Source: a virus
Taxonomy: Duplodnaviria > Caudoviricetes
Reading direction: 5' to 3' (one strand)
Virus record (IMG/VR): IMGVR_UViG_3300037510_000097
Coordinates: 1 to 26,428 of that record
Length of the DNA stretch: 26,428 bases
In this document: positions 1-26,428 of the stretch, one piece after another
How positions within the stretch are numbered: the first letter of the stretch is position 1
Layout: each line of letters opens with the position of its first letter
Program-made: the position numbers and the translations under genes
Notes under the pieces: model-generated
Told to the model about the DNA's origin: nothing
What the model saw: only the letters and a program-made list of their open reading frames with translations
The model's database searches: none

Positions 1-336
1 CATTACCGTACTGCGCTAGCCAAAGCTCGAGCGCGCTACGAAGGCACGACACGACTGAGTTATCTCGCGGGATTGTCGGGCTGGTACTTGAAGCGCTACG
101 AAGGGCTGTACTGGGCCGCCGTGCGTGACGCGCTGGACGTACTGGCATGGTGTGCGGCGCAGCCTGCAGATGCGCCTAAGAGCGTTCGCGGTACTGTGCT
201 TCGGATAGCCGCCGAGCGCATGGACGCGTGCCGCGAGCTGGCGCAGCTCGGGCTCACACCCGACAGCTCGAAAGAGGCGCAGCTTGCAGCTATTCGCGAC
301 CGTCTGATCGAAATCCGAAACGCTGTAATGGCCTAG
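1..336 (+). CDS. Hypothetical protein, 5'-truncated by window edge
   Basis: Frame 1 is open from base 1 to TAG 334-336; its stop overlaps the convergent primase stop in CTAG (333-336). Confidence 0.6.
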   Translation, partial: HYRTALAKARARYEGTTRLSYLAGLSGWYLKRYEGLYWAAVRDALDVLAWCAAQPADAPKSVRGTVLRIAAERMDACRELAQLGLTPDSSKEAQLAAIRDRLIEIRNAVMA

Positions 337-2981
337 GCGCCGATCAGGTCGGGGTGCGTGCTAGCGCCGTACTGGCGCCGCGCGGTTACGCCTTGCAGCC
401 GTCCGACGTGCAAGCCGCGCGAGCGCAGCGCGAAGGCGATGCGCTTACGATGGCTGCGCGCGCCAATGAAGCGCACGTGTTGATCAAGCTGCGTATTCGT
501 CAGGTAGATCCAGTTGCGATCGTTTCCGACCTGATCCGCGTGCCAGTCGAAACCGATCACGGCTTCGCCCGATTGATCAACGCGCTTCTCCGGCACGCCG
601 CGATCCCACAGCTCGTGAATCACCTGCTCTACGTCGCTGACTTCCATATGCTTCGACGCCACAGCAGCCGCTAGCGCGGCTTCGTCCGCGGTCAGATAGG
701 TTTGCTCGCCTGCGCGGTATAGTGCGACTGCAGCGCCCCACAGCGTGTCGCGTAGCTCGGCTATCGCCGCGAGATCGATCGGCCGTTCGCGTGTCGCGTG
801 CGTCTCGAGCACGTTGACGCGGCTGTTGCCGGTCATGTCTACGAACAACTGGCCCGTGTTCGTTGTGCCGCACGGGATTGAGCGACGCGGGTGATCCTTT
901 TCGGTACGTGCGTACGCGCTGCGAAAAGTATCCACGCGAGTAGATAGAAAATTCTTCACGGCGCCTGTGCGATCGGCGCGCAAGTCTTTGTCGATTTCGT
1001 CAATGCAGACGATCCACTTACCGAGAATCAGCGCCTTGTTATCGCGGCTGCCGTCGATCTGCGCGCCTTCGAGGAACCAGTTTCGATCGGGACACAGAGC
1101 GCCAAACGTATTCGACTTACCTACGTTTTGGCTTTCCGAAAACAACACGAGCACTTCGCGTTGAATACACCCCGGCTCGAATGCGCGCTGAACGGCCGAC
1201 AGTAGCCAGCGCTTACCGACCGCGCGCGCGTAGGGCGTATCGCTAACCTGAACGTGTGAGATCCAAAACAGCTCTAAGAATTCGCGAGCTTCGTCAAGCG
1301 TGCCATCCCAAACGCAGCTATCCAGGTAGTCCGTAACCGGGTTGAACACCATACCCTGCGCCAGCGTCGCGAAGGCTTCTGCGAGCATCGCAGGCGTAGC
1401 GTAAGCGTAATCGTGCACATCGGAAATGTACGAAACGGCTAGACTGTAGTCCGCGTCTTCGATCTGCCGTGGGAACGGTCGCACGTCGTCAGGACGCCAT
1501 GGCGGCGCGCGCATGACGCAGACGCGCGCAGCGAATTCGTTGTAGCCGAGCACATCCGAGATATCGGGCAGCGACGCGATCGCGAAAACGTTCGCGTAGC
1601 AGCGCTCTACGCCGCCAAGCTCATTGCGTGCCAAGTCACCGATTGCTTTTGGTCGCCACGGGTCCAGCATACCCGCATCGATCGCGGTCGCTAGCGTCGT
1701 TTCGATATCGGGGCGCGGAATGCCCTGCTTACCGAGCGTGCATACCTCGATCGCCGCGTCTTCGATTTGCTGACGCGAGAGGTAGTGCGGCACGTAGCGC
1801 CCGAGATCGCGCGCGACTACGGCGAGCTGTTGCGGGTTGCCGCGTAGAATTTTCTTGGCGGTTTCGAGCTTCTTTTGCGCCTTGAAAACGTCGCGTACGT
1901 CGATACTGCCCGGATCCGCGGGCGCGGCGGGCTGTACAACGATCGTTTCGCCGGGCGGCATGCGTTTTCGGAAGCTGGCGGCGTCGGGGTAACGCGCGCG
2001 CAGCCAGCGCCCGAGCGTTCCGGCCGGCAAGCGCTCGAGGAATTCGCACGGCGTACCGACGAAAACGCCGCCCGCGGTCGCGGTACCCACGGGCGGATCG
2101 AGCTGCGCATGTTTGCCACCGTGGCAATTCCATCGGCCGTCTTCGCGTACGGCAAGGCCGTCGCTCGAGCCACACGCCGGGCATTCGTAGCGCGTAGCGC
2201 CGGGCTCGTACTCAGCGAGGATTTCGGCGTGTTCGGCGTTCCATGCCTCAAGCGCCCGCGCCGTTAGCGGATCCATGTTGTCGGGGCGTGACAACACCGC
2301 TAACGGCGCGGGCGCTTCAAACGCAGGCACGGCAACGAAATCGGATTCACACTGAACAAGCCCAATACGGGCGCTCATAGGATCGGCAATGCCGGGATCG
2401 ATCAACGGATCCGCCGTAAAGTGGGGCTGTACCGTGCGAAAAACGGACGTGTCGATCTTCAGCGGTACGTCGCGCAACCACGTTTTCAGCTGCGCGCCCG
2501 TGACGGGAACCTGCAGAAGAAACCACAAGTGCAACCGGATCCCGTCCTTGAAGCCTGCGCTACCGGATGCGCGCCAAACGTAGGACGCTGTGTGAAACTC
2601 GGGCGGCAGGCGTTCAACAATATCGGCTGCGAAGTCTGCGGGGTGGCTTGGAAACAGCCCGGTAAAGCCGGGCGGCTCGTCTACGGAGTCGAAATCAAGT
2701 AACACCCACGCCTGCGGTACTTCGATTAGATTGGCGTCTTCGTCGGCGCTTGTGCGGCGACACGGCTGCTCTGTATCAGGCTTGAGAACACCGCGGATAA
2801 CACACGCGTCGCGACGGCCGCGCAGCTCGGAAAGCAGATCGAACAGCTCGAGCGCGGAATCTACGCGTCGCGGCGTATACGTCCACAGGTACGGGAGCGG
2901 GGGAACAGGATCAACGCCGTTCGTCGTGACGTGCTTGCACAGATGCGCGCCCGCGGACGAAGCGACGGTAAGGAACGCCAT
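333..2981 (-). CDS. Primase-helicase fusion: AEP/Rep-like primase N-domain, Zn-finger, VapE/VirE-like P-loop ATPase
   Basis: 882 aa. LLDFD, SGSAG and RLHLWF primase-type motifs; CPAC...CHGGKH; Walker A SQNVGKS, Walker B IDEID, and FRSAYAR...GTTN typical of VapE-like domains. Confidence 0.85.
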   Translation of the reverse strand: MAFLTVASSAGAHLCKHVTTNGVDPVPPLPYLWTYTPRRVDSALELFDLLSELRGRRDACVIRGVLKPDTEQPCRRTSADEDANLIEVPQAWVLLDFDSVDEPPGFTGLFPSHPADFAADIVERLPPEFHTASYVWRASGSAGFKDGIRLHLWFLLQVPVTGAQLKTWLRDVPLKIDTSVFRTVQPHFTADPLIDPGIADPMSARIGLVQCESDFVAVPAFEAPAPLAVLSRPDNMDPLTARALEAWNAEHAEILAEYEPGATRYECPACGSSDGLAVREDGRWNCHGGKHAQLDPPVGTATAGGVFVGTPCEFLERLPAGTLGRWLRARYPDAASFRKRMPPGETIVVQPAAPADPGSIDVRDVFKAQKKLETAKKILRGNPQQLAVVARDLGRYVPHYLSRQQIEDAAIEVCTLGKQGIPRPDIETTLATAIDAGMLDPWRPKAIGDLARNELGGVERCYANVFAIASLPDISDVLGYNEFAARVCVMRAPPWRPDDVRPFPRQIEDADYSLAVSYISDVHDYAYATPAMLAEAFATLAQGMVFNPVTDYLDSCVWDGTLDEAREFLELFWISHVQVSDTPYARAVGKRWLLSAVQRAFEPGCIQREVLVLFSESQNVGKSNTFGALCPDRNWFLEGAQIDGSRDNKALILGKWIVCIDEIDKDLRADRTGAVKNFLSTRVDTFRSAYARTEKDHPRRSIPCGTTNTGQLFVDMTGNSRVNVLETHATRERPIDLAAIAELRDTLWGAAVALYRAGEQTYLTADEAALAAAVASKHMEVSDVEQVIHELWDRGVPEKRVDQSGEAVIGFDWHADQVGNDRNWIYLTNTQLDQHVRFIGARSHRKRIAFALRSRGLHVGRLQGVTARRQYGASTHPDLIGA

Positions 2982-2989
2982 TGTTGGGA

Positions 2990-3018
2990 GTTATACGCGT
3001 GTGTGCGCTGAAATGCAA
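2990..3018 (-). promoter_or_regulatory. Sigma70-like promoter for the primase gene
   Basis: Minus strand TTGCAT (3018-3013), 17 nt spacer, TATAAC (2995-2990); ATG follows after 8 nt with no SD. Confidence 0.6.
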
Positions 3019-3044
3019 GCGGCGAGAATTCGTATCGAGCGCTC

Positions 3045-3073
3045 TTGCGCGAACGCGGAAGGCACGTTAGAAC
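3045..3073 (+). promoter_or_regulatory. Divergent sigma70-like promoter for the rightward operon
   Basis: TTGCGC (3045-3050), 17 nt spacer, TAGAAC (3068-3073); GGAGG at 3092-3096 precedes ATG 3101. Confidence 0.5.
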
Positions 3074-3100
3074 GGACGTACACAACGTTACGGAGGCACA

Positions 3101-3700
3101 ATGACGACAGACGCAATCAAGGTTCCTGACCACGTCCAAGCGCTGCGCCCCGGCGCCAAGTTTACACAACATGCGAACGGCGGCGGTTGGGTTCAGGAAG
3201 GCGCGCATATTGACGCCAGTGCATACCTGGGAAGTACAGCTGCGATTTTCGACCGCGCGCGGGTGTCCGGCGACGCGCAGGTGTTCGGCGCCGCGCGGGT
3301 GTCCGGCGACGCGCAGGTGTCCGGCGCCGCGCAGGTGTTCGGCGCCGCGCGGGTGTTCGGCGACGCGCGGGTGTTCGGCGACGCGCAGGTGTTCGGCGCC
3401 GCGCAGGTGTTCGACCGCGCGCGGGTGTTCGGCGCCGCGCAGGTGTCCGGCGCCGCGTGGGATGTTTCGCCGTTTTTCGCGATCGTCGGTCGGTTCGGGC
3501 TCACGCATACGGATCGCAACCGCGTTCAGATCGGCTGTCAGAACCATAGTATTTCTGAGTGGCTCGGCAAAGTCGGGCGCGATCTCAAAAAGCAACACAA
3601 CTTGACGAGTGGCGAAGCCCAGACCATTCATACGCTACTCTTGATGCTCAAGAACGCGAAACAACCGAAAGCCGTCAAGTCGGAAAAGGTGACAAAATGA
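3101..3700 (+). CDS. Hexapeptide-repeat (left-handed beta-helix-like) protein
   Basis: A[RQ]V[FS]G[DA] repeats with HANGGGWV N-terminus and IGCQ C-terminal part; good SD. Confidence 0.8.
   Translation: MTTDAIKVPDHVQALRPGAKFTQHANGGGWVQEGAHIDASAYLGSTAAIFDRARVSGDAQVFGAARVSGDAQVSGAAQVFGAARVFGDARVFGDAQVFGAAQVFDRARVFGAAQVSGAAWDVSPFFAIVGRFGLTHTDRNRVQIGCQNHSISEWLGKVGRDLKKQHNLTSGEAQTIHTLLLMLKNAKQPKAVKSEKVTK
3257..3454 (+). repeat. 11 x 18-bp in-frame tandem repeat
   Basis: Consensus gcgc(a/g)ggtgt(t/c)cggcg(a/c)c; one unit ends gaccgc. Confidence 0.95.
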
Positions 3701-4527
3701 GCACACCGACGAGCAAAGAATTCGCGGAGCGCTTCAACGCTCTGTGGTGCGATATCGCCGCGCACAAGCCCGGGACGTGGCAGAACGTATACGCGATCGT
3801 CGTCGCGTTCCAAGCGCTGTGGGTGGACGTGATCGAGGCGCTGACGCACGCAGAAGAGCGTGCACACGCAGCCGAGCGCGGCGAGCAAGAGGCGCACAAA
3901 GCGGAAGTCGCAGCACGCGTCAAGTGGGATCATACCGAAGCACGCCTGCAGGCGTGCCGTATAACCTTGGACTGCGTACGCACCGAAAATGCGGGGTTGC
4001 TTGCCGATTTGTGCGAATCCGAAGAAGCGCGCAAGAAAGCTGTAGGTATTGCGACGGCAGCCGACAGGTGCGCACAATCCTGCTTAGACTGCATGCGCAC
4101 GTACGAAGCCGAGCGCGACGCGTGGCGCCGGCTGCACGATGCCGCGCTCGAAAGCGAAGACGAGTTGCGCGTGGAAAACCGCAAGCTTCGGGATACGATT
4201 CGCGCTATGATGACGCGGGCGAATCCACCCAACGCGTTCAGACGTAGCGGTCTGATCCCGGTAAGAGACTGGACGGCGCCAACGATCCGCGACGCGCAAC
4301 GCGTTTACCGCTCGGGTGAAGTGCTCAAAACGCCGGGTGAGATCGAAGCCGCTTTGCGGCAGGGTCACGAGTTGGATTGGTACGACAAATCCGGACACTG
4401 CATTTCGTACAGATACGACAGCTGCGGCCGTCTTGAGCATAAGTATTTCTCGCGTTGGGAAAAAGCAAACGAAGGCTTGCACTACGTATGTAACGGAAAC
4501 GAAAAGTTTACGGTGTGCGTCGCGTGA
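3697..4527 (+). CDS. Hypothetical protein with long coiled-coil-like region
   Basis: ATG 3697 overlaps the upstream TGA (ATGA); E/A/R-rich helical middle. Confidence 0.7.
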   Translation: MSTPTSKEFAERFNALWCDIAAHKPGTWQNVYAIVVAFQALWVDVIEALTHAEERAHAAERGEQEAHKAEVAARVKWDHTEARLQACRITLDCVRTENAGLLADLCESEEARKKAVGIATAADRCAQSCLDCMRTYEAERDAWRRLHDAALESEDELRVENRKLRDTIRAMMTRANPPNAFRRSGLIPVRDWTAPTIRDAQRVYRSGEVLKTPGEIEAALRQGHELDWYDKSGHCISYRYDSCGRLEHKYFSRWEKANEGLHYVCNGNEKFTVCVA

Positions 4528-6083
4528 GCGAAACGCTAAAATTCAGCGCGAGTAGCGCCAAGCTGTGGGAAACGTGCCAGCGCGTTTGGGGCCGAACGTA
4601 CATCGAAAAGGTACGCGAGCCGCAAGGCGAAAAGGCGGGTCTTGGCGAGCGTGGGCACACGATCACCGAAGACTACTTGACGGACGGGACGGCGCCGAAT
4701 ACATCCGAAACGGTTACGATCGAGTCGAAGGGAAAGGCGCGCGTCTATTACCCTGGGCGCTTCGTGCATGCGATTCTGCCGTACCTGCCGCCCGCGGGAT
4801 CGCTGCAACGTGACGTGGAAACGGAACGGCCTTTCGAGTACGTGCTTGGCGGGCATCGTATCGGCGGATACAAAGACGTGCGGATCACACCCGCGGGTAG
4901 CAACGTCGTTCAGGTCAAGGATCACAAGTTCACGTCCAGTCTACAGTACGCGCTGACGCCTGTTACGATCCTTTCGGATCTGCAGGCGCAGATTTACGCG
5001 GATGAAGAATTCGAGCATACCGATTGCGAAGCCGTAGAGCTGCAATGGACGTACGGTCAGTTTGACGCGAAGTCAGCTCGAGCGGTCAAGGCGCTAGTGC
5101 GTCGCGATCGCGAGCCGATGAAACGACACCTGCCGATGTTCGATGCCATGGCAAAGGCGTACGACACGGTCAAGGACGCGCACGATCTGCCGAAAAATCT
5201 TGCATCGTGCTTCCGGTATGGTAAAGAGTGTTACGCCGCCGAATGGTGCGGAATCAATCACGCCGATCGCGTAGCGCGAATCATGGCGAACGTTACGAAA
5301 GGATCGCAAATCATGGCCAGTGCTGCATTGTTGAAACTCAAGGGAAATCAGGCGCGCGCGAAGGTGATCGAAGCGGGCGGTACCGCTGCGCAGGGTGACA
5401 CGGCTTTCGCGCTCGCGAGTAGCGCGACGACTCCGCTGGACGTTCCCGCCGCCGTCGCGGCCGCCATGGGCGCGAGCGCACCCGCCGCACCCGCCGCACC
5501 CGCCGCACCCGCCGCACCCGAGCCCGCAGCCACGGTCGCCCCGATCAACCCCCCAGGTGAAGCGCAAGCCGCAGCCGCACACATCGCAGCGCAAGCGGCG
5601 GCCGTCGTCGCGCAAACCACGCCCGCGCCGCAGTCTGCGCCCGAAGCCGCGCCCGCGAAGAAGCCGCGCGGGCGCCCGCGCGCGAGCGCTTCCGAAGCAC
5701 CCGCGGCGGCACCCGTTGCGACGTACGTCCCCGAAACTGCAGCGCCCGCAGCCGCGCCCGCGGCGGACGGTGCGGCGAAGCAGACGCGTATCAAAACGCT
5801 CTTCGTGGACTGCATGCCGGTGACGGGGCCGCGTCCCGAAAGCGGTCACAACCTGATCTCGGAAGCGCTCGAGGCGATCGCGTCCGATGCGGATCTCGGT
5901 GTGTCGCATTACGCGTTCATCGATTACGGCAAAGGGCGCGGCGCGCTTTCGGTGTGCGTGCTCGCAGCGCTGGACGAGCGGCCGGACTGCGACGTGTACT
6001 TGAGCACGCAGAGTCCCGAAGGGCGTGACGCGCTCGAGGCGCTGGCGTCGCGCGCAAATCTCGTGGTGCGGGGCGGGCTGTGA
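4524..6083 (+). CDS. PD-(D/E)XK Cas4/AddB-like exonuclease with Ala/Pro-rich linker and C-terminal domain
   Basis: SASS...C, GYKD, DHKFT, QAQIYA and a C-x6-C-x5-C cluster; GTGA coupling at 4524. Confidence 0.8.
   Translation: MSETLKFSASSAKLWETCQRVWGRTYIEKVREPQGEKAGLGERGHTITEDYLTDGTAPNTSETVTIESKGKARVYYPGRFVHAILPYLPPAGSLQRDVETERPFEYVLGGHRIGGYKDVRITPAGSNVVQVKDHKFTSSLQYALTPVTILSDLQAQIYADEEFEHTDCEAVELQWTYGQFDAKSARAVKALVRRDREPMKRHLPMFDAMAKAYDTVKDAHDLPKNLASCFRYGKECYAAEWCGINHADRVARIMANVTKGSQIMASAALLKLKGNQARAKVIEAGGTAAQGDTAFALASSATTPLDVPAAVAAAMGASAPAAPAAPAAPAAPEPAATVAPINPPGEAQAAAAHIAAQAAAVVAQTTPAPQSAPEAAPAKKPRGRPRASASEAPAAAPVATYVPETAAPAAAPAADGAAKQTRIKTLFVDCMPVTGPRPESGHNLISEALEAIASDADLGVSHYAFIDYGKGRGALSVCVLAALDERPDCDVYLSTQSPEGRDALEALASRANLVVRGGL
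5478..5520 (+). repeat. About 4.8 x 9-bp tandem repeat (gcacccgcc, APA)
   Basis: Read directly in the nuclease linker. Confidence 0.9.
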
Positions 6084-6175
6084 TCGCTAATCATCTCGGC
6101 GCGATTCTCGTGATCGTGGCCGCAGGGTTTTTCGTGGCGTGGGCGCTTGTCGCCTACCAGAACAGCGACGACTAG
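6080..6175 (+). CDS. Small single-TM protein (31 aa), not in ORF track
   Basis: GTGA coupling; MIANHLGAILVIVAAGFFVAWALVAYQNSDD fills the gap between genes. Confidence 0.55.
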   Translation: MIANHLGAILVIVAAGFFVAWALVAYQNSDD

Positions 6176-6179
6176 CCAC

Positions 6180-6386
6180 ATGGCCGGCAAAATCGAAGAC
6201 ATGTCGGATAACGAGCGCGTTCAAAAACTCGTGCGCTTGGACGCGTTGCGCGCTCGCGTGTCGCTGAAACTCAAAGAGGCGGAAGCCTGGCTGCAGCGCA
6301 CAGAAAACGAAGTGTCGCTAAAAGCACTATGGGCTGACTTGGATGCCGCGATTCAAGAGCTTCCCGTGCCGGAAAAGGACGACTAA
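6180..6386 (+). CDS. Hypothetical helical protein
   Basis: ATG 6180 in frame with the listed ORF; its stop abuts the next ATG. Confidence 0.65.
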   Translation: MAGKIEDMSDNERVQKLVRLDALRARVSLKLKEAEAWLQRTENEVSLKALWADLDAAIQELPVPEKDD

Positions 6387-6740
6387 ATGCACGTAATGAT
6401 GACAATCACGGCTCTTCAGCGCCTCTTTTACGACAACGCGCGAACGCACGGCTTCCATCCGAAGCGCAAACGCAAGCCGACGCCCGCGCAGTTGGCGCAG
6501 TACATCGCGCTGCTTCACTCGGAAGCCAGCGAAGCGCTTGAGTGCGTGCGCAACGGAGAAATGAAGACGACGATCCGCAAGGACGGCAAGCCCGAAGGCT
6601 TCCCTACCGAGTTGGCGGATCTCGCGATTCGGCTCTTCGATACGGCCGAAGCGTGCGGGATCAACCTGTCAGACGAAATGCGGCGTAAGCACGCATACAA
6701 CGTGACGCGGCCACGAAAGCATGGCGGAAAGGTGTTCTAG
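6387..6740 (+). CDS. MazG-like nucleotide pyrophosphohydrolase
   Basis: HSEASEALE...KPEGFPTELADLAIRLFD (ExxE...ExxD) and C-terminal YNxxRPxKHGGK. Confidence 0.85.
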   Translation: MHVMMTITALQRLFYDNARTHGFHPKRKRKPTPAQLAQYIALLHSEASEALECVRNGEMKTTIRKDGKPEGFPTELADLAIRLFDTAEACGINLSDEMRRKHAYNVTRPRKHGGKVF

Positions 6741-6943
6741 TGGAAAAGAAAATGCCCGATCGAGCCCCCGACGACGGGCCGATATCTGTGCGCCGAGTCG
6801 CAGGCACGGAAATCTTAGAAATTTCGTGTAACGGCGAATCACTTTTCGTGTCTCCGTTCAACGCGTGGCGCATTTTCGGTGCGTTAGCACTCATGTTGGA
6901 CATTCCACTTTCGAAAAACGTAGCCCGCACGATTCGGTTCTAG
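6740..6943 (+). CDS. Hypothetical protein
   Basis: Start overlaps the upstream stop; tightly packed operon. Confidence 0.6.
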   Translation: MEKKMPDRAPDDGPISVRRVAGTEILEISCNGESLFVSPFNAWRIFGALALMLDIPLSKNVARTIRF

Positions 6944-6945
6944 CC

Positions 6946-8733
6946 GTGGCCGAAAGCCGCGCCCGAGCCGCCCTTGAAGCCGCGTTGAAGCGCGGCGGAT
7001 TGTCGCTGGACGATCTGCCGCGCAACACACGCGAAGGGCGTGCCATCCGCAAATACGGCGTGTACGCGTCGCAGGAATTCAAGCGGATTGACGCGCTCCC
7101 GCGGCGCGAGTGGCACGCGTACGAAAACCTGCAGGACATCATAACGACTGTGTCGGATCACTTGCGGGCGCCGGGCGGCACGCAAACGCTGTTTCCTGTG
7201 CAGGCGGTTGCGTTACTCGAATGCGCCGATCACAGCGGCTTGATCGCTGGCATCCGCACGGGCGGCGGAAAGACGATCCCGAGCTTCCTCGCGTCCGTCA
7301 TGCTGGACGCGAAACGCCCGGTGCTGTTCGTGCCCGCCAAGCTGCGGACGAAAACCGAAAATGATCTGCAGGCGGCGCGTGAACACTGGCGCGTGCCAAA
7401 CGATCTGCAGGTCATGAGCTACGAAGACTTGAGCCAAGTTTCGTGGTGCGATTGGCTCATGAACTATCAGCCCGGCGCCGTGATCGGCGACGAAGCGCAC
7501 AAGCTCAAGAGCGATGATAGCGCCCGCGCGCTGCGCATGGAGCGCTTTCTAGAGGCGTTCCCGAAGACGCCCGTAGTTCTGTTTTCGGGTACGTTTCTGC
7601 GCAAGAATCCACGCGACGCAGCGAAGCTTTTCGGGTGGGCGCTTGGCGAGCGCAGCCCGTTTCCGCTGGTTTGGAAAGACGTAGAAGACTGGTGTAGTGC
7701 GCTCGATCCGCGCGCGCGCAAGCCGATGGCGCCGGGCGCTCTGCTCAACTGGCTCGAGCCGGGCGAGACTGAGACGCCCGGCGCTGTGCGGCTCGCGGTT
7801 GGCCGGCGTGTAGCGCAAACCCCCGGCGTAGTCATGAGCCACGGCAAGGGCGTAGATTGCGGGCTACAGGTCGTTGCGGATGTGATCGAGCATGAAGCAT
7901 GTGAACCGCACATGAAGCGCCTAAAGACGCTGGACGAAGCGCCTGACGGATGGGTGATCAATGATGCTCCGGTCAAGTGGGGCGTAGAGCAGACGCTAGC
8001 GCTCGGATTCTATTACGTACCCGATCCGCGGCCGCCTGACGAATGGGCGACTGCGCGGCGCGAATGGAACGCACTAGCGCGCGAGCTGATCAAGGACAAG
8101 CGCACAACGATCGACAGTGACCTACAGGCATGGAACGCATGCGCGGCCGCAGATCCGCAACCGGAGATCTTCACGACGTGGCGCGACATTCGCGATACGT
8201 TCGAAATGAACGTAAGCCCGGTGTGGTTTTCAGACGAGATCGTGCAGAAAGCCGCTGCGTGGCTGAAGAAACACGAAGGCGTAGTGTGGACGCAGTACAC
8301 GGCTTTCGGCGAACGTCTAGCCGAGCTGGCGGGCGTTTCGTACTTCAGCGCGGACGCATGCGATGCGCACGGGCTAAGCCTTGTGCACGCGCCCGCGGGT
8401 CCGTGCGTGGCGTCGATTGAAGCGTGCGGCGAGGGCTTGAACCTGCAGGATCGTTGGCACCGTTGCCTGTACGTTATGCCGCCAAGTAACGGCGCGCTGT
8501 GGGAGCAATCACTTGCGCGCTTTCATCGGCTCGGGCAGCCGAAAACCGAGGTAATCGCGGATGTGTGGATCACGTCGCGCGTGGCATGGAACAATCTACA
8601 GAACGCGATCGCGGCCGAGAAAGCGATTTCGCAACTTTCGCTAGACGATCAGCGCAAGCTCGCGATTGCGGACGTGCTGCTACCCGCGGAGCACGAAGTG
8701 TTGGGGCGTCCCGGATACAGGTGGGTGCGTTGA
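6946..8733 (+). CDS. SF2 (SNF2-like) DNA helicase
   Basis: TGGGKT, DEAH, SGT, EGLNLQ, EQSLARFHRLGQ; GTG 6946 just after the upstream stop is the likely start. Confidence 0.9.
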   Translation: MAESRARAALEAALKRGGLSLDDLPRNTREGRAIRKYGVYASQEFKRIDALPRREWHAYENLQDIITTVSDHLRAPGGTQTLFPVQAVALLECADHSGLIAGIRTGGGKTIPSFLASVMLDAKRPVLFVPAKLRTKTENDLQAAREHWRVPNDLQVMSYEDLSQVSWCDWLMNYQPGAVIGDEAHKLKSDDSARALRMERFLEAFPKTPVVLFSGTFLRKNPRDAAKLFGWALGERSPFPLVWKDVEDWCSALDPRARKPMAPGALLNWLEPGETETPGAVRLAVGRRVAQTPGVVMSHGKGVDCGLQVVADVIEHEACEPHMKRLKTLDEAPDGWVINDAPVKWGVEQTLALGFYYVPDPRPPDEWATARREWNALARELIKDKRTTIDSDLQAWNACAAADPQPEIFTTWRDIRDTFEMNVSPVWFSDEIVQKAAAWLKKHEGVVWTQYTAFGERLAELAGVSYFSADACDAHGLSLVHAPAGPCVASIEACGEGLNLQDRWHRCLYVMPPSNGALWEQSLARFHRLGQPKTEVIADVWITSRVAWNNLQNAIAAEKAISQLSLDDQRKLAIADVLLPAEHEVLGRPGYRWVR

Positions 8734-8823
8734 CGAATTCGTACGCACGCACCTTGCAAGTGCGCTTGCGCAATGGTAAGTGTCCTAACAACTGGCGGCT
8801 ACGCCGCACGAAAGGTCGAAACA

Positions 8824-9336
8824 ATGGGTTTGCAAGCACGATTCAAGCGGGGTCTCAAACCGGGTGGCGTTCGCTCGCCGTTCCTGACGCCCGGTAAGTT
8901 CAAGGTGAAGTGCGAGAGCATGCGGTTCGTCAAGGGGACGCGCGCAGGTACGGACCTGTTCGCGCTCGAGATGACGATCCTCGAAAGCGACGATCCGAAC
9001 ACGAAACCGGGCTCGCGCCGTCAGTATTCCGTGACGGACAACGAAGACAATCAGGGCTTCATTCTCACGATCGCCATGGCGTTCATGGGGATCGATCCGA
9101 CCGTCGTTCCCACCGACGAAGAGCTGGCGGACATCGGTACCGCGCTCGAAACGTTCGCGGCGCCCGAAGAAAAGGACGCAACCGGCAAGGTGATCAAGGG
9201 TCAGGCGGCTCGCGGGCTCGTCTGCATGGTCAACGCGTACCACCTCATGAAGAAGGGCGAGATCGTCAAGACGAAGAAGGGCGATCCGGTCACGGTCGGT
9301 TCGTTCTACCCGTGCGACGAAGCCGCAGCGGCGTGA
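8824..9336 (+). CDS. Probable ssDNA-binding/replication accessory protein (DUF669-like OB fold)
   Basis: Beta-rich PGKFKVK...ALEMTILESD pattern, position between helicase and polymerase, AAAGG before ATG 8824. Function is inferred. Confidence 0.5.
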   Translation: MGLQARFKRGLKPGGVRSPFLTPGKFKVKCESMRFVKGTRAGTDLFALEMTILESDDPNTKPGSRRQYSVTDNEDNQGFILTIAMAFMGIDPTVVPTDEELADIGTALETFAAPEEKDATGKVIKGQAARGLVCMVNAYHLMKKGEIVKTKKGDPVTVGSFYPCDEAAAA

Positions 9337-9342
9337 TCGGGT

Positions 9343-9545
9343 CCCGAGCTACGTAACGAGTACGGCGGGCAGTGGTACGCCGCCGATCAGGGCGCCTGCA
9401 TTGGCCCGCAGTCGGGGATTCGCCGTACTCGTTATGTAGCTCGGGCGTTTCAACGTACGCCCCGGGCAGGTTCGATCCCGGGTATGAAGCCAGACAAGGC
9501 CCGAAAGGGTGTACATGGTGGCGATCGGGGCGCGCGTTGAAACGC
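9343..9545 (+). ncRNA. Candidate structured RNA with two long stems enclosing structured loops
   Basis: 9343-9367 pairs with 9421-9445 (25 bp, one G-U); 9445-9464 pairs with 9526-9545 (20 bp, one G-U, one mismatch); internal GCCC-GAAA-GGGT hairpin. Confidence 0.6.
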
Positions 9546-9620
9546 GTATCATCTAAGTAAGATCCCGATCGATCGGGGAATGTAGGGCGCTACAATCCTA
9601 CTGCGCGTTTCGCTAATTTT

Positions 9621-10202
9621 ATGACACTTGCAGCCAAAGACGCAGCTACGCTAGACGGCGCGCATTACCTAGGCGCGGCTGGCGCGCGCGCGCGTATGAC
9701 GTACGCAGACGCACACGGACTGATCGTCTTCAGCGGTTGCGGATCGCGTAGGCTGCCGCGCGACTGGCTTGAACTATCACGTTGGTGCATTGCAGAAAAT
9801 GGCGTAGGTTCGCAACAATGGGCGTCATGCGTTGCATGGTTGCGCACGCAAACAAGCGCCAGCACAATCGTAAGCTACTCAGATCCGTCCGTAGGCCATA
9901 CAGGTGCGCTGTATCGCGCGTGCAATTGGATCTGGGCACCCGTCTGGCACGTGCTTCGTGAACCGCCAACGGGTTGTGGTATCCGAGCCGGCAAGCTGCA
10001 GCGCGCGAAACATCGGTGGGTGTACCTGCTTCGCGAAGATGCGCGGCGCGCGTCCGTGCTCGCGCTGAACGATGCGTCACTGCAGCGAAAGTACCCATGG
10101 ATCGGCTATTCCGAGCCGGAATGGCGGCGCGGCGTGCCGCAGCTACGTAATCAAGATCGCTTTCGTCGGTGGCAGGAAATGCGCATGTCGGCTGTTGAAT
10201 GA
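9621..10202 (+). CDS. Mom-like (GNAT-fold) adenine-modification protein
   Basis: HYL, LELSR and IVSYSDPSVGHTGALYRACNW, the motif set of Mu Mom-like proteins. Confidence 0.8.
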   Translation: MTLAAKDAATLDGAHYLGAAGARARMTYADAHGLIVFSGCGSRRLPRDWLELSRWCIAENGVGSQQWASCVAWLRTQTSASTIVSYSDPSVGHTGALYRACNWIWAPVWHVLREPPTGCGIRAGKLQRAKHRWVYLLREDARRASVLALNDASLQRKYPWIGYSEPEWRRGVPQLRNQDRFRRWQEMRMSAVE

Positions 10203-10306
10203 AATTTGCCTTCGACACCGAAGCCGCACTAATCGCTCCGGGCCTGCTCGCGCCGCCCATGGCGTGCGTTTCGTGGGCTAACGAGCAATGCGGCTCGGGC
10301 CTGTTT
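10199..10306 (+). repeat. Direct repeat copy 1 (108 bp)
   Basis: 99/108 identical to 11049-11156; first 69 bp identical. Confidence 0.95.
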
Positions 10307-10360
10307 GTGGCAGGTAGACTCCTAGCCGGGGCGTACGTTGAAACGGTATGGTTGAACTAA
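10199..10360 (+). pseudogene. Duplicated 5' fragment of the DNA polymerase gene (53-aa ORF)
   Basis: MKFAFDTEAALIAPGLLAPPMACVSWANEQCGSGLF then unrelated sequence to TAA; matches the polymerase N-terminus. Confidence 0.85.
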
Positions 10361-11052
10361 AAGACGCAATCGAAGGTCTGCACAGCTTGCCGCAACAAAG
10401 CGCTGCGCTCGTGCTTTCGGACCTACCGTCTGGCGAAACCCGCGCCGAATTCGATCGCGCGCCCGACTTGACGCGCTTGTGGCCCGCGGTGTGGCGTGTG
10501 CTTGCCGCGGACGGCGCCGCGGTTTTCATGGCGTCGTCGCTGCGCTTTGCAGCCTCAATTGTCGCGTCACAGCCCAACGCGTTTCGCTATGATCTAGTAT
10601 GGTCGAAGAGCTTAGCTACGGGACACTTGAACGCGCGTACGCGACCGTTGCGTGCACATGAATTCGTGTTAGTATTCTGGCGCAATCCAGGCTGTTTTAC
10701 GCCGCAAATGCTTTCGGGCGCAACGCCGATCCATGCCGCGCGAGCCGCCGCGCGGCATGGCGAGAATTACAACCCCAGAACCGCGGTTACCGAATCACGC
10801 AAGGGTGCGACGGATCGATATCCTACGTCCGTGCTTGAATTCGGAAGCGTGGGCACGACCGCGCCTGAACGCATACACCCGCAGCAAAAGCCCGTTGCGC
10901 TTCTTCGCTGGCTGATCCGGAGTTACAGTCACCCCGGGGATTTGATCGTGGACCCGTACGCAGGTAGCGGTAGTACCGGAGTTGCGGCACAAGCCGAAGG
11001 TCGGCGTTTTGTCGGTTTCGATTCATCGCCGCGCTTCGGTGCCACGCTATGA
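10348..11052 (+). CDS. Beta-class N6/N4 DNA methyltransferase with atypical motif IV
   Basis: Motif IV position SDLPS, HPQQKPVALL, motif I DPYAGSGSTG near the C-terminus. Confidence 0.85.
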   Translation: MVELKDAIEGLHSLPQQSAALVLSDLPSGETRAEFDRAPDLTRLWPAVWRVLAADGAAVFMASSLRFAASIVASQPNAFRYDLVWSKSLATGHLNARTRPLRAHEFVLVFWRNPGCFTPQMLSGATPIHAARAAARHGENYNPRTAVTESRKGATDRYPTSVLEFGSVGTTAPERIHPQQKPVALLRWLIRSYSHPGDLIVDPYAGSGSTGVAAQAEGRRFVGFDSSPRFGATL

Positions 11053-11156
11053 AATTTGCCTTCGACACCGAAGCCGCACTAATCGCTCCGGGCCTGCTCG
11101 CGCCGCCCATGGCGTGCACTTCGTGGGCGAATGCGCAACTAGGCTCGGGCTTGTTT
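11049..11156 (+). repeat. Direct repeat copy 2 (108 bp), start of the intact polymerase gene
   Basis: 850 bp downstream of copy 1. Confidence 0.95.
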
Positions 11157-13118
11157 CATGTGCGCGACGTGCGCGATCGCATCGAAGAGTGGTTGCGCCC
11201 CGGTTGTCTGCTGATCGGCGCAAATACCGCTTTCGATTCAACGGTTATCTGCGCGCAATTTCCTGAGTACACCGCGTCGGTTTTCGACAAGTACGAGCGC
11301 GGCGAGTTTCGCGATGTGCTGATCGATCAACGGCTGATCGATATCGCGCGCGGCGAGCTTGGCGGATACACGTACGTTGATCCCGACGAAGATCCCGACG
11401 ACGAAGATCGCGGAACGCGCATTGATTACCTGTACAACTTGAGCGCACTTCACGATCGATACGGATTCGGCCCGCTCGAGAAAGACGAATGGCGGCTCAA
11501 GTACGGCGGGCTAATTGACGTACCCATGTCGCAGTGGCCAGCCGGCGCTAAGGCGTATTCGGAGCTTGACGCAGTCGCTACGATGCGCGTGCATCTAGCG
11601 CAGCAAGAATTCGCGGAGTACCTTGGTGACGGCGCGGCGCAGGCTCGAGCGGCGTTCGCGTTACATCTCATGTCGTGCCGCGGTGTGCGTACGGATCCCG
11701 TCGCGTGCGAGCGGCTGGCCGTAGAGCTAGAAGCCGAAATCATTCGGTGCCGCAAGCTGTGCGAGCAGATCAAGCGTCCGATCGAAGTCGTCAAAAAGCG
11801 CTCCAAAGGCGGCGTAAAGTACGAAGAACGTACGACCGAAATGCGCGCTATGGTGCGCGACAACGAAGACGGCACGTATTCCAAAACTAAGGCCGTCGTT
11901 CAGCAGTACATGGTCGAAGCCAGCGCACGCGCGGGCGTGCCCGTCAAGATCACGAAAACAGGTCAGAAGAAAAAGAGTACGGATCTCGAATACGTCAGCA
12001 CGGACTACGAAGCGTGCACCGACACGGGTGATCCGGTACTCGCGGCGTACACTACGTTTACGAGCGCGACGACGTTACGTAAGAAGGTGGAACGCTTGAA
12101 GCAGGGCGCGTACCTGCCGTTACAAACGCGCTTTGAAGTGCTGCAGGCAACGGGGCGCACCGCGTCTATGAAGCCGGGTGGCGCGCTTGTGGGTGACAAC
12201 TTTCAGAACTTCGCACGTAACGGGCTTGTGACCGATCAGAAGCACGAGCTTCCCGGCGTCCGTGGTTGTGTCGTGCCGCGCCCCGGTTACGCGTTCGTTT
12301 CGGTGGACTGCCCGAATGCCGAAATGCGTGCCATGGGGCAGATCTGCATTTGGACCGTAGGCTACAGCATTCTTGCAGACGCGCTGAACGCGAATCGCGA
12401 TACGCACCTAGCGCTAGCGGCGGCGCATCTCGGAATGCCGTACGAGTCATCCGAGGCGCTGCTAGAAGCCGAAGACAAAGCGATCGCAGAGCTGCGGCAG
12501 TTTATGAAGATCCCTAACTTTTCGCTACTCGGCGGCGCGTCGTACAAGGCAATGATACCGTTCGCGAAACGCCAGAAACCCGCCGTGATTTTGAGCGAAG
12601 ACAAGGCGCGCGATCTATACAATACGTTTCACAGCACGTGGACGGAGATCGGAATCTACCACGATCAAATCAAGTCGGCGTGCCGTCGCGGCAATACTGA
12701 ATTCGTGCAATTCATTTCGGAGCGCGTACGCGGAAACTGCAAATACACGGTTGCGTGCAATACAGGGTTTCAAGGACTCACCGGAGACGCAGCGAAAGCG
12801 GCGCTACTCCCGGTCGCGAATGAGTGTTACACGGGGCGCATGCCCGGCTCAAGCAAACGATCGCCGCTCTTCGGAAGCTTCCCGGTGTTCTTCGTGCATG
12901 ATGAGATCGTGACCGAAACGCCGATCCCGATGATCCACGAAGCCGGGCACAGGCTGGCCGAGTTGGCGGTCAAACCGTGGAACGACATTTACACACCTGA
13001 CGTGAAAATGACAACGAAGCCTGCGGCTATGTTGCGGCTTGCGAAGGGTGCGAAACCCGTCTATGATTCGTCAGGTGTGTTACAAATCTGGCACCCGAAA
13101 GAGAAGGTAGCAGCGTGA
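11049..13118 (+). CDS. Family A DNA polymerase with 3'-5' exonuclease
   Basis: Exo FDTE, NTAFD, YSELD; ATGRTAS, NFQN, motif A DCPNAEMR, motif B RQFMKIPNF, motif C VHDEIV. Confidence 0.93.
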   Translation: MKFAFDTEAALIAPGLLAPPMACTSWANAQLGSGLFHVRDVRDRIEEWLRPGCLLIGANTAFDSTVICAQFPEYTASVFDKYERGEFRDVLIDQRLIDIARGELGGYTYVDPDEDPDDEDRGTRIDYLYNLSALHDRYGFGPLEKDEWRLKYGGLIDVPMSQWPAGAKAYSELDAVATMRVHLAQQEFAEYLGDGAAQARAAFALHLMSCRGVRTDPVACERLAVELEAEIIRCRKLCEQIKRPIEVVKKRSKGGVKYEERTTEMRAMVRDNEDGTYSKTKAVVQQYMVEASARAGVPVKITKTGQKKKSTDLEYVSTDYEACTDTGDPVLAAYTTFTSATTLRKKVERLKQGAYLPLQTRFEVLQATGRTASMKPGGALVGDNFQNFARNGLVTDQKHELPGVRGCVVPRPGYAFVSVDCPNAEMRAMGQICIWTVGYSILADALNANRDTHLALAAAHLGMPYESSEALLEAEDKAIAELRQFMKIPNFSLLGGASYKAMIPFAKRQKPAVILSEDKARDLYNTFHSTWTEIGIYHDQIKSACRRGNTEFVQFISERVRGNCKYTVACNTGFQGLTGDAAKAALLPVANECYTGRMPGSSKRSPLFGSFPVFFVHDEIVTETPIPMIHEAGHRLAELAVKPWNDIYTPDVKMTTKPAAMLRLAKGAKPVYDSSGVLQIWHPKEKVAA

Positions 13119-13333
13119 GGCGGTACGTACGAAATCCGGGGCAGCGTGGTGAATTTCGGGAAGTACCCGAGATCGACGCTTTCTTGCAGGACATCGCGCG
13201 TGTGTGCCGAAAACACAGCATGTCGATTTCGCACGAAGACTCGCACGGCAGCTTCGAGATTATGATGTTCAATCAGAAAACAATGGACTGGCTGAACGAC
13301 GCAAGCGACAATCGGAAAGGTACGGAGCAATGA
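13115..13333 (+). CDS. Small hypothetical phage protein
   Basis: GTGA coupling; IDAFL...VCRKH...HEDSHG pattern. Confidence 0.7.
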   Translation: MRRYVRNPGQRGEFREVPEIDAFLQDIARVCRKHSMSISHEDSHGSFEIMMFNQKTMDWLNDASDNRKGTEQ

Positions 13334-13539
13334 AGACGAAACAAAAGCAGATGACGAAACGCGAGATGCGCGCCGAAGCGCGTAGACTGCGCCAAAGTGC
13401 GTACCGTATTGCACAGCAATACGGACAATCGTTCTGCAACACGTGTGGCGGACCATGCCGTTTTGGTGGCCCCCGCGATGAAGTACGCAACATGCGCGCC
13501 CGCGCCACGCGTCTCGAAACGAAGGCGGCTGCGTCATGA
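13330..13539 (+). CDS. Small basic Cys-containing protein
   Basis: GGAG SD, ATGA coupling, CxxCxxxC. Confidence 0.65.
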   Translation: MKTKQKQMTKREMRAEARRLRQSAYRIAQQYGQSFCNTCGGPCRFGGPRDEVRNMRARATRLETKAAAS

Positions 13540-13697
13540 GCAACCGCAAACGCCCGCGCAATACGGCGTGCAAGAACAAAGTACGTTACTCGACACTGAC
13601 TGAAGCGCAGGAAGCTGCGGCCGAGTACGCGCAGGCTTTTTACCAGTGCCCGGCGTGCAAGGCGTTTCACCTGACGACGGCGACGGGGCCTGCGTAG
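13536..13697 (+). CDS. Small zinc-finger protein (53 aa), not in ORF track
   Basis: ATGA coupling; ACKNKVRY...FYQCPACKAFHLT (C...CxxC...H). Confidence 0.75.
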   Translation: MSNRKRPRNTACKNKVRYSTLTEAQEAAAEYAQAFYQCPACKAFHLTTATGPA

Positions 13698-13700
13698 CCC

Positions 13701-14084
13701 GTGGCCGGCAACGAATGGATGAACCGCAAAGGGCGCGGGCGCTGGATCCGTGATACTACACGTTTCGCGATCTACGCCCGCGATGGTTTTGATTGCGTGT
13801 ACTGCCATGGCGAATTCCCGCTGCGTCATGACGGTGCGGGGCTGACGCTCGATCACGTAATCCCGCGCTCGAAAGGCGGCAGCAACGCGCCCGAAAACGT
13901 CGTGACTGCGTGCTGGTCATGTAACAGCACCATGCAGGACGCGCCCCGTACCGCCGCGCAGCTCCGCGCCGCAGCTCGAGCGACGGCAAAGCCGATCGAT
14001 TACGCAGCCGGCCGATTCTACCACGCCCGACGAAAGGACCCCGTGTATGCAGTCTACGAAGCGCAAACAAGTCTCTGCGTCTGA
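13701..14084 (+). CDS. HNH endonuclease
   Basis: RDGFDCVYC...LDHVIPRSKGGSN..ENVVTACWSCN. Confidence 0.92.
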   Translation: MAGNEWMNRKGRGRWIRDTTRFAIYARDGFDCVYCHGEFPLRHDGAGLTLDHVIPRSKGGSNAPENVVTACWSCNSTMQDAPRTAAQLRAAARATAKPIDYAAGRFYHARRKDPVYAVYEAQTSLCV

Positions 14085-14328
14085 CCTGATCGCGAACGCG
14101 AAAACAGGCGCGCACAAAAACCGCGCTACGTTCAGCAACGAAGTCGAGGCGCTGGCCGAGTTGCGCAAGATTTGCGAGCACAACGATACGAATCCGAGCG
14201 CGAAAGTGACCGCACGTGATACAATTGCGATGCTGCGCTCGGCGCACGGCTGGACGGGCCAGACGTGTACCACTCTCAGCGAAGTTTGCCGAAGGTCGCT
14301 CGGGCGTAAGTCGTTCAGCAGCAAATGA
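14047..14328 (+). CDS. Hypothetical protein
   Basis: ORF coupled by ATGA to the phosphoesterase gene. Confidence 0.6.
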   Translation: MQSTKRKQVSASDLIANAKTGAHKNRATFSNEVEALAELRKICEHNDTNPSAKVTARDTIAMLRSAHGWTGQTCTTLSEVCRRSLGRKSFSSK

Positions 14329-15401
14329 AAAAAGCCAGTAAGCCAAGCAAATCGCCGACAACGGCTGCCGATCTTATCGCGGAGCGCGTGAACGCGCAGA
14401 AAGATCCGGCACTTCACGTCGAAGGCGCCCCGGCCGGCTACCTGCTCCGCGGCGCGTCTACGCTCGTGGATGCAGACGGCCGCAAGATCGTACAGTGGGT
14501 GAAGACTACCCGAGAGGCGGCGCGTGCCGCTGACGTGCTGCAGGCGTTCCGTGACGCGGTTGCTTTCAAACCCCTGCCGAAGCGGGCGCGCGTGGCGCCG
14601 CCGAAAAACACTTTCGATGATCTGCTCGTGGGCTACCCAATGGGTGATCCACATTTCGGTATGCAGGCTTGGCCGGACGAAACCGACAACGATTTCAATC
14701 TGAAGATCGCGCGCGAGCAGCTCACAGAAGCTACGGATCGGCTCGTCGCTCTCGCGCCGCCAAGTAAGCGCGCGTTTATCGTGAATCTGGGGGACATGCT
14801 GCATGCGGATTCTAACGCCGCAACCACTACGCAAGGCACGCGTGTAGACGTAGATACGCGCTGGCCGAAGATGGCGCAAGTTGCCGTAGATACGCTCTGC
14901 CGCTGCGTGGAACGCGCGCTCGAGAAACACGAGCAGGTGGACATGATCAACTTGCGCGGCAATCACGACGATTTGAGCGCTACCGTGCTTGCAATGTGCA
15001 TGTCTGCATACTTCAAGGACAACCCGCGCGTTCGCGTGTACGACAAGCCGCGCATGTTTCATTTCTTGGAATTTGGGCGCAACTTGCTAGGCTTTACGCA
15101 TGGACATACGGTCAAGGCGAAAGAACTTCCATCGGTTATGAGTACCGACGAACCAGCGGCATGGGGCCGTACAGCACACCGATACTGGTATACTGGACAC
15201 ATTCACCACGAAACGCGCAAGGAATTCCCCGGCTGCGTCGTCGAAACGTTCGGCACGCTGGCGGGTAAAGACGCCTGGCATTTCGGTCAGGGATACCGCG
15301 CGCGTCGTCGCATGGTGATGGACGTGATCGAGCGAAACCGCGGCCGTATCGAAAGACACGAAATCGACGTTTCGGATCTTGACTCGTCTGCGGCGCAGTG
15401 A
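14325..15401 (+). CDS. Calcineurin-like metallophosphoesterase
   Basis: GDPH, LGD, GNHD, HGH and GHIH motifs. Confidence 0.9.
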   Translation: MKKASKPSKSPTTAADLIAERVNAQKDPALHVEGAPAGYLLRGASTLVDADGRKIVQWVKTTREAARAADVLQAFRDAVAFKPLPKRARVAPPKNTFDDLLVGYPMGDPHFGMQAWPDETDNDFNLKIAREQLTEATDRLVALAPPSKRAFIVNLGDMLHADSNAATTTQGTRVDVDTRWPKMAQVAVDTLCRCVERALEKHEQVDMINLRGNHDDLSATVLAMCMSAYFKDNPRVRVYDKPRMFHFLEFGRNLLGFTHGHTVKAKELPSVMSTDEPAAWGRTAHRYWYTGHIHHETRKEFPGCVVETFGTLAGKDAWHFGQGYRARRRMVMDVIERNRGRIERHEIDVSDLDSSAAQ

Positions 15402-15407
15402 CATAAC
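15379..15407 (+). promoter_or_regulatory. Sigma70-like promoter in front of the structured intergenic RNA
   Basis: TTGACT (15379-15384), 17 nt spacer ending TGA, CATAAC (15402-15407). Confidence 0.5.
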
Positions 15408-15412
15408 GGAAT

Positions 15413-15576
15413 TGTCGGTTCCCGAGCCGCGGGACGAAAGTTGCTGATACCCCTAGGACGCTAGTTGCGGGTAAGTGGGCGGCAAGCCGACATGTGGAAA
15501 CCGTAGGTACTGAAACGCCAGTTTCAGCTAAGCAGTCAGTGGCACGGGTCGGCCTACGGCTTTCTTTTTTTTTTTT
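15413..15576 (+). ncRNA. Candidate sRNA or attenuator leader ending in a U-tract
   Basis: Nested stems 15413-15492, second domain 15501-15559, then TTTC plus T12. Confidence 0.5.
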
Positions 15577-15591
15577 CGATCGGAGGGGAGA

Positions 15592-15717
15592 ATGCGCTAC
15601 CGAAAACACGAGCGTACGAAGCTTGAGATCATTTGGGACGGGCTTACGTTTGGCGCGTTCGTCTTCGCAGTCCTGTGCATTGGATCCGCGATCTTGATTC
15701 GCGGATGTAACCTGTAA
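15592..15717 (+). CDS. Small single-TM protein (41 aa), not in ORF track
   Basis: GGAGG SD; MRYRKHERTKLEIIWDGLTFGAFVFAVLCIGSAILIRGCNL; TAATG coupling to the RuvC-like gene. Confidence 0.7.
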   Translation: MRYRKHERTKLEIIWDGLTFGAFVFAVLCIGSAILIRGCNL

Positions 15718-16232
15718 TGGCGAGACAATCGAAAGATCCAATAGCGGACGCGGCTGCGAAGGTGGCCGCGCGGCGGCTGCCCGACCTGCGCGGAGTTTCG
15801 TTTACGTCAATCGATCCAGGAACGGCGTACTACGGTTGGGCTCTATGGAGTCTAGATGGCTTTTTGTGCAAGTGTGACTATGAGCCGTCAATCAATCCGG
15901 TGCACATGTACGATCCGGGAATCGGAATCGTAGAACAGCCTGTGGTATACCCTAATAGTCCGGTCCCGCCGCAGGATATTGCCGCGCTTGCGTTTAGCGC
16001 GGGACGTATTCTAGGGAACTACGAAACGCAGTACGCGGTAGAGCCGCGCCAATGGAAAGGCACGACGGACGGCACGGCGTTTCTGCGGCGTATCGAGCGC
16101 GCAATCAACAGACTCTCAATACGTGAACGGCTGACCGTTACGGAAACGCTTTCCAGACTTCCGAAGACGAAACATGAGCATGTGCTGGACGCAATCGGGC
16201 TCGGGCTTGTCGTGAGAGGGATCAAGGTATGA
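15717..16232 (+). CDS. RuvC-like Holliday junction resolvase
   Basis: SIDPG, IVEQP, PRQWK, DAIGLG. Confidence 0.8.
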   Translation: MARQSKDPIADAAAKVAARRLPDLRGVSFTSIDPGTAYYGWALWSLDGFLCKCDYEPSINPVHMYDPGIGIVEQPVVYPNSPVPPQDIAALAFSAGRILGNYETQYAVEPRQWKGTTDGTAFLRRIERAINRLSIRERLTVTETLSRLPKTKHEHVLDAIGLGLVVRGIKV

Positions 16233-16840
16233 GCTACAAGATCGGTGATGAAGTTACATATATCGGCGCAACTAGCGCCGTGTGCGGATTGAGATACGGT
16301 GTTAGATACGCGATCGAAAAATCGACTCCGCGATCCGTGCGTATCGGCGGGGTTTGGGTTGAATCGGGGCTCGTATCCAGTGCCGTGGCGCCCGCGCAGG
16401 CTCCGGCCGCCAAGCCCGCGTCCGCCGCGCCGCTCGCGATGCGCAAGGACGCCGGCAAGCCTCAGCCAATCTACACGGACCTGTGGCCCGAAGCGATCAA
16501 AGGCATCGATCGCGTCTCGAAGTTCGGCGAGACGAAATACGCGAAGTATAATTTCACGAAAGGCGCCCCGTTCAGCCAACATTACAACTGTCTGCGGCGC
16601 CACATGATCGCGCTGCTGAACGGCGAGGATAAAGACCCTGACGCGGCGGCGGCGGGCTACGAAGTGTGGCACGTGGACTCGATCGCTTGGAACGCAATGC
16701 GCATGGCGCACGAGTTTCACGCGCGCCCCGAGCTGGACGATCGGCCGCACGTGCTGGCGGCGCGGGAGCGCGCAGCTCAGGCTGAGGCGCAGCGCGCGAT
16801 CGAGTCGGGACCGTTTGCGGAAAGTGAGCAAAAGAAATGA
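16229..16840 (+). CDS. DUF5664 (dATP/dGTP diphosphohydrolase-like) protein with N-terminal extension
   Basis: KDAGKP...FGETKYAKYNFTKG...LRRH...GEDKDPD...H...AWNA. Confidence 0.85.
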   Translation: MSYKIGDEVTYIGATSAVCGLRYGVRYAIEKSTPRSVRIGGVWVESGLVSSAVAPAQAPAAKPASAAPLAMRKDAGKPQPIYTDLWPEAIKGIDRVSKFGETKYAKYNFTKGAPFSQHYNCLRRHMIALLNGEDKDPDAAAAGYEVWHVDSIAWNAMRMAHEFHARPELDDRPHVLAARERAAQAEAQRAIESGPFAESEQKK

Positions 16841-17355
16841 CATCCGCCGAAGCGCTTGAGCTGACAAAGCTACTCGCCGACACAAGCAACGACGTGTCAA
16901 TTGACGACGCATGCGCTACGCTCGCGGAAGCCATGACGGCGCGCGAAAATATCGAAGCCGTCCGTAAGAAAGTCACGGCGGACCTTCGTGTGAAGCTCGA
17001 GCTGTTAGAAGCGCCGTTGAAAGCCGAAGCGCTGTTTTACGGCGAGCTGATCGACGTGGCTAAGCTGCGTCTCGCGGCGACGTACGAAGCGCACAACGAA
17101 GCCGTCGCGGCTGCGATCGCGGCGCGGCAGCCGGTGCCGCCCGCCCCTCCGGTGCCGAAGGGTCTGACTGTCAAAACGGAAGTGCTGATCGAGATCGCCG
17201 ATCCCGAAGCGCTAGGAACGGACTACCTGAAAGCCGTTCCTGACATGGACGTGATCGGCGCGGCGATTGCGCAGGGTAACGCCGTCGAAGGCGTGACGAC
17301 ACGCGAAGAGATCAGCGTGATTCTCAACCGAAAGAACTACGGGGCGTCTTCGTGA
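16837..17355 (+). CDS. Gp157/Gam-like protein
   Basis: Helical N-half and C-terminal IADPEAL..DYL..VPD...I.AAI.QG..VEG pattern. Confidence 0.55.
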   Translation: MTSAEALELTKLLADTSNDVSIDDACATLAEAMTARENIEAVRKKVTADLRVKLELLEAPLKAEALFYGELIDVAKLRLAATYEAHNEAVAAAIAARQPVPPAPPVPKGLTVKTEVLIEIADPEALGTDYLKAVPDMDVIGAAIAQGNAVEGVTTREEISVILNRKNYGASS

Positions 17356-17636
17356 ACGCCGTTCAATTCCTCGAAAGCCGCATGGGTCGCCGCGCCGCGT
17401 ACTGGCAAGCGCAAGCGGGCGCCAACTACGCGATCGCGCGATACTATCACGGCGCTGGGATGTGGGGGCTTGCTCGAGAGGCGCAGGCTACGGCGCGCGA
17501 GCAAGCGTTCCGAGCCCGCGCCTTGCTGGACGCCGCGCATGGCGACTTCGCAACGGTTGACGAAGGGTACCATGCTGCGATCCAAGCGCAGTGTGAATTT
17601 CGGTTTGATCCCGAGTACGTAACCGCTGCGTTTTAG
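17352..17636 (+). CDS. Hypothetical protein
   Basis: GTGA coupling; last gene before the portal promoter. Confidence 0.6.
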   Translation: MNAVQFLESRMGRRAAYWQAQAGANYAIARYYHGAGMWGLAREAQATAREQAFRARALLDAAHGDFATVDEGYHAAIQAQCEFRFDPEYVTAAF

Positions 17637-17639
17637 CGG

Positions 17640-17668
17640 GTGACACAGCCGTAACTGTATGGTAATAT
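17640..17668 (+). promoter_or_regulatory. Promoter for a probably leaderless portal transcript
   Basis: GTGACA, 17 nt spacer ending TGG, TAATAT; ATG after 6 nt. Confidence 0.6.
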
Positions 17669-17674
17669 ACGGCT

Positions 17675-19408
17675 ATGCCGAAATCCCCGCGCGCCGCGTC
17701 CCCCGTACCCGTTGAAGTCGGCACCGCGGCTGCAGCCGAGCGCATGGACGAGTGGGCGTCTCGAGTCACCGGAATCAATACCGGCGCAGACAAGCGAAAT
17801 TCATACCGCTTTCAGCCCGTCCCTGTGCTCACGCCCGAGCAAGCGGACGCGATGTACAACAGTAACGATCTCGCGTCGTTGATCTGTAGCATCCACGCCG
17901 AAGAAGCGCTAGCGGAAGGGATCCGGCTGTGCGTTACGGCGCCTGACGGCGCCGACAACGAAGACGGCGCGGGGATCGATGCGAAGCTTATGGACCGTCT
18001 GGACGAGCTGCAGGCCGTGCAGATGATTCAAGAGAGCGACGTATTTTCAAACGTTCATGGCGACTGCTTCCTTTACCTAGGCGTCGAAGACGGCGCCGCG
18101 TCGCAAGCCGAGCCGCTTGATCTTTCAAAGGTTACGAAACTGAATTTCTTGAAGGTTGTGGAACGGACGCAGCTTTCGACAGGCATCCGCTACAACGATA
18201 CGAGTAAGCCGCAGCTGTTCGGACGCCCGCAAACGTACAACGTGGTTTCCGAGCTTGGCGCTACGTCCGTGGTTGTGCACGAATCGCGCTTTATCAAGAT
18301 GTTCGGCGCGCGCACTTCGACCGCGGCATTGCGTAAGAATAGCTATTGGCACTTCAGTGCGCTGCAGCGCGTTCAATACGTTTTGCGCGACTTCGGGATC
18401 ACGTGGGATAGCGCCGCGCTGCTGATCCAAAACGCGTCGCAGGGCGTGTACAAGTTGAAGGATTTTCTTGCTTTGCTTGCGTCGAAAGACGGCGCCGCGA
18501 CTATGGAGAAGCGCGCACAGCTCGTGGACGCGTTTCGTAGCGCCGTGCGCAGCATTATCTTAGACGAGTCGGAAAGTTTCGAGTACCAGTCTATTGCGTT
18601 TACGGGCGTGCCTGACATGATGGACCGCTTTGCGGCGCGTCTGGCGACCGCGACGGGCATCCCGGTAAGTAAGTTGATCGGCGTTGCGGGCGGCGGACTG
18701 AACGCCACAGGCGAGGGGGATCGCCGCAATTGGCAGGCGCGGCTACGCGCATACAGCCGCACGAAGCTGAAACCCGTTTTCGACCAGCTGTTGAAGATTC
18801 TGGCGATCGAGTTGAAGGTTCCCGAAGGCACGAAAATCACGGTGGAGTTTTGTCCGCTCGAGCAACCCACGGATGCGGAGCTTGCTGAGCTGCGTAATAA
18901 GCAGGCGCAAACGGATCATCTGTACATCCAAGATCAGGTGCTCACACCCGAAGAAGTCGCGATCGCACGCTTCCCCAAAGGCGGATACTCGACGGATACG
19001 GAGATCGATCTCACACTCCGTAAGAAGATCATCGAAACCGCGGACGAAGAAGCGCAGCAAAACCCGGGTGACATGGGCACGGTTGGCGCACGCGCTACCG
19101 CAATTATGGCCGTGCTCGATCACGTAGCTGCGAAGCAGATCCCGCGCGAAGTCGGCGTGCTGCTTCTGCAGAATCTTTTCGGCATGACCGCCGAACAGGC
19201 TGACGCACAGATCGGGGACGTAGGCGATGGATTCGAGCCCGAAAATCAGCAAGCTGTGGACGGTACTGCGGCACAGGGTGTTACGCCGGGTGCGAAGCAG
19301 CAAACGCCGGGCGCTCCCGCGGGCGCGGGTGCCAAGCCACGCGGCGTACCTAGAGGAGTTGCTGCAGCTAAGCCGCGACTGCCAAGCGCTCGTAAGCCGT
19401 CAGCTTGA
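17675..19408 (+). CDS. Phage portal protein (DUF1073 type)
   Basis: VHESR, ATGIPVSKLIG...GLNATGEGD..NW, F.PL.QPT..E.A and Y...VLTPEEV patterns. Confidence 0.88.
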   Translation: MPKSPRAASPVPVEVGTAAAAERMDEWASRVTGINTGADKRNSYRFQPVPVLTPEQADAMYNSNDLASLICSIHAEEALAEGIRLCVTAPDGADNEDGAGIDAKLMDRLDELQAVQMIQESDVFSNVHGDCFLYLGVEDGAASQAEPLDLSKVTKLNFLKVVERTQLSTGIRYNDTSKPQLFGRPQTYNVVSELGATSVVVHESRFIKMFGARTSTAALRKNSYWHFSALQRVQYVLRDFGITWDSAALLIQNASQGVYKLKDFLALLASKDGAATMEKRAQLVDAFRSAVRSIILDESESFEYQSIAFTGVPDMMDRFAARLATATGIPVSKLIGVAGGGLNATGEGDRRNWQARLRAYSRTKLKPVFDQLLKILAIELKVPEGTKITVEFCPLEQPTDAELAELRNKQAQTDHLYIQDQVLTPEEVAIARFPKGGYSTDTEIDLTLRKKIIETADEEAQQNPGDMGTVGARATAIMAVLDHVAAKQIPREVGVLLLQNLFGMTAEQADAQIGDVGDGFEPENQQAVDGTAAQGVTPGAKQQTPGAPAGAGAKPRGVPRGVAAAKPRLPSARKPSA

Positions 19409-20186
19409 GCCGATCCTTGCGGACTACGCGGCTGCGCTCGAGCCGGTTCGGCAGGACGCGCTAAGCGACGATCCCGCGCGCACTGCACGCGTTCGCGCAA
19501 TCAAGCTTCGCGCGCGTAAAGCTTTCGCAGAAATCCGCGCAACGGCGGTTCACGACTTCCCGCACAAGATCCGCAAGGTTGCGACGCGATTTGCGACGCG
19601 AACCGAGCAGACGAACCGCGTAGCCATGAACGCGCAGTTTCATTCGCTGACGAAACTAAACGTGTTCGGCACGTCGCCCGAAATTGATAATGTGCTTCAC
19701 GAAGCGATCCGATCGAACGCTCTGCAAATCAGCTCGATTCCCGAAACGCAAATCAACCAAGTTGAGCGCGTCGTATACGAAGCTATGGATCGCGGTTCGC
19801 GCGTAGAAACGTTGCGCAATCAGATCGAGGAGCGTTTCAGTGTCAGCGAATCGAAAGCCGAGCTGATCGCGCGCACGGAAACGGCGAAATTCAACGCTAC
19901 GCTTGCACGCACGCGTCAAGAGGATCTCGGAATCTCGCGGTATAAGTGGAGCAACAGCCACGATGAACGCGTACGTGGCAATCCGGATGGTGCATATCCG
20001 AAATCCAGCGAAGATCACTGGCACTTAGAAGATCAGATCTGCAGTTATGACGATCCGCCCGTGGTGGACGAAAAGCGCGGAATCAAAGCGAATCCCGGGG
20101 AACGCCCGAATTGTAGGTGTACGGCGATCCCGCTCGTGGATGACGTGCTAGACGCGCTCGGCGTTTCGGCGGACGAAGAGCCTTGA
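19290..20186 (+). CDS. Minor head protein (Mu gpF/SPP1 gp7-like); start uncertain (19227, 19290 or 19329)
   Basis: AELIARTET, YKWSNSHDERVR, PGERPNCRC; follows the portal gene. Confidence 0.88.
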   Translation: MRSSKRRALPRARVPSHAAYLEELLQLSRDCQALVSRQLEPILADYAAALEPVRQDALSDDPARTARVRAIKLRARKAFAEIRATAVHDFPHKIRKVATRFATRTEQTNRVAMNAQFHSLTKLNVFGTSPEIDNVLHEAIRSNALQISSIPETQINQVERVVYEAMDRGSRVETLRNQIEERFSVSESKAELIARTETAKFNATLARTRQEDLGISRYKWSNSHDERVRGNPDGAYPKSSEDHWHLEDQICSYDDPPVVDEKRGIKANPGERPNCRCTAIPLVDDVLDALGVSADEEP

Positions 20187-20214
20187 CGACGAAACGCGGA
20201 CGTGCGATATCGAT

Positions 20215-20442
20215 ATGGTGATCCTGCCGCCGCCGAATCTCGAATCAATGAAGCGCTCGATCGCGCCCGTGCCCGCGCTGCGTAAAGTCGTCGTAAAGCT
20301 AAAGCAGTACGAAGGCTACACGCAAACGGTGCTCGAAGGTGCACAGAAGCAGCCGGGTACGCACACGTTTCAGGTCGAAGCTGTGAAAATCGAACGCGCG
20401 TCAACGATTCGGCCGAAGCGTGGGAAGCGGGCGCGTAAGTGA
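20215..20442 (+). CDS. Small basic hypothetical protein
   Basis: Fills the gap and overlaps the next start. Confidence 0.55.
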   Translation: MVILPPPNLESMKRSIAPVPALRKVVVKLKQYEGYTQTVLEGAQKQPGTHTFQVEAVKIERASTIRPKRGKRARK

Positions 20443-21113
20443 TCCAAACCCAAGCCAGGCGTAACACCATGAGCGCGCTCGGCGGGCTTCCCGTCCACGG
20501 TGACGCCATGCAGGGTCTCGCGACCGGCAACCGCACCGGCAAGCCAGCGAAGCGCGAACAGCAGATCTACAGCCCCGAGAATCTGCTAGAGGCGGTCACG
20601 CTCTTCGGCGATGGCGCAATCGCCTGCGATCCGTGCTCGGGTCCTGATTCGATTGTGCGCGCAAATAACGTTTACGTAGGTACGCGCGTTCAGAAACACG
20701 ATAGTCACGGCGTTCCCGTCTTCAAGAAAATCAAGGACGTAACCGCTCCCGAAGGCTTTCGGCTCGAGCCTAAAATGATCTGGACTGGCCCGGGGCTTAC
20801 GGCAACGTGGGCGTTCGGCGGGCTCGTCTACGTAAATCCGCCGTACGAAGAGCTGCAAGCGTGGCTCGCAAAAGCACTACGCGAGGCGGCTGCCGGTGTT
20901 GAGATCATCGTGCTTGGCCCCGTACGGCCGCACCGTAAGTGGTGGCGTAAATCGTGGAACAAAGCCAATGCTCGCATGTGGCTGGACCCGCTGCGTTTCG
21001 TCGGCTTTACGCAAACGTTCCCCGCCCCGCTGTGCTTGTGGTACTTCGGCCCGCGGGCTGCGTGGTTCAAAGAAGTTTTCGAAGCTTCCGAGTTGGGAGA
21101 GCTGTCGCCGTGA
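20439..21113 (+). CDS. Phage Dam-like N6-adenine DNA methyltransferase
   Basis: DPC, VYVNPPY, W..KA, P.R...WW and LRF motifs. Confidence 0.85.
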   Translation: MIQTQARRNTMSALGGLPVHGDAMQGLATGNRTGKPAKREQQIYSPENLLEAVTLFGDGAIACDPCSGPDSIVRANNVYVGTRVQKHDSHGVPVFKKIKDVTAPEGFRLEPKMIWTGPGLTATWAFGGLVYVNPPYEELQAWLAKALREAAAGVEIIVLGPVRPHRKWWRKSWNKANARMWLDPLRFVGFTQTFPAPLCLWYFGPRAAWFKEVFEASELGELSP

Positions 21114-21277
21114 ACCAAAACAAAAATCCAGACTTCGTCTTTCGCACCATGACCGCGCCGCAGCGCGAGCTGTACATGCTCATGATGCACCGGGCGCGGC
21201 GCCGCTTTCTGCGCAAGGGCTTCGCGTGGGGCATGCTGCTCGGGCTCGGAATCGGTCTGCTCGTGGCGTGGGTGTAG
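21110..21277 (+). CDS. Small protein with C-terminal TM helix
   Basis: GTGA coupling; GFAWGMLLGLGIGLLVAWV. Confidence 0.65.
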   Translation: MNQNKNPDFVFRTMTAPQRELYMLMMHRARRRFLRKGFAWGMLLGLGIGLLVAWV

Positions 21278-21308
21278 GCCAGCGTACGATAAATCGACGG
21301 CGAGGGGC

Positions 21309-21337
21309 TTGCTTCCGCGCGGGCGTTCGGTTATGTT
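21309..21337 (+). promoter_or_regulatory. Promoter for a probably leaderless transcript
   Basis: TTGCTT, 17 nt spacer, TATGTT; ATG 21344 after 6 nt. Confidence 0.65.
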
Positions 21338-21343
21338 CTGTGT

Positions 21344-21568
21344 ATGACAAACACGAATAGAACAGTGGAAGTGTTTCGCAGCACGCGTTACGTGCGCCGC
21401 AAGTCTGGCGCGACGGGTGTGCGCATGTCTGCCGTGTCGCGTGGCCACGGCACGGTAATGTACGAAACGCGGGTGTGTGACACGGAAGCAGAAGCCGCGT
21501 CCATGTACCGCAATTTCATGATGCGGAATCCGCATTACGTGGACACCACGGGGTCGCACAACAAATGA
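21344..21568 (+). CDS. Hypothetical protein
   Basis: Directly after a promoter; ATGA coupling to the next gene. Confidence 0.7.
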   Translation: MTNTNRTVEVFRSTRYVRRKSGATGVRMSAVSRGHGTVMYETRVCDTEAEAASMYRNFMMRNPHYVDTTGSHNK

Positions 21569-21765
21569 CCACGCGCACCCGCGCCGCAGCTCGAGCCGCC
21601 GTCAAGGCGCGTACGGATGCCCTGCGCAAAGAGCTGGCGGCGTGCACGAAGCGCATTCAGGTGATCACGGCGGACCCCGCCGCCGAAGTGTACGAGCTAC
21701 GCGTGACCGCCACAGCCGACGAAGCGCGGCAGATCGGACTACTCTTGTGGAAGCCGATTCCGTAA
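21565..21765 (+). CDS. Hypothetical protein
   Basis: ATGA coupling. Confidence 0.65.
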   Translation: MTTRTRAAARAAVKARTDALRKELAACTKRIQVITADPAAEVYELRVTATADEARQIGLLLWKPIP

Positions 21766-22001
21766 CGGGTTGGATTGAAAAGAAACGCGGTAGTGCTGAA
21801 CAGCGGATCGCTGGTTTGCGACTGACCGTGCACCATTATTTCGGTTGCGGATCTGCGTACTTCGCAACGTGTTTCGAGCTTGGAATAAACAAAGCCGATT
21901 TGCATACCGTAGACCTGACAACCGCGAAAAACCGAGCGGTGTGCCTTGCGCAGTTGACGGCGTCTCGTCTGTACGAAGCTACAAAACGGCTGCAGCCATG
22001 A
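21747..22001 (+). CDS. Hypothetical protein (start uncertain)
   Basis: In-frame GTG 21747; stop couples to ATG 21998. Confidence 0.5.
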   Translation: MEADSVTGWIEKKRGSAEQRIAGLRLTVHHYFGCGSAYFATCFELGINKADLHTVDLTTAKNRAVCLAQLTASRLYEATKRLQP

Positions 22002-22189
22002 TCATGACCTGGATCACTCGGACGCGCCCGCCCGAGTATTACGAAGTGCCTGTATTTTACGTGGACGCCCGCGGACGCACGCACGTTGCGCACGCACGGC
22101 AGCAACGCGTACAACCCGATCTATTGCGGCCGTGTCAGCGCAAGCTACTTGCGGATCTGCAACGCGAAACTTGGCTGTTTCGGCGTTAG
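21998..22189 (+). CDS. Hypothetical protein
   Basis: ATGA coupling. Confidence 0.55.
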   Translation: MIMTWITRTRPPEYYEVPVFYVDARGRTHVAHARQQRVQPDLLRPCQRKLLADLQRETWLFRR

Positions 22190-22234
22190 CCTTATTCAGC
22201 TGTACGTTTCTGTGATCCGTGATACAGTTACTCC

Positions 22235-22828
22235 ATGCGCAATGCGTGGATCGTCCTAGCCGTATTCCTCGGATCCTGCTTCGTCAAACCCGCGCCTGCG
22301 CGCCTACCGAACACCGCGCCGATCGGCGTTTACGGTCCCATATTGCGAGTCTTTGACTCGGGCTCGTTTCATTGCACGGGCGTGCTCGTGGGGCCGCGCA
22401 TCGCGTTATCAGCTGCGCACTGCTTCGCGGATATGAACAGCTCGGGGCGTTTTTACGTTACACGCGATCCGCATGAAACGCGAAACTACGTTACGCGATC
22501 GTTTCATGTTCCCGATTCAGATGTCGAGATCCTCACGCTGGATAACGAGCTACCGAAACCGTACGCGCGCCCGGGTACGCGCCTGCATACGTACGCGCGC
22601 GCATGGATCGTCGGGTACGGTTGCCGCTTCGACTGGCACGGCTACCGCCAGCTCGAGACGCGCGCACTGACCGCGCTGGCGCCCGCTGTCTTTGCAGGCA
22701 AGGCGTGCCCGGGGGATAGCGGCGGCGCGATTTACGACGACGCAGGCGGGCTCGTGGGCATCACGTCGGCGATATCGACGAAAGGGCCGGCTACGGTTTA
22801 TGCAAGCGACGTGAGCCTAGATCCTTAG
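22235..22828 (+). CDS. Trypsin-like (S1) serine protease, probable lipoprotein
   Basis: Signal ending LGSC; CTGVLV, SAAHC, SDVEIL, CPGDSGG give a full His-Asp-Ser triad. Confidence 0.9.
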   Translation: MRNAWIVLAVFLGSCFVKPAPARLPNTAPIGVYGPILRVFDSGSFHCTGVLVGPRIALSAAHCFADMNSSGRFYVTRDPHETRNYVTRSFHVPDSDVEILTLDNELPKPYARPGTRLHTYARAWIVGYGCRFDWHGYRQLETRALTALAPAVFAGKACPGDSGGAIYDDAGGLVGITSAISTKGPATVYASDVSLDP

Positions 22829-23031
22829 TTCCCGCAACGCGACGCCTGCAGCCGGTGCATAATAACTGCGGGATAGCCTTCGTCCGTGCGCTGCTCGCAA
22901 AAGCCGCGGACGCATAACCAACATTCGGGTTGCGGCTCGGCGCCATGAACGGGCGTAGAATCGGCCGTGTGTCGCGCGTCAAGCGCGGAGCGCACGCCCG
23001 TGGGGTAGACGTGCCAGAGCTGGCCGATCAT
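22825..23031 (-). CDS. Small hypothetical protein with CxxC
   Basis: ATG 23031 overlaps the upstream TGA; ECWLC. Confidence 0.55.
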   Translation of the reverse strand: MIGQLWHVYPTGVRSALDARHTADSTPVHGAEPQPECWLCVRGFCEQRTDEGYPAVIMHRLQASRCGN

Positions 23032-23822
23032 GTTTGGACCGGAAGATCCATGTACGAGTACCAAAAACACACTTTGTTTGCGGTCGGGGCGCTTGCGCAC
23101 TTGACCTTGACCACATCGGTAGAACGGTGTGCGGGCAACGCCAGTGCTGCCGTAGTGCGAGTGTGCGCAGCCAGCGAAGACGCAGTGATTACAGTAACGT
23201 CTGATCCGCGCGTAAATTCAGCCATGGCTACTGCGGCGGCAGAATCGGCATTCATGAGCGCGGTAGCGCCTATGCCGGTCGCAGAGGGTACAGCCAAGAT
23301 GGCACGATAACGCACGTAACCCGCGGCCGGCGCCGACAGCGTTTGATACACACCCGTCAGTACAACTTTCTGCAGACCGAAGCGCACGCCCGTAGGAATC
23401 GCGAAGTACGTTACTGCAAAAGATACGTCGCCGAGTCCCGTGGCGTAGCCCTGCAATGCGCCGTCCGCAAGTTGTCCGAACAGGCTGGTATTCCCGCTTG
23501 CAGCAATTGTCGTTGTCAGCGCAGATTCATACATTTCGCTACCGCCGCACGTAACGCGGTAGCCGGCGGTCTGGCTCGCGGATTGATTGCAGACGAGCAC
23601 GTTGACGATCACGTTTACGTAACCTGCGGCGGGGGCGGGCAGAATCTCGGCGTTTGCGCTTGCGGCGACAACGGTAACGACGGAATCCAGCTTTGCGGGC
23701 ATTAGCGCGCTCTCGGCCGTAAGAACCGGATTCGCAGCGCTCGGCGCAAGCGCTGCATTCAACGCGAGTACACCCGCGCCTGCGGCGCTCTGTTCACTCA
23801 AGTCTGCGCCCTGCATACCCAT
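23028..23822 (-). CDS. Beta-rich Ala/Thr/Gly protein, possibly virion-associated
   Basis: ATG 23822 just after the upstream stop; internal repeat of APAAGYV suggests two related beta domains. Confidence 0.65.
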   Translation of the reverse strand: MGMQGADLSEQSAAGAGVLALNAALAPSAANPVLTAESALMPAKLDSVVTVVAASANAEILPAPAAGYVNVIVNVLVCNQSASQTAGYRVTCGGSEMYESALTTTIAASGNTSLFGQLADGALQGYATGLGDVSFAVTYFAIPTGVRFGLQKVVLTGVYQTLSAPAAGYVRYRAILAVPSATGIGATALMNADSAAAVAMAEFTRGSDVTVITASSLAAHTRTTAALALPAHRSTDVVKVKCASAPTANKVCFWYSYMDLPVQT

Positions 23823-23824
23823 GA

Positions 23825-24244
23825 TCAAAACCCGTCGCCTTCTTCGCTCGCGAGCGCCGCGATTACCAGATTGCCAGCCGCGCCGCCACCCGTGCGAGTC
23901 CAGCTGATCTTGAGATACGGCGGCAGACCGCAGAGCTTGATCATGCATGAACCCACGAGCGCGGCGAGCGTGACCGTGTTGCCCACGAGCGAAGCCGTGC
24001 CCGTGCCTTGCGAATGAACGATCAGCGCCGCGGGTAGCGAAAGCTGCGTAAAGTTGGTTCCGTCTAGCGATCCGTAAAACTTGAAGTTGCCCGAAGCGCT
24101 CGCCGCGCACGCGAAACGCAACCATACGTTGTCTGCGGTCATACGCACGATCGGTGCGTCAAACGCGGCGCTATCGTCCTGCGCGGCAACGATCGCTAGC
24201 GGGGCGTCTCGGGGGATCAGCGAATTGGCGGCGGCTTGCGTCAT
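23825..24244 (-). CDS. Small beta-sandwich-like protein, possibly virion-associated
   Basis: FKFYGSLDGTNF...PYLKISW pattern. Confidence 0.65.
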   Translation of the reverse strand: MTQAAANSLIPRDAPLAIVAAQDDSAAFDAPIVRMTADNVWLRFACAASASGNFKFYGSLDGTNFTQLSLPAALIVHSQGTGTASLVGNTVTLAALVGSCMIKLCGLPPYLKISWTRTGGGAAGNLVIAALASEEGDGF

Positions 24245-24253
24245 TTGATTTTC

Positions 24254-24691
24254 TCAATGTCCTTGCGGGGCGCCACGCGCCGGGAGCAGCGCCTCGCCTG
24301 CGCGCGTCGCATCGCTCTGCATTTCGTTCAGCGTGTCTCGAGCTGCGGGCAGGGACGCGCAGCCGTGAAGCAATGATGCGACTGCAAAAACGACGAACGG
24401 GATCAGGGAATGCCAGCGCCCAATAACTTCGGCGATTGCTGTCAGCACGCCCACAGATCCCACGAGCATGTGCGCGCTACCACCACCGTTACGAATGGCC
24501 GGCCAGGCGACGAAGCCGCCAAGCGCAAGCAGTGCGATCAAGCCGTGCATGCCGGGGACGTGACCCGTAACGACCATGATCACGATTCCTGCCGCAAGCC
24601 CTAAATTCTGGATCGTAGCGTCGTGCGATTTCGCGATGCGCACAGGCACGGGTGTTTCGCACGCGTCTCGGGTTTCCTGCGTCTCAGGCAT
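24254..24691 (-). CDS. Holin-like multi-TM protein
   Basis: 3-4 hydrophobic segments, immediately downstream of the amidase; ATG 24691 lies 6 nt after a TACAAT box. Confidence 0.6.
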   Translation of the reverse strand: MPETQETRDACETPVPVRIAKSHDATIQNLGLAAGIVIMVVTGHVPGMHGLIALLALGGFVAWPAIRNGGGSAHMLVGSVGVLTAIAEVIGRWHSLIPFVVFAVASLLHGCASLPAARDTLNEMQSDATRAGEALLPARGAPQGH

Positions 24692-24697
24692 GGCCCG

Positions 24698-24708
24698 ATT
24701 GTAGCACA
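24698..24708 (-). promoter_or_regulatory. Extended -10 promoter for the holin-like gene
   Basis: Minus strand TGTGC-TACAAT-6 nt-ATG. Confidence 0.55.
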
Positions 24709-24723
24709 AACGATGCCAATTCG

Positions 24724-25314
24724 CTACAGCGTAGCGCGGCAGATTCGTACAGCTTCGATGAAATCCGCCAGCGGGAAGCCGGGCCCCGGATCCTTGTGAC
24801 TCGTTTGGCCCCACGCACGGGAAATATCCAAATGCGTAGTGATACCTTTAGTTTGCGCGCGTACGGCTGTGTAATCCGCATATACGGCAGGGAAATCGAA
24901 TTCCTTGCACAGCTCCGCGAAACGCCGCGCCGCCATGCGGAGCATGGGCAAGCTCTTAGCGTCCAGCCACTGCTCGCGCGTCTGGTTCGCGCGCCCGCAC
25001 AGCTCGAGCCCGAGATACGAATCATTGCCGTTATGACCGCAGTGGTATGCGCGGCAGTCCAGCGGAACGCAGCGCACGCCCGAATTGCCATCCCAAACCT
25101 CCGTAGCCGACCGCCAAAGCTTCGGATCATCCCACCCCTTGTGGAACATCGCGGCGCAATCTTCGGCCGTCTTGTCGCCTTCTGCGCCGTCCGTGCAATG
25201 GATCACGGCGCCGAGTGTTCGCGGGCGCTTGCGGCCGCGCGTGTAGTGTCGCGCTTCGACGTACGGAATCGACGGTAACGAATCAGCAGCAACGATTGGA
25301 TTTACGGCTTGCAT
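24724..25314 (-). CDS. Endolysin, N-acetylmuramoyl-L-alanine amidase (Amidase_2)
   Basis: VIHCT, AYHCG..GN...GLELCG, ITTH, HKDPGPGFP; ATG 25314 preferred over GTG 25362, which lies inside a hairpin. Confidence 0.9.
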   Translation of the reverse strand: MQAVNPIVAADSLPSIPYVEARHYTRGRKRPRTLGAVIHCTDGAEGDKTAEDCAAMFHKGWDDPKLWRSATEVWDGNSGVRCVPLDCRAYHCGHNGNDSYLGLELCGRANQTREQWLDAKSLPMLRMAARRFAELCKEFDFPAVYADYTAVRAQTKGITTHLDISRAWGQTSHKDPGPGFPLADFIEAVRICRATL

Positions 25315-25336
25315 TGGGCATGCTTTCGCGTTAGAC

Positions 25337-25382
25337 GGATTACATGCAGCGCACGCGCCCACTCGCCCGCCGCATGTAATCC
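25337..25382 (-). promoter_or_regulatory. 15-bp hairpin in the endolysin leader
   Basis: GGATTACATGCGGCG / CGCTGCATGTAATCC on the minus strand, 6 nt downstream of TGA-TACAAT (25397-25389). Confidence 0.65.
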
Positions 25383-25415
25383 ACGCCTATTGTATCACGA
25401 AAGCCCCCTAGCAGC

Positions 25416-25724
25416 ATGTCGAAAAACCAGCAAAATCAGCTAGTCAAGGACGCGCAAAAGGTCTACGCGCGCATTAGTCGGATCCTCGGATACCAGCTCG
25501 ATCTGGACGATCCGGGCGACTTTCGTACGCTGTGTGACCACGCAGGCGACGACGAAGATCTGTTACGCCGCGCGCGGGAGATCTGCCGCGAAGAAGGGAT
25601 TTCGTTTTCCGGTCGCTCGCGCGAATACGGTTACGGCGCCGATTCGTGGGGATCCGAAGACGACGATACCGAAGACTGCGATACGGAATCGTGGGACGAA
25701 AACGACGAAGACGAGCTGTCATGA
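25416..25724 (+). CDS. Small protein with highly acidic C-terminal tail
   Basis: Ends SEDDDTEDCDTESWDENDEDELS; ATGA coupling downstream. Confidence 0.7.
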   Translation: MSKNQQNQLVKDAQKVYARISRILGYQLDLDDPGDFRTLCDHAGDDEDLLRRAREICREEGISFSGRSREYGYGADSWGSEDDDTEDCDTESWDENDEDELS

Positions 25725-25957
25725 TCGGACTACTCTGTATCTGTTTCGCGCTCGCGTGCGCGGCATGCGGCCCACTCGTCATGCGCCGAATCTGGCGCCG
25801 CGAAAGCGTGCGCTACGGGCGCTATCTGCTCGCGCGTAAACTGCTCGCCAAAGGCTACGCGCCCGAGACGCAGATCCGCGAAGCGCAACGAATCGAGCGC
25901 GCGAAGAAGCGCGGTAAGCGTGTCGTGCGCACGTGGCGGAAGGTCGAATTTCGATGA
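25721..25957 (+). CDS. Small basic protein with N-terminal hydrophobic segment
   Basis: ATGA coupling at both ends. Confidence 0.6.
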   Translation: MIGLLCICFALACAACGPLVMRRIWRRESVRYGRYLLARKLLAKGYAPETQIREAQRIERAKKRGKRVVRTWRKVEFR

Positions 25958-26428
25958 ATCGTTTCGAGCGCAAAGACGCGTGCGAGTACCTACTCAAAGA
26001 GCTTGAGACACACCCGATCGTGTCCGTGCTGTTTGACCCGCGCCCGAATGACGTGACCGTGCCCGGCTACTTGAAGTCGCGCGAAGCTTGTCAGATCGAT
26101 ATCGGCTACAACATGGCGCCATCGATCGACGATTTGAACGTGGACGAAGACGCAATCTCGGGCACGCTTTCGTTTTCGTCCGGCATGCACCTAGTTGTCA
26201 TCCCGTGGGCGCACGTGATCGGAATCGCAACTGTGCCGCCGAGCGCGACGAAGTCAACACAGGTCAAGCTGACGCGACCGACTACGCTGGCGCCAAGAAA
26301 TCCGAAAAGCGCGGGCGTGACATTCGCGCCATCGGCTTTACCACGGCAACCGCGCTTGCGCCCGGCATGGTTGCGCGTAATCGAAGGCTGCGCAGGCGAT
26401 AACCCGTGCGCCGCATGCCGTGCTGAAA
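25954..26428 (+). CDS. sspB: SspB-like ClpXP adaptor, 3'-truncated by window edge (not in ORF track)
   Basis: My translation: ...VSVLFDPRPNDVTVPGYLK...IDIGYNMAPSIDDLNVDEDAISGTLSFSSGMHLVVIPWAHV...RPAWLRVIEG; frame open to the window end. Confidence 0.78.
   Translation, partial: MNRFERKDACEYLLKELETHPIVSVLFDPRPNDVTVPGYLKSREACQIDIGYNMAPSIDDLNVDEDAISGTLSFSSGMHLVVIPWAHVIGIATVPPSATKSTQVKLTRPTTLAPRNPKSAGVTFAPSALPRQPRLRPAWLRVIEGCAGDNPCAACRAE

Follow-up and report, generated by a model that had tools for sequence, protein, structure and literature searches.

Two long hairpins with tRNA-like loops follow the SSB-like gene in the replication operon of a soil phage

The locus and its two hairpins

The window (the whole stretch of 26,428 nt analysed here) comes from a soil phage and is half of a tailed-phage record; a complete twin genome of 50,740 nt (G001) carries the element described below in identical form, with a few letters differing elsewhere. 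Exonuclease, helicase and SSB-like genes lie in this order upstream of the element, and mom, methyltransferase and family A polymerase genes downstream. The SSB-like gene (8824..9336, + strand) encodes 170 amino acids and belongs to an ORF family that related phages carry between their helicase and DNA polymerase A genes. It has neither a Pfam nor a PHROG match, and its atlas lead is DUF669 (16% of one cluster's members). PrgE and DUF669 are here assumed to be OB-fold single-strand binders, and because the structural model of the protein (pLDDT 83) finds PrgE as its best solved Foldseek match (E 2e-5), together with weak matches to SSBs, calling the gene 5' of the element SSB-like seems reasonable; the label, which rests on this model match, the DUF669 lead and synteny, is likely correct. 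Downstream of the element, the mom-like DNA-modification gene (9621..10202, + strand; Pfam PF25680, E 1.5e-11) has a stop codon overlapping the ATG of a polymerase stub (10199..10306, + strand). This stub duplicates the first 108 nt of the polymerase gene at 92% identity, the first 69 nt being identical and all 9 differences falling within the last 39, and its reading frame continues to a stop at 10360. An N6/N4 DNA methyltransferase gene follows (10348..11052, + strand; PF01555, E 2.3e-24), and its stop codon and the ATG of the family A DNA polymerase gene proper (11049..13118, + strand; PF00476) overlap. The closest relatives of the polymerase are at 74% and 72% and the closest mom at 80%, while two distant polymerase relatives (30-32%) bear Myxococcales names.

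Hairpin 1 (9343..9445, + strand) begins 6 nt past the SSB-like stop, on the operon strand, and hairpin 2 (9446..9544, + strand) abuts it. The first-pass annotation of this DNA had proposed stems of 25 and about 20 bp, and both are borne out: the first (9343-9367/9421-9445) consists of 24 Watson-Crick pairs and one G-U, and the second, formed by a left arm at 9446-9464 and a right arm at 9526-9544, has 19 positions of which 17 are Watson-Crick, one is U-G and one is an A-C mismatch, the right arm carrying two substitutions that are adjacent to each other. The interiors measure 53 and 61 nt, both open with GGCAG and close with GAT(T), and every motif quoted for them is present. The fold of 9330-9560 reaches -119.7 kcal/mol (z -5.7; none of 200 shuffles as good). 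The minus strand likewise folds (z -6.0), and the + strand is the better one as RNA (-69.1 versus -62.3 for hairpin 1, -45.7 versus -41.6 for hairpin 2), whereas DNA fold energies differ little between the strands. The stems account for the entire excess stability, the interiors alone being no more stable than shuffles (z +0.3 and +0.6), and the twin genome holds only one other uninterrupted stem of at least 13 Watson-Crick pairs within 160 nt. Within the interiors, the D-like stem (pair probability in context about 0.8) and the GAAA hairpin (0.96-0.99), a GNRA loop closed by U-G on the + strand, hold up among the helices named earlier, whereas CCGAT/GTCGG (0.23) and GGGC/GCCC (0.05) do not; the pair closing the T-loop has a probability of 0.07-0.22. 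Complementarity between the two domains had also been claimed and proves to be at chance level, with 8 helices of at least 6 bp against a shuffle mean of 5.4 (P 0.14), 2 of at least 7 bp against 1.9 (P 0.59), and a duplex energy at P 0.21.

The statement that the element matches no known family agrees with the absence of Rfam matches (whole window at E<=5, locally at E<=10), and ARAGORN calls no tRNA gene in it. Neither hairpin is followed, after 9445 or 9544, by the U tract of a Rho-independent terminator. The element is a real structure outside the known RNA families. As for its having been announced as an undescribed phage non-coding RNA, the part concerning a structure without an Rfam family stands and its existence at the RNA level has support, while a designed mimic or a ribozyme finds none. 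No homologue of the interiors turned up in any of our searches: single-protein scans and blastn of annotated phages gave only the twin or chance matches; DNA patterns of the element returned 11 stretches of which 10 are unrelated, another pattern returned the twin only, and a further one returned 5 stretches, the 4 outside the twin being inside ORFs; single-sequence covariance models of both hairpins, run over 95 sources linked to the polymerase and 57 loci linked to mom, found no homologue (best E 3.7, 0.26, none and 0.2). GTDB held no relative of the polymerase alignment, none of 60 mom-linked loci contained the SSB or polymerase family, and in the open-access PMC and bioRxiv main texts we found neither the element nor a split tRNA-like RNA at this position described.

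Some other features of the genome deserve mention in their own right. It carries three DNA-modification genes, namely mom, the N6/N4 methyltransferase and a Dam-like gene (window 9621-11052, 16229-16840, 20439-21113), as well as a dATP/dGTP diphosphohydrolase. The portal and head-morphogenesis genes (window 17675-20186) are on the + strand like the replication genes and apart from the terminase, capsid and tail genes, which are on the - strand. A trypsin-like protease gene lies at window 22235-22828, and one relative (L098) has such a gene directly 5' of its polymerase. An SspB-like gene (G001:22566-23075, start near window 25930) matches PF04386 at the cut-off, this family being that of an adaptor for tmRNA-tagged proteins, here in a phage. 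Finally, a perfect 21-bp inverted repeat stands in the primase-helicase ORF (window 2250-2317) and shows one substitution in the twin genome.

A third arm copy and the descent of hairpin 2

Two features absent from the first-pass annotation bear upon the origin of hairpin 2, the polymerase stub and, just 3' of it, a third copy of the arm with a small apical hairpin (10309..10345, + strand). Its segment 10326-10345 is the exact complement of 9446-9465, including the left arm of hairpin 2 (-45.7 kcal/mol for this pairing, -35.1 for the local one), and 10327-10345 is a direct repeat of the right arm 9526-9544 at 17 of 19 positions, a weak likeness extending over some 15 nt more; the copy ends 2 nt before the ATG of the methyltransferase gene. 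Moreover, the first 7 nt of interior 2 (9465-9471) occur again at 10309-10315, 2 nt past the polymerase stub, and the + strand has no further copy of this word (the chance of meeting it at that place is about 0.003). The two words delimit a block of 844 nt (9465..10308, + strand) that comprises the interior of hairpin 2, its right arm, a 76-nt spacer, mom and the polymerase stub. When this block is deleted in silico, a simple 56-nt hairpin with a perfect 20-bp stem (-44.6) results, which would end 2 nt before the methyltransferase ATG; since removal of the block restores such a hairpin, stem 2 is probably a recombination chimera.

One fair reading of the sequence is that the block is an insertion or a duplicated-and-swapped unit. 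A simple 56-nt hairpin ahead of the methyltransferase gene would have received the 844 nt from a relative whose own hairpin carried the T-loop and was followed by mom. Mom and methyltransferase genes overlap a polymerase ATG in like manner, and two parental layouts, hairpin-mom-polymerase and hairpin-methyltransferase-polymerase, would now stand in tandem. The present hairpin 2 would then take its left arm from one parent and its interior and right arm from the other, which explains its two adjacent mismatches; the T-loop would have arrived together with mom, and, as it lies inside the block that seems to have entered with that gene, the D-like and T-like loops may differ in parentage. A 5-nt word also permits the distal piece to be aligned to the 3' end of interior 2; on that alignment a single crossover would have made the locus and both loops would come from one parent, an alternative to which we give about a third of the weight. 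The tandem arrangement is present in two assemblies, the window record and the twin. In three soil DNA runs, no variant letters and no joints were seen where they cover 8300-11500, and none of the independent pieces listed bridges the 10306/10307 junction. A wastewater run (X5), labelled RNA-Seq and probably DNA, holds a 200-nt contig identical to 9257-9454, which as the sole listed piece of 8300-11500 in that run shows presence only.

The SSB-polymerase gap in related phages

The polymerase alignment yielded 80 loci from viruses and 66 from metagenomes, all but the twin having 24-39% identity, and an SSB profile located the gene in 106 distinct loci. Of 90 distinct loci, 24 (the twin among them) have a helix of at least 15 bp that begins no more than 100 nt from the SSB stop, against 4 of 83 past the helicase stop, a control that is mostly coding DNA; with helices of at least 19 bp the figures are 13 of 90 and 1 of 83. 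Among 89 relatives, the non-Watson-Crick pairs of the stems, counted on the sense strand with a strand-symmetric stem finder, comprise 23 G-U against 4 A-C and 16 others (p 3e-4). This excess of G-U suggests that the stems act as RNA on that strand, for which it is the expected bias, and strand-biased mutation could partly account for it. The stems vary in sequence and interior from phage to phage. Two such stems occur in only 3 of 89 relatives; ten family stems enclose at least 30 nt, and two of those overlap the polymerase start; a U tract accompanies only 6 of 61 by a crude count; and the distance from the end of the last stem to the polymerase start is 14-41 nt in several relatives. Two small groups of relatives show sparse covariation, which depends on the alignment (1 of 8 and 8 of 26 pairs). 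Two relatives repeat the architecture of the present element. In one (L031:7355-7410 and 7441-7579), two long stems past the SSB gene each close a multiloop of sequence unrelated to the element, and in another (L029:5422-5499) a long stem, again unrelated in sequence, closes a multiloop with a D-arm-like hairpin and is accompanied by a U tract.

The same position is also a hot spot of tRNA-related features and holds exchangeable genes. ARAGORN finds tRNAs there in 5 of 106 loci, and 8 of 89 relatives possess a full T-arm no more than 300 nt from the SSB stop against 0.0074 per 300 nt elsewhere, an enrichment of about twelve times background. Among 42 ORFs scanned in the slot were 3 methyltransferases, 1 Tad2-like protein and 3 nucleases. 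Directly past the SSB gene of L084 (5575-5640), there is a D-armless, mini-tRNA-like RNA with a 7-bp acceptor, an 8-bp stem and a 6-bp T arm, which has no ARAGORN or Rfam match and shares the gap with a Tad2-like anti-Thoeris gene. Further tRNA-like elements behind the SSB gene of L111 (7815-7905 plus about 7970-7995) and L044 (7038-7125) have full T arms with abnormal D or anticodon arms, a long stem replacing the anticodon arm in L111, and neither finds an Rfam match at E<=0.5. As candidates for a new class of RNA, the tRNA-like RNAs of these three relatives are cleaner than the element itself.

The reading that we favour, an evenly balanced proposition by analogy with known operons, is that the hairpins belong to the replication-operon transcript and serve as 3'-end stabilisers or RNase III sites, with decayed parts of tRNAs as passengers. 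Selective processing and stabilisation of RNA is reportedly a known feature of polycistronic messages. In this phage, a long sense-strand helix does stand directly 3' of a gene inside an operon, as is the case for RNase III or stabilising stem-loops. The two long inverted repeats behind the SSB-like gene would fold in its messenger RNA, where the stems could be cut by host RNase III or block 3' exonucleases; in so doing, the hairpins would keep the SSB message plentiful and limit read-through into the DNA-modification and polymerase genes, so that SSB output would be uncoupled from that of the downstream genes. Transcription of the hairpins, their cleavage and an effect on expression are all presumed in this proposal. 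If it holds true, a large group of uncultured phages may set the ratio of SSB to polymerase by long 3' hairpins, and the gap between the two genes would be a hot spot for the exchange of tRNAs, of their relics and of genes for DNA modification or anti-defence, one such exchange being preserved in this genome with both cassettes in tandem: a useful rather than a surprising result.

The tRNA-like loops, other readings and known systems

In our reading, the spacing of interior 1 resembles that of tRNA positions 10-48, with a D-like arm at 9368-9381, a 5-bp stem at 9383-9387/9411-9415 and a 5-nt linker at 9416-9420, and this tRNA-like fold is 1.5 kcal/mol above the minimum. Interior 2 contains a T-loop-like segment (9469-9478), a CCA (9490-9492) and the GAAA hairpin (9499-9510). 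A strict T-loop pattern occurs in 0.6% of 20,000 shuffles of the element, and a D before a T in 0.05%, both patterns having been picked post hoc with the sequence already seen; a looser T-loop pattern has 6 occurrences over the two strands of the window. Neither the tRNA finders nor the Rfam tRNA model recognise a cloverleaf in the element, and the only ARAGORN call overlapping it needs an 85% threshold, at which the 50.7-kb twin genome gives 26 calls. Because relatives carry tRNAs and tRNA-like RNAs in the slot, a tRNA ancestry for parts of the interiors is supported. As stem 2 looks pieced together by the insertion of a DNA-modification gene, the tRNA-like loops are probably remnants rather than a tRNA mimic made for the purpose.

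In another reading, the stems are processing handles that free one or two small tRNA-derived RNAs, a T-armless module of D arm, anticodon arm and variable region and a module of T-loop and CCA, whose role would be that of a tRNA-elbow decoy or of a cofactor for Mom. Besides the arrangement of the loops just described and the intact or odd tRNA-like RNAs of the relatives, this idea draws on the presence of the T-loop interior in the same 844-nt block as mom. Glycine acceptors are identified by G1-C72, C2-G71, G3-C70, U73 and CCA. No 7-bp stem with this signature and TCCA exists in 9301-10400, and the same test does find one of the two Gly-type cloverleaves that stand just upstream of mom among 45 mom relatives (L199:2394-2466, the other being L249:2388-2460). 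A Gly carrier was sought because Mu Mom takes glycine from Gly-tRNA-Gly (PMC13219725) and the mom of Dehalococcoides has a tRNA-Gly-like locus. Against this idea, the T-stem forms only 3 of 5 pairs here and all 5 in each of the 8 relatives with a full T-arm, and ARAGORN recognises no tRNA when interior 1 is fused to the T-loop segment at any of 9 junctions (thresholds 90-100%). In addition, the interiors sit at opposite ends of an abutting helix of 44 bp and pair with each other no better than by chance, and the sibling hairpin at 10309-10345 differs in its apical loop. On balance, release of such RNAs is unlikely. Its stronger form, a bipartite RNA whose RNase III-freed modules, the T-armless one from hairpin 1 and the other from hairpin 2, dock as a tRNA-elbow mimic to distract host anti-tRNA nucleases or to serve Mom, has a poor chance of being right; a designed two-domain elbow mimic, along the lines of the first-pass annotation, has no support in view of the broken T-arm and the chance-level pairing between domains. 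Were the bipartite RNA real, it would be one of the unrecognised, stripped-down tRNA-like RNAs in an anti-defence slot of this phage group.

Rather improbable as well is a translational gate, in which the right arm of hairpin 2 would hide the start region of the downstream modification-gene/polymerase unit until cut or unwound, and pairing with 10321-10345 would do so for the methyltransferase. The position of the distal arm, 2 nt from the methyltransferase ATG, suits this model, as do the stems that end shortly before the polymerase start in several relatives and the finding that RNase III can unmask ribosome-binding sites (PMC5371410). Furthermore, the left arm pairs with the distal copy with a probability of about 1 in the equilibrium fold of 9337-10420. 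Prefix folds show, however, that the local hairpin forms 800 nt earlier in transcription, and ribosomes on the polymerase stub would traverse the distal arm. Antisense matches of the interiors to the rest of the genome are at chance (longest 12 and 10 nt; P 0.41 and 0.94). The first mom ATG lies 76 nt past the end of the element and is not covered by it, which also speaks against the earlier suggestion of a cis-regulator of mom.

The repeats might instead act as DNA, through cruciforms or single-strand hairpins at an origin, a pausing site or a recombination hot spot beside the SSB, helicase and polymerase genes, which we consider improbable. Both strands do fold far beyond shuffles with nearly equal DNA energies, and a recombination scar lies inside hairpin 2. 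The sense-strand G-U bias of the family and the GNRA loop speak for RNA, and in 2-kb bins there is neither an AT-rich stretch nor a turn of GC skew at the repeats. The scanned subset of ORFs, 28 from the window and 33 from the remainder of the twin, yielded neither a recombinase nor an integrase. The boxes of integron attC sites, RYYYAAC ... GTTRRRY, are absent.

Two last candidates fare worse. The arms have ends that we take to resemble the termini of CRISPR repeats (a 3' handle ending GTTGAAAC), and 10307-10344, with the length of a repeat and a hairpin, could be a solitary repeat unit, or the whole element a tracr-like RNA; this is very unlikely, given that exact-pattern scans revealed no array (7 stretches in IMG/VR, 2 from the twin and 5 single, and 4 single matches in GTDB), that the distal copy is accounted for as the right half of a hairpin, and that no cas gene was detected among the scanned ORFs. 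The chance of a self-cleaving ribozyme or pair of ribozymes, which the intergenic multiloops under long stems and the GNRA hairpin could evoke and which had been put forward earlier, is smaller still, no Rfam ribozyme matching and none of the short core patterns tried, of hammerhead, twister, pistol, hairpin, HDV-like or group II domain V type, appearing on either strand. Resemblances by eye to HDV-like and hairpin ribozymes, SRP helix 8, Alu-like RNA and T-boxes failed the motif and Rfam tests.

Comparison with described systems places the element beside several of them. Like the solitary repeat units and RNA anti-CRISPRs reported from phages (PMC10651486), it offers a short intergenic hairpin with a repeat-like 3' end, but no CRISPR array with this sequence was found in the scans and the unit belongs, as one of the arms, to a longer inverted repeat. 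It shares with YrlA, as outlined in PMC4201824, a long stem, D-like and T-like loops and an occurrence in phages; the D-like loop here precedes the T-like one and each has its own stem, whereas in YrlA a single domain holds T, acceptor-like stem and D in this order. The YrlA motif GNCGAAN(0-1)G, expected near the 5' end, is absent from the element, and for Ro60, whose gene would be expected on the same strand at a distance of up to about 4 kb, no TROVE match exists among 28 ORFs of the window and 33 more of the twin genome; a bacterial Y RNA was rejected for want of the motif, the stem-loop order, a Ro60 gene and an Rfam match. A tRNA-Gly-like element occurs in mom genes of Dehalococcoides ssrA islands (PMC3146451), and tRNA-like motifs lie close 5' of a Mom-family gene (PF25680) here too, within the same presumed block. 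They form no cloverleaf, Gly acceptor stem or U73-CCA, and neither adjoin nor enter the start of mom, being found 140-250 nt upstream in long hairpins. The closest parallel to our favoured reading, 3'-end hairpins of the SSB message, is provided by the intergenic RNase III sites of E. coli pflB-pflA and ahpC-ahpF and those named for T7 (PMC5371410), where cuts between genes can leave stabilising hairpins. In contrast to the E. coli sites, the element has two abutting stems with branched interiors of 53-61 nt and tRNA-like loops, and one of these stems is probably chimeric and faces competition from a distal arm. Like them, it consists of long stems between operon genes, of a length suited to RNase III, placed just 3' of a gene that would be expected to need the higher output.
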